Origin: Candidatus Desulfofervidaceae bacterium
GTDB taxonomy: Bacteria > Desulfobacterota > Desulfofervidia > Desulfofervidales > Desulfofervidaceae
Direction: 5' to 3'
Assembly (NCBI GenBank): GCA_030262855.1
Contig: JAJSZL010000002.1
Coordinates: 1,234-65,233, forward strand
Length of the DNA stretch: 64,000 nt
In this document: piece after piece, positions 1-64,000 of the stretch
How positions within the stretch are numbered: position 1 is the first letter of the stretch
How the letters are laid out: every line of letters begins with the position of its first letter
Program-made: the position numbers and the translations under genes
Notes under the pieces: model-generated
The model's database searches: none
Seen by the model: the letters and a program-made list of their open reading frames with translations, nothing else
Told to the model about the DNA's origin: nothing

Positions 1-873
1 ATCTCTAAAACGGTGGAGAATAAAGTATTTCTCAAATTTTTCCTCGCTTAAATTATTTTCAGTAGCAATTTTACTCATTTCTTCGTTAGATAAACGTAAC
101 AACACATATTTACTCAAGCCATTCTCAGTAGTAATTTTTGTAAGAGAACGACAACTGGAACTGGCTATATAAACAGTAGAAACAAAATCTAAGTGTCTTA
201 AGTATTGAGCAGCAATGATGGCGGCTGTCCTTCTTCCCCCAGCCGTGTGGTGAAAACTGTAATATTCAAAAAACTTCTGCTGAAGTATCTCAGCAAACTT
301 TTCTCCCCTTTCATATAAGTCTTTTGAGATGTAACGTAGGTATTTAGCTAAATCTTCAGCCGCCGCATCAATTGGCCAGTCTATTTTGACACGAAAGTGT
401 GAAAGGGTATAACGGGTACGTTTAACCGAACTATCTTTTTGGATAAGCAAGGCAAAGTCTACAGGTAAAAGCTCTTCTATGAGGCCAAAGAAGTCACTTT
501 GTTCAAAATAACATAGATTCTTAGTGAAATCTTTGTAAAATTTAAAATCAACCAGATATTCTAAGTTTTCCTTAACTAACTTATTAGTTTCAAAAAAACG
601 AATGTAGCGTTTAGCGTAGCTAGGTAAACTCCCTTCTGCAAAAATCACCAAAAATGCATTGTGGAGGGGATATTCCTTTTCAAAGATACGAGCTCTGGGT
701 TTAAGTTCACGTTTATCAACAAAGGGATATTCTAACCCCTGGCGTAAAAAATTGAAGAGTGAATCAATTAAAGCCTTTTTGATCAAAAGACGGTCTAGCT
801 CCTCACGCAGGTATTTATAAATAAATCGCGTGATCCTTTCCTGACAGCTAATTTGTTCTAAGGATAAAACCAT
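1..873 (-). CDS. hypothetical protein, N-terminal ~291 codons only (runs off the left edge of the window)
   Basis: Absent from the ORF track because it has no stop inside the window. My own minus-strand translation from the ATG (complement of 871-873) gives an open frame MVLSLEQISCQERITRFIYKYLREELDRLL...YSFHHTAGGRRTAAIIAAQYL... down to position 1. Its start overlaps the end of the upstream DHH gene by 26 nt. No family recognised. Confidence 0.5.
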   Translation of the reverse strand, partial: MVLSLEQISCQERITRFIYKYLREELDRLLIKKALIDSLFNFLRQGLEYPFVDKRELKPRARIFEKEYPLHNAFLVIFAEGSLPSYAKRYIRFFETNKLVKENLEYLVDFKFYKDFTKNLCYFEQSDFFGLIEELLPVDFALLIQKDSSVKRTRYTLSHFRVKIDWPIDAAAEDLAKYLRYISKDLYERGEKFAEILQQKFFEYYSFHHTAGGRRTAAIIAAQYLRHLDFVSTVYIASSSCRSLTKITTENGLSKYVLLRLSNEEMSKIATENNLSEEKFEKYFILHRFRD

Positions 874-1870
874 TTTCTGACCCCGCTTTTGTAATTTGGT
901 GTAAAAGAAAAGAACGTAAATTTTCTACTGTAAAAGATGCCAACACATTTTCCAGATTGCCAAATGGAATTTCAGCCCTAGCCATTTCTTTATGTCCTCC
1001 TGCCTGTCCGATTTTACCAAAGGCTTTTTCTGCTAGGGAACCGGCATTTTTACGGTATCCATCACTGCGAAAGATAACAATAATTCTATCTTGATAAGTC
1101 CCAGCAACAATACTCCAAGAAATTTCATAGATTCTAAGAAAAAAATCGGCCAAAATTACACAGATGTCTGGATTGTCTATCTCCCCTAGAAAAACAAAAA
1201 TACGATGGTAACGCCAGCTTACCTGCATGGCGTTAAAGGCCTTTTTGAAATAGTGAATATTATCAAGACTGAGTTCAGAGGTCTCTATTTTCCGGATGAG
1301 AGTTTGGTTAATATAATTAAATAAATACCGAAAGGCCTTGATGTCCCTCTCTGTTCCCCGAAGAGCAAAGTTTTGAGTGTCGGTTTTAATTCCATAAAAA
1401 AGGGCAGTAGCTAAATAAGTAGAAGGTTTAATTTTCATTGAACGCAGGTATTCAGTCAAGAGGGTAGCAGTCGCCCCACAATCAGGCTCAATATCTACAA
1501 ATGACGTTTCAATTTTAGACTTTAAAGGGTGGTGATCAATAATAATATCAAAAGATAAACTTTCCAACTCGGGGAAATGGTGAGGTTGTGAATCTACAAT
1601 CGCTAATTTTGTATAGAAAGAAATATCTAAACCGGACAAAGGTTTTAAGGGAATTCTAAGCAATTTAATCATGGCGAGGTTATCTAGCCTTTTTGTCTCC
1701 CGAATAAAGGCAATCGTAATTGTATGCACTTTGCGTGTCAAAAGTCTCTTTAAAGCCCATGCACTAGAAATAGCATCAGGGTCAGGTGAAATAACAATTA
1801 AGAGCTTATCTTTAACATCCAAGATTGAAAGGAGATGTTCCAATTTCTCCTTAGTGGTTCTAAATGACAT
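848..1870 (-). CDS. DHH/DHHA1-family phosphoesterase (NrnA-like oligoribonuclease/pAp phosphatase)
   Basis: 340 aa with DHH-family motifs DPD (SPDPDAISS), IIIDHHP and KTDT, plus the DHHA1 GGH motif (GQAGGHKEMA). Confidence 0.8.
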   Translation of the reverse strand: MSFRTTKEKLEHLLSILDVKDKLLIVISPDPDAISSAWALKRLLTRKVHTITIAFIRETKRLDNLAMIKLLRIPLKPLSGLDISFYTKLAIVDSQPHHFPELESLSFDIIIDHHPLKSKIETSFVDIEPDCGATATLLTEYLRSMKIKPSTYLATALFYGIKTDTQNFALRGTERDIKAFRYLFNYINQTLIRKIETSELSLDNIHYFKKAFNAMQVSWRYHRIFVFLGEIDNPDICVILADFFLRIYEISWSIVAGTYQDRIIVIFRSDGYRKNAGSLAEKAFGKIGQAGGHKEMARAEIPFGNLENVLASFTVENLRSFLLHQITKAGSENGFILRTN

Positions 1871-2447
1871 GGTTTTAGGATAACGATTTTTGGCAAAAAA
1901 TCAACAGGTATTAGTTCTCTATTTTATTGAACACTTGATAATTGTTCTTTGTCTATATATTAACTTTCGCTATTCCTCACGATTTCCCCAAAATCCGCGA
2001 TTGACCTACAAGAAACCACGCAAGTGGGCTATAATAAAGCGATTTTTTAAAAAATACCTTTCATCTAAAAGGTGAAAAAACACTTACAGCGTAAGAACAA
2101 CGATAAAATAAAAAGGCTCTAAAATAAAGCAAACTGTTTTCCCAAAATCTGTGCGCCCATAAAAATGCCTTAAGTAATAAATTTGTAGAGGCCCTTTTCT
2201 TCAAGGCCCAATTTTTGAGGCCAGAAGGAAAAAGGAAAAATTGAGAGGGGATAATTCTGTTGTTCTTTCTTAATTTTTTTCATCTCAAATATCCTTTTCC
2301 AAAAAGAGGTCGCGGATTTTGGGATTTCTATCTACCTTGACCTTTCCTCTCTAAATTGTTACTCTTTGGTAAAGAGTTTGTCCCGGGACTGAGGGGGCAA
2401 AGCAAATACTCAGTCTTACCCAAGGCTTTGGGTAAAGGAAATTAGAG

Positions 2448-4244
2448 GTGAGTCCTACATATAAAAATTTAGCTATTTGGTTGATAATTACAGTATTAAT
2501 GATTCTAACTTTTAATTTTTTCAACCATCCCCAGCCACGGCATCAAACAATCAGCTATAGTGATTTTTTGGATAAAGTGGGACGCGGTGAAGTAGTAAGT
2601 GTTACTTTAAAGGGGAACCTGGTCAAAGGAACCCTCATTACCAATGAGTCGTTTCAAACTTATGTGCCTAAGGATAACCAGTTAATCCCTTTATTGCGTA
2701 AGGAAAAAGTGAGAATACGAGTAGAACCTGAAGAAGACACTCCTTGGTATATGACCGTTCTTATTTCTTGGTTTCCCATGTTATTGTTAATCGGGGTCTG
2801 GATTTTCTTCATGCGACAGATGCAAACAGGAGGAGGTAAAGCCTTTTCTTTTGGACGAAGTCGGGCAAGGTTAATTAGTAACCAAACGAAAAAAATCACT
2901 TTTAAAGATGTTGCTGGTATTGAAGAAGCCAAAGAAGAATTACAAGAAATTATAGAATTTCTAAAAAATCCCCAGAAATTTACCAAACTCGGAGGGAAAA
3001 TCCCTAAGGGTGTTCTATTGGTAGGCCCTCCTGGAACTGGGAAAACCCTCTTGGCAAAGGCGATTGCAGGTGAAGCCGATGTCCCATTTTTCAGTATCAG
3101 CGGGTCAGAATTTGTAGAGATGTTTGTTGGTGTAGGAGCCGCCCGGGTGAGGGATTTGTTTCAGCAGGCTAAAAAGTCTGCCCCCTGCATTATTTTTATC
3201 GATGAGATAGATGCCGTAGGACGTTATCGGGGAGCAGGTTTAGGTGGAGGGCATGACGAAAGAGAACAGACCTTAAACCAGCTTTTGGTAGAAATGGATG
3301 GTTTTGATGCTAGCGACGGCGTAATTTTAGTTGCGGCTACTAACCGCCCTGATGTTCTAGATCCAGCCTTATTGCGACCAGGACGTTTTGACAGGCAGGT
3401 AGTTGTGCCTATGCCGGACGTCAGGGGCAGAGAGGAAATACTAAAGGTTCACACAAAAAAGATACCTCTGGCCGAAGATGTAGATTTGGTCACAATTGCA
3501 AGAGGCACACCGGGATTTTCAGGAGCCGATTTGGCCAATCTGGTCAATGAGGCAGCTTTACTAGCCGCACGCAGAGGAAAGAGTAAAGTAGAAATGGAAG
3601 ACTTTGAAGAAGCGAAAGATAAGGTGCTTATGGGTAAGGAACGGCGGAGTATGGTTATCAGCGATGAAGAAAAGAAACTGACTGCTTACCACGAAGCTGG
3701 CCATGCCTTGGTAGCCAAACTTTTACCTGGCAGCGACCCTGTTCATAAAGTGAGCATTGTCCCCAGGGGACATGCCCTTGGTATTACTCAACAATTACCT
3801 TTGGATGAAAAACATACTTACTCTAAGAAATATCTCATGAATAGACTTGCCATTCTTCTTGGCGGTAGAGTAGCAGAAGAACTGGTCTTTAATGATTGCA
3901 CCACAGGAGCAGGTAACGATCTGGTGCAGGCAACTGAACTGGCAAGAAAGATGGTATGTAACTGGGGTATGAGTGAAACGATAGGTCCTCTTACGTTTGG
4001 GCGCCGAGAAGAACATATTTTTCTAGGAAAAGAAATTGTCCAGGCACGAGATTACAGTGAAGAAACTGCAAAGAAAATTGACGAAGAAGTCAGAAAAATA
4101 GTAGCTCAGAGTTATAATCAGGTAAAAGACTTACTTAAAAAACATATTCATTTGTTACATAATATCGCCCAGGAGCTCCTAGAAAAAGAAACAATAGACG
4201 GGGCCACTTTAGACAAATTAGTAACTGAAGGAATTAATGCGTAA
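2448..4244 (+). CDS. ftsH: ATP-dependent zinc metalloprotease FtsH
   Basis: 598 aa with a GTG start. Has an N-terminal TM pair, AAA+ Walker A GPPGTGKT, Walker B IIFIDEID, an SRH region and the zinc motif HEAGHA. Confidence 0.97.
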
Positions 4245-4313
4245 AAGAGTGGAAGCGTAAATGCGTAAGAAGGGTCAATGCTTAAAATCAACGCATATAT
4301 GCTTAACAATTAA

Positions 4314-5141
4314 ATGCAAAGCTGGGTTGAACTAGACGGAGAACGTCCTCTTTTGATGGGAATACTTAATGTTACGCCTGATTCGTTTTCTGATGGAGGG
4401 CTTTACTTCTCACCTGATAAGGCCATCGCTCACGCCAAAACCTTAGAGGAAGCAGGAGTTGATATCATTGATATTGGAGGAGAATCCTCTCGCCCTTTTT
4501 CACAACCTGTTCCTGTGGAAGAGGAGTTACGTCGTGTTATTCCTGTAATAAAGGCCATTTCTGCCGAAATTAAAATTCCTATATCCATAGATACTTATAA
4601 AGCCAAGGTTGCCCGAGAAGCAATTGAGGCAGGTGCTAAAATCGTAAATGACATTAGTGCTCTGCGTTTTGATAGAGACATGGCTAGGGTGGTGGCAGAT
4701 TATAAAACGCCAGTGGTGCTTATGCATATGAAAGGCACACCTAGGGATATGCAAATTAATCCTCATTACAAAAACGTTTTACAAGAAGTTTATGATTTTT
4801 TGGCAGAACGAATTGATTATGCTCTCAACCAGGGTATAAACGAAAACCAAATTGCCATAGACCTTGGTATTGGTTTCGGTAAACGGTTAGAAGACAATTT
4901 ACGCCTTATTAAACACCTTTCTTTTTTTAAAACCTTAAAAAAACCACTCTTGCTTGGGCCATCACGTAAGACATTTATTGGACAAATTTTAAATATTGAA
5001 ACACCAGCACAAAGAGATATTGGCACCTTGGGCGTAGTAGCCATGGCCACTTTTGAGGAAGTAGATATTATCAGAGTCCACGCAGCAAAAGAAGCAAAAC
5101 AGGTGATAAAAATAGTAAAAAGCATCATGAGCTCTGATTAG
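4314..5141 (+). CDS. folP: dihydropteroate synthase
   Basis: 275 aa with the pterin-binding signature GILNVTPDSFSDGG and IIDIGGESSRP. Sits in the conserved ftsH-folP-glmM synteny. Confidence 0.95.
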   Translation: MQSWVELDGERPLLMGILNVTPDSFSDGGLYFSPDKAIAHAKTLEEAGVDIIDIGGESSRPFSQPVPVEEELRRVIPVIKAISAEIKIPISIDTYKAKVAREAIEAGAKIVNDISALRFDRDMARVVADYKTPVVLMHMKGTPRDMQINPHYKNVLQEVYDFLAERIDYALNQGINENQIAIDLGIGFGKRLEDNLRLIKHLSFFKTLKKPLLLGPSRKTFIGQILNIETPAQRDIGTLGVVAMATFEEVDIIRVHAAKEAKQVIKIVKSIMSSD

Positions 5142-5150
5142 GGGCGAAAA

Positions 5151-6509
5151 ATGGGTAAACTTTTTGGAACCGACGGTGTAAGAGGCAAAGCCAATGTATG
5201 GCCTATGACTACAGAGATTGTAATGCAATTAGGCAGGGCTCTGGCCTATGTAATAAAAAAACGTTCCCACCGTCACAAGGTCGTTGTGGGTAAAGATACA
5301 AGGCTTTCAGGTTATATGATTGAAACGGCGCTCACGGCAGGTATTTGCAGCATGGGCGTGGATGTCTTACTTATTGGCCCATTGCCTACACCAGGAATTG
5401 CCTTTCTCACGACCAATATGCGGGCGGATGCTGGAGTAGTGATTTCAGCCTCTCATAATCCTTATGATGACAACGGCATTAAATTTTTTGGTAGAGATGG
5501 ATGCAAATTGCCTGATGAAACAGAAGCCGAGATAGAAAAATTCGTTTTAGGAGAAAATAATCAGATTGATACTATTCGGCCGGTTGCAACAGAAATTGGC
5601 AAGGCCTTTCGGATAGACGATGCCATCGGTCGGTATGTAGTGTTCTTAAAAAACACCTTTCCTAAAGGCATGCTTTTAGATGGCATTAAAATGGCCATAG
5701 ATTGTGCCCATGGAGCAGCCTACAGGGTAGCACCAACCGTCTTTTCTGAACTGGGGGCAGAGCTATCTCTAATTGGAGTAAAGCCAAATGGAGAAAATAT
5801 CAATCATAACTGTGGTGCACTTCATCCGGAAGTGGTAGCACAACAGGTAAAAACGTCAGGTGCCGATATCGGTCTGGCCCTAGATGGCGACGGTGACAGG
5901 GCCATTTTAGTTGATGAAAGGGGAAACATTGTTGATGGAGATAAAATGCTGGCTATCTGTGCAGATTACATGAAACGGCATGACCAACTTAAAAATAACA
6001 CCGTGGTGGGTACAATCATGTCTAATTTTGGTCTGGAATTATGCCTAAAGGAAAGAAATATCAAGTTATTACGCACACAGGTAGGAGACAGGTATGTAAC
6101 AGAGGCACTACGGCAGGGCTACAGTAATATCGGTGGAGAACCCTCGGGACATATTGTCTTTTTAGATCACCATACTACAGGAGATGGTATTCTTACGGCC
6201 TTACAAATATTAGCGATTATGTTGCGAGAAGGTAAACCCCTCTCAGAGCTGGCAGCTATCATGACACCAGTGCCTCAACAATTGCTAAATGTGCAAGTAA
6301 AAGAAAAACCTCCTTTGGAAAATATACCTGCTGTTAAAACTGCCGTAAAAAAGGCAAAAGATGCCCTTAACGGAAAAGGACGTATCGTCCTACGATATTC
6401 AGGCACAGAACCTGTGGCCAGAATTATGGTAGAAGGAACAAACATGAATTTGGTAGAAAAGCTGGCCGCAGATATCGCCGGAGCTATACAGACAAGTATA
6501 GGAAGTTAA
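5151..6509 (+). CDS. glmM: phosphoglucosamine mutase
   Basis: 452 aa with the active-site serine loop SASHNP, the metal loop LDGDGDR, and GEPSGH. Confidence 0.95.
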
Positions 6510-6511
6510 TA

Positions 6512-7285
6512 ATGTTACTGGCTTTAGATATAGGCAATACTCACATCGTTATGGGGCTTTTTGAAGGGAAAGCCCTAAAAGCCGTTTGGCGAATCCGCAC
6601 TCAGAAAGATTTTACTGCTGATGAGCTGGCAATAAAAATCAAAAATCTGTGTGAGCTGAATAGTTATAAAATGGACTTCATTCAAGATATTGCTGTAGCT
6701 TGTGTAGTTCCCCCCTTGATGAAGGCTGTCTTAAATTTAAGTGAACGTTACTTTCACGCCCAACCACTGGTGGTAGGCCCTGGGATTAAAACAGGTCTTT
6801 CTATCCACTATGACAGTCCCAAAGAGGTAGGAGCAGATAGGATTGCTAATGCCGTTGCTGCCTATGAAAAATATCGTTGTTCTCTGATTATTGTAGATTT
6901 CGGCACTGCTATCACCTTTGAATACGTTACTGCAAAGGGAGAATACAAAGGGGGCATTATTGTCCCAGGCATACAAATAGCAGCTGAAGCCCTCTTTATT
7001 CACGCTTCTAAACTCCCCCATGTGGAAATGTTTATTAAACCTCCCCAGGTTATCAACCGCAATACCATCAGCGCCATGAATGCAGGACTAATCTACGGCT
7101 ATGCTGCTTTAACTGAAGGGCTTTTAAAACGCATTAAACAAGAAATCCCTGAACATCCCCTTGTTATTGCTACAGGAGGTTTTGCCTCTTTGATTGCCTC
7201 TGAAGTAAAGGAAATAGACAAAGTAGAAGAACACCTTGTTTTAGAAGGGTTAAGAATCCTTTATGAAAAAAATAAAAATGGTTAA
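6512..7285 (+). CDS. coaX: type III pantothenate kinase
   Basis: 257 aa with the N-terminal LALDIGNTH motif and the GADR and DFGTA motifs of the ASKHA-fold CoaX family. Confidence 0.9.
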   Translation: MLLALDIGNTHIVMGLFEGKALKAVWRIRTQKDFTADELAIKIKNLCELNSYKMDFIQDIAVACVVPPLMKAVLNLSERYFHAQPLVVGPGIKTGLSIHYDSPKEVGADRIANAVAAYEKYRCSLIIVDFGTAITFEYVTAKGEYKGGIIVPGIQIAAEALFIHASKLPHVEMFIKPPQVINRNTISAMNAGLIYGYAALTEGLLKRIKQEIPEHPLVIATGGFASLIASEVKEIDKVEEHLVLEGLRILYEKNKNG

Positions 7286-7559
7286 TCTTCTGCTTATCCG
7301 ACCAATGCAAGCTTAATTCAGCTCACCGGGTTTATTTTATCAGCAGTTTGTGATTTGTAACTAATCACCAGTTACTAATAACAGCGAAGCGAACAACACC
7401 GAATGACTACTAGGTTTACACATTCACACACATACATACTTAACGTGTGCAATTAAGTTGGGTTTATTTATAACTTATTAGTCATTTGTCACGCAATATC
7501 CAGGCAGTTTTGAACTCCCTGTATATTGACATCCTTTTATTTTTTTGTATGTTGAGTTT

Positions 7560-8720
7560 ATGCGTTTGAAGCTACTTGCCTTTCTCTTCCTCTGTTTCCT
7601 GTTGGGATGCTTACCTGGCAAAAAAATATCTCCGCCTTTAAAGCCCACCAAACACTGGCCTAAATTCACCAAGCCGGTGGACATTGAAACTTTCAACCAG
7701 GCCCTAGCCCGGAGTCTCAACTACTACTCTCGTCTACCTTCTGGCTACACCATGCGGGTAGGCACTATTCCTTATACAGTAGAAGAACTCAAAGAAAGCC
7801 TAAACCTTTTTCAATTTTGTATGCAAGAAAAAAATTTTAACGCTTGTCTCAAGGCCCATTTTGACCTTTATGAAGCCAGCGGACTCAACAAAAAAAAAGA
7901 AGTCCTTTTCACCGGTTACTATCAACCTGTGCTCTACGGCTCCTTTACCCCCACAGAGAGATATCGCTATCCTATCTACCGGCTACCTAATGAGTGGGTA
8001 GAGATTGATTTACGTCGTTTTAATGATCCCGATTTACCACCTAAAGTTCTGATAGGAATGGTTCACCGTCATGAAGTAATTCCTTTTTATACCCGAGAAG
8101 ATATAGATTTTGCCTATAAACTCCAAGGGAAAGGTTACGAACTTGTCTGGGTAGATGACCCAGTTGAACTATTTTTTCTCCATATTCAGGGGTCAGGAAT
8201 TGTTATTTTACCTGATGGGAAACAAATCTACATTCATTATGCGGCTTCTAATGGACGTCCTTATAGAAGCATTGGTCAAGTCATAAAGGCCTGGGAATCG
8301 CTAGAAAACCCTAATGGTTTGAATATTAAGCACTTCTTACGCAACCATCCTGAAAAAATGAAGAAGATATTTTCTGCCAATCCTAGTTATATCTTCTTTA
8401 AAATCGTTGACAAAGGGCCTTTGGGAGCACTAAGTGAATGTTTAACTCCCCTTTATTCTGTAGCCACAGACCCAAGTATCTTCCCTCGTGGGGCCTTATT
8501 ATTTGTTGATACAAAAATTCCTAAAGTAAATGAAAGCCAAGAACTATTAGGTTGGGAACCCTTTTCTTCCTTTGTGCTTAATCAGGATACAGGTGGTGCA
8601 ATTAAGGGACCTGGTAGAGTAGATATTTATTTTGGCACGGGGAGTAAGGCCGAAGCCCAAGCTTGTTATATGGCCCAAAGGGGCAAACTATATCTGCTGG
8701 TAAAAAAGAAAAATGACTGA
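7560..8720 (+). CDS. mltA: membrane-bound lytic murein transglycosylase A (lipoprotein)
   Basis: Lipoprotein-type signal (FLLGC). MltA-like domain order with a C-terminal 3D-domain signature DTGGAIKGPGRVDIYFG. The ORF track starts at TTG 7545; I prefer ATG 7560, so the start is uncertain. Confidence 0.8.
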   Translation: MRLKLLAFLFLCFLLGCLPGKKISPPLKPTKHWPKFTKPVDIETFNQALARSLNYYSRLPSGYTMRVGTIPYTVEELKESLNLFQFCMQEKNFNACLKAHFDLYEASGLNKKKEVLFTGYYQPVLYGSFTPTERYRYPIYRLPNEWVEIDLRRFNDPDLPPKVLIGMVHRHEVIPFYTREDIDFAYKLQGKGYELVWVDDPVELFFLHIQGSGIVILPDGKQIYIHYAASNGRPYRSIGQVIKAWESLENPNGLNIKHFLRNHPEKMKKIFSANPSYIFFKIVDKGPLGALSECLTPLYSVATDPSIFPRGALLFVDTKIPKVNESQELLGWEPFSSFVLNQDTGGAIKGPGRVDIYFGTGSKAEAQACYMAQRGKLYLLVKKKND

Positions 8721-11604
8721 AAGGATTTATAAGTCTCTCTCTAATCATGTCTTGTGGCCTTATGGGGAAAGCGGATTTAAACGGGTATTGGATGTTCAGT
8801 CAGCCGAGGTAATTAGCTTCCTTGATAATCATCCTGATCAGGCTAAACAATTGCTTAAGCTCTGTGTAAGCTGCTCTTACCTGGCCAATTTATTGGTAAG
8901 AAAACCCCATCTGCTCTCCTGGCTTTTTTTAGAGCAGGCCATATCAAAAAGCCGAACTAGAGCCGAATTTCTTGCGCTTTTAAAACCACTTATCCCCCAG
9001 GCTGATTTCCCTAAAAAACTTAGGGAATTTAAGACCAAAGAATACCTACGCATTTGGACAAGGGATGTTAACCAGCTATGTAGCTTGGAAGACTCTTTGG
9101 CTGAATTAAGTGCCCTAGCCGAGGCTTGCATCCAAGCATGTTACGAACATGCATTAATATCTTTATCTCAAACTCCTCCAGCACGTTTTTTTGTTTTAGG
9201 ATTAGGGAAATTAGGTGTAAAGGAACTCAATTTCTATTCCGACATTGATATCGTTTATCTATATGAAGCCCCTTCATCTCTTTCTCCTCAAGAACATGGC
9301 TTTTTCATTAAACTAGCTGAAGCTATCACCAAACTCCTGCAGGACCCTGCTTATGGAGAAATCGTGTTTAAAGTTGACTTAAACCTTCGTCCTGGGGGAA
9401 AAGAAAGTGAAATTGTTCAGTCTACCAGAGCGGTAGAAATCTTTTATGAAAATTTTGGGCGAACATTGGAAAGGCTTGCCTTACTTCGGGCCCGCCCAGT
9501 AGCTGGAGAAATAGAAACAGGAGAGGCGTTTCTCAAAAGCCTTGAGCCGTTTATTTATCGTCGTTATTTGGACTACTCCGGAGTGGAAGAAATCAGAACC
9601 CTGAAAAGGGCATTGGATTTCCAATCACGTCGGCAAAGGGGTATAAATGTCAAATTGGGACAGGGAGGTATCCGTGAATTAGAATTTTTTATCAATACCT
9701 TACAACTCATCTATGGTGGTAAAATTCCCGCCTTGCGTCAGCATCACACCTCTGCCGTCATTGAGGCCCTTAAAACTGCCAAAATTATCAAGCCTGAGGA
9801 CGCCGAGGGACTAAAACGGGGTTACCGTTACTTGAGACGCCTAGAACACCTCTGCCAGATGGCCACCTATCGTCAAACCCACACCCTTCCTTCAGACCAT
9901 ACTGCCCTTCTAAAAATTGTGCGTTTAATGGGCTACGCCCAGAGAGACGAACAGGCAGCTTTAGGAGCGTTTCACCTACATTTACAAAAGACGAGAAGCT
10001 TTGTTCATCGCCTTTTCAAAGAACTTTTATATTCGCCAGAGGAAGAAGACAGAGACAAAACCAAAGCCCTTTTATTAAAGAGCCTCTTTACCGACCTTCT
10101 GTTGGAAGAAGAAGCTATTTCTTATCTGGAACACCTTGGGTTCAAGCGGCCCCAAATGGCATATGAGGCAATTTCTAATTTAAAAGGAGTTTTAAAAACT
10201 CCTCATGCCTCTAGTCAAGCACGGGAGGCTCTTATCTCCCTCTTGCCCAAGCTTCTATTAGAAGCTGCTCAAACACTTGACCCTGACCTCGCGCTGGTTC
10301 ACCTAGAGGAATTTATCACCCGGATAGGCCCTAGGGGAGGCTTTTATGCCCTGTTAAAGGAAAATCCCCATTTAAGAAGACTGATTTTACAAATATTTGG
10401 GGCCAGCAAGTTTCTGTCAAGCCTCTTAATCAAACATTACCAACTATTTGATAACCTCATTTCTGCTTACCAAGCCTTACCAATCAAGACTGAAAAAGAA
10501 CTTAGAGAGACCTTAAACATAGCCATTGAAGATAAAACTGATTTGGAAGAAAGGATGGAAGCACTCCGTTTGTTTAAAAATGAAGAACTTCTCCGAGTTG
10601 GCTTTCACGACTTGGCCGGCAAATTAAATTCCCTTCGTGTTTCCCATCAGTTGAGTCTGGTAGCAGAATTGTGTATTAAACAGGCATTAATCTGGGCCAA
10701 AGAAGAAGTAAATAAAAGTGTATCTCCACTCCACCTTCCTTTTGCCATCCTGGCTTTAGGAAAACTGGGCAGTCAGGAATTGGCCTATCATTCAGACCTG
10801 GATTTGATTTTCATTTATGATTACCCTCCAGACACCGATCTTTCTTTTCAACAAAACGCTCATGTCTATTTTGTTAAAGTGGCTCAACGTCTGATATCTA
10901 TCCTTACCCTCCCCCATGCTGGCGGCCCTGGATATGAAGTAGACACTCGATTGCGACCATCAGGACGCTTTGGCCCTCTGGTTGTCTCACTGGCAGCATT
11001 CAAACACTATCATCAAACCCAGGCCCAACCCTGGGAACACCAAACTTTGTTAAAGGCAAGAGTGGTTACAGGGGAGAAAAAATTAATAGAGGAGTTTGAA
11101 ATTTTCCGCCAGTCCTTACTTTTTGAAAGAAGGAAAGATACTTTCTGGCAAAAAGAAATTAAGGATATGCGCAAACGCATCTTACAAGAACGGGCCAAGG
11201 AAGCAAATGATAAATTTAATCTGAAGCTAGGAAAGGGGGGGCTTATAGAAATAGAATTCCTCACCCAGTATCTCCAGCTCACCTATGGAAAAGATTACCC
11301 TTCTTTGCGCCAGCGTCACACCCTGAAAGTGTTAAAGGCTATAAAAAAAGCAGCTTTATTACCAAAGGAAGAGGCTGACGTCTTGATAGAAGGATATAAT
11401 TTCTATAAGGCTTTAGAACATCGGTTAAATTTACTTTATGACCGTTCTTCAGATAGCTTGCTTACCCTTGAAGCCCTTAAGGAAATATGGGAAAATTGGG
11501 GATTAGGAAAACCTCCCTTTAACATTCCTTCGGATAAAATTGGCACTTATACACAACAATTAAGGAAGAATATCAGAAAAATATGGGAAAAATTTCTAAA
11601 TTGA
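8713..11604 (+). CDS. glnE: bifunctional glutamine synthetase adenylyltransferase/adenylyl-removing enzyme
   Basis: 963 aa with two nucleotidyltransferase repeats (GLGKLGVKELNFYSDIDIVYLY and ALGKLGSQELAYHSDLDLIFIYD), each followed by a DxRLRP motif. Confidence 0.85.
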   Translation: MTERIYKSLSNHVLWPYGESGFKRVLDVQSAEVISFLDNHPDQAKQLLKLCVSCSYLANLLVRKPHLLSWLFLEQAISKSRTRAEFLALLKPLIPQADFPKKLREFKTKEYLRIWTRDVNQLCSLEDSLAELSALAEACIQACYEHALISLSQTPPARFFVLGLGKLGVKELNFYSDIDIVYLYEAPSSLSPQEHGFFIKLAEAITKLLQDPAYGEIVFKVDLNLRPGGKESEIVQSTRAVEIFYENFGRTLERLALLRARPVAGEIETGEAFLKSLEPFIYRRYLDYSGVEEIRTLKRALDFQSRRQRGINVKLGQGGIRELEFFINTLQLIYGGKIPALRQHHTSAVIEALKTAKIIKPEDAEGLKRGYRYLRRLEHLCQMATYRQTHTLPSDHTALLKIVRLMGYAQRDEQAALGAFHLHLQKTRSFVHRLFKELLYSPEEEDRDKTKALLLKSLFTDLLLEEEAISYLEHLGFKRPQMAYEAISNLKGVLKTPHASSQAREALISLLPKLLLEAAQTLDPDLALVHLEEFITRIGPRGGFYALLKENPHLRRLILQIFGASKFLSSLLIKHYQLFDNLISAYQALPIKTEKELRETLNIAIEDKTDLEERMEALRLFKNEELLRVGFHDLAGKLNSLRVSHQLSLVAELCIKQALIWAKEEVNKSVSPLHLPFAILALGKLGSQELAYHSDLDLIFIYDYPPDTDLSFQQNAHVYFVKVAQRLISILTLPHAGGPGYEVDTRLRPSGRFGPLVVSLAAFKHYHQTQAQPWEHQTLLKARVVTGEKKLIEEFEIFRQSLLFERRKDTFWQKEIKDMRKRILQERAKEANDKFNLKLGKGGLIEIEFLTQYLQLTYGKDYPSLRQRHTLKVLKAIKKAALLPKEEADVLIEGYNFYKALEHRLNLLYDRSSDSLLTLEALKEIWENWGLGKPPFNIPSDKIGTYTQQLRKNIRKIWEKFLN

Positions 11605-11868
11605 GTAAATGAGTTAAAATGTTAAAAGTTTAATGCTAAAATATAGCATGTAGAACAGCAAGACAGTGAAGAGGCAAATTTATTTAAAAATTAATGTTTT
11701 ATACATTAAGTTATTTCCAGCTTTCTGCGAAAATCTGTGTCCTCACAACCACTTAACTACTTAGCTACTTTTTATATTTTTCCTGCCTTTTGGCTTTTGA
11801 ACAAAAGTAAATTTTAAGTTGAGAAGAAAGGATTGCAAAGATCAGAATTTTTATATAAAAGCAATTCA

Positions 11869-13221
11869 ATGATGGGTAGAAACCATAAACATTTCACATT
11901 AAGATTAGTCTTTGTTATCCCCTTCTTCACTACAAGCCTAGTGCTCATTACCAGCCTTTGGTTTATCAGAGCATTTCTTACCGAAGCCGGGTTTAAAATG
12001 ATTTTGTTGAGCACAGGTCTTCTTATAGGCATAGCTTTCATTGCAGGCTTAGCTTTGGCAATGGCTATTTCTCGCCCTCTCAAGACCCTGGAAGACAAGG
12101 CTCAGGCCGTTATTCAAGGGGATTTAGCCCAAGAGATAACCCTTCCTCTTCGGGACGAGCTAGGTAGTCTGGGCCATATTTTTAACGAAATGATTGCTGC
12201 ATTTAATAAATATCTCAAAGAAAGCATGGAAGCAGGAGTAGTGGTGATAAACAATAAAGGATTTATTACCAGTACAAACTATGTTGCCAATCAAATTTTT
12301 AACATTCCTCAAGGAGCAATGGAGGGAAAACATTACACCGAAATATTTGCTCCAGTCCCAGAACTCTTATCCTTAATAAAAACGGCCTTGGCTGAACAAA
12401 GGCCTTTTTCTGTTCAGGAAATGAAAATGTCCAAAGAAGAACTTATCTTGAATGTAAGTGTTTCTGTATTTAAAGAACCACAAAATTTATCCCCAGGATT
12501 AGTGATCTTTTTTAGAGAAGTAAGCCAGCTAAAGGAATTCCAACGCCAACTAGCCCATGCAGACCGTTTGGCTTATCTAGGCACCTTAACCGCCGGCCTG
12601 GCTCACGAGATAAGAAATCCTTTAGCAGGCCTGCAAAGTCTGGTAGAATTGGTAGAAACAAATTTGACCAATCCCCAACGCTGTCAGAGATATCTGGAAG
12701 AAATAAATAAGGTAATTACTAGACTCAATTCGTTGGTAACTGATATGCTCGCTTATGCCCATGCAGATCCAGAGGAGTTCAAACCTATAGAAATCAACCA
12801 GCTGTTAGAAAACACATTGACCATGCTGGATTATGAGTTTAATATAAATGAGTTTGAAATAATAAAAGACTTTTCTTCCCAGCCATTAACAATTATGGGA
12901 GATGAAGCAAAACTCATTCAGGCATTTAATAATGTTATTCGTAATAGTTTACAAGCCATGCCCAGCAGAGGGAGGTTAATTATTGCAACCAGCTCTACAT
13001 CCAAAAAGGTAGTGGTGGAAATCACCAATACCGGTTCATATATTCCTCCAGAAAAGCAGGAAGCAATATTCGTCCCCTTTTATACTACTAAATCTAACGG
13101 TACTGGTTTAGGCTTACCCATTGCCAAACGGATTATAGAAAGTCACGGTGGCAAGATAGAGTTAAAAAGTAGCCCAGAAAAAGTTACTACTTTTATAGTG
13201 GAGTTGCCAATTTCAAAATGA
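11869..13221 (+). CDS. sensor histidine kinase (2 TM-HAMP-PAS-HisKA-HATPase), partner of the downstream sigma-54 activator
   Basis: H-box LAHEIRNPL, N-box NVIRNSLQAM and G-box TGLGLPIAKRIIESHGG. Its stop overlaps the start of the next gene by 4 nt. The track starts at TTG 11833; ATG 11869 is preferred. Confidence 0.85.
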   Translation: MMGRNHKHFTLRLVFVIPFFTTSLVLITSLWFIRAFLTEAGFKMILLSTGLLIGIAFIAGLALAMAISRPLKTLEDKAQAVIQGDLAQEITLPLRDELGSLGHIFNEMIAAFNKYLKESMEAGVVVINNKGFITSTNYVANQIFNIPQGAMEGKHYTEIFAPVPELLSLIKTALAEQRPFSVQEMKMSKEELILNVSVSVFKEPQNLSPGLVIFFREVSQLKEFQRQLAHADRLAYLGTLTAGLAHEIRNPLAGLQSLVELVETNLTNPQRCQRYLEEINKVITRLNSLVTDMLAYAHADPEEFKPIEINQLLENTLTMLDYEFNINEFEIIKDFSSQPLTIMGDEAKLIQAFNNVIRNSLQAMPSRGRLIIATSSTSKKVVVEITNTGSYIPPEKQEAIFVPFYTTKSNGTGLGLPIAKRIIESHGGKIELKSSPEKVTTFIVELPISK

Positions 13222-14582
13222 GTTATCGGTTGTTAATTATTGAAGATGATAGTACCATGCGTTTTGCCCTAAGTGAACTGCTTTCTCAAAGGGGTTATGA
13301 AATAGTAGAGGCCGCAGATGCTGAAGCAGGCCTTAAAGTAGTCCAAAAAGAAGAAATTGATTTAGCCATTGTAGATATCAAACTCCCTGGAATGAGTGGC
13401 CTAGAAGCCATTTCACTAATACAGGAAAAAGACGCTTCTTTACCTGTAATTATCATCACTGCCTACGGAGATAAAAAAAAGGCACTTGAAGCTCTGAAAA
13501 AAGGTGCCTACGACTATTTTACCAAACCCTTCAAAATGGAAGAAATTGAAATTGTCATTAAACGAGCCTTGGAAAAGAGACGACTTGAAAAGGAGATACA
13601 GACGTTGAGGCAGCAGATTGAAGTTGGACAGGAATTTAGAGAAATTATCGGCCAGAGTGAAGCCATGAAAAAGCTTTTCAATCTGGTTAAAAAGGTTTTA
13701 GATACAGATGTAACAGTGTTAATTTCAGGAGAAAGCGGAACTGGAAAGGAGCTCGTGGCCTCTGTGCTTCATCACCATAGCCCACGTAAAGACAAACCCT
13801 TTATAAAAATAAACTGCGCTGCCATTCCCGAAACATTATTAGAAAGTGAGCTCTTTGGATACGAAAAGGGAGCCTTTACAGGTGCAATCTCTTCTAAACC
13901 CGGCAAATTTGAGTTAGCCCATGAAGGAACAATATTTCTAGATGAAATTGGAGAAATGCCTCTTTCTATCCAGGCTAAAATTTTGAGAGTGCTTCAGGAG
14001 AAAGAATTTGAACGGGTTGGAGGAACTAAAACGATAAAGGTTGATGTGAGAATTATTGCCTCTACTAATCGGGATTTATGGGAAGCCGTTCAGAGGAAGA
14101 CCTTTCGTGAAGACCTTTATTTCAGGCTAAATGTAATAAACATCCATCTCCCACCTTTAAGGGAAAGAAAAGAAGACATACCCTTGCTAATTGAACACTT
14201 TATAAGAAAATATAATGTAAAATTTAACAAAAAAGTAACTGGCATCTCCCAAGAAGCGTTGGGCTTGCTTTATCAATATCATTGGCCGGGAAATGTACGT
14301 GAATTAGAAAACTATATTGAAAGGGCTGTTCTTTTAGCTCCTAGGAAATTGATTACTTCTAAGGAGTTACCTTATTATCTCCTAGGAACAACTGAGGAAA
14401 TCAGGGAGAAGAATCTGGATGAAATTATAGAGGGAATAGAAAAAAGGCTAATTATTGACGCCTTGAGGAAAACGCACGGTGTACAAACCCGAGCAGCGGA
14501 GATCTTAGGCATTAGTGAGAGGAGTCTCTGGCATCGGGTGAAGAAATATGGTATTAAGGCAAAAGACTTCAAAAATAGGTGA
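13218..14582 (+). CDS. sigma-54-dependent response regulator (NtrC/PilR-like bacterial enhancer-binding protein)
   Basis: REC domain ([10 protein letters not shown]). AAA+ sigma-54 interaction module with Walker A GESGTGKE and the GAFTGA loop. C-terminal Fis-type HTH ([21 protein letters not shown]). Lies immediately upstream of the pilin gene. Confidence 0.9.
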
Positions 14583-14620
14583 CAAATTTTGTAGTTTGAG
14601 CTACAGAGTTTGTTATTATT
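14582..14620 (+). promoter_or_regulatory. candidate enhancer (UAS) for the pilin sigma-54 promoter
   Basis: ACAAATTTTGTAGTTTGAGCTACAGAGTTTGTTATTATT contains the inverted TGTAG-N6-CTACA. It lies 48-86 nt upstream of the -24 element. It aligns without gaps to 29583-29621 with 28/39 identities, and 14/15 over the first 15 nt. Confidence 0.5.
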
Positions 14621-14667
14621 CAGGTCTGGCAAAATTGAAAAAGCCCTGAAATAAGCTAATTTTTGTT

Positions 14668-14683
14668 TGGTATAAAACTTGCA
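14668..14683 (+). promoter_or_regulatory. sigma-54 (-24/-12) promoter of the pilin gene
   Basis: TGGTATAAAACTTGCA has GG and GC at the exact consensus spacing (TGG-N9-TTGCA). It sits about 40 nt upstream of ATG 14724, downstream of a sigma-54 activator gene. Confidence 0.75.
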
Positions 14684-14723
14684 TAATATACTACATCAAA
14701 AACAAGTTGAAGGAGGTAGCTTT

Positions 14724-15161
14724 ATGGCTAAATGGTTATTGAAAAAGAAAAAGGGGTTCACGTTAATTGAATTGTTAGTGGTTTTGGTAATTTTAGCTAT
14801 TCTGGCGGCAGTAGCAGTGCCTCTTTATACAAATTACACCAAAAAGGCCTATTTCAGCGAAGCATCAGGCGTAATCGGGGCGATTGTTCAAGATGCAAGG
14901 GCCTATTATCAAGCTAATGGGAGTTGGCCTCTAGATAGTTGGTTTGTAGAAGGGAATTATGTTGATACTGGCGACCCTAATGTTAATTTTACTTATACTT
15001 ATAGCGGTAACGTAATTACTGCTACTGGAAAAAACAAGCTTGATAGTAGTGACACTATTAGTTACAATTTGAGCACATCTAAATGGACGGGAGCAGGCAT
15101 TTTTGCAAACTTTCCATTTCCTAATCCATCGTCATCATCATCGTCATCATCGTCATCATAA
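14724..15161 (+). CDS. pilA: type IV major pilin (prepilin) with a C-terminal deca-serine tail
   Basis: AGGAGG RBS at 14711-14716. Leader [11 protein letters not shown] followed by [22 protein letters not shown] (class III signal, Glu5). Mature 134 aa with no Cys, ending in [10 protein letters not shown]. The track's longer ORF (14679) would overlap the promoter. Confidence 0.9.
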
Positions 15162-15171
15162 GAAGAAGGTT

Positions 15172-15576
15172 ATGTTTGTTAATCAAAAAGGCTCAACCTT
15201 AGTTGAACTGACGGTTGCGGCCGTGATCCTAGCGGTCATGGCCGTAGCCATTGCTTATATGTTTGGCTTAGGAGGAGGGCGTTTAGAAACTTCTAACCTC
15301 CAACGTAGGTATTTATCATTAGCCGAGAGTAAATTGGAAGAAGTTAAGAAAAATCCTGTTCAGACAGGAGGGCAACAGGTTTTAAATAACCGGGGGACAC
15401 TTGATAATTCAGACGATGACTTAGTTATGGTTTGGACCCCTATCCTAGTAGATGATCCAGCCAATGGGACCAAAAACGGAGAAGTAGATTATTACCTCTG
15501 GACAGTGAAGATAGTGGACAAACTTTCTGAACCCGACAAAGAAATTATAAATATTAAAACCATGGTAGTGCCTTAA
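15172..15576 (+). CDS. minor pilin / pseudopilin (prepilin-type N-terminal cleavage-methylation domain)
   Basis: MFVNQKG followed by STLVELTVAAVILAVMAVAIAYMF. The His/Arg-rich N-terminal extension in the track (15103) is the pilin poly-Ser tract read out of frame. Confidence 0.8.
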   Translation: MFVNQKGSTLVELTVAAVILAVMAVAIAYMFGLGGGRLETSNLQRRYLSLAESKLEEVKKNPVQTGGQQVLNNRGTLDNSDDDLVMVWTPILVDDPANGTKNGEVDYYLWTVKIVDKLSEPDKEIINIKTMVVP

Positions 15577-15594
15577 AATTTAAAAACTACCTTT

Positions 15595-16290
15595 ATGCAA
15601 GCGATGTTTGTCTTTATTAAAAACAGGAATAAAAGATTTAACCTCTATGTTTACAGAACAGCCGGGTTTACTTTAATTGAGTTGTTAGTTACCTGTGTAA
15701 TTGCGGCCTTATTTCTACTGGGACTATCTTATTTTTCAGTCAATTTTAATACCGCTTATGACAAGGATCAAGCCAGAGTAGAACTACACCGGGAGGGGAA
15801 TTTTGCTCTTAATTCGCTGAAATCTTTAAAGAGGCAAGTTAACGGCAGTCTGAAATCCTTCGGTATTTTGGAGGCTAAGGGGGTAGCAATTGAAAGCAAT
15901 AAAACAGGTAGTGATAAAAAGTTGACTGTTCTTCTTTCTGAACCAGATCCTCAAGATAATAGCAGAGAAATTTATTACCTGGCTTATTTTTATCAGGATG
16001 GAAATAGCCTCAAATTTAGGTATAAATATAATGGTGAACTCTCAGAGCCAGAAATAATCATTCCAAGCACTTTTATCCACTATACAGTAGATATTCACTT
16101 TAGTTATCCAGAGAGTAATCAAGAATTAACATCAGAAGAATTAGAAGATGATACCTTGAAAAATTTTTTACAAGCAGAAGGGATTTCTGAAATTCACAAC
16201 GGGGTAAAGATTGATTTAAATCTAGTAAGCCCTTTGGGTCATGATTGTAGCTTTTCATCCTCTATTTACTGTCGGAATTTCGGAGACTAG
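15595..16290 (+). CDS. minor pilin (prepilin-type N-terminal cleavage-methylation domain)
   Basis: The ...RTAG followed by [20 protein letters not shown] motif about 22 residues from the start. 231 aa. Confidence 0.75.
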   Translation: MQAMFVFIKNRNKRFNLYVYRTAGFTLIELLVTCVIAALFLLGLSYFSVNFNTAYDKDQARVELHREGNFALNSLKSLKRQVNGSLKSFGILEAKGVAIESNKTGSDKKLTVLLSEPDPQDNSREIYYLAYFYQDGNSLKFRYKYNGELSEPEIIIPSTFIHYTVDIHFSYPESNQELTSEELEDDTLKNFLQAEGISEIHNGVKIDLNLVSPLGHDCSFSSSIYCRNFGD

Positions 16291-16291
16291 G

Positions 16292-17578
16292 ATGTGGAAG
16301 TTGAATCAAAATGGCATAGCACTCGTTTCTACCCTGAGTATAGGGATAGCCCTGGTGGTACTGGGTTTGCTTCTATTTGCCTTTGCCAGAATAGAAAGCA
16401 ATTTGAGCAAACAAAACCTCACTCAAAGTCAGGCCTTCTGGCAGGCTGAAGCCGGCCTCCAAATGGGACATTGGTGGCTTCAGTATACAGATGTATTGAG
16501 AGAAGATGTAACAGATAAGTCAGTGGTAATAAAGGCTGGAGATGACACTTTTTTACCTATCTTTGATGAACTCCATCCGGCTACAGACAATTGGATTTAT
16601 TTAACCCAAAAAACCGAAGGTGTAACTGAGAAGGGGGGAATCAAGTTTTACTTAATTTCAAAAGCCTCAGTAAGCACTTGTGTGGAGAAAGGCAAAACAA
16701 AAAAACAAACATTAAAAGAAAAAGGAATATTAACACTTCCTGGTTCCTTAGGTCATGGTGTAGCCATTGGGGCAGGGGAAGATATTTACTATGTAGACCC
16801 AACTGGCAGTTATAGATGGGGTAAATGGCACCACAAAAATTGCATCGGTGGTGGTTGTTGTAAGCACCACTATTATTCAGAAACTTTGGCTGAAGTAAAG
16901 GGCGAGGTAGAAATAGGAAACCAAGTTGCTCTTCCGCCTGGGTTATTTGATTCGTTAGATACCTTCAAAGACTATTTTAAAGGTCGTCAAATGGTAATTC
17001 GCAATGAAAGTCAGAGTTTCTATGATGGAACAATACCAAAGGACGAAAAAGGAAACGACGTCAAACTAATTTTTGTAGATGGTGATATTCATCTTTATGG
17101 TAATTGGTCCAATAAAAACATCACCTTTGTTGCCACAGGTTCTATTTATTTAGACACCCAAGTAGAAAAAGGTAGGAAATGCAGATGTAAGAAGAAAAGT
17201 TATGAACCTGTTACTACAGGTGATACAGGTCGATTGACCTTGATTGCTTATAATAAGTATAACAACGATAGTGCTGTTGTTATTACAGGTAGTGATTCTA
17301 GTAATATAATAAATGGGATTATTTGCTGTCGGGGCGATGTTGAGTTCAAAGGTGTAAGTAGCAGCTCTACATGTGGATGTTGGTGTCATCATAAGACAGA
17401 ACCTAGCGGTGGTATCTTTAAGGGCACAATATTAGCCCAAGGAAAAGTAAAATTGGGTGTAAACTGGACTATATATTATGATGCTCAAGTAATCACAGGC
17501 GATATTGTTGAACCTAGATTAGGTCTTTCATATGGTTTTAATTATGACCTAAAAAGAGTTTCCTGGTCTGAACTCTAG
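16292..17578 (+). CDS. large pilus-associated protein with a PilX-type N-terminus and Cys/His clusters
   Basis: ATG 16292 lies directly after the stop of the preceding gene. The N-terminus MWKLNQNGIALVSTLSIGIALVVLGLLLF resembles a PilX N-terminal domain. 428 aa with 11 Cys, mostly in the clusters HHKNCIGGGCCKHH, KCRC, ICC and TCGCWCHH. Confidence 0.7.
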   Translation: MWKLNQNGIALVSTLSIGIALVVLGLLLFAFARIESNLSKQNLTQSQAFWQAEAGLQMGHWWLQYTDVLREDVTDKSVVIKAGDDTFLPIFDELHPATDNWIYLTQKTEGVTEKGGIKFYLISKASVSTCVEKGKTKKQTLKEKGILTLPGSLGHGVAIGAGEDIYYVDPTGSYRWGKWHHKNCIGGGCCKHHYYSETLAEVKGEVEIGNQVALPPGLFDSLDTFKDYFKGRQMVIRNESQSFYDGTIPKDEKGNDVKLIFVDGDIHLYGNWSNKNITFVATGSIYLDTQVEKGRKCRCKKKSYEPVTTGDTGRLTLIAYNKYNNDSAVVITGSDSSNIINGIICCRGDVEFKGVSSSSTCGCWCHHKTEPSGGIFKGTILAQGKVKLGVNWTIYYDAQVITGDIVEPRLGLSYGFNYDLKRVSWSEL

Positions 17579-17730
17579 ATTAAAAAACAGTTTGGCCGAG
17601 TGCTGTGCAAATACTTGCTATACGCTTGATGTGTTAGATAAAATTTGCTTTCTTACTGTCCTGGGTGCTAACTTTGAGCGTTTTAACACTTTTACCCATT
17701 GCTCATTTACATAGCCGCACCTCCACACAC

Positions 17731-18948
17731 TCACCCTCTAACCACCTGCCCTAGTTTAAAGATAGGCAGGAAAATGGATAAAAGAATAAATCCGATAACT
17801 CCTCCTAGAATAATAATCATAACCGGTTCAATCATGGTGGTTAAATTTTTGGCAGCCAGTTTTACCTGATCATCATAAAACCGAGCGACTTTTTCTAACA
17901 TCACATCAAGCATACCCGTTTTTTCACCTGTAGAAGTCATCTGTATAATCAATTCTGGAAAGACTTTGTTTTTTTTCAAGGCATCGGCCAAGGAATCTCC
18001 TTGCTCTACAGCAAAAATGGCCTCATTAAGGGCCATCTCTATAACCTTATTTCGAACTATCTCCCGAGCTAGTTTTAAGGCAGCAATGGCAGGGATTCCA
18101 CTTTTTATAAGAATGCTAAAAGAAGCAGCAAAACGGGCTAAAGTAACTTTTTTAATAAGTGGGCCTATCAAAGGTAGCTTAAGTTTAAGCCTATCTAAAA
18201 CCAAACGGACTTTTTTCGTATTCCTCACTATCAAAAACAAGATAACTAAACTTATTGACATTATCAAAAAAATACCTATGTGCTGCTTAAGGCTGTCACT
18301 TATATAAAGCAATATCCGAGTGGGCAAAGGTAAAGGAACCTTAAATCGGGCATAGATTTTTGCAAAGATAGGAACAATCGTAGTCAACATAAAAATTACA
18401 GCGGTAATAGCAAACAAAATAAGAAAAACGGGGTAGGTAAGAGCTGATTTAATTTGTTGTTTCAAACCATGAACATCCTCTAAATACTTGACCAACTGCC
18501 GTAGGGTAATATCCAGATGCCCGCTGGCTTCACCTGTTTTCACCAAATTAATAACCAGGGGAGTAAAAATTTTAGTTTTTGCCAAGGCATCGGCAAATGT
18601 ATCTCCCTGAGATATATTTTGGGTCACCATGTTCAAAATTTTTTTTAAAGACTTTTTTTCTGATTCTTCAGCTAGACTTTTCAGGGCATCAATTAAAGGG
18701 ATACCCGCTTCCAGCATGGCGGCAAGCTGAGAGAATACTACTAATAAATCACTGGTCTTAATTTTATTTTGCAAAAAAAATAGAGAAATTGAAGAGGCAA
18801 AACTTCTACTTGAACTTGGTTTTACCGAAAGGACAGTAAAACCCTGCTTCTGAAAATTTTCAACCAGCTTTTCCCGACTCTCGGCTTCTATTTCTCCTTG
18901 AAGTTTCCTACCGTGGGTATCAACTATCCTGTATGAAAAAAGAGGCAT
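17731..18948 (-). CDS. pilC: type IV pilus platform protein PilC (GspF family)
   Basis: 405 aa with two T2SS-F repeats and three TM segments. Adjacent to the PilB ATPase. Confidence 0.9.
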   Translation of the reverse strand: MPLFSYRIVDTHGRKLQGEIEAESREKLVENFQKQGFTVLSVKPSSSRSFASSISLFFLQNKIKTSDLLVVFSQLAAMLEAGIPLIDALKSLAEESEKKSLKKILNMVTQNISQGDTFADALAKTKIFTPLVINLVKTGEASGHLDITLRQLVKYLEDVHGLKQQIKSALTYPVFLILFAITAVIFMLTTIVPIFAKIYARFKVPLPLPTRILLYISDSLKQHIGIFLIMSISLVILFLIVRNTKKVRLVLDRLKLKLPLIGPLIKKVTLARFAASFSILIKSGIPAIAALKLAREIVRNKVIEMALNEAIFAVEQGDSLADALKKNKVFPELIIQMTSTGEKTGMLDVMLEKVARFYDDQVKLAAKNLTTMIEPVMIIILGGVIGFILLSIFLPIFKLGQVVRG

Positions 18949-20645
18949 TAGACCACTCTCATTACTTCTTCAAAAGTAGTAATACCTTTCATTACCTTTT
19001 TTATTCCACTCTCCTGAAGCGTTTGCATACCTGTTGCTTTGGCTGCTTGACGGAGCTCTTCTAAGGATGCCTGTTTTAAGATAAGCTCTTTTATCCGTGG
19101 AGTTATTTCTAAAAATTCATAAATAGCTGTCCTCCCCAAATACCCCGTGTAACGGCAACGTGGACATCCCCGCCCCCGATAAAGAGTTATCTTTTTTGCC
19201 GTGTCAAGACCCATATATTCCATTATTTCTGGCTGGGGAGTAAAGGCCTCTTTACAGTCAAAACATATTTTCCGAACCAAACGCTGGGCTACAACCAAAT
19301 TCAAAGAGGCACATACCAAAAAAGGTTCTATACCCATATTGACCAAACGGACAACAGTGCTCACCGCATCATTAGCATGAAGCGTACTCAAAACTAAATG
19401 GCCAGTAAGAGCAGACCGCACAGCCATTTCGGCCGTTTCTAAGTCTCTAATCTCTCCTACCAAGATAATATCTGGGTCCTGACGTAAAATAGTCCGTAAG
19501 CCAGCAGCAAAAGTGAGTCCAATTTTGGGATTGATTTGAACTTGCTCTACGTCCTTTAGCTGATACTCCACCGGGTCCTCTAAAGTAATAATATTTTTTT
19601 CTGGAGATTTGATGAAATTGATAGCTGCATACAGGGTGGTGGTTTTACCACTTCCCGTGGGTCCCGTGAGGAGAATCATTCCATAAGAACGTTTAATCCA
19701 TTTTTTAAATATTTCTACATCTCTTTCATCAAACCCTACTTCTTCCAGTCCTAGAAGTTTATCCTTTTCCAACAAACGAATAACTATCTTCTCTCCAAAA
19801 ATGGTAGGCAAGCTAGAAACCCGCAAATCTACATTTCTGTGTTCATATTCAACAGTAAAACGCCCATCCTGCGGTAACCTTCGTTCCGCAATATCCATAC
19901 CTGCCAAAATTTTAATGCGGGAAATGATAGCATGTTGGACCTCTTTGGGAGGCGAAAGAATTTCATGCAAAACACCATCAATCCGAAACCGAACACTCAT
20001 TCTGTCTTCCCGTGGGGCAATATGAATATCACTCGCCCGCTCCCTGATGGCATTAAAAATTAGCTGATTGACAAATTTTACAACTGGAGCCTTCTCAACC
20101 TGTTCTTTTATAACCTCCAGATTAAGTTCTCCCTCACCTTTTTCCTTGTCTCTCTCTTGCTGGAGTTGAAATAAACCTTCAAGGGCATCAGAAACACTTG
20201 CTTCTTCAGTATAAAAATGAGCAATGACCTGCTTGATCTTTGTCTCAGGGGCAATGTAGGGTATAATTCTTAATTTAGTGATATTTTCAAGGGCTTCAAT
20301 TGCAGTCAAATCAAGCGGGTCAGCCATGACTACATGAAGATGGTCGTCTTCTTTTTTTAACGGAAGGACTACATATCGCTCTGCTAATTCCTTAGGAATC
20401 AAGCGAAAGGTATCTTTATTAACCTTAACTTCTGACAAATCACAATAAGGAATATGAAGCTGGCGACTAAGCACTTTGGCTATATCCTCTTCTTGTAACC
20501 AGCCTAGCTGAGTCAAAACAGCACCCAACCTCTCACCAGTTAATCGCTGACGTTTTAGAGCCCTCTCCAACTGGAGAGAAGTAATCAAACCCTCTTTAAC
20601 TAAAATATCTCCTAACTTTTCTGCACTTAAACGGTATTTTTTCAT
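18948..20645 (-). CDS. pilB: type IV pilus assembly ATPase PilB (GspE family) with an N-terminal MshEN-type domain
   Basis: 565 aa with Walker A GPTGSGKTT, Asp/His boxes and the tetracysteine CFDC...CPRC. The N-terminus carries two 24-residue RLGxxL..G..motifs. Confidence 0.93.
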   Translation of the reverse strand: MKKYRLSAEKLGDILVKEGLITSLQLERALKRQRLTGERLGAVLTQLGWLQEEDIAKVLSRQLHIPYCDLSEVKVNKDTFRLIPKELAERYVVLPLKKEDDHLHVVMADPLDLTAIEALENITKLRIIPYIAPETKIKQVIAHFYTEEASVSDALEGLFQLQQERDKEKGEGELNLEVIKEQVEKAPVVKFVNQLIFNAIRERASDIHIAPREDRMSVRFRIDGVLHEILSPPKEVQHAIISRIKILAGMDIAERRLPQDGRFTVEYEHRNVDLRVSSLPTIFGEKIVIRLLEKDKLLGLEEVGFDERDVEIFKKWIKRSYGMILLTGPTGSGKTTTLYAAINFIKSPEKNIITLEDPVEYQLKDVEQVQINPKIGLTFAAGLRTILRQDPDIILVGEIRDLETAEMAVRSALTGHLVLSTLHANDAVSTVVRLVNMGIEPFLVCASLNLVVAQRLVRKICFDCKEAFTPQPEIMEYMGLDTAKKITLYRGRGCPRCRYTGYLGRTAIYEFLEITPRIKELILKQASLEELRQAAKATGMQTLQESGIKKVMKGITTFEEVMRVV

Positions 20646-20799
20646 GATATTTTTACATTAATTTCATTAAGTATTTGGCCAAAAGGCCATGAGCCCTTTG
20701 CCCTATATACTTTCCCACTGTTCTACGTGCTACATTTTAACTTTGAACATTAGATATTTTAACCTATTTACACATTTACACTTTGACGCCTCTTCACAT

Positions 20800-22665
20800 T
20801 TACTCTCTCAATATTCTAGGCGTAATAAAAATGAGTAACTCCTCATTGCTCTCCAATTTATGCTTACCCCGGAAAAAGTAACCAAATAATGGAATTTTTC
20901 TAAACCAAGGCACAGATTTTTCTTCTTTAGTCCGATTTTCCTTATATAATCCCCCTATAACTACCGTCTCTCCATTTTTCACTAGCAAGGTGGTTTTAGC
21001 TTTCTTTTTGATGATTGTAGGAGCACCCAGGACGGTTTTGGTAAAATCGGCCTCTTCTTTAGAAGCCAAAATATCCATTTTAATCAGACCTGGTGAAACA
21101 ATATGAGGTTTAATTTTTAAACTCAACAAGGCATCAATCCAGGATAAAGTGGGATAGGCCTCCGTCGTCCCAGGAAAGGGTACGAGCTCTTGATAAGGAA
21201 TACGACGGCCGCTTTCTATTACTGCTTCTTTATTATCCATAGTGGCAATTCTGGGGCTGGAAAGGATCTTCACTCTTCCCTGGGATTCCAGGGCAAGTAA
21301 TTTTGCCTCAATATCAAAAGGAGCTCCAGACAGTTTACTAAAGGTCAAACCAAGCCCTCCCGTGGGAGTGCTTTGCGTTGGGAGAGGAATATTAACAATG
21401 GTATTTTCCGCCTCCCCGGAAACTTTTACTGAACCTATTTGCCCTGTAGCTCCCCACTGAATACCCAATTCTTTTTCATAGTCCTCACTCATCTCAACAA
21501 TCCGAGCTTCTATCATGACCTGAGGAATTTTTACATCTAGTTGTTTAATCAGTGCTACTATCTGACGCACATTTTCTTCTACATCGCAAATAATAAGGGC
21601 ATTCTTATCTTTATTCACCTGAATAAAACCATAAGGCTTTCCCTCTAGGTCTCGAGTAAGGTAGGGTTCCAAATTTTTTTTCAATTCTTCTATATCTAAA
21701 TAGTAAACTGGTTGCATCCAGGTCACCAAGGGTTGAGTTATCTTCTGGGCTACCTTTAATTTAGTTCTCAGCTCTACCTTTAGTCTGGCCTCCTGTTCTT
21801 GTTCTTCTAGCTCCATCTTTTTTACTTCTGCCTCTATTCGTCGTAAATTTAGCTCTTTCTTTTTTTCTTTTTCGTAAGTTTCACTTGTAATTACTCGAAT
21901 TAGGTTGTCCATTTGGGTGGCCACTAAACCATGGGAATCTAAAATAGATTGAAAGGCCTTGTCCCAGGGCACATCCACCAAGTGAATTGAGACCCTTCCT
22001 TTCACTTTAGGGCCAAAAATAATATTCAAGCCCGCTTCCTCTGCCATCCACTTTAATATCATCTTTAAATCCGCCTGCTCAAAGTCTAAAGAAACAGGAG
22101 TGCGAGGATAAGCTCTTGTCTTCTTGGATAAAGCAGGCTTAGATGGAGGTTCTTTTCTTTTAGGCAAAGCCTTTTGTTTAACTGGTCCCGGTGTTAAAAC
22201 CCGAGGGGTAATTATAGGAGTAAATACCACCGTTAATCCATTATCTTTAAAATATACATCACGGTGAAGCACTGTTTTTAAGTAAGCCACTAATTGAACC
22301 ATATTATCCTGAGGGAAGGAAATTACCTCAATATTTTTAATACCCCAATTATCTACTTCTAAAGATTTAACTCCTGGACTTAATTCTGCCCCAGGAATTT
22401 CTATGATTAAGCGTAATGGATTTAATAATTCATACACAGTGTAGGTTAAAGGCGCAGTAGAATGAATTGTCCAGAGTATCTTTCTCCCCTTTTCACTATC
22501 CACTTTTATGGATGTAATCCGCGCTTTTTTAGGAGATTGAAGTGATGCTGATGATGGAATAACTGCCTGTTTTGGAGCACAACTTATGAATATACAAAAG
22601 ATAACTCCTAAAAACTTAATTAGATATTTTTTGCCAAGTTTCTTGCACAATTTTCCACTCCCCAT
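20800..22665 (-). CDS. pilQ: type IV pilus secretin PilQ
   Basis: 621 aa with a lipoprotein-like signal (FISC), an AMIN-like N-terminal region, a long K/E coiled linker and a C-terminal secretin domain (VVIGGLYKE...VPWFRKIPLFGYFF). The start may be internal, since it overlaps the upstream gene by 50 nt. Confidence 0.88.
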   Translation of the reverse strand: MGSGKLCKKLGKKYLIKFLGVIFCIFISCAPKQAVIPSSASLQSPKKARITSIKVDSEKGRKILWTIHSTAPLTYTVYELLNPLRLIIEIPGAELSPGVKSLEVDNWGIKNIEVISFPQDNMVQLVAYLKTVLHRDVYFKDNGLTVVFTPIITPRVLTPGPVKQKALPKRKEPPSKPALSKKTRAYPRTPVSLDFEQADLKMILKWMAEEAGLNIIFGPKVKGRVSIHLVDVPWDKAFQSILDSHGLVATQMDNLIRVITSETYEKEKKKELNLRRIEAEVKKMELEEQEQEARLKVELRTKLKVAQKITQPLVTWMQPVYYLDIEELKKNLEPYLTRDLEGKPYGFIQVNKDKNALIICDVEENVRQIVALIKQLDVKIPQVMIEARIVEMSEDYEKELGIQWGATGQIGSVKVSGEAENTIVNIPLPTQSTPTGGLGLTFSKLSGAPFDIEAKLLALESQGRVKILSSPRIATMDNKEAVIESGRRIPYQELVPFPGTTEAYPTLSWIDALLSLKIKPHIVSPGLIKMDILASKEEADFTKTVLGAPTIIKKKAKTTLLVKNGETVVIGGLYKENRTKEEKSVPWFRKIPLFGYFFRGKHKLESNEELLIFITPRILRE

Positions 22666-23824
22666 TTTCCTTTTTTAAACATAAAGTCTTTAACCCTACA
22701 TCTTTATACTGTTCAGTCTGAAAATATTGTTTAAAGGATAGAACAACCCTTTCTCTTTGCTTAGAAAATTGAACATCTTTTAGCTCTAACTTAATCCTCT
22801 GGTAGCGATTAAACAATCCTTTTTTATATCTTCGCCAGGCTTTCCAATCCATTCCCTGATGAGAAAACTGAGATGAGTAACAACTCATATAATTCTCCAG
22901 GTCTTTATTCTCCCAGGTTTTTTCCCAAAAATTAAGAAAGGTCTCTATTTCTTTAGGCAATATCTTCTGCCTTTTTACAATAGTTGCAGTCCCTGGGCGT
23001 AACACAACATACCTTCCATCTTGGGCTAGGATTACCCGGTCTTCTCTGATAAAAGATACTTTATATCCTTTAATAATATCGCCTTCTTTGACAATTTGGT
23101 CATTGATCATGGCTTTATACACATTTTTAAATCGCATAATACCATGAAGGCGGAAAAGTGTCTTTCTACCCGAGGTCGCAGTTTTGGCTCTTGTTGTTAA
23201 AACCGAGGCAGAAAATGGATTGCGCTTTACCCGAGGTAAAGAAGGAGAAGAAAAATTAACTTTTACCTTGGAAAACGTTTGGCCTTTCATCTCAATACTG
23301 CTTAAAACCATTTTAACTTTAGGAAATCTTTGGTCCTTACTTTTTATGATGTTTAAAGTTTCAATGTTAAGGCCTAATGTATATTCTATGTCTTTGATAA
23401 ACCTCAACAATTGAGCATAAGGCGCTTCTGTTTCTAAGACGAATAAAAACTTGGTATAATAAAGATTTTCTTCCTGGGGTAAGAGTTTGACCTGCAACAC
23501 TTTGACTCCTTTAGCACTACTTAACTCAGCTATTTTTTGCAGGAAAAAAGAAGTCTGCTCATGCGATGGAACTTCATGGAGTTGGAAAAAGTTAATCCGA
23601 GCAATTCTTCCCTGCGAAAGGAGCCCTCTTTCTCTTTCAATTTCTTCTTTTATCTCGTTAATCCTTTCACGTAATTGCAAATTGTTTTTAGTCAATTGAG
23701 CCAGTTCACTTTTTTTATGCACTATAAAACCGTAAAAAGCCCCATTGCCGAGCAAAAGGGAAGCAAACAAAAGAAAAAAACAAATATTCCTTTTACGACC
23801 GGACATATTCTCCTGCCAATTCAA
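22616..23824 (-). CDS. PilO/PilP-like pilus alignment protein fused to a C-terminal ~105-aa NTF2/SnoaL-like module
   Basis: N-terminal TM plus coiled coil (PilO-like). A central beta-region LHGIMRFKNVYKAMINDQIVKEGDIIKGYKVSFIREDRVIL is PilP/GspC-like. The C-terminal FLNFWEKTWENKD...CYSSQF...WKIVQETW is paralogous to the C-termini of the ORFs at 26443 and 27960. Confidence 0.65.
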   Translation of the reverse strand: MNWQENMSGRKRNICFFLLFASLLLGNGAFYGFIVHKKSELAQLTKNNLQLRERINEIKEEIERERGLLSQGRIARINFFQLHEVPSHEQTSFFLQKIAELSSAKGVKVLQVKLLPQEENLYYTKFLFVLETEAPYAQLLRFIKDIEYTLGLNIETLNIIKSKDQRFPKVKMVLSSIEMKGQTFSKVKVNFSSPSLPRVKRNPFSASVLTTRAKTATSGRKTLFRLHGIMRFKNVYKAMINDQIVKEGDIIKGYKVSFIREDRVILAQDGRYVVLRPGTATIVKRQKILPKEIETFLNFWEKTWENKDLENYMSCYSSQFSHQGMDWKAWRRYKKGLFNRYQRIKLELKDVQFSKQRERVVLSFKQYFQTEQYKDVGLKTLCLKKENGEWKIVQETWQKISN

Positions 23825-24365
23825 ACATAAATTTATTAGAAGTATGTGGCACTGGCTGAATGCTCCTCAATTCTATCGGTTGAATACCCTGTAAAAACCT
23901 GTCTTCATTATTCAAGCGCCGGATTAAAACGCCCACCGCGTCTGCTGGGTCTTTTCGAGATGAACTCACAACTACACCCTTGATAATCAAAAATCGGGAA
24001 GTAGTCTGCTTTTGTTTATTTTCCTCAACACCTATCTCTGTTAAATAAACTTCAGGGGGTAAGGCCTCCGCCAAAAGAGTAAGTTTCTCTGTCCAGTTAA
24101 ATCTCCCTGCCGCCAAAGCATCTACCACCTCTTTCAAATTAGGAATACGCTCTTTTTCCATAGCACGTAGCTTGACCGTAAGCCGATAGTGTTCATTTCT
24201 GGCCCGCCAGAGTTTACTTTGAAGAGGCATATAGAAACCAAAAAACAGATAAATAGCTTCTACAATCACTACACATAGAAAAGCCGGAATTAGAAAAGAA
24301 GTTTTCGTGAATATTGAAAAATTGCCTTTTTCTCTTGTCAGATTTATCCGATATTTAGTTCCCAT
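23793..24365 (-). CDS. pilN: PilN-like fimbrial assembly protein
   Basis: 190 aa with N-terminal YRINLTRE (the INLL-type PilM-binding peptide) followed by a single TM. Sits directly downstream of pilM. Confidence 0.7.
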   Translation of the reverse strand: MGTKYRINLTREKGNFSIFTKTSFLIPAFLCVVIVEAIYLFFGFYMPLQSKLWRARNEHYRLTVKLRAMEKERIPNLKEVVDALAAGRFNWTEKLTLLAEALPPEVYLTEIGVEENKQKQTTSRFLIIKGVVVSSSRKDPADAVGVLIRRLNNEDRFLQGIQPIELRSIQPVPHTSNKFMFELAGEYVRS

Positions 24366-24366
24366 C

Positions 24367-25413
24367 TTACCTCAATGCCAGCCCTACCGCTATAGCTAAA
24401 CGGGGGGAGTTCTCTTCCACTAATTTTCCATCTAAAAGCGTTTTGTCAACTTGAATATTGTGCCACGGATTAAAAACCTCCACGGGCAACCCTACTTCTT
24501 GTTCAAGATATCCCTTTAAATCAGTATGCCCGTAACAACCACTTAAGACAATCCTGGCGAAACCATTGGGTTTATATTGATCCTCATAATAAGTAAGGGC
24601 ACGTTTGATCTCAAACAAAACACTATTCCAGGCGTTAAGGTCTTTTAACACCTCTTTAGACACAGGTGGTAATGATAAATACCGATTAAATAACGTTCCT
24701 CCCTCTGTATAGATATTAATCATCCCAAGTCTGTCTTCCAAATTTAAAAGCACTATTGTTTCATTTGGGGCAATAGGATAGTTAGCCAGATATGCATTCA
24801 TAAGAGCCAAGGGAGCCACATCGGTAATGTGTAATTTTAATTTGGCACCATAGCACGCATTAAGCAATTTATCTACTATTCCCCTGGGAACAGCTACCAA
24901 CAATATATCACTCACACCTTCTCTCCGTCCCAAAACCTGAAAATCAAAGGTCACAGAGTCCATTTCATATGGAATATGGCGTTTTGCTTCCCAAAAAATA
25001 GCTTCTTTCATTTCCTTCCGGGACAGACCAGGCATCCTAATCTGTCTTATGACCAGACTGGGATTATTTATTCCTACCACCAGTTTATATCTCCCGGTAA
25101 TACCTTCCATTATAGTCTTAATTCCAGTCAAGTAATTGCCTTTTTTGTATTTGACAATTCGGAAACCCAAAAGACGAGACCGGGTAATATTCGTCTCCAA
25201 ACTTACTAATATACAATAACTCTCCGCTATCTCTAAACCTACCTTTACCTGACTTAAAGGGAAAGGACTTTTTCTATCTAAAAAAAGCGAAGATATTTTT
25301 TCCTTTAATGCTACATCATCAAATAACTCTCTCTTAGGAGTTTCTTGCCGAATTACCTCAAGGAGTCTAGCCGTTGCAGCCAAATCTTTTTCTTTTTTAT
25401 CTTTATCTCCCAT
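24367..25413 (-). CDS. pilM: type IV pilus assembly protein PilM (actin-like ATPase fold)
   Basis: 348 aa of PilM size and position, at the head of pilMNO(P)Q. Contains ASKHA-like segments. Confidence 0.8.
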   Translation of the reverse strand: MGDKDKKEKDLAATARLLEVIRQETPKRELFDDVALKEKISSLFLDRKSPFPLSQVKVGLEIAESYCILVSLETNITRSRLLGFRIVKYKKGNYLTGIKTIMEGITGRYKLVVGINNPSLVIRQIRMPGLSRKEMKEAIFWEAKRHIPYEMDSVTFDFQVLGRREGVSDILLVAVPRGIVDKLLNACYGAKLKLHITDVAPLALMNAYLANYPIAPNETIVLLNLEDRLGMINIYTEGGTLFNRYLSLPPVSKEVLKDLNAWNSVLFEIKRALTYYEDQYKPNGFARIVLSGCYGHTDLKGYLEQEVGLPVEVFNPWHNIQVDKTLLDGKLVEENSPRLAIAVGLALR

Positions 25414-25424
25414 TTAACTAACCT

Positions 25425-26321
25425 TTATTTCTGACTCCAAAAATTCATAAAAGGAAAGTGCTTCTTCCCTCTATTGATCCACCTATAAAGAACTCCTTGT
25501 GTCTGTTCTTCTAAAGATTTTACTACGTAACCCACAACTTCTTTATCTACAACCTCTTTTCCTTTAATTAACATAGTAATTAAGGCATGGTGACATAAGG
25601 TAATTATTTTTCTTGGTTTTCCCTGGCTGTAGCGATGAATTTTTTTGAATGCCCCTTTGGTAAACAACTTTTTTCCAGGAGGTAGACCCGCTTTTAACAG
25701 CCGGTATCTAATCATCTCTTCTGTCTCGGTCAAATTAAATGGCTTTAAAGTATAGATAAAATTAGCTCTATCTATAAAATTCTCCAACTTTCTGAGCTTT
25801 TGGAGCAATTCAAGTTGGGCAAAGATAATTATTTGTAATAGTTTACACTCATTTGTTTCATAGTTAAGAAGGTTACGCAAAATTTCTAGAGAATGCATAT
25901 TTAAATTCTGACCTTCATCAATAAAAAGAATCACAATTTTACCTTCATTGACCCCCTTTTGAAATAAATAATGCTGAAGGGCTTCTTTTTGAGAAGACCA
26001 CGAGGGATTATGGCTGTTAATCCCAAAGATATGAAGCAAGTGCCCAAGAAACTCAGCAGGGGTTTTAAAAATAGGGTCTAAAATGAGATGAAATAAAAAG
26101 CGCTCGTTCTCTCTAGAAAACTGCTGAATCAGCAAACGACTAAGGGTTGTTTTTCCTGTGCCCACATCTCCTAAAATTAAATTCAACCCACGCTTGAGAC
26201 GCAAGGATATTTCCAAGTGATATACACATTCTTTTAAATGGGGAGATAAATAAAAAAACTCTGGATTAGGAGAATTGGAAAAAGGCTCCTTTTCTAACCC
26301 TAACAATCTGTAATAGCCCAT
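25425..26321 (-). CDS. ExeA/GspA-like AAA ATPase
   Basis: 298 aa with Walker A GDVGTGKTT and Walker B ILFIDEGQ. The overall ExeA-like layout lacks a peptidoglycan-binding domain. Confidence 0.75.
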   Translation of the reverse strand: MGYYRLLGLEKEPFSNSPNPEFFYLSPHLKECVYHLEISLRLKRGLNLILGDVGTGKTTLSRLLIQQFSRENERFLFHLILDPIFKTPAEFLGHLLHIFGINSHNPSWSSQKEALQHYLFQKGVNEGKIVILFIDEGQNLNMHSLEILRNLLNYETNECKLLQIIIFAQLELLQKLRKLENFIDRANFIYTLKPFNLTETEEMIRYRLLKAGLPPGKKLFTKGAFKKIHRYSQGKPRKIITLCHHALITMLIKGKEVVDKEVVGYVVKSLEEQTQGVLYRWINRGKKHFPFMNFWSQK

Positions 26322-26442
26322 ACACTATTGATAGCACAAAGTAAAGTATGAGCACAAGTTTTTTATAAAGTAGAAATTGTGGAAATGAACTCCTCAATGT
26401 GGAGTAATAGAAAAAATTGTTACATCACCAATTTATCTTAAT

Positions 26443-27876
26443 TTATAAAGGTTCCCAATTTTCCAACAAAATGTGCCAACCAGAATTTTCCCCTTTTTTT
26501 ACCAGAAATAGTGTTTTAAAACCCTCATCTTGATAATTTTCTGATTTATATTTTTGCAAAAATCTTGTCATCACCACCTGACCTAAGTAGGGGTAGCAAT
26601 TGTAAAAATAAATCTCTATGTTATTAAAGCTAACCCGGATATTCTTCCGCCTTTTAGCCAGGTGGCGTTTATGTTCAAGCCAGCTTTTTAAAGTATAACC
26701 CCCAGTGTGAAACTTAGGATGATAACAACTTCCATAGGTATCAAAATCTTTATTCTCCCAGGCCTTCTTCCAGCGTTTTAAAAAAGCATTAATTTCCTTA
26801 CGCCATTTTTGATTTTCCTGAGGACTAATCCATTTAATTTCTTTAGTGATTACTAAAGGTGTCTCATCAAGCCGAATAGCGTGAGAGAGCTCAAGTAAAT
26901 CAGCATTGGTCATCACTATACATCCTCGTGTAGCTTGGGGCAACCAGGGCTTGAAATCATGATTGGTTCCATGTAACCAGATACCATGGCCATCTTTCCC
27001 TAAGAATCGGTCAAACAAATTGGGATAATCCAACACAAAGGCCATATTCCCATAATCATCCCCAAATTTTTTGAGGTCTGTCCCCTCAATCAATCTTTTC
27101 AGAAAATATACCCCTTCAGGTGTATTGTTATCTCCCTCTTTAAACTTATCAAAATGATTTTTCCCCGTTGTGCAGGGGAAAACCTGCTTTAACTGCATTC
27201 CTTTTGGGGTAATAGTGTAAAAAAGCAAGCGCTGTTTTTCCTTATCTACAAGCAAACACACCTTTCCTGGAGGTAAGGCAATTATATTTAACGGAATTTT
27301 ACCTAAGGGAATTTCTAAGAAACCCTCTTCCCAAGAAAACCTCTTTAAAAGCTCCTCCATATACGATGTCTTTATCTTCCCATTTCTTGTCTCTCGCTGC
27401 ATAAGTTCTTCCACTACTTGTTTTGCTTCTTTATACTCACCTCTAGCCTCATGCAGCAGGGCCAGATCTAAAGCTGCATTGGTATAAAGCGGGTCATACT
27501 CAAGGGCCTTTTTAAAACAGTTCAAAGCCATCTCTTGGTCTTTCAACAACCACTCTACCTTACCTAAATAATAAAGAGCAATAGGGTCATTAGGATTAAT
27601 TTCTAGCAGCTGTCTTATCTTTTTTAGATCTTCTGCCGAACCAGTCTTCCATAATTCCTTCACAGCCATGAATAGATATATTCGGGCCAGAGCCCGATTA
27701 ATCTCTTTTGAAGCCGGCCTTTTGCGAGAAATCTCTACTAAATAATCTCTAGCCTTATCAAAACATCCATTTTTTAAATATTGCTCCACTAAAGGAGGAA
27801 GCTCCTCTGCCTTTACATGTGGAATCCAGCTTAATCCAAAAACCAATCCCAATATTATAATCGCTTTTGCTCGCAT
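26443..27876 (-). CDS. secreted TPR + YkuD L,D-transpeptidase + C-terminal NTF2/SnoaL-like module
   Basis: Signal peptide, then TPR repeats. YkuD catalytic motif HGIWLHGTNH...ATRGCIVM. The C-terminal FLKRWKKAWENKDFDTYGSCYHPKF...WHILLENW is paralogous to the ORFs at 22616 and 27960. Confidence 0.8.
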   Translation of the reverse strand: MRAKAIIILGLVFGLSWIPHVKAEELPPLVEQYLKNGCFDKARDYLVEISRKRPASKEINRALARIYLFMAVKELWKTGSAEDLKKIRQLLEINPNDPIALYYLGKVEWLLKDQEMALNCFKKALEYDPLYTNAALDLALLHEARGEYKEAKQVVEELMQRETRNGKIKTSYMEELLKRFSWEEGFLEIPLGKIPLNIIALPPGKVCLLVDKEKQRLLFYTITPKGMQLKQVFPCTTGKNHFDKFKEGDNNTPEGVYFLKRLIEGTDLKKFGDDYGNMAFVLDYPNLFDRFLGKDGHGIWLHGTNHDFKPWLPQATRGCIVMTNADLLELSHAIRLDETPLVITKEIKWISPQENQKWRKEINAFLKRWKKAWENKDFDTYGSCYHPKFHTGGYTLKSWLEHKRHLAKRRKNIRVSFNNIEIYFYNCYPYLGQVVMTRFLQKYKSENYQDEGFKTLFLVKKGENSGWHILLENWEPL

Positions 27877-27959
27877 TCTTATGTTCCTATTTTTGAACTA
27901 TAATATCTATAGGTTTTGAGGGAATTAGTCAATATAAGCTTTTTACCAGTCACTATTTA

Positions 27960-29498
27960 CTAATTACTATTCGCTACTTGAGGATGCCATTCTTCTTTAA
28001 TGATGCGCCAGTCCTTTTGCCATTTTTCCAAATAAAGACACTTCTCCCCTTCGTCTTCGTGTTTATCATCTCGATAATACTGATGAAAACATGCAATTGT
28101 CATCTTGCCTGTGTGATTAATTCTCAAGTCCTTGATCTCTATTTTGATATTATTTCGTTTAGAAAAAATCCTTTGTTTCCAGGCCAACCATGCCTTCAAA
28201 TCCATTTCCTGACTATAAAATCTAGGACTATAACAAGCTGCATAGGCAGCCAAATCTTCATGTTGCCAATAGTTACGCCATTTCTGAATAAAGTCTTTAA
28301 TACTCGTATCTGAAGAAATTTTTGTAGATAGAGGTTTAACTAAAGACAATTTGGTTTTAATTTGATTACCTAAATGAGGATTTAAGGCAAGCACCCGTTC
28401 ATACTCCTGGCGGGCCAGGTCATATTTTCCCATAGCTTCAAAAGTCAGGCCCAAACCATAGTGAATTTGATAATCGTCTTTTAGGGCAAGGGCCTTTTTA
28501 AAGGCACCCATTGCCTTCTCATATTGACCCAGTTGGTAGTAAGTTAAACCCAAATAATGATGGACATAAGCCTGTTCTGGCAAAGCAACAGCCGCTTTTT
28601 TTAACACAGAAAGGGCTTTTATATATTTTTTTAACAAGTAATAAATTTCACCTAAAGTATAATAAATTTCTTTCTTTTCTGGTGCTAAGGCTAAAGCAAT
28701 CTCATAGTTCCGGGCAGCCTTTTCCAATTGTCCATCTTCTTTGGCCATCTGAGCCTGGTGGATAAAAAAAGAAACACCATACTCCTCGTCCAGCCCGGCA
28801 GCCAAACGATACTCGGCTATAGCTTTATTAAAATCGCCTTCCTCTTGATAAAGTTTACCTAGAAGAAAATGTGCCCTGGCACTCTTAGGGTTTACCTGAA
28901 GGATACGTTCATACTCTGCCCGGAGCTCTTCGTTTGTAGGATTTTGCTGATAAAGCTGTTGATACTCTATTATCGCCTTTCCTACATAAAGACGCGCTAG
29001 ATTAAAGCGAGCTATGCTGTAATCAGGCTTTATTTCAATGGCCTTTTTAAAAACGGCCTCAGCCTGCTCAGTCTGACCCTGCACCCAGTAAATCACCCCT
29101 AAAGTATTATAGGCCTTCACTTCGTGAGGGAAATCTTTGATAATTGTCTTTAAATGTAAAATGGCCTTATCATATTCTTTTTTATCAATATATGCCCGAA
29201 TAAGATTATACCGTGCGGTAAGGAAATTAGGATTTAAAGAAAGGGCCTTAAGCCACAGTTTTACTGCTTTATCTAGCTCGCCTATTTTCACATAAACCAT
29301 GCCTAAATCATTATATACTTCTACCGCCTTTGGTGCTTGGGTAAGGATTTTTTCAAAGACACGCTGGGCTTGCTTATATTGACCTGCTTGGAAATAAGTC
29401 AGGCCCACCTGGCGGTCTTTTTCTAAAGCAGGGGTAAGGGCATAACTAAAAATAGACCAAAAACTCAAAAAAAACAGGCAAGATAAAATACGTTTCAT
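27960..29498 (-). CDS. secreted multi-TPR protein (PilF/PilW-like candidate) with the same C-terminal NTF2/SnoaL-like module
   Basis: 512 aa with a signal peptide and about 10 TPR repeats. C-terminal FIQKWRNYWQHEDLAAYAACYSPRF...WRIIKEEW. Confidence 0.75.
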   Translation of the reverse strand: MKRILSCLFFLSFWSIFSYALTPALEKDRQVGLTYFQAGQYKQAQRVFEKILTQAPKAVEVYNDLGMVYVKIGELDKAVKLWLKALSLNPNFLTARYNLIRAYIDKKEYDKAILHLKTIIKDFPHEVKAYNTLGVIYWVQGQTEQAEAVFKKAIEIKPDYSIARFNLARLYVGKAIIEYQQLYQQNPTNEELRAEYERILQVNPKSARAHFLLGKLYQEEGDFNKAIAEYRLAAGLDEEYGVSFFIHQAQMAKEDGQLEKAARNYEIALALAPEKKEIYYTLGEIYYLLKKYIKALSVLKKAAVALPEQAYVHHYLGLTYYQLGQYEKAMGAFKKALALKDDYQIHYGLGLTFEAMGKYDLARQEYERVLALNPHLGNQIKTKLSLVKPLSTKISSDTSIKDFIQKWRNYWQHEDLAAYAACYSPRFYSQEMDLKAWLAWKQRIFSKRNNIKIEIKDLRINHTGKMTIACFHQYYRDDKHEDEGEKCLYLEKWQKDWRIIKEEWHPQVANSN

Positions 29499-29582
29499 GA
29501 GTTTTTTTTAACCAAAAAAGGTGGGGTTGGCAAGAATGTCTGCAGAAGGCTGCGTCCTGATTTTATAATTTCTCAAATTCCA

Positions 29583-29621
29583 ACAAATTTTGTCGTTCAA
29601 ATGACAAAATTTGTCAATTTT
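29583..29621 (+). promoter_or_regulatory. candidate enhancer (UAS): perfect 10-bp inverted repeat plus a third half-site
   Basis: AAATTTTGTC (29585-29594), an 8-nt spacer, then GACAAAATTT (29603-29612), followed by an overlapping TTTGTCA. Lies 71-110 nt upstream of the -24 element. Homologous to 14582-14620. Confidence 0.6.
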
Positions 29622-29691
29622 AGAAGAGGTAAAGGGCATTATTTAAAGCTGGCCTTCTCACAAGTTCCGAAACATTCAAATTTTTCCAAAA

Positions 29692-29707
29692 TGGCACATT
29701 TTTTGCT
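29692..29707 (+). promoter_or_regulatory. sigma-54 (-24/-12) promoter of the cytochrome operon
   Basis: TGGCACATTTTTTGCT is an exact match to TGGCAC-N5-TTGCT. It sits about 135 nt upstream of ATG 29843, which has an AAGGAGGT RBS. Confidence 0.8.
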
Positions 29708-29842
29708 CCTTTGTTAAATAGGGAGAGTTGGGTTGTAAAATGGTAAGAAATAATTTGACAAAATATTTTATAATTGACATTTTAAGCATAAATGATTATT
29801 TTTTAAAAAAGGGTTAAGGTTTAAGAAAGGAGGTAAATAGAA

Positions 29843-30982
29843 ATGCGAAAATGGAGTTTAATTCTGGTGCTTATTGTAGGGTTAGTTGGCCTTTATGGGG
29901 TGGCACAGGCAAAGGTAAGCGGCCCGTGTGCAAATTGTCATACCATGCATTATAGTCAAAGTCCTTGGCCTTCGGAGTGGCCATCAAGTTCACCCTCAGG
30001 GGTGTCTGGTCCTTATAAAGCATTAACTACTAGCGACTGTGTCGGCTGTCATAGTGGAAGTAGCGCAACAAAAGCAGGTGGCACTATTCCAGTAGTAAAT
30101 ATGACAACAAAACCTACTGGTACTGGTCCAGAAAAATCTTTAGCTGGTGGTAATTTTTATTGGGTAGCTACAAATGGTGGTAATGATTCCACGAAGGGAC
30201 ATAATGTAAAGTATCTAGCTGCGGTGGATTCAAATCTTAATTATGACCCACCTGGTTGGGATCCAAATGCTACGAGTGGTTTTACCTTTGGTCAGGTGGC
30301 TGGTGGAGCAGCTAATTGGGGAAGCAATCAACTGACCTGTGCTGGTACCTACGGTTGCCACGGCGACCACAGCCAAGCAGATGACTTTGCGGCTATTTAT
30401 GGCTCACACCATACTGACGACAGTGTGCTTAAAGCCGCTACGCTAGACGAAACTGCTCAGGGAACAAGTGTAGGAACAAGCTATAGATTTTTGGCCGGTA
30501 TTCATGGTATTGAAGACTCTGATTGGGAATATTCTGCTACAGATGGTACCACCGATCACAACGAATACAAAGGAGCTAGTTCAAATCAAGATTATGCGGA
30601 TAAAACTACCATCAGTTATCTCTGTGCCGAGTGCCATGGTTACTTTCACAGTGAAATCGGTGGCACTTCTCATCCATGGTTAAGACACCCGACTGATATT
30701 GTCTTGCCGGCTGCTGGTGAATACCAATATTATAATGGAAACACTACTGGCGGTGGGAGTGCTAGTGATTATAGCATTGTAGCTCCTGTTGGAATGGCAA
30801 CTTTATCTTCCCGCTCAACTGCTACTCCTGGTACAAGTGATGCAATTGTCCTTTGTATCTCCTGTCATCGGGCTCACGGCTCAGAGTATCCCGATTTGTT
30901 AAGATGGGATTACAGCACAATGGAAGCTGGCGGAGGAGCTGGCAATGTGGGTTGCTTCATCTGCCATACGCAGAAGGATTAA
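29843..30982 (+). CDS. secreted OmcS-family multihaem c-type cytochrome (5 CXXCH + 1 CX5CH)
   Basis: Sec signal ending AQA. Haem motifs are CANCH, CVGCH, CAGTYGCH, CAECH, CISCH and CFICH. The blocks CxxCHTMH, GGNFYWV, KGHN, LRHP, CISCHRAHGS and C-terminal CHTQKD parallel my recollection of Geobacter OmcS (CEGCHTMHN, GGDFGWV, KGHNI, LRHP, CLSCHRAHAS, CNKCHAKD). Confidence 0.8.
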   Translation: MRKWSLILVLIVGLVGLYGVAQAKVSGPCANCHTMHYSQSPWPSEWPSSSPSGVSGPYKALTTSDCVGCHSGSSATKAGGTIPVVNMTTKPTGTGPEKSLAGGNFYWVATNGGNDSTKGHNVKYLAAVDSNLNYDPPGWDPNATSGFTFGQVAGGAANWGSNQLTCAGTYGCHGDHSQADDFAAIYGSHHTDDSVLKAATLDETAQGTSVGTSYRFLAGIHGIEDSDWEYSATDGTTDHNEYKGASSNQDYADKTTISYLCAECHGYFHSEIGGTSHPWLRHPTDIVLPAAGEYQYYNGNTTGGGSASDYSIVAPVGMATLSSRSTATPGTSDAIVLCISCHRAHGSEYPDLLRWDYSTMEAGGGAGNVGCFICHTQKD

Positions 30983-31051
30983 TCGGATCAACAATATGAA
31001 AGTAAAAAGCCCGGTATCCCCCGGACTTTTTTAAACTTCAGGGTGTAAAAA

Positions 31052-32107
31052 ATGATGTCGAGCAGAAACTATAATCTTCGGATTTTCGGCTTGTTTTTAG
31101 GACTAATCTTTCTTTTTCCTCTCTTTGTTCATGCCAGGGTTACGGGCGTGTGTTCAAACTGTCATACCATGCATTATAGTCAAAATGGAGGACAACTTAG
31201 CTCATGGGGTAGCAATGGACCTTATCGGGCCTTATTAGTCAATGACTGTGTGGGCTGTCACACAGGCACAAATACTGGCAGTAATACTACACCTTATGTC
31301 TTTTCTGAAAGTGAACCAACTTATGGAACAAATACCCTTGCAGGTGGAAATTTTTATTGGGTAGCTCATGGGTGTGATGAATGTGGTCACAATGTAACTG
31401 CTATTCCTGGTGTAAATCAAGATAGCAATTTTACTCAAACTCCTGGTTTTGTGAGTGGTAAAACCTGCAGTAGTTGTCATGGTAGTGGCAATATGGTACT
31501 TACTAAATGTGTCTTTTGTCATAATCCAAAACATCATGCAGATGATAGTGGCCCAGTTGTAGGTGATGATGAAGAGGTTAAGTATAGGTTTTTAAGCCTT
31601 GACTTTTTCCACCCATCTACTTTTCAGGAAGGTACATATAATTTTTATGGGGTTGCAGGTATAGAAGATGATGATTGGGAATATACTGTAAGTTCAAGTG
31701 ACCATAATGAATATTGTGGTGCTACTAGTTCAGAGGATTATTCAGATGCTTCTCATTCTATAAGTAGATTTTGTGCTGCCTGTCATTGGGGATTTTATGG
31801 AGAGAATACCGGGCATTGGAAAAGGCATCCATCAGATTATGCCTTACCAAATAGTGGTGAATATGCAAATTATACAACATATAATCCTTTAGCTCCTATA
31901 GCTAGACTTGAAAGCACTTTAACAGGTATGACAGGACCAAGCTCAACTGTAACACCAGGACAGGACCAAGTTTCCTGTCTTTCCTGCCATCGTCCACACG
32001 GCTCACCCTATCCAGATATGTTGCGTTGGGACTATAACACCTGTCAGGCTGGCACAGCTAATTCTAATTGCGGTTGTTTTGTCTGTCATACAAAGAAAGA
32101 TGAATAA
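31052..32107 (+). CDS. secreted OmcS-family multihaem c-type cytochrome paralogue (7 CXXCH)
   Basis: Signal peptide ending VHA. Haem motifs are CSNCH, CVGCH, CSSCH, CVFCH, CAACH, CLSCH and CFVCH. It shares with the upstream paralogue the blocks CHTMHYSQ, GPY.AL...DCVGCH, LAGGNFYWVA, GIEDDDWEY, DHNEY, RHP.D, SCHR.HGS.YPD.LRWDY and CHT.KD. Confidence 0.8.
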   Translation: MMSSRNYNLRIFGLFLGLIFLFPLFVHARVTGVCSNCHTMHYSQNGGQLSSWGSNGPYRALLVNDCVGCHTGTNTGSNTTPYVFSESEPTYGTNTLAGGNFYWVAHGCDECGHNVTAIPGVNQDSNFTQTPGFVSGKTCSSCHGSGNMVLTKCVFCHNPKHHADDSGPVVGDDEEVKYRFLSLDFFHPSTFQEGTYNFYGVAGIEDDDWEYTVSSSDHNEYCGATSSEDYSDASHSISRFCAACHWGFYGENTGHWKRHPSDYALPNSGEYANYTTYNPLAPIARLESTLTGMTGPSSTVTPGQDQVSCLSCHRPHGSPYPDMLRWDYNTCQAGTANSNCGCFVCHTKKDE

Positions 32108-32133
32108 ATGAGGTAAACTTCTCATTTTAAAAA

Positions 32134-32168
32134 GGCGGTAGGCAAAATTTTCATGCCTGCTGCCTTTT
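32134..32168 (+). terminator. rho-independent terminator after the cytochrome operon
   Basis: GGCGGTAGGCA / loop / TGCCTGCTGCC forms an 11-bp stem (2 G-U pairs) followed by TTTT. Confidence 0.6.
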
Positions 32169-32344
32169 AATTTTGCATTAATATCAAAGGATAAACCTTA
32201 AATATCAAATCAATCTAAAAGGATAAAGGCAGGTTAAAAGATTAGAAACTAAGGAACCGGAAAATTAAAGATTCCAAACCTCAATAATTATAGTCCCCTG
32301 AATAACATGTAAATTACTAATAATGGACAATCACTTCTAAGCAT

Positions 32345-35023
32345 TTAATATCCTGACTTTTGACTTCTGACTCCGGACTCCGTGTTTTTGACATTAGCAA
32401 TAATATCATAAACGGCTTTAAGGGCCTGAGGCAACTTGTCTGGCAATTTCCCTCCAGCCTGAGCCATATCAGGACGGCCACCACCCCCGCCACCGATGAC
32501 TGGGGCAATTTGTTTAATAATGTCTCCAGCCTTGATATGAGAGGTCAAATCCTTTGTCACCATCGCCAGTAACATGGCTTTCCCGTCAGCACGACTACCA
32601 AGCACAATAACACCACTTTTGAGTCTGTCCCTGAGTTTGTCACCCATCTCCCGTAAGGCCCTGGCATCAGCATCAGGTACTTCTGTCGCCAATACAGCTA
32701 TGTTATTAATATATTTTACGGCATCTAAAAGCTTCTCTGACTGTTTTGCTGTAAGTCGGGCCTTTAAAGTAGCAATTTCTTTTTCTTGAGTTTTGAGCTC
32801 CTGAAGAAGTTTTTCTACCCGAGAGAAAATATCTGCTGGTTTAACTTTTAATGCCCGTGCAAGTTTTTCCCATACCTGTTCTTTCTCCTGAACATATTGC
32901 ACCGCTGTCTCAGCCGTTACGGCCTCAATCCGACGCACCCCGGCAGCTACACCGGACTCAGAAAGAATCTTAAAATAGCCAATATCTCCTGTCCTTTTGA
33001 CATGAGTGCCTCCACAAAGTTCTTTACTCCACCCGGGAATAGAGACCACCCGGACCACATCTGCATATTTCTCTTCAAAAATAGCAATGGCTCCAGCCTT
33101 AATGGCATCCACCAGGGACATTTCTTGCACTTCTACTGGCTGATTATCACGTATGGCCTCATTGACCAACGTTTCTATCTTTTCCAGTGTGTCTGTATCC
33201 AAACTGGCAAAGTGAGTAAAATCAAAACGCAAACGTTCCGGAGCCACCAGTGATCCGGCTTGTTTAACATGGCTACCCAATATTTTCCTTAAAGCGGCTT
33301 GCAAAAGATGGGTGCTGGTGTGATTACAAGCAATTGCCTGACGCCTTCCGGCATCTACTTTTAAAGTAACTTCATCACCTAGATGAAACTCTCCTTCAGT
33401 TACCTCTACTAAATGCACCACCAGATTGCCAGCCTTTTGAGTATCAACTACACGTGCCCTGCCCTGTGGAGCAATAATGATACCCGTATCTCCTACCTGA
33501 CCGCCTGATTCACCATAAAAGGGTGTCTCTGCGACAACCAGCTCGCATTTATCGCCGGACTTAACACTTTTTATCTCTTCACCAGCTTTAATAAGATGAG
33601 TAATCTTAGAACGTGTCTCCAGGGTTTGATAACCTAAAAAAGCGGTTTTTTCTCCCTGATAGGTAAGGTCGGCATAAATATCAATACCACTAAGGAGATG
33701 ACCTGTGGCCTTTCTGGCCTCACGGGCACGACTTTTTTGTTGCGCCATAGCCCTTTCAAAGGCCAGCATGTCAACAGAAAGGTTCATTTCTTTGGTTATA
33801 TCATTGATAATATCTACAGGAAATCCATAAGTATCATAAAGTTTGAAGGCTATTTCTCCTGGCAAAACCTGAATGTGTTTTTGTTTAAGCTTTTCTATTT
33901 CTTCCGTTAAAAGTTTTAATCCAAAATCCAGGGTTTCTAAAAAGCGCTCTTCTTCCCTTTGTGTAATTTCCCTAATAAGAAGACGGACATCTTGAAGCTC
34001 TGGATAGACATTACCCATATAATCCACAACAATCTCTACCAAACGATATAAAAATGGCTCTTTAAGTCCAAGGGTACGCCCATAGCGGACGGCCCTTCTT
34101 AAAATACGACGGAGGACATATCCCCGGCCCTCGTTGGAAGGCAGAATTCCATCAGCGATAATAAAAGCAATTGCCCGGCTGTGGTCAGCAATGACCCGAA
34201 AGGAAAGGGCCTGAGGATGGTCGTGGGTATAGACAATACCCGTCATTTCCGCCAGCTTATCTAAAACAGGCCTGAATAAATCAGTTTCATAGTTTGACCT
34301 TACCCCCTGCATAACCATCGCGATTCTTTCTAACCCCATGCCTGTATCAATGCAGGGGTTGGGTAAAGGAGTAAGTTTTCCTTCGCTGTCACGGTTGTAT
34401 TGCATGAAAACAAGATTCCAGATCTCCAGATACCTATCACAATCACAGCCCACCGCGCATGCTGGACGATTACAACCGAACTCTTCGCCCAAATCGATGA
34501 GGATCTCTGAACAAGGGCCACAGGGACCGGTATCACCCATGGACCAGAAGTTATCCTTCTCGCCCATACGCACGATACGGTCAGTGGGAATACCTATTTT
34601 TTTGTGCCAGATATTATAAGCTTCGTCGTCGTCTTGAAAGACGGTAATCCACAGTTTCTCTTTAGGTAAACCAAATTCTTTTATCAAAAGTTCCCAGGCA
34701 AAGACAATTGCTTCTTCTTTAAAATAATCGCCAAAGGAAAAATTGCCTAACATTTCAAAGAAAGTATGATGACGAATGGTCTGCCCTACATTTTCCAAGT
34801 CATTATGTTTCCCACCGGCACGAAGGCACTTTTGACAACTGGTAGCACGGGTGTAACTGCGTTTTTCCTCACCCAAAAATACCCGCTTAAATTGCACCAT
34901 ACCTGCGTTGGTAAAAAGCAGTGTAGGATCTCCAGGGGGAATTAATGGGCAACTAGGTACAATGGTATGTCCCTGTCTTTTAAAATAATTAAGAAATCGC
35001 GCACGTATCTCCGAAGAAAGCAT
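32345..35023 (-). CDS. alaS: alanine--tRNA ligase
   Basis: 892 aa with a class II catalytic core, editing-domain HTSTHLL...CGGTH motifs and a C-terminal DHHA1-like GGGGGGRPDMAQAGG. Confidence 0.96.
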   Translation of the reverse strand: MLSSEIRARFLNYFKRQGHTIVPSCPLIPPGDPTLLFTNAGMVQFKRVFLGEEKRSYTRATSCQKCLRAGGKHNDLENVGQTIRHHTFFEMLGNFSFGDYFKEEAIVFAWELLIKEFGLPKEKLWITVFQDDDEAYNIWHKKIGIPTDRIVRMGEKDNFWSMGDTGPCGPCSEILIDLGEEFGCNRPACAVGCDCDRYLEIWNLVFMQYNRDSEGKLTPLPNPCIDTGMGLERIAMVMQGVRSNYETDLFRPVLDKLAEMTGIVYTHDHPQALSFRVIADHSRAIAFIIADGILPSNEGRGYVLRRILRRAVRYGRTLGLKEPFLYRLVEIVVDYMGNVYPELQDVRLLIREITQREEERFLETLDFGLKLLTEEIEKLKQKHIQVLPGEIAFKLYDTYGFPVDIINDITKEMNLSVDMLAFERAMAQQKSRAREARKATGHLLSGIDIYADLTYQGEKTAFLGYQTLETRSKITHLIKAGEEIKSVKSGDKCELVVAETPFYGESGGQVGDTGIIIAPQGRARVVDTQKAGNLVVHLVEVTEGEFHLGDEVTLKVDAGRRQAIACNHTSTHLLQAALRKILGSHVKQAGSLVAPERLRFDFTHFASLDTDTLEKIETLVNEAIRDNQPVEVQEMSLVDAIKAGAIAIFEEKYADVVRVVSIPGWSKELCGGTHVKRTGDIGYFKILSESGVAAGVRRIEAVTAETAVQYVQEKEQVWEKLARALKVKPADIFSRVEKLLQELKTQEKEIATLKARLTAKQSEKLLDAVKYINNIAVLATEVPDADARALREMGDKLRDRLKSGVIVLGSRADGKAMLLAMVTKDLTSHIKAGDIIKQIAPVIGGGGGGRPDMAQAGGKLPDKLPQALKAVYDIIANVKNTESGVRSQKSGY

Positions 35024-35035
35024 GTTTCCTCCAAC

Positions 35036-36082
35036 TTATTTTTTCTCCGAACTCTGCGTTGGTCTCGGTGGAGTTTCTGTCTTTTTTTCTTTAGACAATC
35101 CGCACTTCTCTTTAATCTTTCTTTCTACTTCTGCCATAATTTCAGGGTGTCCTTTTAAGTAGCGTTTGGCATTCTCGCGTCCTTGTCCCAAGCGCTCATT
35201 TTGGTAAGCATACCAGGCCCCACTTTTTTCTATTATGCCATAATTTACTCCTAAGTCCAGGATATTACCTTCTTTAGAAATTCCTTCACCATAGATAATA
35301 TCAAATTCTGCTTCTTTAAAAGGAGGAGCAATCTTATTTTTTACCACCTTTACCCGCGTTCTATTGCCAACCATTTGGTCTCCCTCCTTAATAGGACCAA
35401 TGCGGCGAATATCAATGCGCATGGTAGCATAAAATTTCAGGGCATTGCCACCGGTGGTAGTTTCAGGATTACCAACAAACATGCCAATTTTAGTCCGAAT
35501 CTGGTTGATAAAAATTAAAGCTGTCTGGGACTTACTCACAATCCCGGTAAGTTTACGGAGGGCCTGTGACATAAGTCGGGCCTGAAGCCCCATATGGGCA
35601 TCACCCATATCTCCCTCTAATTCTGCTTTAGGCACCAGGGCAGCTACTGAATCAACCACTACCACATCGACCGCTCCACTCCGCACCAATACTTCAGCTA
35701 TTTCCAGTGCCTGCTCACCATAATCTGGTTGAGAAACAAGAAGTTCATCTGTATTTACACCGAGTTTTTTCGCATAATGCACATCAAAGGCATGTTCGGC
35801 ATCAATAAAAGCAGCCACACCCCCCTGTTTTTGGGCTTCAGCAATAACATGAAGGGCAATCGTGGTCTTACCTGAAGACTCAGGACCAAATATTTCTACC
35901 ACCCGGCCTTTAGGTATCCCGCCTATCCCAGTGGCAATGTCTAAAGAAAGAGCTCCTGTAGGGATGACAGGAATATCAAAGGCTTGAGGTTGGCTACCAA
36001 GGCGCATAATCGCCCCTTTGCCAAATTGCCGTTCTATCTGGCCAATAGCGGTTTGCAAAACTTGCTGTTTTTGGTTACTCAT
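35036..36082 (-). CDS. recA: recombinase RecA
   Basis: 348 aa with Walker [10 protein letters not shown] and the canonical RecA L1/L2 regions. Confidence 0.97.
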
Positions 36083-36123
36083 TTAAATACTCCTTTAACT
36101 AGTTTTATTTTTTTATAATTATC

Positions 36124-36696
36124 TCATTCATTACCCATTCCCAGTTCCACCCTTTCTAAGGCCGTATATCTTGCCCCCTGTGGATGGAGGTTACTTTTAA
36201 ATAATACTATTTCTTTTACCGTAAAGGAAGAGGTAGAAAAAGCTTGATACCGCTGGATGGCCTCTAAAAGTAATTTAGAACTAGCCCCTGTCTTTATTCG
36301 GCCCAAGGTAAGATGGGGCTGGAAACGCCGTTTTTCTTCAGGAAAACCTATTTGAGCCAACCGCTTTTCCAAGGCAAAATATATTTTTTCCAATAAATCA
36401 GTTTCCCCACAAACTCCAGTCCATATTACCCGGGCACGTTTTACATTTGGAAACACACCTAAACCATGTCCTTGCAAGGAAAAGGAAGAAACATCTCTAC
36501 AACTTTCAACTATCACCCGCTTTATCTGGGTAATTTGGTCCTCCCGAATATTCCCTAGAAATTTAAGGGTTAAATGCATATTTTCAAGTTTTACCCAGTT
36601 AATTTTGGGGAAAATGGGCCTTAATGCCTGCACTAATCCAGCTAGGGCCTTTTTTACCTCTTCGGGCAAAGGAATAGCAATAAAACTCCTGATCAT
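36124..36696 (-). CDS. thpR: RNA 2',3'-cyclic phosphodiesterase (2H family)
   Basis: 190 aa with two HxT motifs, HLTLKF and HLTLGR. Confidence 0.85.
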   Translation of the reverse strand: MIRSFIAIPLPEEVKKALAGLVQALRPIFPKINWVKLENMHLTLKFLGNIREDQITQIKRVIVESCRDVSSFSLQGHGLGVFPNVKRARVIWTGVCGETDLLEKIYFALEKRLAQIGFPEEKRRFQPHLTLGRIKTGASSKLLLEAIQRYQAFSTSSFTVKEIVLFKSNLHPQGARYTALERVELGMGNE

Positions 36697-37910
36697 GAAA
36701 GTAAGTATCTCCTTATTTTATCTAGGGCAGTCATGGCAGTAATAATCTTCACTTCTTCCCTATTTCCTTCAAAATGGTATGAAGAAACCTTTGTCCTTCT
36801 CTGGGTAGCCAGAGCGATAAACACTGTCCCCACCGGCGCCTCTGGTCCTCCGGTAGGTCCGGCGTAACCGGTCACGGCTACGGCAATATCACTCTGGGCC
36901 AGCCGACGTATCCCTTCGGCCATATACCTGGCCGTGGGTTCACTTACCGCTCCGTAAGTAGCAATAATCTCTGCCGGCACACCTAGAATTTCTATTTTGG
37001 CCTCATTGCTATAAGTTACGACCCCCCTTTCAAAATACGCTGAACTTCCCGCTACTTCTGTAATAAGATGACTAATAAGTCCCCCAGTTAAAGACTCAGC
37101 CGTCGCCAGTTTGTAGCCTTTTTGGAGAAGCAACTTCCCCACTACCTCTGCCATTGTTTCTGTATCTTCTCCAAAAATATTGTTACCTAAAATTGCTTTC
37201 ACTTCTTTAACTATTTGCTGTAAAACCGCCTCCTTTTCTGTGCGCAAAACCAGATGAACCTCCGGAAAATGGGGAAGAGAACTTACTTTTACTTCAGGAA
37301 ATCTGCTCAGCACCGTTTCAATCTTTGCTTGCACCTCGCTCTCTGATATACCAAAAACGCGCAAGGTCTTTTTAAACAAGATAGAACGGTGCAGGAATCT
37401 CCCTTTCAAATCAGGCAAGACTTGTTCTTGCAAAATCTGGCGCATTTGCTTAGGCACTCCTGGCAAAAAATACAAAATCTTATTTTGATAAAGTAGCTTG
37501 AAACCGCAAGCATGAAAGGCAATACCAATTGGCTGGCTACCTTTAGGCAAAAGGGCCATCTTTTCATGGCCTGGTAAAAACTGCAGTCCCTGTCTCTCTA
37601 GATGTTCTTTTAAATGAGCATAGGTCTGCTCATTAATCTCTAAAGGCAAACCCAAGGCATCTGCAACTGCTTTAACAGTCTTATCATCCCAAGTCGGTCC
37701 TAATCCTCCAGTAAGCACAATTAAATCTGCTCGCTTTAAGGCAGTGGCTAATACTTCCTGGATAGCTGCTTTATTATCTCCTACGGCTGTAATTTGGGTA
37801 ATGTTAAAACCAGCATCAGCCAGTTCCCGGGCTAGTTCAAAACTATTGGTATCCAACACCTCTCCGGTTAGAATTTCATCGCCAACAATAATAATCTCAC
37901 CACAAGGCAT
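36693..37910 (-). CDS. cinA: competence/damage-inducible protein CinA (MoCF-like N-domain + PncC-type NMN deamidase)
   Basis: 405 aa of two-domain CinA architecture, in the conserved pgpA-cinA-thpR-recA neighbourhood. Confidence 0.85.
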   Translation of the reverse strand: MPCGEIIIVGDEILTGEVLDTNSFELARELADAGFNITQITAVGDNKAAIQEVLATALKRADLIVLTGGLGPTWDDKTVKAVADALGLPLEINEQTYAHLKEHLERQGLQFLPGHEKMALLPKGSQPIGIAFHACGFKLLYQNKILYFLPGVPKQMRQILQEQVLPDLKGRFLHRSILFKKTLRVFGISESEVQAKIETVLSRFPEVKVSSLPHFPEVHLVLRTEKEAVLQQIVKEVKAILGNNIFGEDTETMAEVVGKLLLQKGYKLATAESLTGGLISHLITEVAGSSAYFERGVVTYSNEAKIEILGVPAEIIATYGAVSEPTARYMAEGIRRLAQSDIAVAVTGYAGPTGGPEAPVGTVFIALATQRRTKVSSYHFEGNREEVKIITAMTALDKIRRYLLS

Positions 37911-37931
37911 AATAACACCTTTATTGCAAAT

Positions 37932-38402
37932 TTATTTTTGCAAAAATATCCTCCCTAGATGATACAATTTTAATAAACCTAAGCTATAAATGCCGGCAAG
38001 CAGATCATCTAACATGATACCTGTTCCCCCCTTTATTTTTTCTGCCTGTTTGAGGGGAAATGGTTTTACTATATCAAAAAATCGGAATAAAATAAAACCC
38101 CAGGTAATATTTAACCAGGTTGGAGGTAAGGTCCACATTGTTAACCAAAATCCTGCCATCTCATCAATTACCACCTGAGAGGGATCTGGTTTCCGAAAGT
38201 GTTTTGCTGCCTGCGAGGACGCATAGACACCTGCCAAAGTAATCATTAGGAGAAAAAGCAGATATTTAACTGGATCTTTAGGCAAAAAATAATAAATTGC
38301 TACTGCTAATAATGTGCCACAGGTGCCAGGAGCTCCAGGAAGATAACCAACCCCTACTCCTGTAGCCAGCCCCAAACATAATCTTTTTATTATCTCTCGC
38401 AT
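37932..38402 (-). CDS. pgpA: phosphatidylglycerophosphatase A
   Basis: 156-aa membrane protein with GxPGTxGT (GAPGTCGTL) and the DDLLAG motif. Confidence 0.85.
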   Translation of the reverse strand: MREIIKRLCLGLATGVGVGYLPGAPGTCGTLLAVAIYYFLPKDPVKYLLFLLMITLAGVYASSQAAKHFRKPDPSQVVIDEMAGFWLTMWTLPPTWLNITWGFILFRFFDIVKPFPLKQAEKIKGGTGIMLDDLLAGIYSLGLLKLYHLGRIFLQK

Positions 38403-38708
38403 AAAGGCATCTTAAAAGGGAAATTATTGAAGAATAATTTCAAGCCTTCTATTTTTAGCTTGTCCCCCCGGGGTAGAATTATCTGCTATGGGTTGGCTTC
38501 CACCGTAACCTACAATGACCAATTAATTTTAAAGGCAATAGAATAATAGTAAAATTTTAAAAAATAGTAAACCCAAAATTTTAAATTCTACCGGTTAATA
38601 TAGTAATTGCAGTCTTTTGTTTAATAAAAAGAAAGGTAAAACCTAGGGAAAAGAGCTTGATTTTTTTCTTGACACCCCTAGATAACAGTGCTATTTTCAG
38701 TATAGCTC

Positions 38709-39860
38709 ATGCTTCGGTTGTGTGTTACAGCTATATTTATATATTTTTTTGTTTTTTCAGCAGTAGTCTTCGCATATGACCCTGGTATTACAGATACACA
38801 GATAGTAATAGGCACTTCTGCCGCCTTAACTGGACATGCCGCTTTTTTAGGCAAAAATATAGTCTATGGACTTCGCACTTATTTTAACTATATCAACGAT
38901 AGAGGTGGAATTTATGGTCGTAAAATTGTTCATATCGCTTATGACGATGATTATAATCCACCCCTTATGATCAGCAATGTAAGGCGTCTAATCCATAAAG
39001 ACCATATTTTTGCTTTAATGGGTTTGGTTGGCACCCCTACAACGCTGGCTGTTCTTAAAATTGTGGAAGAAAGCAAAATTCCCTTGCTATGTCCCTTTAC
39101 TGGAGCCCAGCAACTCCGCTATCCGTTTAAAAAGTATGTGATAAATTTGCGGGCTAGCTATTGGGATGAATGTGCAGCCGCGGTAGATTATTTTGTTAAA
39201 CATGGGAAGCGGCGCTTTGCTGTCTTTTATCAACAGGATGCCTACGGTCTTAACGGAAGACAGGGAGTAGATCGTCGGCTAATAAAATACGACCTCAGAC
39301 TAGTAGGAGAGGCCACTTATACCCGAGGTTGTACGGATGTGCGAAAGCAGGTAGCCATGCTTAAACAATTCAATCCAGATGCTATTGCCATGATTGGCAC
39401 TTATGATGCGTGTGCAGCCTTCATTAAAGAAGCTGTCAACCAGGGGATGGGGAATGTCTGGTTTTTCAATGTCTCTTTTGTGGGTAGTGATAAACTGGCC
39501 GCTTTGCTCAAAGACACAAAAGCAACTGTGTTTGTTACACAGGTAGTACCCTTTCCTACTGATAACTCGTTACCAGCCGTGAGAGAATATCAAGAATTAT
39601 TAAACATTTACTTCCCAAGAGTGAAACCTAACTTTACCTGTCTTGAAGGTTTTTTAGATGCCAAGTTGTTTGTAGAAGCCTTAAAAAGAGCAGGGCCTGC
39701 TCTTACCCGGGAGAATCTCATCAAGGCTATTGAAAGTATGCATAACCTTGATCTTGGTATTGGTGAAAAGGTCAATTTTGGCTCTGCTGATCATCAAGGA
39801 TTAAGTAAAGTATATATAACTCAGATAAAACATGGTCAAATTATTCCTGTCTCGGATTAA
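38709..39860 (+). CDS. periplasmic solute-binding protein (Leu/Ile/Val-binding, type 1 PBP family)
   Basis: 383 aa with a signal peptide. LivK-like motifs: IGTSAALTGHAAFLG and GLVGTPT. Confidence 0.75.
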   Translation: MLRLCVTAIFIYFFVFSAVVFAYDPGITDTQIVIGTSAALTGHAAFLGKNIVYGLRTYFNYINDRGGIYGRKIVHIAYDDDYNPPLMISNVRRLIHKDHIFALMGLVGTPTTLAVLKIVEESKIPLLCPFTGAQQLRYPFKKYVINLRASYWDECAAAVDYFVKHGKRRFAVFYQQDAYGLNGRQGVDRRLIKYDLRLVGEATYTRGCTDVRKQVAMLKQFNPDAIAMIGTYDACAAFIKEAVNQGMGNVWFFNVSFVGSDKLAALLKDTKATVFVTQVVPFPTDNSLPAVREYQELLNIYFPRVKPNFTCLEGFLDAKLFVEALKRAGPALTRENLIKAIESMHNLDLGIGEKVNFGSADHQGLSKVYITQIKHGQIIPVSD

Positions 39861-41961
39861 AAGCCTTTTTCAGCTTAGAAGCCCTTTCCGGTTTACACGG
39901 GTCTTTGCAATTAAGATGTTTCCTTTGTCTTTACTGGTTGGTCTCTTTATTTGTGTAGCTATTCCTTCCAGTTATTATTTCATCAGGACAGAAGACTTAA
40001 AAAAACAAGCTGCAGTGCATGCCGATTATCTAGCTTCCATTTTTAAAGAAGTGGTAGAAACTACCCCGGAAACTTGGGAAAAAGGAATTAAATCTTACAT
40101 TTCCCGCACTAATATTGCCTTCGTGAAAATATTTGACCGTAACCATAATCTAGTTTCAGAGATATCCTCAGCCTCTTTTTCTCGTCCTAGCTCGCTGGTA
40201 ACAGCGGAACGAGAGGCCCTTTACGCAGGAAAAACCTACGCCTTCGTTTTGGTAGGCATTTCTCTGAAAGAAACAAAAGCAGAAACTTTTAGATTATTAG
40301 TCTATTCCTCGTTGGCCGGAACCTTTATAGGTATTTTCCTTTTTCTCCTTCCAGTCTTGGAAATTTACCAGGTGGAAGAGAAAGTAAATGAATCTAGGCA
40401 GCAATTATTAGAAGAACAAGAAAAATTAAAATTTTCTGAAGAAAAATACAGGGCCTTATTTGAATTCGCCCCTGATGGTATCGTCATCTCAACTACTAGT
40501 GGGAGAATTGTTTCTTGGAACCAATCTTTTTTAGATATGTTCAATTTAGATAAAAAGAAAATCCCACAACTCAATATGGAAAACCTGTATGCAAATCCTA
40601 AAACAAGAAATAAAATAATGGCTGAACTTCACAAGCAGGGATATGTACAAAATAAAGAAATTGTTTTAAAAAGAACTGACGGAACAGAAATGCCTGCCTT
40701 AGTCTCATTGAAGTTGATAAGCTGTCGTTTAATAGCTGATGAAGTGTGCACAGAAGATAATCACCAGATGCTAATTGAAAACATCATTAGGGATATCAGT
40801 GAACAGAAAAAAATAGAACAACAGCTCATTCAGGCGCAAAAAATGGAAAGCATTGGTGTCTTGGCAGGAGGTGTTGCCCACGATTTTAACAACCTTCTAG
40901 CAGGTATTTTGGGATATGCAAATCTAATTAAAGTGGAAGTCAGTGAAGATACTTCTCTTTACCGGTATGCAGAAGTAATTGAGCGTTCAGCCACACGGGC
41001 TTCTGAATTGACGCAAAAGCTATTGGCATTTGCTCGTGGTGGTAAATACAAGGTAGAAGTAATAAATCTAAACGAAATTGTTGAGGAAGTGGTGGCCCTT
41101 TTAAGTCGGACTATTGAAAAAACCATTGCCATCCACAGGGAGCTTGCTTCTGACTTATTTCTAGTAGAGGTAGATCCTTCTCAGATGACTCAGACTTTAC
41201 TTAACATTTGCATCAATTCCCGAGATGCAATGCCCAATGGTGGCACTTTAACAATCAAGACTTTTAATACTTATTTAGAAGAAAGGTTTTTCCCCACCGG
41301 TGATCGTAGTAGACCCGGGAATTATGTAGCCGTTTCGGTAAGTGATACGGGAACAGGTATAGATGAAGCTACAAAGCAGCGCATTTTTGAACCTTTCTTT
41401 ACAACAAAAGAAAAGGGAAAAGGGACAGGATTAGGTCTTTCTATGGTCTATGGTATTGTAAGAAATCATGATGGGTATATAGATGTGAAAAGCAGGCTAG
41501 GTCAAGGCACCACCTTCATCATTTATCTACCAGCAGCAGAAAAAAAAGAACAAAGACAAATTGAGAAGGAAGAAGTTGAAATCTTAGGAGGAAGTGAAAC
41601 AATTTTATTAATAGATGACGAAGAAGTAGTTCGCAATTTGGTTAAAGATATTCTAGAAGGGAACGGTTATAAGGTCTTGCTAGCAAAAGACGGTGAAGAA
41701 GGTCTCTCTGTCTATCAAGCTTGCAAAGATCAAATTAATTTGGTGCTTTTAGATATGATTATGCCTAAAAAAAGTGGAACAGAAGTCTTTAAGACACTCA
41801 AGTCCGTCAACCCAAACGTAAAGGTGTTGCTTGTTACTGGATACAGTCTTAATGAACAGGCCCAGGCGATACTTCATAACGGAGCATTAGGCTTTATTCA
41901 GAAACCCTATCAAGTCAAAGAACTTCTGAAAACTATCAGAAAGGTCTTAGATAAAAAATAG
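39832..41961 (+). CDS. hybrid sensor histidine kinase/response regulator (TM-coiled coil-PAS-HisKA-HATPase-REC)
   Basis: H-box VAHDFNNLL, G-box GTGLGLSMVYGIV and a C-terminal REC (LVLLDMIMPKKSG). The start is uncertain: ATG 39832 overlaps the SBP gene, and ATG 39916 is the alternative. Confidence 0.85.
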   Translation: MVKLFLSRIKSLFQLRSPFRFTRVFAIKMFPLSLLVGLFICVAIPSSYYFIRTEDLKKQAAVHADYLASIFKEVVETTPETWEKGIKSYISRTNIAFVKIFDRNHNLVSEISSASFSRPSSLVTAEREALYAGKTYAFVLVGISLKETKAETFRLLVYSSLAGTFIGIFLFLLPVLEIYQVEEKVNESRQQLLEEQEKLKFSEEKYRALFEFAPDGIVISTTSGRIVSWNQSFLDMFNLDKKKIPQLNMENLYANPKTRNKIMAELHKQGYVQNKEIVLKRTDGTEMPALVSLKLISCRLIADEVCTEDNHQMLIENIIRDISEQKKIEQQLIQAQKMESIGVLAGGVAHDFNNLLAGILGYANLIKVEVSEDTSLYRYAEVIERSATRASELTQKLLAFARGGKYKVEVINLNEIVEEVVALLSRTIEKTIAIHRELASDLFLVEVDPSQMTQTLLNICINSRDAMPNGGTLTIKTFNTYLEERFFPTGDRSRPGNYVAVSVSDTGTGIDEATKQRIFEPFFTTKEKGKGTGLGLSMVYGIVRNHDGYIDVKSRLGQGTTFIIYLPAAEKKEQRQIEKEEVEILGGSETILLIDDEEVVRNLVKDILEGNGYKVLLAKDGEEGLSVYQACKDQINLVLLDMIMPKKSGTEVFKTLKSVNPNVKVLLVTGYSLNEQAQAILHNGALGFIQKPYQVKELLKTIRKVLDKK

Positions 41962-41986
41962 AAAACCTCGAGTCTCGCTTAGGTCC

Positions 41987-42016
41987 TTGACAGGAAGAAA
42001 AAATTAAGTTTAAAAT
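41987..42016 (+). promoter_or_regulatory. possible sigma-70 promoter of tRNA-Lys
   Basis: TTGACA-N18-TAAAAT ends about 20 nt before the tRNA 5' end. Confidence 0.4.
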
Positions 42017-42036
42017 GCAACTGCTCAATCCGAAGT

Positions 42037-42112
42037 GGGCCGTTGGCTCAACTGGCAGAGCAACGGACTCTTAATCCGTAGGTTGCAGGTTCGAGTCCTG
42101 CACGGCCCACCA
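42037..42112 (+). tRNA. tRNA-Lys (anticodon CTT), CCA encoded
   Basis: Acceptor stem GGGCCGT/ACGGCCC. Anticodon arm ACGGA-CTCTTAA-TCCGT. T-arm GCAGGTTCGAGTCCTGC. Discriminator A plus CCA. Confidence 0.93.
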
Positions 42113-42131
42113 GTAAAAAGAAAAGATTTAA

Positions 42132-42166
42132 GGCCAGTTAGGGAAGTAACCTAGCTGGCCTTTTTA
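42132..42166 (+). terminator. rho-independent terminator after tRNA-Lys
   Basis: GGCCAGTTAGG / 7-nt loop / CCTAGCTGGCC forms an 11-bp stem followed by TTTTT. Confidence 0.8.
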
Positions 42167-42180
42167 TTTAATAATTTTAG

Positions 42181-42202
42181 TAGTGGACAATTAGTGGACA
42201 AT
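42181..42202 (+). repeat. perfect tandem 11-mer x2 (TAGTGGACAAT)
   Basis: Read directly from the sequence. It is paralogous in position to the tandem at 44471-44492. Confidence 0.9.
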
Positions 42203-42347
42203 TAATCCAGTTTTACCTATAGGCCAAGAGCAAGACAAATTGACACTTGCCATGTACCCGAAAAGGGAAAAAGGTTGACAAAAGGGAACAAATTGAGTTA
42301 CTAGAAATATAAAGATATAATTAAAGAATAATTGGGAGTAATAAAAA

Positions 42348-42686
42348 ATGGCTATTATCAAAGCAGCCGAAATAGAAAACAAGCATCCTGGCACAGGAAG
42401 AATGATAGGGAGAATAATGGCTGATTATGTTTCTCGTGGGGATACAATTGATTTTGCAGGTTTTGAATCTTTCAGTAATTCCTTTGCTGATGAGTTTGTA
42501 AAAACCTTTATAGAAAAATATGGGAAAGAAGCCTTTCAGGAATTGAATTTTGTAAATACTAGTGAACTGCTTAAAACACTTCTCAAGCGGGCATTTGTCA
42601 GGAGAACTCTTGATGATAAAAGAGAAAAAAGTCCAATTGACTTTACACGGTGGGAACAGCTTAGAGTTTCTTCGTTGTTTGCTTGA
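42348..42686 (+). CDS. STAS-like (DUF4325-type) small protein
   Basis: 112 aa with a GGGAG RBS. The core GDTIDFAGFESFSNSFADEFV is typical of STAS-like/anti-anti-sigma-like domains. Its 3' end overlaps the next gene by 74 nt. Confidence 0.6.
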   Translation: MAIIKAAEIENKHPGTGRMIGRIMADYVSRGDTIDFAGFESFSNSFADEFVKTFIEKYGKEAFQELNFVNTSELLKTLLKRAFVRRTLDDKREKSPIDFTRWEQLRVSSLFA

Positions 42687-43461
42687 GTCTGAGATCGAAT
42701 GGGAATCTTCTTGCCCTAAAATTCTTGATCTTTCCCAGGTATTTTTTGTTACTCCGATAGTATGTGTATGGGTGAAATATTTTACCATCAAAAACTGGAA
42801 AACTCTTAAACCCTACAGTTATGAAGCTTCCCAATATTTAGAATGGATGAATATCTATGCGAATCAGAACTATGGAGACCAGAGATATATACCAACATTT
42901 CACCTGGTTGATGCAAGTGAGACCAACGAGGTAAGAAAAAGATTACTGGACATTTTCAAGAATTGGATGAATAAGGAAACCAGAGAATTTTTAAGTTACT
43001 CAATAAGCGAATTGATGGAAAATGTTTTTTTTCATGCTAAGTCTGAAGAAGGCTTGGTAATTCATGTTCAAAAATATGGAGCTTTTGACAATAGAATAGA
43101 AGCCTGTATAGTAGATTTTGGACAGGGAATAGCTAACTCCATGGCTGAAAATCCTGAATTTAGAGAGCGACCAGAAGAACAAAGATTTATAGCAGGGTTG
43201 ACACCTAGATGTACTTCCAAACCAGGCAGGCATACAGGAGAGGGATTAAGCTCTGTTCTTGAGTGGATTAAGCAAAATGATGATGCCCAAGGAGTGATTA
43301 TTTCTCAAAATTGTGTTTGGGGTAAACTTAAAAGAAAAGACGAAAAATGGTTGAAATACAATCTACCTAAATGGCCAGGTACTTTGATCTGGATGTCATT
43401 TCCTCGGGATTCCAGATTATCTCTTAATTCTGTGTGGGAAAAATTGGGATTTTCACTATAA
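42613..43461 (+). CDS. GHKL (histidine kinase/SpoIIAB-like) ATPase with an N-terminal STAS-like region
   Basis: ATG 42613 with a GGAGA RBS. N-box ELMENVFFH, G1 DFGQGI and G2 GEGLSS. The N-terminal ILDLSQVFFVTP is STAS-like. The track's longer start (42562) is unlikely. Confidence 0.65.
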   Translation: MIKEKKVQLTLHGGNSLEFLRCLLESEIEWESSCPKILDLSQVFFVTPIVCVWVKYFTIKNWKTLKPYSYEASQYLEWMNIYANQNYGDQRYIPTFHLVDASETNEVRKRLLDIFKNWMNKETREFLSYSISELMENVFFHAKSEEGLVIHVQKYGAFDNRIEACIVDFGQGIANSMAENPEFRERPEEQRFIAGLTPRCTSKPGRHTGEGLSSVLEWIKQNDDAQGVIISQNCVWGKLKRKDEKWLKYNLPKWPGTLIWMSFPRDSRLSLNSVWEKLGFSL

Positions 43462-43773
43462 TTGACAATCATAAAAAATGTCATTTCACCGCTGCGGCCT
43501 TGCGGCAATAATTTTGTCAAATGAATCCACAAGCACATTGACTAGCTGGGTGATTTTAGCAAGGTTGTTGGAAAAATGCGGTGCAGTTTATAAGGGAGAA
43601 ATAAAAAATGTCTCTAAAAACGGAAAAGGACAATCCGAATTGGCCTAAAACGATAGACGAGGTAGCTGAGAGAAACTCCTTGTTAAACTGTCTGAAAAAG
43701 AAACAGAAGTTATTTTATACAACTAAATAGCCAGCGGCTTGTTTAAGAAAACAAATAAGTAAAAGTAGATAAA

Positions 43774-44349
43774 ATGGACACAAGGATAAAGGAATGGAGT
43801 AAATTAAAGTTTTGTGATCCCGCTAAAGCTCTGCCAAAAATACGAAAATGGCAGGAGTTTATTGCGGCTAGTAATCTTGACGATAAAATTAAAAATTTAA
43901 GAACTCGAAAATTAAGAAAACATCTAGAAAAACGAATAGCCTCTTTATTTTGTTATGGAATGGGTATTTACCTTAATAAAACAATCTTTTTCGCACCAGC
44001 ACCAAACGATAATTCAGATTATGATGCTGTAGCAAAACGTATAGAAGGTAGTGAAATACATTATACACCTATACAAATTAAAGAAGTTGTACCAGAAAGG
44101 TTAAATCCAAAAACAGATATCAACCAAGAAATTGCCAAGTTATGTCGGTATCCCGTATCTAATGATACCGTTGTTGTAATGCACATCAATCGAGCTGGGC
44201 TATTAAATTTGTCATCTATAAAGCTGCCTGAATTGAATATTGCAGAATTGTGGTTACTGGGAGCTTCTAGCCCAGATCAGAATAAATGGTTTATTGCAGG
44301 CAACTTATTAGATAAACCTGCAATATTTGAATTTAATTATCCAGTCTAA
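43774..44349 (+). CDS. hypothetical protein, possible PD-(D/E)xK nuclease fold
   Basis: 191 aa. The DYDAV...IQIKEV spacing resembles the D...(E/Q)xK restriction-endonuclease-like core. This is a weak motif-level call only. Confidence 0.45.
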   Translation: MDTRIKEWSKLKFCDPAKALPKIRKWQEFIAASNLDDKIKNLRTRKLRKHLEKRIASLFCYGMGIYLNKTIFFAPAPNDNSDYDAVAKRIEGSEIHYTPIQIKEVVPERLNPKTDINQEIAKLCRYPVSNDTVVVMHINRAGLLNLSSIKLPELNIAELWLLGASSPDQNKWFIAGNLLDKPAIFEFNYPV

Positions 44350-44420
44350 CAAAAATCAGCAGAAAATCAGGAGGTCAGGGGTTTAATTCCCTGCTGGCTT
44401 CAGAAAAAATGAGAAGTAAT

Positions 44421-44455
44421 GGCCAATTAGGTTGACCAGCCGATTGGCCTTTTTC
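44421..44455 (+). terminator. rho-independent terminator
   Basis: GGCCAAT / loop / ATTGGCC followed by TTTTT. The stem sequence is related to that of the 42132 terminator. Confidence 0.7.
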
Positions 44456-44470
44456 TTTTAGTAGTAGTTT

Positions 44471-44492
44471 TAGTCACCTATTAGTCACCAAT
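44471..44492 (+). repeat. tandem 11-mer x2 (TAGTCACCTAT TAGTCACCAAT)
   Basis: Read directly from the sequence; the two units share 10/11 identity. Confidence 0.85.
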
Positions 44493-44870
44493 TTGCATAA
44501 AATCAATTTAGCCCTCAGCTAATAAAGCCACCAGTCTTTAAGGTTGTTGATTATAGAAAAACTAGAAGAGGTATTTAAAAAGGCTAAGGATGGCGGTGGA
44601 GAAGTATGGGCTAACTATTTTTATAATTACACCAGATATGATAAACTTACTTCAAAAGTAAGGAGCTAAAATGATTTTATTCCAAAACTGGCCAAAATAC
44701 TTTGGGGTTAGCGAAGAAGGTCAGAGAAAACTAAATGATACTTTTTCTTATGCACAGATAATCAGGCAAATGACGGACTAGGAATACCAGGAATTTCTTA
44801 ATAAGCCTAAGTTCAAAAAATAGAAAGACAATTTCAGAAATCTAAGAATCAGGGAAAACTAGTTAACTTG

Positions 44871-45746
44871 CTAGATTATAAATGGGTCTATACCAAGGAA
44901 ACGCTCATGTTGGCTGCGATTTTGCAGAGGATGATAAATTACGCCATTCCAATCCCAAATAACCTTATTTCGGTATCTAATTTTTGTCGCGCACAGACGC
45001 TTTAAGAAAAGACGCCAAATAGAGATATAAGGATTAGAACAGCAATCCGCCTCATTACAGTCTCGTTCAGAACAGTCGTCACCGTTATTAAAATAATACT
45101 CACAACAAACTCTTGTGACGCCAGCAAATAAATCCACTATTTTTACCGAAGTGGCTAATTCTTTTCTTAAAGGGTCATGTTCCTTTTTGGAAATAAAATG
45201 AGGTCCAGACAGTTTTACTTGGTTAGTTCGAGCTAATTTTAAAATGGAGTCCCTAATCTGCTTTTCCCTAGAGATATTCCTATCTAAATACCATTTCAAA
45301 GAAGGAGCAGTAGGATATCTTCTTAGAACATAGTGACACCTCTTTGTAAAAGCAAAAATTCTCTTAAAACATAGCTCGTATCCCTGCCAGATATACCGTT
45401 CAAGTACGCTTTTATCTAATCCTGGATTTGTTCCAGTTTCTATTTTCTTTTTATCAAGGAAAAAAAAGGAAAAGATTAAAAAGCGGGTCTTTTCGAAAAA
45501 ATTGTCAATAGTATTAGCATAGAACTGATGTAAAAGTGAAGGATTACGTTTAACCGACCCTTTTAAATCAGACCACTTTCTCAATTGGGACTTCAAATAT
45601 GGCCTTGAAAAACGGCGGGCAATGTCATTCAATTCTTTTAAATCATTTTCGTCCCTGACAATTGCTATCGCTGATACAAAACTTCTTGTGCCTCCTCTGT
45701 AGGATACTCCAGTGTCTCCTGCTTCGTCTGAAATAGCAACGAACAT
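44871..45746 (-). CDS. DUF3800-family protein with a Cys-rich C-terminal region
   Basis: The start MFVAISDEAGDTG is typical of DUF3800 (xxxDESG). The C-terminal VCCEYYFNNGDDCSERDCNEADCCSNPY carries 7 Cys. The track's longer start (45821) would read through a GC-rich structured element. Confidence 0.6.
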   Translation of the reverse strand: MFVAISDEAGDTGVSYRGGTRSFVSAIAIVRDENDLKELNDIARRFSRPYLKSQLRKWSDLKGSVKRNPSLLHQFYANTIDNFFEKTRFLIFSFFFLDKKKIETGTNPGLDKSVLERYIWQGYELCFKRIFAFTKRCHYVLRRYPTAPSLKWYLDRNISREKQIRDSILKLARTNQVKLSGPHFISKKEHDPLRKELATSVKIVDLFAGVTRVCCEYYFNNGDDCSERDCNEADCCSNPYISIWRLFLKRLCATKIRYRNKVIWDWNGVIYHPLQNRSQHERFLGIDPFII

Positions 45747-46200
45747 AAAAACACCTCTGAATAAAAAAATGCCGCGTTTGCATCCCCCTCTGGGGATTGC
45801 GTCCCGACGCAGGCGGGACACGCGCGGCTTATTTATTTAATAATGCAGTTTAGCTTTTTTGTCAAGCACTTTTTACACAATGGGTAAAACCCTTGTTTTG
45901 AGTAGCCTGTCGTTTTTGTGCTTTATTCGTAAAGGGTGTAATGGCCGGACAGGTAGATTGACAGGTCTGTTGGCCTGTTAATCAAAAGGCTTGGCTGGTA
46001 GAAACAAGACATGATGGCCATAAATTACCAACACCATAGAAACACCTTTTAATTAACTTACTCAAATACCCGACGCTGTTATAAACCGTTCTGGGCAATA
46101 AAGAGGATATTAGGTGTAGATTATAAAGGATAATTATAGCAAGAATAGATTTTTTTTCTTGACAGAAAAAAGCGAGAGTGATAGGAGGTTAAAAAGAAAA

Positions 46201-46992
46201 ATGGTGCTAGAGAATAAAAGGAAGTTAGACAGTATTATGATATATCCTCAAATAGTTGATCTACCATTACTAGTTGATGCAACTAATTGGAGCTGGAGTA
46301 AAATGCAAGACACTAATTTCTGGATAGGTCATGAAATAAATGGAACAAAGTGGTTAGTGAAAGGACGAGGTAGCTTTTATGCCCTGAGAGAAAGGGCAGC
46401 TGCTTATTTGTTGCAAACAGTGGGTATAAATAGCCAGTCATCATCTTTTGTCATTCTTCCAGATAATTCTTTGCCTGTTGCAGAAAAGCCCGATATAGAA
46501 CGGTATCAGTTGGCTATTTGTTACATTGATGAGCATGTCGGCGATTGCGTAGATGGTGATAACTGTCCACTAAACAAACTGAATGAGCAATTCGATAACA
46601 CTTCGAAAAAAGTTTCTTTTTTAGAGACATGTTCTGTTAGTAATATAATTGATTGGGTCAAGTCAGAGGTGATGGCATACTTGTGTGGTGCTCATGAGCC
46701 ACCAGATAGATTATTTTCAAAAGACCACAGAATGTATGTAATCGATAATGAACAAATGTTCTCTACTAAACCGAGCAACCCTATAAAATGTACTTGGTTT
46801 GAGGAAGAATACGATGCAACTATGAATTTGACATTGGACCTCTGTGAACGGTTATCTAAAATAAATAAACGAGATATTCAGCTTTTCACAGCTATTCCAG
46901 ATGGATATGTTGTTGATAAATTATGGTCAATAACAGAGTTAATGGAGTCCACTGTGCAGTACGCAAAAGACTTTCTCAAGCAATATGGATAA
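46201..46992 (+). CDS. cassette 1: hypothetical protein, weakly HipA/lipid-kinase-like
   Basis: AGGAGG RBS at 46184-46189 with ATG 46201. The segments KWLVKG, ERAAAYLLQTVGI and GAHEPPDRLF...YVIDNEQMF are reminiscent of kinase catalytic/Mg loops. The functional call is low confidence. Confidence 0.55.
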   Translation: MVLENKRKLDSIMIYPQIVDLPLLVDATNWSWSKMQDTNFWIGHEINGTKWLVKGRGSFYALRERAAAYLLQTVGINSQSSSFVILPDNSLPVAEKPDIERYQLAICYIDEHVGDCVDGDNCPLNKLNEQFDNTSKKVSFLETCSVSNIIDWVKSEVMAYLCGAHEPPDRLFSKDHRMYVIDNEQMFSTKPSNPIKCTWFEEEYDATMNLTLDLCERLSKINKRDIQLFTAIPDGYVVDKLWSITELMESTVQYAKDFLKQYG

Positions 46993-47006
46993 TAAGGATA
47001 AAAAAT

Positions 47007-47075
47007 GTCTAACAAATCGCTCCACCTGACCGCTATTCTACTGTCCATAACGGCAGGTGAACTTAGTTGTTCAGC
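47007..47075 (+). repeat. attC-like site 1 (69 bp)
   Basis: R'' is GTCTAAC. Arms are CACCTGACCGCTAT / ATAACGGCAGGTG with an unpaired A. There are 9-nt spacers on both sides. R' is GTTCAGC. Confidence 0.75.
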
Positions 47076-47098
47076 AACAGATTGAAAATAGAGAGTAG

Positions 47099-48259
47099 AT
47101 GAGTATGAGTTTTGAAATTAATCTATGGAAAGAAGTTCTAGAGAAGAAAGCTTTCGACAATAATTATTTAAAGAATCTTGAAAATGAAATTGAAAAATCT
47201 TTATCATTTAGGTTAATTTCAAGGAAACAGCAACTAGAAAAACTAATAGAAGCCTATCAAAATGAACAACTTGTCTTAGTTCTTGGAGCAGGAGTATCAG
47301 TAGAATATGGTTTGCCGAATTGGGATGCACTGCTACAAAATCTTTTATTAACGAGTTTCAAAACAGAAACACAGCAACCACCTGAGAAATCTTTAATTCT
47401 TGCTAAATTATTTACGAAATTATTTTCGCCGAACCCTCTAATTGCGGCTAGATATTTGCGCAATTATTATAAACAAAACAAAAATACTTCAGTAAAAAAA
47501 TTTGAACAAGCAATTCGTGACACATTATATAAGCATTTAAATGAAAAAAAGAAATCTAATATTTTGTCTGAAATAATACAATTATGTGTTGCTCCTGGAA
47601 AAAGCCCAAACTTGGATAGTATTATAACATTCAATTATGATGACATTTTAGAGTCACATTTATCTCAATTAAACATTGAAATACCTTTTAAAACTATTTC
47701 GAAAGTTGGACAACGTCCGAAGCCAGGGGAGTTACCAATATACCATGTACATGGGTTTCTTCCCAGAGATGGTGATATTAGTGAAGATATTCAAATTACT
47801 CTTAGTGAGGATATATATCACCAACAATATAACAATATATATAGCTGGAACAATATTATACAACTAAATAAATATAGAGATAATGTATGTCTGTTTATAG
47901 GAATTTCGCTGTCTGATCCAAATTTAAGAAGATTGTTAGATATTGCTAAAGTTCAAAGAGGGAATGATGATCCAATTCATTTTATTATCCGTAAAAAATA
48001 TAATTCTTCTTTATTAGAAAATAATCTATCACAGATTCTTGATCAAAATCCAGATCTTTTAGATGAAAAGTCAAAAGCCAATCTTAAGCTTGATGAATCT
48101 GTAAAATATTTAGTAAGAGTTATGGAGAAGTTTGAAACACAAGATGATTTATCTTTTGGTATTAATACAATATGGGTTAACGACTATGAAGAAATTCCGT
48201 CTATTTTAAAATCGATTAGGAAAAGAGAACCAATAATTGGAAAGAATAAGCATAGCTGA
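47099..48259 (+). CDS. cassette 2: SIR2-like (SIR2_2 family) putative NAD+-hydrolase
   Basis: 386 aa with LVLGAGVSVEYGLPNW (dinucleotide loop), ITFNYDD (catalytic Asn) and IYHVHGF (catalytic His). The stop TGA lies inside the attC2 inverse core. Confidence 0.8.
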   Translation: MSMSFEINLWKEVLEKKAFDNNYLKNLENEIEKSLSFRLISRKQQLEKLIEAYQNEQLVLVLGAGVSVEYGLPNWDALLQNLLLTSFKTETQQPPEKSLILAKLFTKLFSPNPLIAARYLRNYYKQNKNTSVKKFEQAIRDTLYKHLNEKKKSNILSEIIQLCVAPGKSPNLDSIITFNYDDILESHLSQLNIEIPFKTISKVGQRPKPGELPIYHVHGFLPRDGDISEDIQITLSEDIYHQQYNNIYSWNNIIQLNKYRDNVCLFIGISLSDPNLRRLLDIAKVQRGNDDPIHFIIRKKYNSSLLENNLSQILDQNPDLLDEKSKANLKLDESVKYLVRVMEKFETQDDLSFGINTIWVNDYEEIPSILKSIRKREPIIGKNKHS

Positions 48260-48327
48260 ACAAGTTGCTCCACCTGACCGCTATTCCGCTGGCGCTCCAT
48301 AGCGGCAGGTGAGCTTGGTCTTTGGGC
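48255..48327 (+). repeat. attC-like site 2 (73 bp)
   Basis: R'' GCTGAAC is the exact complement of the GTTCAGC at the start of this cassette. Arms are GCTCCACCTGACCGCTAT / ATAGCGGCAGGTGAGC with unpaired C and A. The R' position reads TTTGGGC. Confidence 0.75.
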
Positions 48328-48338
48328 AGCAAAAAAGT

Positions 48339-49238
48339 ATGAATAAACTATATCTTTCGCCAAATAGTGTATCCAAGTTGTTATCAGATGAATCATGGGT
48401 AGAAACCTATTTCAAATTTTTTGAAGAAGCGGTTAATCATTTAGAAACCTGTAAATTCCCAGATAATGATCTTTTAAAAATACGCATTCTTGACCCCATG
48501 GGCCTGCGTTATTTGGACTATAGGAGTGAATTCCAGAGATGGATGTTGATAGCATACTACAAAAATAAAGGTTTGCTCAAAGCTTTCCATGATTTGGATA
48601 ATGACTTGAAATTGCACGATATGGCAAAGTCAAAATATGATGGAATTGAACTAGGACCAATTCCAGAAGATATCGCCCAGAATTTAAATGAAAAAGATCT
48701 TGATACGATAAGGAAAGCCAACATTATATTAGGCTACACAAAAATATCTATATTAAATACCTGCGGTCATTTTATTTCAGAATTATTCTTTTCATTTGAA
48801 GCAATGTGCAGAGTAATATGCATGTCTTCATGCCTTGAAATATTTTTAAAAACAATTACTCCAAATATCTCATTGCAACATCAGGATATATCAAAAGCTT
48901 TAAATCGTTTATCAAATCCTGAAAGAGATCGCGTTTTATGTAAAATGTGTAAAGCTGATTCTGTGTGTAAAAGTTATCCGGTTTTTCGATATTTAGCTGA
49001 TTTCTATTTGTTACTATATCATATGCGGATTATTCGAGATTATCGTAAAGAGTATTTTTTGACAGAAGGTTTAGCTAACAGACTTATTAATACATTTCTA
49101 TTGTATGGTTTCAGGGCAGTCTGTAAAGCTGAAAAGATCATGGGAAAATCAATTGGAAATAGAATGAGGTTTCCATTGTCTCTTTCTGAAGAAAAAGAAA
49201 ATGTTGAAATTATCTTATCCAAACTAAGACAGGTGTAG
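48339..49238 (+). CDS. cassette 3: hypothetical helical protein, no recognisable domain
   Basis: 299 aa from ATG 48339. The track's GTG 48309 lies inside attC2. Confidence 0.6.
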   Translation: MNKLYLSPNSVSKLLSDESWVETYFKFFEEAVNHLETCKFPDNDLLKIRILDPMGLRYLDYRSEFQRWMLIAYYKNKGLLKAFHDLDNDLKLHDMAKSKYDGIELGPIPEDIAQNLNEKDLDTIRKANIILGYTKISILNTCGHFISELFFSFEAMCRVICMSSCLEIFLKTITPNISLQHQDISKALNRLSNPERDRVLCKMCKADSVCKSYPVFRYLADFYLLLYHMRIIRDYRKEYFLTEGLANRLINTFLLYGFRAVCKAEKIMGKSIGNRMRFPLSLSEEKENVEIILSKLRQV

Positions 49239-49250
49239 TCTTATGACAAT

Positions 49251-49333
49251 GCCCAACAAGTTAGTGCACCAGACCGCCAACCCGCTGCGCCTTCGGCTTG
49301 CGGTTGTCGGTTAGGCTAGCTTTTGCGTTAGGA
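49251..49333 (+). repeat. attC-like site 3 (83 bp)
   Basis: R'' GCCCAAC is a perfect RYYYAAC and complements the TTGGGC at the cassette start. Arms are CACCAGACCGCCAACC / GGTTGTCGGTTAGG. R' is GTTAGGA. Confidence 0.7.
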
Positions 49334-49367
49334 AGAAATGTAGAAAAAAGAAAGTTAAGGAGAACGG

Positions 49368-49724
49368 ATGACATATTTCATAATTTCACTGATTTTCATG
49401 TTAGTAGGACGCAAACTTGGATGGTTTTTCAGTAAACGACTTTATACCACTTCATTCACAAGTATAGTTATTTTTGGTCTTATATGGGGAATTGTCGTGG
49501 CGGTAATAGTACGCAGTTTTATCATCTGGCAAAAACCAAGTTTGATTGTTCGATGGATTATGGGATTTGCCCTCGGAGCTTATGTTTCTATTCCAAATTT
49601 TGGACTTATGAACGAAGATAATATTTCAGATGAAATCATACGTGAACATGTTTTACTAAAGACAATCCCTGAAGTTACTTACATAATCGGATCGATTATC
49701 TTGGCTTATTTTGTGAAAATATAA
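49368..49724 (+). CDS. cassette 4: small integral membrane protein (3-4 TM)
   Basis: 118 aa with a GGAGAA RBS. The sequence is hydrophobic throughout. Confidence 0.6.
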   Translation: MTYFIISLIFMLVGRKLGWFFSKRLYTTSFTSIVIFGLIWGIVVAVIVRSFIIWQKPSLIVRWIMGFALGAYVSIPNFGLMNEDNISDEIIREHVLLKTIPEVTYIIGSIILAYFVKI

Positions 49725-49846
49725 GTGTTGTGAAAAAAGAGTGAAATGGGTCGAATTTTTATGGGCTGTTGCCTAAATCAAATCTTGGGTATTTTAGGGT
49801 TGTTGAGGTCAGGTCTTGAATTGTGAATTAGATAAAGAAAACAAAT

Positions 49847-49895
49847 TCCCAACAAACCGACCGATAAACGGCGCCGCTGAAATTGGGCGTTATGT
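49847..49895 (+). repeat. attC-like site 4 (short or partly degenerate)
   Basis: R'' TCCCAAC complements the TTAGGA at the cassette start at 5/6 positions. R' is GTTATGT. The internal arms are poor and it is only 49 bp. Confidence 0.4.
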
Positions 49896-50001
49896 ATACC
49901 TAAAAGGAAGCACCAATGGAAATTGACGAAGGAATAAAAAGGAAGTTTGAGATCTGATAAACATAGGCGATCAGCTAAAACATGGAAATGAGCATGGGCA
50001 A

Positions 50002-50577
50002 GTGCGCAGCGAGGCACATCGACAGGAGTGTATTGGCTGGCTTGCGTCAGCCCAAAACGTCGTCCATTTAGTTATAACAAACCCAAGTAATCCGTACAGG
50101 ACATGGGTAGATAAGATATGTAGCTCGGATCGAGGTTATTGTGTCCAAAAGTCGGTAGGCGAAGTCATCATGATCCTGAGGTTACTACTGCAAGATATCG
50201 AATCGGGCTTGTTGGCATCTATAGAGGATCAAACCAGGGCTTCTGTTTTTGATGATTTCTTAGATCATGCAAAAGAATACTTAAAACACAAGCGTAAGAA
50301 TGAAGCTGGTGTGATTGCTGGTGTTGTTTTTGAAGACACTTTACGGAGAATCTGCCGAAACGCGGGTATTACGGAAAAAGGTAAGAAACTAGACATATTG
50401 ATTGACAAGCTTGTAAAGGCGGGAATATTGACCCAGGTAAAAGCAAAGTGGGCTAAGGCCGCTGCACACGTCCGCACGAAGGCAACACACGCTCAATGGG
50501 ATGAATTCGAACTAGAGGACGTCAATACGACGATCAGTTTTACTGAAGAGCTAATACGCAAACATCTAAAACACTAA
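50002..50577 (+). CDS. cassette 5: HEPN-like (DUF4145-type) protein with an Rx4H motif
   Basis: C-terminal AAHVRTKATHAQW, where R158-x4-H163 is encoded at 50473-50490, preceded by helical repeats (VIAGVVFEDTLRRICRNAGI). The start is uncertain: GTG 50002 or ATG 50170. Confidence 0.55.
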   Translation: MRSEAHRQECIGWLASAQNVVHLVITNPSNPYRTWVDKICSSDRGYCVQKSVGEVIMILRLLLQDIESGLLASIEDQTRASVFDDFLDHAKEYLKHKRKNEAGVIAGVVFEDTLRRICRNAGITEKGKKLDILIDKLVKAGILTQVKAKWAKAAAHVRTKATHAQWDEFELEDVNTTISFTEELIRKHLKH

Positions 50578-50578
50578 T

Positions 50579-50632
50579 GTATAACAAGCAGCTTAACACG
50601 GACTAGCCAACCGGTTAGCCGTAGCGTTAGGC
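50579..50632 (+). repeat. attC-like site 5
   Basis: The outer inverse core GTATAAC pairs with the GTTATGT at the cassette start (5 W-C + 2 G-T). A nested GCTTAAC is also present. Arms are CTAGCCAACC / GGTTAGCCGTAG. R' GTTAGGC is a perfect GTTRRRY. Confidence 0.55.
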
Positions 50633-50677
50633 ACATAAACATGGTTTCATAAATTGATTGTTCTCGGAGGAGGAAAT

Positions 50678-50929
50678 ATGGACAAGTATACGAAATTTGT
50701 TCTTTCTGTAATTGCCATTTGCTTGATTGCGATAGTGATTAAGCTTTGGGAACCCAGACCTGTTTATAGTGGTTTTATGGATAAGGGGCCTACAATTGGT
50801 GATTTGATGAATCTTAGGAATCTAAAAGGCGCAAATCTAAAAAAAGAGAGAGAAAGAATTATAAGAAGCATTCCTATTGTGAAAGTATATGGGACCGTTG
50901 ATGTGTCAGGATCCGTATACTGCTATTGA
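50678..50929 (+). CDS. cassette 6: small single-TM protein
   Basis: GGAGGAGG RBS with ATG 50678. 83 aa containing one TM helix. Confidence 0.55.
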   Translation: MDKYTKFVLSVIAICLIAIVIKLWEPRPVYSGFMDKGPTIGDLMNLRNLKGANLKKERERIIRSIPIVKVYGTVDVSGSVYCY

Positions 50930-50950
50930 TGTCGAAAGAAATGAACCGTA

Positions 50951-51013
50951 GCATAACCAGCTGCTGAAGTCGGACTGGCAAATCCGCTGCGCTCCGTTGC
51001 CAACCGGTTACCC
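50951..51013 (+). repeat. attC-like site 6 (right boundary unresolved)
   Basis: R'' GCATAAC complements the TTAGGC at the cassette start at 5/6 positions. Arms are GTCGGACTGGCAA / TTGCCAACCGG. The R' candidates are GTTACCC (51007-51013) or GTATAAT (51016-51022). Confidence 0.5.
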
Positions 51014-51033
51014 GTGTATAATCATAGCCTGGT

Positions 51034-51063
51034 CAAAATAGCCCAAAATAGACCAAAATGACA
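51034..51063 (+). repeat. three tandem 10-mers (CAAAATAGCC CAAAATAGAC CAAAATGACA)
   Basis: Read directly from the sequence. Confidence 0.85.
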
Positions 51064-51396
51064 CCCAATTTGCATCCAGCTTTTAAGGTAAAAGTCGTTA
51101 GATCAAAAAGGTAAGTCAGATCCACTAGCCGCTTAGATTTCAGTTAGAAAAAGCTAGAAAAAGTGTGTTAGATGACTGCCTATTTCCTGCGTTTCCACAA
51201 CAACATGATAAGAAATAAAAGAGTGAGAAAAACAATGACAACACTTATGGCCAGGCTTTTAGGATCGTTTGAGGGGTTAGCGTGGGTTATCGTATGAAGA
51301 ATATAACTGTAGGGCAGATAAGGAAGTAATTCCATTTAGGGTATCAAAAGGAGCAAGCATATCCTCTTTTTTCATACCTGGCTCCTTATAAGTCAA

Positions 51397-51771
51397 TTAA
51401 ATGCCGATCTCCAGTGTTATCTTGCCATAATCCACGGTGGGAACCGTTCTTTTTCTATCGGTTTTTATCTTCTCTAATTTCACAAAACCCAAATCTGCCA
51501 GCAGTTTAACATCATCATTCACATTTTTTAAGTCTCTGCCAAGGATTTTAGCCAATTCATAGATAGAAGCGGGTTTATGTTTTCTAATAGCCCTTAACAC
51601 CTCAAGTCTTTTATCAGTCAGCACAGCCTTCAAAGCATCAATATTTTCAAAATAGACAGCTTCATGTCTTTTAACCTTCTCTCCCTTTTCCAATTTTTTC
51701 CAGGTAAGGGCAAACTCATTAAGGCTATCTTCTAGAGATTTAATGCCTATTTTAATATTTTTTACTTTCAT
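51397..51771 (-). CDS. winged-helix DNA-binding antitoxin candidate (TumA/HVO_A0114-like)
   Basis: 124 aa. RLEVLRAIRKHKPASIYELAKILGRDLKNVNDDVKLL is a wHTH. It overlaps the upstream toxin-like ORF by 4 nt. Confidence 0.6.
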   Translation of the reverse strand: MKVKNIKIGIKSLEDSLNEFALTWKKLEKGEKVKRHEAVYFENIDALKAVLTDKRLEVLRAIRKHKPASIYELAKILGRDLKNVNDDVKLLADLGFVKLEKIKTDRKRTVPTVDYGKITLEIGI

Positions 51772-52055
51772 AATTCACCTCTCTTTGCCCTTTTTACATC
51801 TTCCAAAAAATCCTTCACCAATTTATCTATGCTTTCAAATGAATAAGGTAATTCCTTATCAAAATAATGCTTATGATCCCCTTTCCCTTCAGCGTTATCA
51901 TAACCCACTATCCTCTGGCCATTCTCAATATAAACCAGAGAATATTTCAGCCCATGCGGTTTATCTTCAGTCCTTTTAACCTGCCAGATTTTCATTTCCA
52001 CAATGTTGCCCTGATTATCCACATTTTTAACATGAAAAACTAACCTGGCTTTCAT
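51768..52055 (-). CDS. TumE-family (DUF6516-like) toxin candidate
   Basis: About 95 aa from MKARLVFHV. The motifs EMKIWQV, GLKYSLVY, GYDNAEGKGDHKHY resemble the TumE family as I remember it. The track's longer start (52091) is unlikely. Confidence 0.55.
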   Translation of the reverse strand: MKARLVFHVKNVDNQGNIVEMKIWQVKRTEDKPHGLKYSLVYIENGQRIVGYDNAEGKGDHKHYFDKELPYSFESIDKLVKDFLEDVKRAKRGEL

Positions 52056-52361
52056 ATAAGGTATGATATACCAAAAGAGAATAAAAGGCAATAAAAAGTA
52101 TTTGCCCCTGAGGAGAAACAGAGCGGATATATCCGAAGGGTCTATTTTGTTTAGTTTGCACTAAAAAGGTAGACCCCCAAAAACACCTTTTTTTAAACTT
52201 TCTCAAGCGCAAAAACGGCAGGGCAGAGCGTATAATCCCGATAAAAGACAGCCTGGTAGCCGAGATAAGCACCTATACGCTTAAAAAGTGCTTCTCAGCG
52301 GAGGACAGACTATTTAAATTCAGTCGGTTCAGGGTGTGGATTTTTCTTTGGCACAATCCTG

Positions 52362-54170
52362 TTAATCTCCATAGCAGGCCAAACCGCAATTCAGGCATCT
52401 TTCTGCTTCTTCTAACGCCATTTCTTCTGTAAAGCCAAGCTCTACTTCTTGAAAGTCTTTTATTCTTTCAGAAACCGGTCTTTCAGGCATCTGGTGGCGT
52501 GGTTTTAGTGGCACTTTGTTTTTATCTATTACTGGCTCAGGCAAAAATGTTTTAAGCATCCGTTCCGGCGGTGTCACCTTACCCTTTTTAAGATAAAGGT
52601 GAATACTGCGGGCGGCCAATCTGGCTGTACCAATGGCATCCACTACCCGCTTTGGTCCCAAAACAACATCGCCAGCGGCAAAAATATAAGGAATGTTTGT
52701 CTGATAAGTTTCTGGATTGACTATAAGCGTGCCCCGTCTGGAAATCTCTAACTCTTTACCAATCGGGTCATTTTTGAAAAAGTCGGTCTCTGGACACTGA
52801 CCTATGGCTAAAATAACCGTATCCACACTCATGCGGGTTTCTGTCCCGGCTACAGGCACCGGACATCTGCGTCCACTCGCATCTGGTTCACCCAATTCCG
52901 TTTTAATGTATTCCACCTCTTTTAACACTCCATCTTTGCCAATGAAACACAACGGATTGGCAAGAAAGAAAAATCTTATTCCCTCTGCTTCAGCCGCTTC
53001 AATTTCTTCAGATAATGCAGGCATTTCTGCACGGCTGCGTCTGTAAATAATACATACTTCCTTTACACCCAAACGTATGGCTGTCCGGGCTGCATCCATG
53101 GCTACATTACCACCTCCCACTACCATTACCCGTGGGCCAATCTCAGGACGCTTACCTTCTGCTACCTCCCGGAGGAATTCTACCCCAGAGATAACGCCTT
53201 CTAAACCTTCTCCTTCTATCTTCAGATCCCGGGCATTCCAGGCCCCAGTAGCAATAAAAACGGCCTCATATCCTTTATCACGCAAATCTTGAAGAGTAAA
53301 TTCTTTGCCCAAGGCTGTGCTGGTGTGAGCCTCTATACCCAAACGCAAGATACCTTCTATTTCCCAGTCTAATACTTCCTGAGATAAACGATAATCAGGA
53401 ATACCATACCGCAGCATCCCACCTAACTTAGGCATGGCCTCAAAAATTGTCACCTGATGTCCTAACCGCCTCAAGAAATAGGCACAGGCTAGACCTCCAG
53501 GACCACCGCCAATAACGGCCACTTTATGTCCACTATCAGGTGCGACAAATAGAGACAAACGCTGGCCATTACGCCATTCATAATCAGCCACAAAGCGTTT
53601 TAAAAAGTTAATGGCCACAGCTTCATCTACCTGCCTGCGCCGACACCGTTCTTCACAGGGTCTAGGACAAACTCTCCCTAGAGTTAAAGGCATGGGCGTG
53701 TGTTCTTTAATAATCAACAGGGCTTCTTGGTGTCTCCTTTGTTTAATCTTTTGCACAAAGCGGGGGATATCTATTTGTGCTGGACAGGCCTGTTGACAAG
53801 GAGCCAAACAGTCATCTGTGCGATTAAATCGTAAAATGGGCGAAATGGGAGAAACAAGCTCCAACACATTTTGAGGACAAGCCTTAACGCACTTGCCACA
53901 ACCGATACAATTTTCTATGTCTATAATCGGCAAACCCTGCTCTCCTATGGTAATAGCCTCTTGCGGACAGACCTGCACACAGGAGCCCAAGCCAAGACAG
54001 CCAATCTTACAAAGCAAATTAATGCCGTATTTTTCTACTGCTTCTTTACAGTCTTTAACCCCATCAGGATAAAAAAAAGCGCGGGGCGCTCGTTTGCCAC
54101 CGCGACATTTTACAAAAGCATGCCTGGGAACTTTTTTCTTTTTCTTCTTGGGTTTAGCTTGTGTTGGCAT
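52362..54170 (-). CDS. Fe-S flavoprotein: N-terminal 2x[4Fe-4S] ferredoxin domain + GltD/NfnB-like NAD(P)H-dependent oxidoreductase
   Basis: 602 aa with CxxCxxCxxxCP x2, dinucleotide folds VIGGGPGGLA and VVGGGNVAMD, and an overall glutamate synthase small-subunit-like layout. Confidence 0.8.
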   Translation of the reverse strand: MPTQAKPKKKKKKVPRHAFVKCRGGKRAPRAFFYPDGVKDCKEAVEKYGINLLCKIGCLGLGSCVQVCPQEAITIGEQGLPIIDIENCIGCGKCVKACPQNVLELVSPISPILRFNRTDDCLAPCQQACPAQIDIPRFVQKIKQRRHQEALLIIKEHTPMPLTLGRVCPRPCEERCRRRQVDEAVAINFLKRFVADYEWRNGQRLSLFVAPDSGHKVAVIGGGPGGLACAYFLRRLGHQVTIFEAMPKLGGMLRYGIPDYRLSQEVLDWEIEGILRLGIEAHTSTALGKEFTLQDLRDKGYEAVFIATGAWNARDLKIEGEGLEGVISGVEFLREVAEGKRPEIGPRVMVVGGGNVAMDAARTAIRLGVKEVCIIYRRSRAEMPALSEEIEAAEAEGIRFFFLANPLCFIGKDGVLKEVEYIKTELGEPDASGRRCPVPVAGTETRMSVDTVILAIGQCPETDFFKNDPIGKELEISRRGTLIVNPETYQTNIPYIFAAGDVVLGPKRVVDAIGTARLAARSIHLYLKKGKVTPPERMLKTFLPEPVIDKNKVPLKPRHQMPERPVSERIKDFQEVELGFTEEMALEEAERCLNCGLACYGD

Positions 54171-54702
54171 TTTTCACTCCTGATTTCAGATAATTCTCTG
54201 TATACTGAATATAATTTTTAGCCGCTTGCTTAATATATTCTATCTCTGCTTCATTCAGTTCCCTTTTTACCTTGGCTGGAACTCCAACAACTAAAGTGCG
54301 TTGAGGGACAACCATATTGGGAGGCACTAAGGCTCCAGCACCAACGATACATTCCTCGTTCAGTATTGCCCCATCTAGAACAATCGCTCCCATACCGATT
54401 AAAACCCTATCCTTTACCGTACAACCGTGTAAAATGACACCGTGGCCAATCGTCACTTCGTTACCAATAATGAGGGGATGGGTATCGTGGGTTACATGCA
54501 ACAAAGCTCCATCCTGCACATTGGTGCGTTCGCCAATCCTGATATAGTGAACATCACCCCGGACAACGGCTTTAAACCAGACGCTGCTTTTTGCTCCAAT
54601 GGTTACATCACCAATAATGTCTGCACTCTCAACGATAAAGGCAGTAGGATGAATTTGGGGAATTTTACCTAAATAGGGAAGAATCACGTCTGTCCTCCTC
54701 AT
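54154..54702 (-). CDS. gamma-class carbonic anhydrase-like left-handed beta-helix protein
   Basis: 182 aa with hexapeptide repeats and His ligands in the [15 protein letters not shown]...GHGVILHG context. Confidence 0.8.
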
Positions 54703-54763
54703 CTGTAATGAGCAATGTGCAATTAGTAAGACTCGTCACCCATTACCCGTCGCTGGTCACAAA

Positions 54764-55642
54764 TTACAACCCCATTACCTCTTTCACTGTCTGTCCCAAG
54801 GTACCCAGATCTTCAGCTACAAAAATACCTGCTTCCCTTAGTGCAGCCATTTTGCTTTCTGCAGTTCCCTGTCCACCAGAGATGATCGCCCCAGCATGTC
54901 CCATGCGTTTACCGGGAGGAGCCGTGCGTCCAGCAATAAAGGCGACGACGGGCTTTTTGAAATGGGCTTTTATCCATTCTGCCGCCTCTTCTTCGGCCGT
55001 ACCTCCAATTTCTCCAACCATCACCACCCCTTTTGTTTCTTCATCCTCATTAAAGTGTTTGAGTAAATCTATAAAGTTAGTGCCAGGAACAGGATCACCA
55101 CCAATACCAATACAGGTGGTTTGGCCCAGGCCAGCTAATGTCAGTTGATAATCTACTTCATAAGTCAATGTGCCACTGCGAGAAATAACCCCAATGGGAC
55201 CTGGGGTATGGATATGTCCTGGCATAATACCCATTTTGCACTTAAAAGGGGGACAAATTAACCCTGGACAATTAGGACCGATAACTACCACATCAGGATG
55301 CTCTTCCAGATATCGCTTGACTTTCATCATATCTAAAGTAGGAATACCTTCGGTGATGCAAACGACCAGCTTGATGCCAGCCGCTACGGCTTCATAAATG
55401 GCATCAGAAGCAAAGGCCGCCGGCACAAATATGACTGAAGCGTTAGCTTCTGTTTCTTTGACCGCCTCTTCTACGGTATTAAACACGGGCACCCCTTCTA
55501 CCGTTTGACCACCTTTACCAGGGGTAACGCCAGCAACTACTTTGGTGCCATAGGCAAGCATTTGTTTGGTATGGAAAGCACCTTCTTTTCCTGTAATACC
55601 CTGAACCAGTATTCTTGTATTTTCATTTATTAATATGGCCAT
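54764..55642 (-). CDS. sucD: succinyl-CoA synthetase alpha subunit
   Basis: 292 aa with the CoA-binding VQGITGKEG and the phosphohistidine loop MGHAGAII. Confidence 0.95.
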
Positions 55643-55653
55643 GACCTACTCCT

Positions 55654-56805
55654 TTATCCCAAAATCTCCACAATTTTCTTCGCCGCATCGCTGATGTCTT
55701 TAGCAACCACAAAATTAAGCCCAGACGCTGCCAGCATTTCTCGCCCTTTTTCTACGTTTGTCCCTTCAAGTCTGACTAACACCGGTACCGTGATATCTAC
55801 CTGTTTAGCCGCTTCTATTACCCCCTGGGCCAGAACATCGCAGCGGAGAATGCCACCAAAAATATTGATGAAAATCAGTTTTACATTGGGATCTGAAAGC
55901 AAAATCTTAAATCCCTGTGTAATCATTTCTACATTTGCACCACCACCAACATCCAGAAAGTTAGCTGGTTCTGCCCCGGCCAGTTTAATCACATCCATGG
56001 TAGCCATGGCCAGACCAGCTCCGTTGACCATAATACCCACATTTCCTTCTAAACGCACATAATTAAGTCGATATTTAGAGGCCTCGTATTCCAAGGGATC
56101 AAGCTCTTCCGGATCAAGCATTTCTTTGACATCAGGATGCCGATAGAGACCGCTGTCATCAAAGTTCAGTTTGGCATCAATGGCCAATAATTCACCTTCT
56201 TCAGTTAATATTAACGGGTTGATTTCGGCCAAAGAACAATCATAGCTAACAAACAGCCGATACAGGGCGGAAAGAATCTTGGTCGCCCCCCGGATATCGG
56301 ACACCCCCAGTTTAAATGCCAACATCCTCCCCTGATAGGGCAAGAAACCTAAAAAGGGGTCAATCGCTTCTTTAAAAATCAATTCTGGCTTTTCTTTAGC
56401 CAGTTCTTCTATTTCCATACCACCGGCTGGGCTAACCATCACCACCGGACGAGAGCAACTTCTATCTATGACTAGACCAACATAATATTCTTTTTGTATA
56501 GACGCCGCCTTTTCCACCAATACCTTCCTTACAATTTTTCCCTGGCCACCAGTCTGATGTGTCACCAGCGGTTTGCCCAGCATATTTTGGGCAATTTCTT
56601 CTGCCTCTTCTAAAGTCTTTGCCAATTTAACTCCTCCAGCCTTCCCTCGACCTCCAGCCTGCACCTGCGCCTTTATGACCACTGGCAACCCCAGCGCTTG
56701 AGCAGCCTCTTTTGCCTCTTCTACTGAGGTAGCTAATTTGCCTTCGGGTACAGGAATACCAAACTTTCTAAACAATTCTTTGGCTTGATATTCGTGGATT
56801 TTCAT
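55654..56805 (-). CDS. sucC: succinyl-CoA synthetase beta subunit (ATP-grasp)
   Basis: 383 aa beginning MKIHEYQAKELF, with an ATP-grasp fold and GGGA...NIFGGI motifs. Confidence 0.95.
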   Translation of the reverse strand: MKIHEYQAKELFRKFGIPVPEGKLATSVEEAKEAAQALGLPVVIKAQVQAGGRGKAGGVKLAKTLEEAEEIAQNMLGKPLVTHQTGGQGKIVRKVLVEKAASIQKEYYVGLVIDRSCSRPVVMVSPAGGMEIEELAKEKPELIFKEAIDPFLGFLPYQGRMLAFKLGVSDIRGATKILSALYRLFVSYDCSLAEINPLILTEEGELLAIDAKLNFDDSGLYRHPDVKEMLDPEELDPLEYEASKYRLNYVRLEGNVGIMVNGAGLAMATMDVIKLAGAEPANFLDVGGGANVEMITQGFKILLSDPNVKLIFINIFGGILRCDVLAQGVIEAAKQVDITVPVLVRLEGTNVEKGREMLAASGLNFVVAKDISDAAKKIVEILG

Positions 56806-56828
56806 TTCTTACTCCTTAAAGTGCTTTT

Positions 56829-58493
56829 TCAATCTAACGCTCCCTTGGCCTTTACTTCCGGGTTGCGATAATCGGGCAAAATAATGGGTGTTTTTTGCTT
56901 AGGCTCAATCTTCTCTTTCTTTAAGGCCTTTAAATAAGCTTCTAAATGTTTCAAGGTCAGCGCCTTCATTTTCCCTCTCTGTCTGGCAAATTCTGCTGCT
57001 TTCATGCCTGCCCGTCGACCAAAGACATTGATGTCCAGAAGTGAGTTGCCCATCAAGCGATTATCCCCGTGAACACCACCTGAGACTTCACCGGCAGCAA
57101 AGAGGCCAGGAATGGTCGTTTCTCCCCATTCATTAATAGCCAAGCCACCATTTTGATAATGTAGAGTGGGAAAGACAAGCAAGGGTTCTTTGGCAATGTC
57201 TATACCGTAGCGTTTAAATTGCAAATATTTTCCGGCCAACGCCTTTTCTACCGTACCTCTTCCCCAAATCATATCAATCATGGGTGAGTCAAGCCACACA
57301 CCCACTCTACCTGTAGGCGTAATTACCCCTTTGCTTTTTTCTAGGCATTCCCGAATAATTAAGGCCGCTTCTACATCTCTGGGTTCAAGAGGGTGACAGA
57401 AACGTTCACCTTCACAGTTGATAGGTTCGGCACCTAAAGTTCGCACTTTTTCCGTAATCAACATACCAGCACATTGTTCTGGAAAGGCCGCCCCAGTAGG
57501 ATGAAATTGGGCATATTTTAAATTGCGCAATGGCACTCCTAGGCGATACCCCAATACCAATCCATCTCCTGTAGCACCGTAGTGGTTGGTTGTGGCAAAA
57601 CCATGAAGATGCAAACGGCCATAGCCACCTGTAGCCAGGATCACAGCCTTGGCCTTAACCACCAGAAACTCCTGGTTATCCATATCATATAAAACCGCTC
57701 CCCCAATGGCACCAGTTTCATCCAATAACAACTCCACGGCCGGACAAAATTCCAGAATTCTAATTTTATCTGGCCGGTTACGGACCTCATCCCGCAGTAC
57801 TCGCATAATCTCTGAACCGGTCATATCGGCTGATGAGTGCATCCGCCGCCGACACAATCCTCCCCCTTTTAATTCCTTCATGGTACCATCAGGCTCTTTA
57901 TCAAACATCACACCGAGGTCTTCTAGCCACTTAATTACAATGGGAGCGTCCATAACCAAGGCACGGACTAATCTCTTATCGTTAGTGAAATGACCACCAC
58001 CAATAGTATCTAAAAAATGATAGTAAGGGGAATCATAGGGTAAATCTGCTGCCTGAATACCTCCTTCGGCCATGATGGTATTGGCATCGCCATGCCGTAG
58101 TTTTGTTGCCAGAATCACCTGGCACCCTTGCTCTGAAGCTAATAAGGCGGCAGAACTTCCGGCCCCACCTCCGCCAATAACCAGCATGTCAGTATTAAAA
58201 TCAGGTGATTTTAATCTTTCGCTAAAGGAAGCAGGATCGATCCAGGGTCTGCCCTGTAAAATCTCAATTAGTTCTGGCTGCAAAAGCTCTCCTTTATTTG
58301 GCCCGACACGGAGAGGCTTACGACCTTCAGGTTTGTAATCTGGGTGGTATTTTTGCAGGACTTCTTCGTACTGATCAGGCGAAAGTTTAGAATAATATTG
58401 TTGCTTCTTGGCTTGTTTCAAACGTTGGGGTCTAGTCTCTTCTACTTTAGCTAGGCTCTCCTGTAAACTTTCTGGATAACCAGATTTCTCCAT
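56829..58493 (-). CDS. fumarate reductase/succinate dehydrogenase-type flavoprotein (soluble type, ~100-aa N-terminal extension)
   Basis: 554 aa with FAD motifs DMLVIGGGGAGSSAA and the DT..GG, R..H..ADMTG, HPTG and GE..GG.HG.NRL blocks of SdhA/FrdA. Confidence 0.8.
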   Translation of the reverse strand: MEKSGYPESLQESLAKVEETRPQRLKQAKKQQYYSKLSPDQYEEVLQKYHPDYKPEGRKPLRVGPNKGELLQPELIEILQGRPWIDPASFSERLKSPDFNTDMLVIGGGGAGSSAALLASEQGCQVILATKLRHGDANTIMAEGGIQAADLPYDSPYYHFLDTIGGGHFTNDKRLVRALVMDAPIVIKWLEDLGVMFDKEPDGTMKELKGGGLCRRRMHSSADMTGSEIMRVLRDEVRNRPDKIRILEFCPAVELLLDETGAIGGAVLYDMDNQEFLVVKAKAVILATGGYGRLHLHGFATTNHYGATGDGLVLGYRLGVPLRNLKYAQFHPTGAAFPEQCAGMLITEKVRTLGAEPINCEGERFCHPLEPRDVEAALIIRECLEKSKGVITPTGRVGVWLDSPMIDMIWGRGTVEKALAGKYLQFKRYGIDIAKEPLLVFPTLHYQNGGLAINEWGETTIPGLFAAGEVSGGVHGDNRLMGNSLLDINVFGRRAGMKAAEFARQRGKMKALTLKHLEAYLKALKKEKIEPKQKTPIILPDYRNPEVKAKGALD

Positions 58494-58503
58494 CCTTGAC
58501 TCC

Positions 58504-59283
58504 TTAATCTTCTACAATCAAATATTTAGTTTCTTGCGGCTTCCAGTTAGGATCGTATGGCTCTGGCTCCCATTCCCTTTCAGCATAGCGTTTTCTCAAT
58601 TCCTTCTCAGACAATTTCACCAACTCGTCTAACATCCAATCAAATTTACCTGCCTTAATCTGCTCTACCCGTTTAGCCAGATGCTTCGCCCTAGGCTGTA
58701 AATATCTACCGTAAAGACGACGTGCTAACATAGCCACATGGAAGTGCTGAATCTCTGCTGGACAACGTAAACTACACATACCACACATAATACAGCTATG
58801 TGATATTTCAGCCGCTGCTTTGATATCTCCTTTGATTAAGGCCTGAATATAGTCCATGACTGGGATATCCATAGGACAGGCCTTAGTGCAAGTATTACAG
58901 GCAAGACAGCGAAAGGTTTCTGGATAGAGTTTCTCTATCGTGCCAATGTCAGGGGTAAGTTCGTCTAAATTATAGACGGCTTTATTTGCTGGCACAAAGG
59001 GAACCTGAGCCAGATACATATCTGGTTGAACAGTGGTCTGACAAGCAAGCCCAAATCGCAGACGGTAATCATCTGCCAACCGATAGACTGTAACACAAGC
59101 CCCACAAATCCCTGCCCGACATCCACAACCCCTTATTACACGGAATCCCGCATATTCTAAAGCCTTAAGAATGGTCAACCCTTCTGGCACTTCGTAACGC
59201 TTTCCCATAACAAAAATGGGAATCATCTTTGTTCCAGATGGAACAATTGTCTTATCTCCGACTGTATATTGAAATTCTGCCAT
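58504..59283 (-). CDS. fumarate reductase/succinate dehydrogenase-type iron-sulfur subunit
   Basis: 259 aa with a [2Fe-2S] motif CRAGICGAC and two ferredoxin-type motifs, CLACNTCTKACP and CIMCGMCSLRCP. Confidence 0.8.
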   Translation of the reverse strand: MAEFQYTVGDKTIVPSGTKMIPIFVMGKRYEVPEGLTILKALEYAGFRVIRGCGCRAGICGACVTVYRLADDYRLRFGLACQTTVQPDMYLAQVPFVPANKAVYNLDELTPDIGTIEKLYPETFRCLACNTCTKACPMDIPVMDYIQALIKGDIKAAAEISHSCIMCGMCSLRCPAEIQHFHVAMLARRLYGRYLQPRAKHLAKRVEQIKAGKFDWMLDELVKLSEKELRKRYAEREWEPEPYDPNWKPQETKYLIVED

Positions 59284-59340
59284 TTCGGCCTCCTCATTCC
59301 GTTATGCATAATGAGTAATATGTAGTTTCCTTATTATCCC

Positions 59341-60801
59341 TTACTCCTCTCCCCTCTTCAGCTTCTCCCCGTATGTATATCCCGCCTCAAAGGCCTTTAA
59401 ATTAAATTCCTCTGTTCCTTTTGGCACGGACATTTTTAAGGCAGATTTCACTGCCTCTAAACTAAAGTAGTCCGTCAGGGAGGAAATAAAACCTAACATG
59501 ACAATATTGGCCACCACTTTCCGTCCCACCTGCTCGGCCAAACGGGTGGCAGGAACCGCGTAAACCTGAACCCCTTCTGGCAAATCGTACGGCTTCACCA
59601 AATCTTTATCTATGAATAAAATGCTGTTGGGCTGAACTTCCTTTCTGTATTTTCTAAAGGCCCCCTGGGCCATAACAACCATAACATCCGGATTTTTAAT
59701 ATAAGGAAAATCTATTTTCCCCGAAGAAATAATTACGCTAGAAGCAGAAGCACCGCCTCTTGCTTCCGCCCCATATTCTTGAGAATAAACGGCTTGGTTG
59801 CCATCAAAAATACAGGCCGCTCGGCCCATAATCAAACCTAACAAAGCAATACCTTGGCCTCCAATTCCAGCCAGTTTAATCTTTACCTCTTCTACCTTTT
59901 TGGGCCTTTCTACTGTTTTTTGGAGCTTTTCTTCTGTCTCTGGCAATTCAACTTTACCATCTCCTCTGAATACATCTATTCCTACTCTTTGGGAAAGTCT
60001 TTCACGCATCGCCCGTAAATAGCCTGGTTTATCCTTATTGGCAAAAACACCGCATAAAATAGGAGTATCCATCTGAATAAGGGCCTCGGCCGGGTCGGGA
60101 TTTTCTTTTATTTCCGTGTGATCTAAAAAGAACTTCACCATATCTTTACCTGTCCGCAGTTTATTTCTTCGGCCCCAATTGATAGGACAGGCAGAAATAA
60201 CTTCAATAAAACAAAAACCTTCTTTCTCTAACGCCTCCAGGAACGACTTCTTAATGTAATGGGAATGAGCAGACGTCCACCTGGCCACATAATTGGCACC
60301 ACAAGCAGTAAGCAACAAAGGAAGATTAAAAGGCATCTCATAGTTGCCATATACAGAAGTAGTCGTCCAGGTGCCGGTAGGGGTAGTACCTCCCATTTGT
60401 CCCCCGGTCATGCCATAATTAAAATTATTAATACATATCACAATCATATCCATATTGCGCCGTGCGGCGTGAATTAGGTGGTTACCACCAATTGTGGTCA
60501 AATCTCCGTCACCACTAAAGACTATAACAGTTAAATCTGGATTGGTAAGTTTTAAACCCGTGGCAAAGGCAATAGGACGACCGTGCGTAGTATGAAATCC
60601 ATCCAGTTTAAAGTAACCTGCCGCCCGTCCTGAACAGCCTATCCCAGAAACCACGGACACCTTATCGGGATCCAGACTACTTTCTAATAAAGCTTCAGCT
60701 ATATTGCTGATGGTAGCACCTATACCGCATCCTGGGCAAAATATATGTGGCATACGGTCTTCCCGAATTAAAACACCCATTGGATGTCTCTTCTGTCCCA
60801 T
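59341..60801 (-). CDS. korB: 2-oxoacid:ferredoxin oxidoreductase beta (TPP) subunit fused to the gamma subunit; probably 2-oxoglutarate-specific
   Basis: 486 aa. The N-terminal half has FCPGCG and GDGD...GGNH TPP motifs. The C-terminal half (IKLAGIGGQGIALLG...) is gamma-subunit-like. Confidence 0.8.
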   Translation of the reverse strand: MGQKRHPMGVLIREDRMPHIFCPGCGIGATISNIAEALLESSLDPDKVSVVSGIGCSGRAAGYFKLDGFHTTHGRPIAFATGLKLTNPDLTVIVFSGDGDLTTIGGNHLIHAARRNMDMIVICINNFNYGMTGGQMGGTTPTGTWTTTSVYGNYEMPFNLPLLLTACGANYVARWTSAHSHYIKKSFLEALEKEGFCFIEVISACPINWGRRNKLRTGKDMVKFFLDHTEIKENPDPAEALIQMDTPILCGVFANKDKPGYLRAMRERLSQRVGIDVFRGDGKVELPETEEKLQKTVERPKKVEEVKIKLAGIGGQGIALLGLIMGRAACIFDGNQAVYSQEYGAEARGGASASSVIISSGKIDFPYIKNPDVMVVMAQGAFRKYRKEVQPNSILFIDKDLVKPYDLPEGVQVYAVPATRLAEQVGRKVVANIVMLGFISSLTDYFSLEAVKSALKMSVPKGTEEFNLKAFEAGYTYGEKLKRGEE

Positions 60802-60845
60802 TGTCTACTCCCTGTTTAATATTGGTGATCTATGACTGGTGTTTT

Positions 60846-62006
60846 TTACTCCACTAGCCCACTAACAATTTGTTTAACCTCGGCAAATACCTCATCCGGA
60901 TCGTGAACCGCTCCACCTGCATTAGGGATTAAAAATGTCTTACACCGTTCTTTGACTATCCTTTCCATCTCTATGGCCACCTGCCCCAAATTGATTTCCA
61001 CCGTGACGAAGGCTTTTATTTTTTGAGCCAATGCCATTATGCGCTTTTCCGGAAAGGGCCAAATTGTAATCAGCCGGAATAAACCCACTTTCAGCCCTTC
61101 TGCCCGGGCCCGCTTAATCACATCCCGGCAGATACGAGTAGAAATACCAAAGGTAACCAATATTACTTCAGCGTCTTCGGTAAAAAGTTCTTCATACTCT
61201 ACAATTTTATCTGCATTTTTTCTTATCTTGTTTACTAAGCGAGGCACCAATTTATTGTGGACCTTAGCACTCAAATCAGGGTAACCCTTTTCATTATGGG
61301 TCAAACCGGTTACATGAACGCGATAGCCTTCACCAGCAATTGGCATCTCTGGTACTAAATCAGACCCTGGTTTAAAGGGTAAAAATTTTTCTGGAGGCAC
61401 ACTAGGTCTTTTTCTAGTAACTAATTTAATTTCTTCTTTAGGTGGAATAACTACCCTCTCGGAAAGATGAGCTACACTTTCGTCACTTAGAAAGATTACT
61501 GGCACCCGCCAGATTTCAGCTAGATTAAAGGCCTTGATTATAAAGTCAAAACATTCTTGAGGGGAAGATGGGGCCAGAGCAATAATCTCGTAATCCCCGT
61601 GACTGCCCCATCGGGCCTGCATTACATCTGCCTGTCCTACTAAAGTAGGCAAACCTGTAGAAGGACTCCCCCTTTGCACATCTACAACAACGCAAGGTGA
61701 TTCTGTCATGACGGCCAAGCCTATATTTTCTTGCATAAGGCTGAGTCCTGGACCCGATGTAGCGGTCATGGGCTTGGCACCACCCCAAGAAGCACCTACT
61801 AATGCCGCCATAGAAGCAAGTTCATCTTCCATTTGGATATAAATACCGCCTACCTGTGGCAGTCTTACAGACATACGTTCAGCAATTTCATTAGAAGGGG
61901 TAATAGGATAACCCGCATAGAAACGACATCCAGCCGCAATTGCCCCTTCAACACAGGCATGGTTTCCACTCAAAAAATGCACACCTGTCAAAACATCTTT
62001 ACCCAT
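60846..62006 (-). CDS. korA: 2-oxoacid:ferredoxin oxidoreductase alpha subunit
   Basis: 386 aa of typical KorA/PorA layout (GYPITPSNEI, TATSGPGLSLM). Confidence 0.85.
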   Translation of the reverse strand: MGKDVLTGVHFLSGNHACVEGAIAAGCRFYAGYPITPSNEIAERMSVRLPQVGGIYIQMEDELASMAALVGASWGGAKPMTATSGPGLSLMQENIGLAVMTESPCVVVDVQRGSPSTGLPTLVGQADVMQARWGSHGDYEIIALAPSSPQECFDFIIKAFNLAEIWRVPVIFLSDESVAHLSERVVIPPKEEIKLVTRKRPSVPPEKFLPFKPGSDLVPEMPIAGEGYRVHVTGLTHNEKGYPDLSAKVHNKLVPRLVNKIRKNADKIVEYEELFTEDAEVILVTFGISTRICRDVIKRARAEGLKVGLFRLITIWPFPEKRIMALAQKIKAFVTVEINLGQVAIEMERIVKERCKTFLIPNAGGAVHDPDEVFAEVKQIVSGLVE

Positions 62007-62009
62007 ATT

Positions 62010-62270
62010 TCACTCCTCTTTTTCACTAAAAATAGCAAAGTCAGGGCATATTTCTTGGCAAAACAAACAAAAAATACACTCATTTTCCATGCCAGCCTTT
62101 ACAACGGGATAATGGAAGCCTTTCTCATTATAATCCTCAGAGTATTCCAAAATCTGTTTGGGACAGTACTCAATACATAAACCGCATTCCTTACATCGTT
62201 CGGCCAAAACAATCACTCTGCCTTTGGGAACCTTGAATTTAGCTAAATTTAACGGTTTCCTAACCACCAT
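62010..62270 (-). CDS. korD: 2-oxoacid:ferredoxin oxidoreductase delta subunit (2x[4Fe-4S] ferredoxin)
   Basis: 86 aa with CKECGLCIEYCP and CIFCLFCQEICP. Confidence 0.8.
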   Translation of the reverse strand: MVVRKPLNLAKFKVPKGRVIVLAERCKECGLCIEYCPKQILEYSEDYNEKGFHYPVVKAGMENECIFCLFCQEICPDFAIFSEKEE

Positions 62271-64000
62271 TTATTCATCCTCTAACAATGCTTTCACTTG
62301 GGCAGACAACTGGTCATAAGTAAATCCTGCCACATTGATCGCCTTCTTCTCGCAAATAGCCATACAGACCCCACATCCTTGACATACCGCCTCTTCCACT
62401 TTGGCGTATCTTCTTCTCTTTTTGCCTTCCCTTTTTTCCTCTCTTACCATGGTAATTGCCTTAAATGGACACGCCTTCCAACAAAGCCCACATCCTATAC
62501 ATAACTCTTTATCTACATGGGCAACAATTGGCTCCAACGTGGCCTTCTTTTGGGAAAGAAGGCTTAAAACTTTACTTGCAGCGGCACTTGCCTGGGCTGC
62601 AGTTTCAGAAATATCCTTTGGGGCTTGAGCTGCACCAGCCAGATAAACACCTGGACTTACCGATTCCACAGGTCTTAATTTGGGATGGACTTCACTTAAA
62701 AATCCGAATTCATCTACAGAGACTTTAAGAAGTTTAGCCAAATCAGCCGTTCCTTTGCTAGGAACTACAGCTGGAGCCAATACAACCATATCCGCTTCTA
62801 TTTCTACTGCCATTCCACTTATTGTATCTGCCCCCCAAACCACAAGTTTATCTTCTCGTTGAAATACCTTGGAGACTTTACCCCGCAGGTATACTATCCT
62901 TTCCTCTCCCATTACCCGCTGCACAAATTCTTCATAGCGTTTACCGGCCGCCCTGACATCAATAAAAAACACATATGCCTCACCATCAGGCACTGCGTGT
63001 TTGTAAAGTAATGCTTGCTTGGCCGTGTACATGCAACAAATTTTGGAACAATAGGGACACCCATGTTCCGGATCCCTTGAACCCGCACACTGAATGAAAA
63101 CCACCCTTTTGGGAATTTTACCATCTGAAGGCCGTCTTACAACGCCCCCAGTAGGTCCAGAAGCAGAAAGGAGTCTTTCAAACTCCAAACCTGTAACCAC
63201 ATCTGGGTATTTTCCACCCCCGTATTCTTTTAAGTTTTCTATTGGTAGCAAATCAAAACCTGTCGCTATTACAACCGCACCTACTTCTATTTCTATCTCC
63301 TGCGGTTCCATCAAATAATTAATGGCTCTAGGACCGCAGGCTTTATAACACTGCTCACAGACCACCATTTTTTGAGTATTCAGGCAGTTTTCTAAATCAA
63401 GGGTGTAAACCAGCGGCACGGCCTGGGGAAAAGGCACATAAATCGCCTTTCGTGCTCCCAAACCTTGGTCAAACTCATTAGGCACTATTACCGGGCAAAC
63501 ATCCATACAATCACCACAACCGGTGCATTTTTCCGGAATAACATACCGAGGTTTTTTTTCAATGGTGACCTTAAAATTACCTATTATTCCTTTTATATTC
63601 TTTACTTCCGCATAGGTGATTACATGGATATTCTTATGATGAGCTGCCTCCACCATTAAAGGAGTTAAAATACAAGCAGAGCAGTCCAAAGTAGGAAAGG
63701 TCTCACTTAACTGGGCCATGTGCCCACCTAGAGAGGGAGTTCTTTCTACCAAATAGACTTCAAAGCCTCCATTAGCAATGTCTAAGGCTGTCCGGATACC
63801 AGCAATACCACCACCAATAACCAAAACCTTCCTGGTCAATGGCACTTTAATCGGCTCTAATGGCTCAGCCAGTCTTACTTTAGCAACCGCAGCTTTGATT
63901 AACCTAAATGCCTTCTCCGTAGCTATCTCGGGTTTGTCATGATGCACCCAAGAACAGTGTTCTCTGATATTGGCAATCTCTAGCAAATAGGGATTAAGAC
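62271..64000 (-). CDS. HdrA-like FAD/Fe-S oxidoreductase, N-terminus beyond the right edge of the window
   Basis: ANIREHCSWVH, VIGGGIAGI, several CxxCxxCxxxCP motifs and a C-terminal ferredoxin domain. The frame stays open upstream of the track's TTG at 63986 through to position 64000. Its stop abuts the korD start. Confidence 0.8.
   Translation of the reverse strand, partial: LNPYLLEIANIREHCSWVHHDKPEIATEKAFRLIKAAVAKVRLAEPLEPIKVPLTRKVLVIGGGIAGIRTALDIANGGFEVYLVERTPSLGGHMAQLSETFPTLDCSACILTPLMVEAAHHKNIHVITYAEVKNIKGIIGNFKVTIEKKPRYVIPEKCTGCGDCMDVCPVIVPNEFDQGLGARKAIYVPFPQAVPLVYTLDLENCLNTQKMVVCEQCYKACGPRAINYLMEPQEIEIEVGAVVIATGFDLLPIENLKEYGGGKYPDVVTGLEFERLLSASGPTGGVVRRPSDGKIPKRVVFIQCAGSRDPEHGCPYCSKICCMYTAKQALLYKHAVPDGEAYVFFIDVRAAGKRYEEFVQRVMGEERIVYLRGKVSKVFQREDKLVVWGADTISGMAVEIEADMVVLAPAVVPSKGTADLAKLLKVSVDEFGFLSEVHPKLRPVESVSPGVYLAGAAQAPKDISETAAQASAAASKVLSLLSQKKATLEPIVAHVDKELCIGCGLCWKACPFKAITMVREEKREGKKRRRYAKVEEAVCQGCGVCMAICEKKAINVAGFTYDQLSAQVKALLEDE

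Follow-up and report, generated by a model that had tools for sequence, protein, structure and literature searches.

A partly decayed, CALIN-like array of six gene cassettes on a Candidatus Desulfofervidaceae chromosome

On the chromosome of a Candidatus Desulfofervidaceae bacterium, six short genes run head to tail on one strand, each trailed by what looks like an imperfect palindrome. Were these genes gathered by an integron, and if so, where is its integrase? A preliminary description of this DNA read the locus as an integron cassette array without an integrase, of the CALIN type, and named three findings that would speak against that reading: rejection of all sites by a covariance model, complementarity at the junctions no better than in shuffled pairings, and the same genes standing elsewhere as a fixed syntenic block. 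We looked for each and found the opposite. The window, by which we mean the whole 64 kb of DNA analysed, from one contig of one metagenome-assembled genome (MAG), holds at 46225-51025 six co-oriented gene cassettes with an attC-type site at the end of each, and this is a genuine integron array (Table 1). The whole is very probably a CALIN, i.e. six independently acquired cassettes that were assembled by an integrase and are now without one and decaying. Arrays of this class are already well known and common, with 2,961 CALINs in 21,105 genomes. By the published definition, a CALIN is a group of two or more attC sites on the same strand, spaced by less than 4 kb and without a neighbouring intI (2016, PMC4889954); there being no intI in the 64 kb analysed, the present array falls under that definition. 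In the literature searched, we found no integron literature on this lineage.

Table 1. Features of the cassette array and its right flank (positions in the window)
Feature	Coordinates	Strand	Description
Left junction	46224..46230	+	G|TTAGAC; crossover 46224|46225, start of cassette 1
Cassette 1	46225..47069	+	ORF 46237-46992 (native start); HipA/CtkA/PI3K-type kinase fold
attC1	47007..47075	+	only fully canonical site; R'' GTCTAAC, R' GTTCAGC
Cassette 2	47070..48321	+	begins TTCAGC; ORF 47099-48259; SIR2-domain protein, defence type
attC2	48255..48327	+	R'' GCTGAAC; hairpin and extrahelical bases canonical; R' triplet TTT for GTT
Cassette 3	48322..49327	+	begins TTGGGC; ORF 48339-49238 (LWW94_00660); all-helical predicted protein
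attC3	49251..49333	+	R boxes GCCCAAC / GTTAGGA intact; L box and proximal stem degraded
Cassette 4	49328..49889	+	begins TTAGGA; ORF 49368-49724; small membrane protein, about 3 hydrophobic segments (hydropathy windows)
attC4 remnant	49847..49895	+	49 nt; R'' TCCCAAC and R' GTTATGT kept; central part gone
Cassette 5	49890..50626	+	begins TTATGT; disrupted DUF4145/HEPN-like gene
attC5	50579..50632	+	54 nt, short; R boxes GTATAAC / GTTAGGC intact
Cassette 6	50627..51018	+	begins TTAGGC; ORF 50678-50929; small protein, N-terminal hydrophobic segment (hydropathy)
attC6	50951..51022	+	R'' GCATAAC and stem kept; R' box destroyed; right end of array
Possible tyrosine recombinase relic	51157..51258	-	box II-like CHCFSHSF; candidate, not established

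The attC sites and their family

Two covariance models, R1 and the broader R2, were built only from independent metagenome attC sites and serve as surrogates for IntegronFinder's attC model; their E-values are roughly calibrated. Both match full-length on the + strand at all six predicted sites, except that R1 matches site 6 only in part, and R2 is significant at five of the six (75, 57.6, 29.0, 28.2 and 19.2 bits; E <= 0.015), with coordinates and strand exactly as first proposed. Apart from the reverse strand of site 1 itself, neither model finds a further match with E < 0.3 in the 64 kb. As a positive control, R2 detects the aadA1 attC of plasmid R100 at 57.9 bits.

The sites differ greatly in their state of preservation. 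For example, attC1 (65.0 bits with R1; 57.6 bits, E = 2.7e-13, with R2) runs from R'' through a 5-nt spacer, a 3-bp L box, an extrahelical C, 6 bp, an extrahelical A and an inner stem to R', the two extrahelical bases being G and T on the bottom strand. In the model alignment this layout matches that of the aadA1 attC of the R100 class 1 integron, which likewise has an R'' of the form xxxTAAC, an unpaired 5-nt spacer, a 3-bp L box, two extrahelical bases separated by 6 bp and carrying the same letters on both strands, an inner stem with a variable loop and an R' of the form GTTRRRY; the primary sequence of the stem, however, differs. Site 2 scores still higher (85.3 bits with R1; 75.0 bits, E = 3.7e-18, with R2) and, as had been described, shares with site 1 equal spacers of 9 nt, but its R' pair is flagged as non-canonical: a G→T change at 48321 has left TTT at 48321-48323 where the family consensus, GCTTGGTCGTT across 122 sites, has GTT. 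At attC3 (18.3 bits, E = 0.0045, with R1; 29.0 bits, E = 2.7e-5, with R2) five non-paired positions are flagged, and sites on three metagenome contigs (L105, L145 and L128) are 92-96% identical over 25-39 nt. Site 5 (17.6 bits, E = 0.008, with R1; 28.2 bits, E = 4.7e-5, with R2) has a central deletion of ~30 nt relative to the subfamily of attC6, as judged by alignment with attC6 and the sites on L120 and L188. Those same two sites, which are intact, are 93% identical to attC6 over 31-41 nt (19.2 bits, E = 0.015, with R2), and the homology stops where they carry GTTAG. The remnant attC4 aligns over its full length at the predicted coordinates without reaching significance (9.0 bits with R1; 11.4 bits, E = 2.3, with R2), and it is shorter than the 58-nt minimum of 111 metagenome sites. 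Thus, the distal GTT-type core that had been ascribed to every site is present at sites 1, 3, 4 and 5 and missing from sites 2 and 6. The imperfect palindromes also hold only in part: the bottom-strand DNA of attC1 folds at -10.1 kcal/mol (z = -2.5 against shuffled sequence) and attC2 reaches z = -2.8, whereas sites 3-6 fold no better than shuffled sequence (z > -0.9; -0.8 for attC3 and -0.5 for attC4).

Could these palindromes be ordinary intergenic repeats, such as REP-like elements or terminators, that follow co-oriented genes and have nothing to do with integrons? The folding of sites 3-6 and the failure of site 4 in the models speak for such repeats, but we regard the idea as scarcely credible, and it is effectively refuted by the company that the attC1/attC2 family keeps. 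A scan of metagenomes with the attC1/attC2 core finds at least 120 contigs where, by our own estimate, fewer than one would be expected, and every copy shows YYTAAC and GTTRRRY boxes, always at the same distances. On nine of the contigs there are IntI homologs, that of L122 with the IntI-specific patch, and arrays of the family beside integron integrases reach 7 sites. Across 122 family sites the structure cells pair at 95%, against 24-44% when the partners are slid, and covariation exceeds that of 500 of 500 shuffles. Additionally, a model trained on this family recognises a classical class 1 attC. Features that fit attC sites specifically are the AAC/GTT boxes, the extrahelical bases, in both identity and spacing, and the junction signature with its compensatory change, described below.

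Junctions and cassette boundaries

An integron integrase would act on the bottom strand of attC in its folded form and cut AAC between A and C, i.e. at G|TT on the top strand, and a cut at that point would make the first six bases of each cassette complementary to the inverse core at its own 3' end. All six inverse cores (the first seven bases of each attC) and the five junction hexamers that open cassettes 2-6 lie where the preliminary description had placed them, and its match counts are correct: 6/6, 6/6, 5/6, 4/6 plus two G-T pairs, and 5/6. This makes 26 matches in 30, a total equalled by 2 of 120 permutations; against the inverse core of its own site, a hexamer matches at only 3-4 of 6 positions. 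Adding the left boundary brings the total to 32/36 (3 of 720 permutations as good). The same pattern extends beyond the window, since in this attC family the 68 external junctions match at 3.5 of the 4 variable positions, versus 2.12, and the maximum among 5000 shuffles was 2.43. A compensatory change is also seen, with TTGGAC paired to GTCCAAC in one case and TTGGGC to GCCCAAC in the other.

Where does the array begin? A start at 46150 had been proposed; the actual start is 46225. The inverse core of cassette 1, GTCTAAC, has GTTAGAC as its exact reverse complement, and this heptamer occurs once in 46000-51200, at the left junction. In L212, which carries an 88%-identical homolog of cassette 1, an attC of 62.4 bits ends G|TTAGACAGTATTATGATATATCC, and the 28 nt that follow G|TT are identical in L212 and the window, the sequence in front being unrelated; L201 follows the same junction logic. 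Homologs of cassettes 1 and 3 in other arrays fix this left boundary, which the preliminary description had left unresolved. Upstream of G|TTAGAC there is neither a covariance-model match nor a recognisable attI. At the other end of each cassette, the inverse core had been said to lie at or overlap the stop codon, which is true of cassettes 2 and 5 only; in cassettes 1, 3 and 6 the stop precedes it by 12-22 nt, and in cassette 4 by 123 nt.

Cassettes, cargo and setting

The cassettes would have been acquired independently and lined up head to tail, each as an ORF with its attC. Homologs of cassettes 1 and 3 are themselves cassettes in other arrays or contexts, with different neighbours and an attC of their own (cassette mobility and boundaries: loci L201-L203, L207-L210, L212 and L213). 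For example, the cassette 3 homologs P0009 and P0004 are each followed by an attC of their own, and cassette 1 also occurs as a lone cassette without an upstream attC in L201-L203.

The predicted cargo is of the kind usual for defence or toxin modules carried on cassettes, and each of the assignments made earlier (SIR2, HEPN-like, kinase-like and membrane proteins) holds. The cassette 1 protein has no match in Pfam, PADLOC or PHROG; its AlphaFold2 model (pLDDT 82) matches HipA, CtkA, HipT and PI3K in Foldseek (E about 3e-4, probability 1.0, TM 0.46-0.50). NCBI annotates this ORF from 46201 (LWW94_00650), and a start at MxYPxI, equivalent to ATG 46237, is found in about two thirds of 27 homologs, the source protein left out. 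The upstream ATG at 46201, with its AGGAGG, lies in flanking DNA in frame with the cassette ORF, and expression of the first cassette may therefore depend on host sequence. Cassette 2 encodes a ThsA-like protein (Pfam SIR2_2, E = 2.4e-15; PADLOC ThsA 1.1e-22, LmuA 2.8e-16, Dsr1 5e-11). For cassette 3, a set of 5.8 billion proteins yielded only 9 homologs, all of them lacking a Pfam domain, and its model (pLDDT 79) has no match in the PDB (best E = 0.2). The cassette 4 protein matches no family in Pfam, PADLOC or PHROG. Cassette 5 begins with 13 N-terminal codons (49916-49954) and a stop, the remainder being open in another frame at 49951-50577 (GTG 50002); this part matches DUF4145 (Pfam E = 2.3e-5), carries the Rx4H motif RTKATH at residue 158 and is about 30 N-terminal residues short of its homologs of about 220 aa. 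When the homologs P0158 and P0160 are aligned to it by tblastn, the alignment crosses a stop, and a different frame encodes the N-terminus. In cassette 6, a ribosome-binding site, GGAGGAGG, precedes ATG 50678.

The locus as a whole is a variable region adjoining tRNA-Lys that also holds other defence- or TA-like genes.

The missing integrase and the origin of the array

As the preliminary description had noted, neither intI nor attI is visible. Tblastn and a six-frame search with an IntI profile HMM built from 107 sequences revealed neither an integrase gene nor a significant pseudogene anywhere in the 64 kb. Might the integron be complete and functional, its integrase simply having escaped notice? 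IntI genes can be divergent, and in the attC1/attC2 family intI is found in both divergent and co-oriented geometries. Nonetheless, we consider this very improbable: three tblastn probes (IntI1, identical to that of R100; XerD; and the L122 IntI) all gave E > 0.5, the profile found nothing significant in six frames although it gives E = 1e-10 to 1e-28 for genuine short fragments on control contigs, and ORFs within 5 kb on either side of the array have Pfam assignments of other kinds or none.

How, then, did the CALIN arise? One possibility, to which we give about an even chance, is that the array arrived at this locus, or stayed behind in it, without an integrase, either by a trans-acting IntI that inserted a block of cassettes at a non-att site (attG) or by a rearrangement that separated it from its integron; it may still be served by an IntI encoded at another place in the genome. 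Genomic GWT sites are known to accept cassettes (SALIN/attG; Loot et al. 2023, bioRxiv 10.1101/2022.09.11.507474), and, as in such insertions, the first cassette here meets non-att DNA at G|TT and is found singly in L201-L203. The lack of a nearby intI pseudogene in 95% of CALINs (PMC4889954) and the variable setting by tRNA-Lys, with its defence- or TA-like genes, also agree with this route. Six cassettes rather than one, however, would be a large load for one insertion event, the right-hand junction is not a clean product of attC x attG (the expected position of the attC6 R' holds no G-W-T), and no intI is named for the source MAG among the best 120 matches listed.

Alternatively, a complete integron might have decayed in situ and left the remains of its integrase gene at the candidate relic (Table 1), an origin that we think doubtful. 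The 378-nt stretch containing it ranks first among 169 window tiles with the IntI HMM (the next reaches 3.6 bits), none of 1500 shuffles attains its score, and weak tblastn matches are collinear at the same place and in the same frame. Moreover, L163 and L207 carry intI genes that are definitely truncated and that share the relic's position and orientation with respect to a + strand attC, and the general decay of the sites fits a long absence of integrase. On the other hand, this best six-frame match covers only 22 residues and scores 6.1 bits (E = 0.63 across the window), the catalytic Arg is not conserved, and the convergent orientation at the distal end of the array fits neither known integron geometry. 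Since box II is common to all tyrosine recombinases, the relic could equally be what remains of a tRNA-Lys-linked island integrase.

Among known systems, the R100 attC adjoins an intact intI1 and attI, whereas the present array has neither nearby. Sedentary chromosomal integrons such as the Vibrio superintegron are anti-phage cassette banks (Darracq et al. 2024, bioRxiv 10.1101/2024.07.02.601686), and the array resembles them in being chromosomal, in its small, predicted defence- or toxin-like products and in the near-identity of attC1 and attC2, which belong to one homogeneous family. It differs in that its cassettes number only six, its sites are heterogeneous and decayed, and an integrase is absent, and it lies below both published thresholds, > 19 attC (Cury et al. 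2016, PMC4889954) and > 10 cassettes (Darracq et al. 2024). The closest likeness is to CALINs, which have a mean of 5 attC sites (PMC4889954): with six sites the array is of typical size, its cargo has no relation to antibiotic resistance, and a clear intI pseudogene is absent.

Lacking an integrase, the array is presumably no longer maintained and is decaying. The signs are the GTT→TTT change in attC2, the degraded L box of attC3, the internal deletions in attC4 and attC5, the loss of R' from attC6 and the frameshift in cassette 5; assembly errors in the MAG could account for the frameshift and for single-base changes like GTT→TTT. As the sites are mostly degraded, most junctions are probably frozen. 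An IntI from elsewhere in the genome or from an incoming mobile element could at best act in trans, and its targets would be attC1 plus sites 3 and 5, whose R boxes are intact. CALINs are plentiful and have been described thoroughly, and cassettes with defence cargo have already been published; this largely decayed array differs from other CALINs in no categorical way, and it is set apart by its host, Candidatus Desulfofervidaceae, and by decay that is unusually explicit at most of its sites.

The six attC sites and their relatives in metagenomes

[quoted passage not shown] The preliminary description had reported six co-oriented ORFs, each followed by a heptamer and a palindrome, and had taken them for such an array; both the observation and its interpretation are supported, and the ORFs, all on the forward strand, the heptamers and the palindromes were confirmed at their positions.

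Features of the array and its surroundings, with the R1 and R2 covariance-model scores of the attC site that ends each cassette
Feature	Coordinates	Strand	R1	R2	Assignment or content
tRNA-Lys	42037-42112				left of the low-GC stretch
ORF directly after tRNA-Lys	42348-42686				112 aa
Overlapping ORF	42562-43461				299 aa; phrog_3364 (E = 8.5e-23); weak HATPase_c_2 and weak DrmA N-terminal matches
Divergent ORF	44871-45746	-			291 aa; N-terminus MFVAISDEAGD
Y-shaped (three-way) hairpin	45771-45829				GC-rich
AGGAGG	46183-46188				
GTTAGAC	46224-46230				
Cassette 1 ORF, attC1	46201/46237-46992	+	65.0 bits	57.6 bits, E = 2.7e-13	HipA/CtkA/HipT/PI3K-type kinase fold (pLDDT 82; Foldseek E ~3e-4, TM 0.46-0.50)
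Cassette 2 ORF, attC2	47099-48259	+	85.3 bits	75.0 bits, E = 3.7e-18	SIR2, closest to ThsA, LmuA and Dsr1 defence SIR2 domains
Cassette 3 ORF, attC3	48339-49238	+	18.3 bits, E = 0.0045	29.0 bits, E = 2.7e-5	all-helical (pLDDT 79); no PDB match; nine homologs only
Cassette 4 ORF, attC4	49368-49724	+	9.0 bits, E = 6.3	11.4 bits, E = 2.3	small membrane protein (hydropathy)
Cassette 5 ORF, attC5	50002-50577	+	17.6 bits, E = 0.008	28.2 bits, E = 4.7e-5	DUF4145 with Rx4H motif (HEPN-like), frameshifted
Cassette 6 ORF, attC6	50678-50929	+	partial, 11.5 bits, E = 0.94	19.2 bits, E = 0.015	small membrane protein (hydropathy)
IntI box II-like match	51157-51258	-			weak
Further such match	51280-51396	-			weak
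TumE/winged-helix pair	51397-52091	-			TumE toxin (PF20126, E = 8e-16); HVO_A0114/MarR-like winged-helix gene

Rfam gives no match in the array region, and we therefore built an independent attC test from metagenome sites only, in the form of two surrogate covariance models: R1, which represents a narrow family, and R2, which is based on 111 sites including divergent ones. When both were run over the whole window with filters off, five of the six sites proved significant with R2 (E <= 0.015), so that the attC covariance-model check proposed at the outset, here run with surrogates, comes out in favor of the array. The R2 matches are all full-length, lie on the forward strand and coincide with the sites first described; in the rest of the 64 kb nothing falls below E = 0.3 with R2 except the reverse strand of site 1. 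Plasmid R100 served as the positive control: with R2, the classical aadA1 attC of its class 1 integron scores 57.9 bits and is the sole significant match in 8 kb (the reverse strand of the same site reaches 11.4 bits, E = 0.28). The aadA1 site is laid out like sites 1 and 2: a spacer of 5 nt is followed by an L box of 3 bp, then come 6 bp between two extrahelical bases, and an inner stem completes the order. This alignment layout matches the attC-defining features listed by Cury et al. 2016 (PMC4889954), among which there is also a variable terminal structure. REP or terminator repeats, considered as the identity of the palindromes, were rejected.

How well has each site kept these features? 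The conserved AAC (of RYYYAAC) stands in all six inverse cores, and the distal GTT (of GTTRRRY) in sites 1, 3, 4 and 5; the GTT claimed for every site fails at site 2, which has TTT, and at site 6, which has none intact. Likewise, the imperfect-palindrome hairpin is fully canonical in sites 1 and 2, partial in sites 3, 5 and 6, and missing from site 4, and a better fold than that of shuffled sequence is seen in sites 1 and 2 alone. When stem and boxes are taken together, attC1 is the only fully canonical site; attC2 has its TTT at a position that forms a C-G pair in 111 of 122 family members, i.e. they have GTT. In attC3, both R boxes are kept and five positions of the L box and proximal stem are unpaired. 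At 49 nt, attC4 is shorter than the minimum of 58 among the 111 metagenome sites, and apart from the R boxes and the 3' spacer little of it is left. attC5 corresponds to an attC6-type site minus ~30 central nucleotides, and attC6 itself is homologous to intact sites on two metagenome contigs (L120 and L188) up to GGTTACCCGT, after which it lacks the GTT box. The gene of cassette 5 is also disrupted: a change of frame separates its N-terminus (MEIDEGIKRKFEI) from the rest, and its homologs have ~220 aa. We infer relaxed selection on recombination after the loss, or in the absence, of an integrase; for the single-base changes, an error in the assembly of the metagenome-assembled genome (MAG) is a possible explanation.

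The better-preserved sites belong to a widespread family. The search core drawn from sites 1 and 2, TCCACCTGACCGC-N10-36-CGGCAGGTGA, contains 23 fixed bases, for which we estimate fewer than one chance match, and it is present on at least 120 public metagenome contigs. Nearly all copies have xxxTAAC 7 bases upstream and GTTRRRY ~8 bases downstream, and many of the 120 contigs listed carry co-oriented arrays of up to 7 diverse sites. In 122 sites, 95% of cells of the canonical attC structure are paired vs 24-44% with slid partners, and at positions left free by the search pattern, compensatory changes exceed 500 of 500 shuffles. IntI homologs are encoded by 9 of the 120 listed contigs, in both divergent and co-oriented arrangements; the IntI of one contig (L122), for example, shows the integron-specific patch, and its identity to proteins named 'integron integrase' by NCBI is 83-86%. 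This co-occurrence with IntI genes lends indirect support to the predicted recombination of such sites, as a folded bottom strand, by an integron integrase.

In environmental metagenomes (L081-L200; at least 120 contigs), the family, recognizable by ...GCTCCACCTGACCGCTATTCCGCTGGCGCTCCATAGCGGCAGGTGAGC..., is both homogeneous and extremely abundant. Its accompanying IntIs are 83-86% identical to integrases of Cloacimonadota (Ca. Celaenobacter) and Marinimicrobia MAGs, and the same attC family is also found in the Thermodesulfobacteriota chromosome of the window.

Cassette boundaries, mobility and cargo

In an array built from circular cassettes, the hexamer after each G/TT crossover (slash at the cut) was expected to complement the inverse core of the next cassette. 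This expectation is borne out at 26 of 30 positions, a score equaled by 2 of 120 permutations, and the match of the junction hexamers to the site's own inverse core is only 3-4 of 6. External calibration on 68 consecutive attC pairs from metagenome arrays gave a mean of 3.5 of 4 variable positions matched, and shuffled partners gave a mean of 2.12 (maximum 2.43 in 5000 shuffles); the window's five junctions score 4, 4, 3, 2 and 3. This calibration shows the internal cassette-circle test to be valid as a diagnostic.

The same logic reaches the left end of the array, which the preliminary description could not place. GTTAGAC, the exact complement of the inverse core of cassette 1, occurs a single time, and with this boundary included the matches rise to 32 of 36 (3 of 720 permutations are equal). 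One contig (L212) carries the closest relative of cassette 1, an 88%-identical homolog, after a TIR-domain cassette. The attC of that preceding cassette, at 62.4 bits, ends in ...CATGACG/TTAGACAGTATTATGATATATCC, which is the same as the window over 28 nt past G/TT and unrelated before it. Three further loci (L201-L203) have the same junction and the same inverse core (ATGTCTAACAAATCGCT) for a homolog with 73% identity, behind which lies an attC scoring 25.2 bits. Most cassette-1 protein homologs start at MxYPxI, corresponding to ATG 46237, and are without the 12 residues added by the NCBI start at 46201. On these sequence comparisons, the predicted left boundary of cassette 1 is resolved to G/TTAGAC.

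To the left of this junction, non-cassette DNA contains an AGGAGG and the ATG at 46201, which is in frame with the cassette-1 ORF and accounts for the 12 non-conserved residues of the NCBI annotation; these may possibly represent a translation start supplied by the host to the first cassette. At L212, the preceding cassette (109-1040) encodes a TIR_2-domain protein and has a canonical attC of 62.4 bits; it is another defence-type cassette of the same pool.

Cassettes also occur as independent units. Homologs of cassette 3 are found elsewhere, in arrays where their neighbors are acetyltransferase and DUF4365 genes, and every one comes with its own attC: two homologous proteins, 47% (P0009) and 73% (P0004) identical, have attC sites of 33.4 and 31.5 bits, respectively. 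In the homologous cassette of locus L213, the start is TTGGAC and the inverse core GTCCAAC, where the window has TTGGGC and GCCCAAC, and therefore the two ends of the cassette have changed together. Because cassette homologs lie in other arrays, with other neighbors and their own attC, the genes do not form the fixed syntenic block that the preliminary description had named as a refuting sign.

The cargo had been likened to defence and toxin modules. The SIR2, HEPN-like and kinase-like proteins and the membrane proteins, as predicted from sequence and structural models, appear to match the published picture of cassettes as such modules (Darracq et al. 2024, bioRxiv 10.1101/2024.07.02.601686), and the proteins of cassettes 1, 3, 4 and 6 would make reasonable candidates for defence screens.

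Genomic setting, integrase search and origin

The array region is chromosomal, flanked by recA, cinA, sucCD and a glutamate-synthase-like gene (52362-54170), on a 69.6-kb contig of a Candidatus Desulfofervidaceae MAG of the phylum Thermodesulfobacteriota (locus tags LWW94_00650 and LWW94_00660). Within this setting, the array occupies part of a low-GC stretch of ~10 kb between a tRNA-Lys and the TumE/winged-helix pair. No repeat of the tRNA-Lys 3' end was found that would mark an island boundary, and no synteny with relatives emerged when the histidine kinase left of the tRNA-Lys was searched against genome contigs, the matches being only 53%-identical paralogous kinase/binding-protein pairs without the tRNA. 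In 120 integron-rich metagenome loci we found no similarity to the window's cassette proteins or to the array flanks (45830-46240 on the left, 51023-51400 on the right), nor to the 400 bp upstream of 46224. A promoter/terminator scan gave 41 promoter-like sites where 34 +/- 5 are expected, no better than chance.

Several neighbors deserve mention in their own right. The overlapping ORF pair that follows the tRNA-Lys could be a further defence-type module in the same variable region. The divergent ORF upstream of the array has nothing significant in Pfam, NCBIfam, PADLOC or PHROGs (RLMM_N only, below the Pfam cutoff) and no homolog in 120 integron-rich contigs; it is not an integrase. Between this ORF and cassette 1, in AT-rich DNA, the GC-rich hairpin has an A-run and a T-rich run as its flanks. 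Its fold reaches z = -3.7 on either strand, it has no copy in 211 fetched loci, and it looks like a bidirectional terminator or insulator. At the right border, the TumE/winged-helix pair is without an attC of its own; a stabilising effect of toxin-antitoxin cassettes on chromosomal integron arrays has been reported.

The absence of intI that had been noted is borne out over 64 kb, of which 46 kb lie left and 13 kb right of the array. tblastn with IntI1 (a probe identical to R100 IntI1; PDB 2a3v match, E = 9e-88), XerD and the L122 IntI yielded no match in the window with an E below 0.5, and an IntI profile HMM (107 sequences) run on six frames gave a best E = 0.63, where true intI fragments on short control contigs reach 1e-10 to 1e-28. 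The ORFs between 42.5 and 52.1 kb have other Pfam and NCBIfam assignments or none, with no integrase among them, and no IntI is named for the window's MAG among the best 120 IntI homologs. A missed intact integrase was rejected, tblastn and the IntI HMM being without a significant match, as was a tRNA-linked island integrase gene at 42.1-46.2 kb.

How did an array without an integrase come to lie here? One history has the cassettes arriving without an integrase, by insertion at a non-att site or by splitting from an integron. Upstream of the array there is no attC or attI, cassette 1 is found as a lone cassette elsewhere, and insertion by an attG route has been published (Loot et al. 2023, bioRxiv 10.1101/2022.09.11.507474). 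The other history, loss of an integrase in situ, draws on the 378 bp right of attC6, which score higher with the IntI HMM than any other of the window's 169 tiles, at 6.1 bits that 0 of 1500 shuffles reach and with a match covering box II (CHCFSHSF); definite truncated intI genes occupy the same relative position and orientation in two metagenome loci, L163 and L207. However, the match is just 22 residues long with a window-wide E = 0.63, all tyrosine recombinases share a box II, and a convergent geometry is non-canonical. We regard in situ loss as unlikely and favor arrival without an integrase, itself a roughly even prospect. The weak box II-like match just right of the array, which has a companion before the TumE pair, may be a tyrosine-recombinase relic.

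In L163 (8363-9291) and L207 (2812-6146), a forward-strand attC/cassette array abuts a truncated reverse-strand intI at its 3' side; the N-terminal half of the gene alone remains, and on its other side L163 still has the array that belongs to the integron itself. This arrangement suggests that cassettes inserted into, or replaced, the 3' half of intI.

Place among known integrons and meaning for the family

A CALIN is defined by two or more attC sites that share a strand and follow one another at distances of <4 kb, with no intI nearby (Cury et al. 2016, PMC4889954). The window has five significant forward-strand sites with start-to-start distances of 372-1326 nt, and the published definition applies because no integrase was found beside the attC array. 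A complete integron, in contrast, has intI, a tyrosine recombinase with an IntI-specific extra domain, adjoining its array, which the searches did not find in the window, and ahead of its first cassette it has an attI site and a Pc promoter. A sedentary chromosomal integron has >19 attC sites or occurs in all genomes of a species, whereas the six sites of the window fall below that number; attI is known for few integron classes only (Cury et al. 2016, PMC4889954). The same genome survey found 279 CALINs, and a later count gives 2,961 in 21,105 genomes. The element does not change current understanding, as CALINs are common and cassettes with defence cargo have been published before. It shows that an integrase-less cassette array can be recognised correctly from raw sequence alone.

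A joint reading would combine a cross-phylum pool of defence cassettes, a landing-pad array and a geometry by which an integron disables its integrase; we consider this combination quite improbable. If true, the near-identical attC family across phyla could mean an active pool in communities of sediments and vents. The array in Desulfofervidaceae would then be a landing pad that arose when cassettes inserted outside any integron, and host DNA would supply the first cassette with its ribosome-binding site and start codon. The recurrent array at the 3' side of a broken intI (L163, L207 and perhaps the window) could mark a so far undescribed route by which integrons disable their own integrase.

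Candidatus Desulfofervidaceae includes Ca. Desulfofervidus, a thermophilic syntrophic partner of methane- and alkane-oxidising archaea. In the literature searched, we found no integron work on the family and nothing relevant on the attC core sequence. The array documents, step by step, the decay of attC sites after integrase loss, and it adds to Candidatus Desulfofervidaceae one CALIN with defence- or toxin-like cargo.

Follow-up and report, generated by a model that had tools for sequence, protein, structure and literature searches.

The 64-kb stretch of DNA analysed here (the window) carries a SIR2-domain gene at positions 47099..48259 of the forward strand. The open reading frame (ORF) is intact, encodes 386 aa at the coordinates originally given, and was assigned to the SIR2_2 (SIRim-type) proteins using Pfam, PADLOC, a family alignment and a structural model. 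A second in-frame ATG is found at 47105 (the protein begins MSMS...), 9 nt past a GAGAG at 47091-47095, and the public protein entry begins at this codon, which gives a product of 384 aa. As the Shine-Dalgarno-like GAGAG suits ATG 47105, which is likely to be the real start, numbering in the real protein may be two lower than that used here, such that N179 and H218 would become N177 and H216.

The gene occupies a 1255 bp integron cassette (47067..48321, forward strand) made up of a leader of 32 nt, a single ORF and an attC site, and oriented like the cassettes on either side. The 5′ end is set by the attC of the upstream cassette (47007..47072, forward strand; R'' GTCTAAC at 47007-47013 and R' GTTGTTC at 47066-47072), where the crossover point is G47066|T47067. 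The attC of the SIR2 cassette itself (48258..48327, forward strand) has its R'' box, GAACAAG (48258-48264), overlapping the TGA stop codon of the SIR2 ORF and a degenerate R' box, TTTGGGC (48321-48327), with the crossover point at 48321|48322. The original boundaries of 47070-48321 were therefore essentially right, with the 5′ end adjusted to 47067. Both flanking sites are imperfect palindromes of ∼66-70 nt that form bottom-strand hairpins with one bulged base, and they have in common an exact 19-mer for which no matches are expected by chance (100 shuffles). The upstream site folds at -10.1 kcal/mol (z=-2.2) and the SIR2 site at -16.2 kcal/mol (z=-3.2), with none of 200 shuffles as good. Complementarity between the cassette start and the R'' region of its own attC is demanded of any cassette that once circularised, and the first 9 nt of the SIR2 cassette, TTGTTCAGC, are complementary at all nine positions to GCTGAACAA (48255-48263). 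Extending this comparison to five cassettes (SIR2 and the next four) gave agreement at 16 of 20 variable positions (binomial P=3.9e-7). The presence of one ORF between attC-type palindromes, together with this complementarity, bears out the proposal of a single-gene integron cassette. A motif scan for RYYYAAC...GTTRRRY missed both SIR2-flanking sites, whose boxes are non-canonical; the same scan did find attC sites behind homologues, which were then read by eye. Rfam holds no attC model, and its sole match in the window was a tRNA.

The ORF of the upstream cassette (46159..46992, forward strand, 277 aa) has no family match. Immediately downstream lies an independent cassette gene (cassette 3; 48339..49238, forward strand, 299 aa), with no match in Pfam, PADLOC or NCBIfam, followed by its own attC (49251..49333, forward strand; R'' GCCCAAC at 49251-49257 and R' GTTAGGA at 49327-49333). 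The start of cassette 3, TTGGGC (48322-48327), is complementary to the R'' box of this site, which folds weakly (z=-0.6); the four further attC-like sites downstream of that of SIR2 have weak folds (z about -0.5). In the R' box of the SIR2 attC a T replaces the crossover G (TTTGGGC and not GTTGGGC), a departure from the canonical G|TT. The SIR2 cassette is, from this substitution, probably no longer excisable apart from cassette 3, and decay, not function, may have joined the two; the description of cassette 3 as separately mobile is accordingly doubtful.

No integrase was found in the 64-kb window. The array sits in a 10-kb accessory island in a region of low GC, within a genome of 2.23 Mb in 157 contigs. 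An N-terminal integron-integrase fragment, cut by the contig end, is present elsewhere in this genome on contig C155 (5-487, reverse strand); its score against TIGR02249 is 212 bits, covering half of that model, versus 51 bits against XerC. A well-folded attC (1826-1885; z=-6.2) lies 1.3 kb from this fragment, with an R' box, GTTATGT, identical to that of one of the window sites. An integron integrase can thus be recognised at the level of the genome, in a position not adjacent to the SIR2 array, and with an integron elsewhere and no integrase in the window we classify the array that holds the SIR2 cassette as a CALIN, an array lacking its own integrase. On C155, two small cassette ORFs are divergent from the integrase fragment. 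Contig C56 carries a C-terminal integron-integrase-like fragment (1501-1662; 91 bits, model positions 261-314) and, at 2430-2804, a homologue (30% identity) of the DUF4145 cassette ORF at window positions 50002-50577, a hint of another cassette array in this genome.

A promoter scan of the 32-nt leader and the upstream attC found no promoter-like site beyond chance, and for this reason the SIR2 gene may be poorly expressed in situ, in agreement with the “biobank” view in which integron cassettes stockpile defence genes (PMC13434031). Elsewhere in the window, the sequence GGTCAGGGGTTTAATTCCCTGCTGGCTTCA (44373-44402) resembles the 3′ half of a tRNA (T-arm and acceptor). A hairpin and T-run come after it, similar to what follows the tRNA at 42037-42109, and the sequence may be the remnant attachment site of an integrated element.

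Fold of the SIR2 protein and comparison with known systems

The SIR2 protein matches Pfam SIR2_2 (PF13289) with E=2.4e-15 and 57.3 bits against a curated cut-off of 24.5. Its NAD loop, LGAGVSVEYGLPNW, contains G63-A64-G65, and the motifs ITFNYDD and YHVHGF supply N179 (codon 47633-47635) and H218 (codon 47750-47752), respectively. In an alignment of this protein with 29 homologues at 46-70% identity, residues G63, A64, G65, N179, D181 and H218 were invariant in all 30 sequences, so that the GAG loop, the NYDD Asn and the HVHG His on which the original prediction was built are all in place. The only conserved cysteines in the same alignment are C163 and C264 and, with just these two, the protein is without the Cys4 motif of the sirtuin zinc module. 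Its placement in the SIR2_2 defence clade was likewise upheld, by the Pfam match and by its best PADLOC matches, to ThsA (1.1e-22), LmuA (2.8e-16), PDC-S25 and Dsr1, each confined to the SIR2 part of the profile; nothing in NCBIfam exceeded its cut-off. Judged by its sequence, the protein is a defence-clade SIR2_2/SIRim sirtuin with its catalytic residues intact, and is probably an NAD-destroying enzyme.

The AlphaFold (AF2) model is a single alpha/beta domain (pLDDT 75, pTM 0.79), and a Foldseek search of the PDB with this model returned defence SIR2 domains only. The SIR2 domains of B. cereus and E. coli ThsA were matched with E about 1e-11 (best E=9e-12), KomC was covered end to end with a target-normalised TM of 0.70-0.75, and the DSR2 SIR2 domain was also matched. 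In sequence alignment, residues 176-289 correspond to EcThsA 114-221 and residues 343-376 to EcThsA 252-285, where the SIR2 domain finishes; the window protein thus stops at the same point as the ThsA SIR2 domain. The ∼100 “further” C-terminal residues of the original prediction belong to the SIR2 fold and are no appended part; the ∼100 residues that the protein does have beyond the ThsA SIR2 domain fall in four places, namely the N-terminus, residues 85-170 (a small helical subdomain), residues 301-352 (a helical insert) and a short tail.

This layout also bears on where a sensor might lie, which had been proposed to be in the short N- or C-terminal regions. A C-terminal sensor domain was rejected, as that region holds the last strand and helix of the SIR2 fold plus the conserved helical insert at 301-352. 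At the other end, the majority-residue frequency is 0.58-0.78 throughout the protein except in the last ten residues and in residues 1-45 (0.30), and of the proposed regions only this hypervariable, three-helix N-terminal segment is left as a plausible, and the sole plausible, specificity region. No recognisable sensor domain was found in the protein using Pfam and PADLOC profiles, the AF2 model or Foldseek.

Membership of the ThsA, DSR, SIR2-HerA, SPARSA, Kongming and Lamassu systems was rejected feature by feature. ThsA, the SIR2-SLOG NADase of type I Thoeris (PDB 8bto, 8wc0, 6lhx, 7uxt), is both the best PADLOC profile and the best fold match, and shares the catalytic Asn and His pair. However, ThsA has a C-terminal SLOG (or Macro) domain that the window protein lacks, its profile being matched at positions 66-277 of 478 only, and Thoeris has an adjacent ThsB (TIR) gene, whereas there is none beside the window's SIR2 gene and TIR is not recurrent in 150 homologue flanks. 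KomC, the 264-aa NADase of Kongming (PDB 8zsf, 9xvc), resembles the window protein in consisting of a SIR2 domain only, but the two are only distantly similar in sequence (E about 3e-6, about 20% identity) and KomC needs KomA (a deaminase), KomB (HAM1-like) and a dITP signal; neither gene adjoins the window's SIR2 gene or its homologues in 80 loci. DSR1 and DSR2 are single-gene SIR2 NADase defences whose SIR2 domain superposes on ours, but they are about 1000-1250 aa long with a large C-terminal sensor for phage proteins, in contrast to 386 aa without a sensor, and the NCBIfam Dsr1 model scored 20.6 bits against a cut-off of 1400 over profile positions 12-230 only.

The remaining systems differ by their partner genes or domains. 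In SIR2-HerA (Nezha) the herA gene is adjacent, but none is found beside the window's SIR2 gene or in 150 homologue flanks, and the PADLOC “SIR2” profiles match residues 43-195 only, weakly. SPARSA combines an adjacent short pAgo (Piwi) with an APAZ region, whereas this genome has no Piwi domain and Aga_SIR2 matched with E=1.8e-6 over 74 residues only. Lamassu LmuA has a C-terminal region, whereas the window protein matches its profile at positions 2-217 of 433 only; the adjacent SMC-like LmuB gene of Lamassu is missing here, and SMC_N occurs in two of the 150 homologue flanks. As originally noted, there is no SLOG, HerA, pAgo or TIR partner in the cassette, either as a domain or as a neighbour (Pfam, PADLOC), and the protein falls outside the known multi-gene SIR2 systems, the defining features of each being absent. 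It was also fair to say that the protein would differ from characterised systems whether it acts alone or with a partner, since none of the characterised SIR2 systems consists of one protein of ∼380 aa that works by itself.

Outside bacteria, human FAM118B/SIRal is a stand-alone SIR2_2 domain of similar size; it is a member of a clade restricted to vertebrates that has distinctive surface patches, and we liken it to the window protein by size and architecture. Filament-dependent SIR2 activity has been documented, with FAM118B activity depending on filament self-assembly (PMC12700824) and KomC being activated as a helical filament (PMC13434031). Integron-borne anti-phage genes have been described, in sedentary chromosomal as well as mobile integrons, on small single-ORF cassettes that encode a defence-type protein (Darracq 2025, Kieffer 2025, Getz 2025), as is the case here, although, unlike those integrons, the window array is a CALIN without an adjacent integrase in a non-Vibrio 2.2 Mb genome. 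We found no SIR2 cassette among the validated integron-borne systems named in the accessible texts.

A second SIR2_2 ORF, unrelated to the family described here, is present in the same genome on contig C81 (52-786, reverse strand; 244 aa); it has a GAGVS loop, appears to be truncated in its tail, and adjoins fragments resembling restriction-modification genes.

Distribution of the family and its gene neighbourhoods

When 1.84 billion cluster representatives (clustered at 50% identity) were scanned in full with an HMM, 868 of them matched at E<=1e-30, and a word-indexed search retrieved 1532 relatives of the window protein, the best 120 of which are 304-487 aa long, mostly about 365-405 aa, with PF13289 alone. 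Hosts include Bacillota, Bacteroidota, Pseudomonadota, Thermodesulfobacteriota, Chloroflexota, Acidobacteriota, Cloacimonadota and the archaeon Methanothrix. The gene is absent from all 40 relatives of the source genome that were searched, at family, order and phylum level. The family is patchy and horizontally spread. No copy of the family was found in phage collections, and plasmid collections yielded three copies only, at 30-39% identity.

At least nine homologues elsewhere are attC-flanked cassettes, with sites on both flanks in L001, L007, L011, L014, L046, L058 and L060 and on one flank only in L002 (downstream) and L035 (upstream); several of these cassettes have perfect complementarity between start and R''. 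They come from Gammaproteobacteria, with Vibrio, Shewanella and Colwellia among them, and from Thermodesulfobacteriota. A maximum-likelihood tree of the family conflicts with taxonomy, places the window protein as sister to the cassette-borne L001 copy (support 100/98), and distributes cassette-borne copies over at least three separate clades, which corresponds to at least three origins or losses.

More remote members of the same SIR2 subtype also occur as C-terminal modules of larger proteins: P0130 (923 aa) carries LRR-Roc-COR (548 bits), P0206 (461 aa) is of TIR-SIR2 type, and P0221 (1231 aa) contains GAF. These fusions mark the SIR2 module as an effector in immunity-type architectures. Many relatives of 430-510 aa have an unannotated N-terminal extension of about 130-160 aa. 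The SIRim clade has been reported to be 12-fold enriched near defence systems (10.1101/2024.09.18.613514), and the flanks of homologues in our set include type I R-M, DrmD, Old, AriA, PtuA, GajA and GmrSD as well as IS21 and resolvase genes.

No conserved neighbour emerged from these loci. BLASTP clustering of 80 SIR2 loci found no family in more than seven of them or at a fixed position, and no Pfam family occurred in more than two of 150 flanking proteins. Co-directional genes within 60 bp were the exception (11 upstream and 17 downstream in the 80 loci), and in nine loci the genes on both sides of SIR2 are on the opposite strand. The cassette-3 ORF (48339-49238), which had been regarded as the only candidate partner, was rejected in that role: a homologue is found in none of 84 SIR2 loci, and SIR2 in none of the five recoverable contexts of cassette-3 homologues. 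The adjacency of the two genes is the result of cassette order and a decayed junction. The upstream ORF (46159-46992) was rejected as a partner as well, with no homologue near any SIR2 relative in the 84 loci.

The cassette-3 family itself is rare, with only eight homologues in 5.8 billion proteins, in contexts that contain acetyltransferases, DUF4365, a histidine kinase with a response regulator and an Mrr-nSTAND3 gene. Homologues in L096, L097 and L098 lie in co-oriented arrays with GNAT acetyltransferases, a 257-aa protein of unknown family and DUF4365, and the L096 copy is beside a Phage_int_SAM_4 fragment; these look like cassette arrays in other metagenomes.

Candidate function of the SIR2 cassette

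The SIR2 gene, as a lone integron cassette from a family without a fixed partner gene, is a good candidate for a minimal one-gene anti-phage defence. The explanation that we put first, with slightly more than even confidence, is that it encodes a compact, partner-less SIR2_2/SIRim protein on a single-ORF cassette in a CALIN, acting as an infection-triggered NADase in abortive infection. The protein would be held inactive in the uninfected cell and, upon phage infection, would be switched on either when it meets a phage component directly or when its oligomeric state changes, a model based on analogy with filament- or oligomer-activated ThsA, KomC, Avs5 and FAM118B (PMC12700824, PMC13434031) and on the enrichment of the SIRim clade near defence systems (10.1101/2024.09.18.613514). 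The active enzyme would then hydrolyse NAD+ through N179 and H218, and the infection would be aborted. The hypervariable three-helix segment would be the most likely specificity or assembly surface. The window's SIR2 would most likely be an autonomous NAD+-depleting abortive-infection protein.

Several observations count against this explanation, namely that short SIR2 proteins need partners, that a sensor of the DSR1/2 type is missing, that the array has neither an integrase nor a promoter-like site in front of the gene, that the R' box is degenerate and several attC folds are poor, and that two TIR-domain genes are present elsewhere in the genome. To our knowledge, every SIR2 defence characterised so far has its sensor as a distinct part, fused as a domain or supplied by a partner protein. 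A further-reaching and decidedly tentative reading, again by analogy with FAM118B, would dispense with a separate sensor: the SIR2 fold, with its helical inserts and 45-residue N-terminus, may be both detector and executioner, forming an active oligomer or filament when triggered by infection, a phage protein or a metabolite. Such a partner-free immune sirtuin could spread as a single cassette across bacterial phyla and into Methanothrix archaea because no partner would be needed.

It is unlikely, although it deserves more weight than the other alternatives, that the protein is an effector requiring an unlinked partner or signal, such as a TIR protein or a nucleotide-modifying enzyme, and is inert alone. 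We know of no characterised short SIR2 protein that works without a partner: KomC, the SIR2 of SIR2-HerA and the SIR2-APAZ of SPARSA all need one. KomC, which depends on KomA and KomB, is matched by the window protein in both sequence and fold, the window protein has no sensor domain of its own, and TIR-domain ORFs that might supply a signal are present on two other contigs, C48 (16078-16383; 627 aa) and C138 (166-516; 196 aa), the latter a small contig whose TIR ORF could be another cassette. However, in several lineages the gene travels on a cassette with no other ORF, and the 70%-identical homologue is inserted alone between core genes; such movement would part SIR2 from any partner, and the 80 loci contain no conserved neighbour. 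Furthermore, the protein has no SLOG or Macro domain to receive TIR-made signals, a profile search found no Piwi domain anywhere in the genome, and no DUF87 match to HerA exceeded the cut-off in the genome.

A non-defence role is improbable. On this account the protein would be an NAD-dependent protein modifier (an ADP-ribosyltransferase or deacylase) or a regulator of NAD metabolism that is mobile by chance, which would fit the position of the 70%-identical homologue among housekeeping genes, adjoining an NAD(P)HX repair gene (YjeF_N/Carb_kinase), as well as the strong conservation of the core, where 52 columns of the 30-sequence alignment are invariant across phyla, an unusual property for fast-evolving defence proteins. 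It is at odds with the patchy distribution of the family, dominated by horizontal gene transfer and absent from the 40 relatives, and with a protein that lacks the zinc module and substrate-binding features of deacylating sirtuins and whose closest folds are all defence NADases; the Roc-COR and TIR fusions of the same subtype and the defence-rich flanks point instead to immunity.

Least probable of all is that the cassette is merely stored, an intact but unexpressed or non-mobilisable passenger of a decaying CALIN: the lack of an adjacent integrase and of a promoter-like site before the gene, the weak downstream attC (z about -0.5) and the missing crossover G in the SIR2 R' box agree with this, but the ORF retains every invariant family residue, an integron-integrase fragment and a well-folded attC are still in the genome, and the proposal concerns expression state rather than molecular function and is compatible with a partner-less, infection-triggered NADase.

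SIR2 NADase defence and the carriage of defence genes on integron cassettes are both already established. What the window's gene offers as a candidate is a ∼380-aa SIR2 domain without partner or sensor domain, none of which has been characterised in the literature that we found; our search likewise returned no experiments on a SIR2 system made up of one protein of ∼380 aa and no report of NADase or anti-phage activity for any member of this family. If a SIR2 domain of this size protects alone, it would be the simplest system in which to study how an NAD-destroying enzyme is restrained and then triggered, and with such a small gene the gating of a sensor-less SIR2 is directly testable. Bacteria would then also have an equivalent of the human FAM118 sirtuins, which are gated by filament formation, and a widespread family would join the defence genes that integrons stockpile and carry between phyla.
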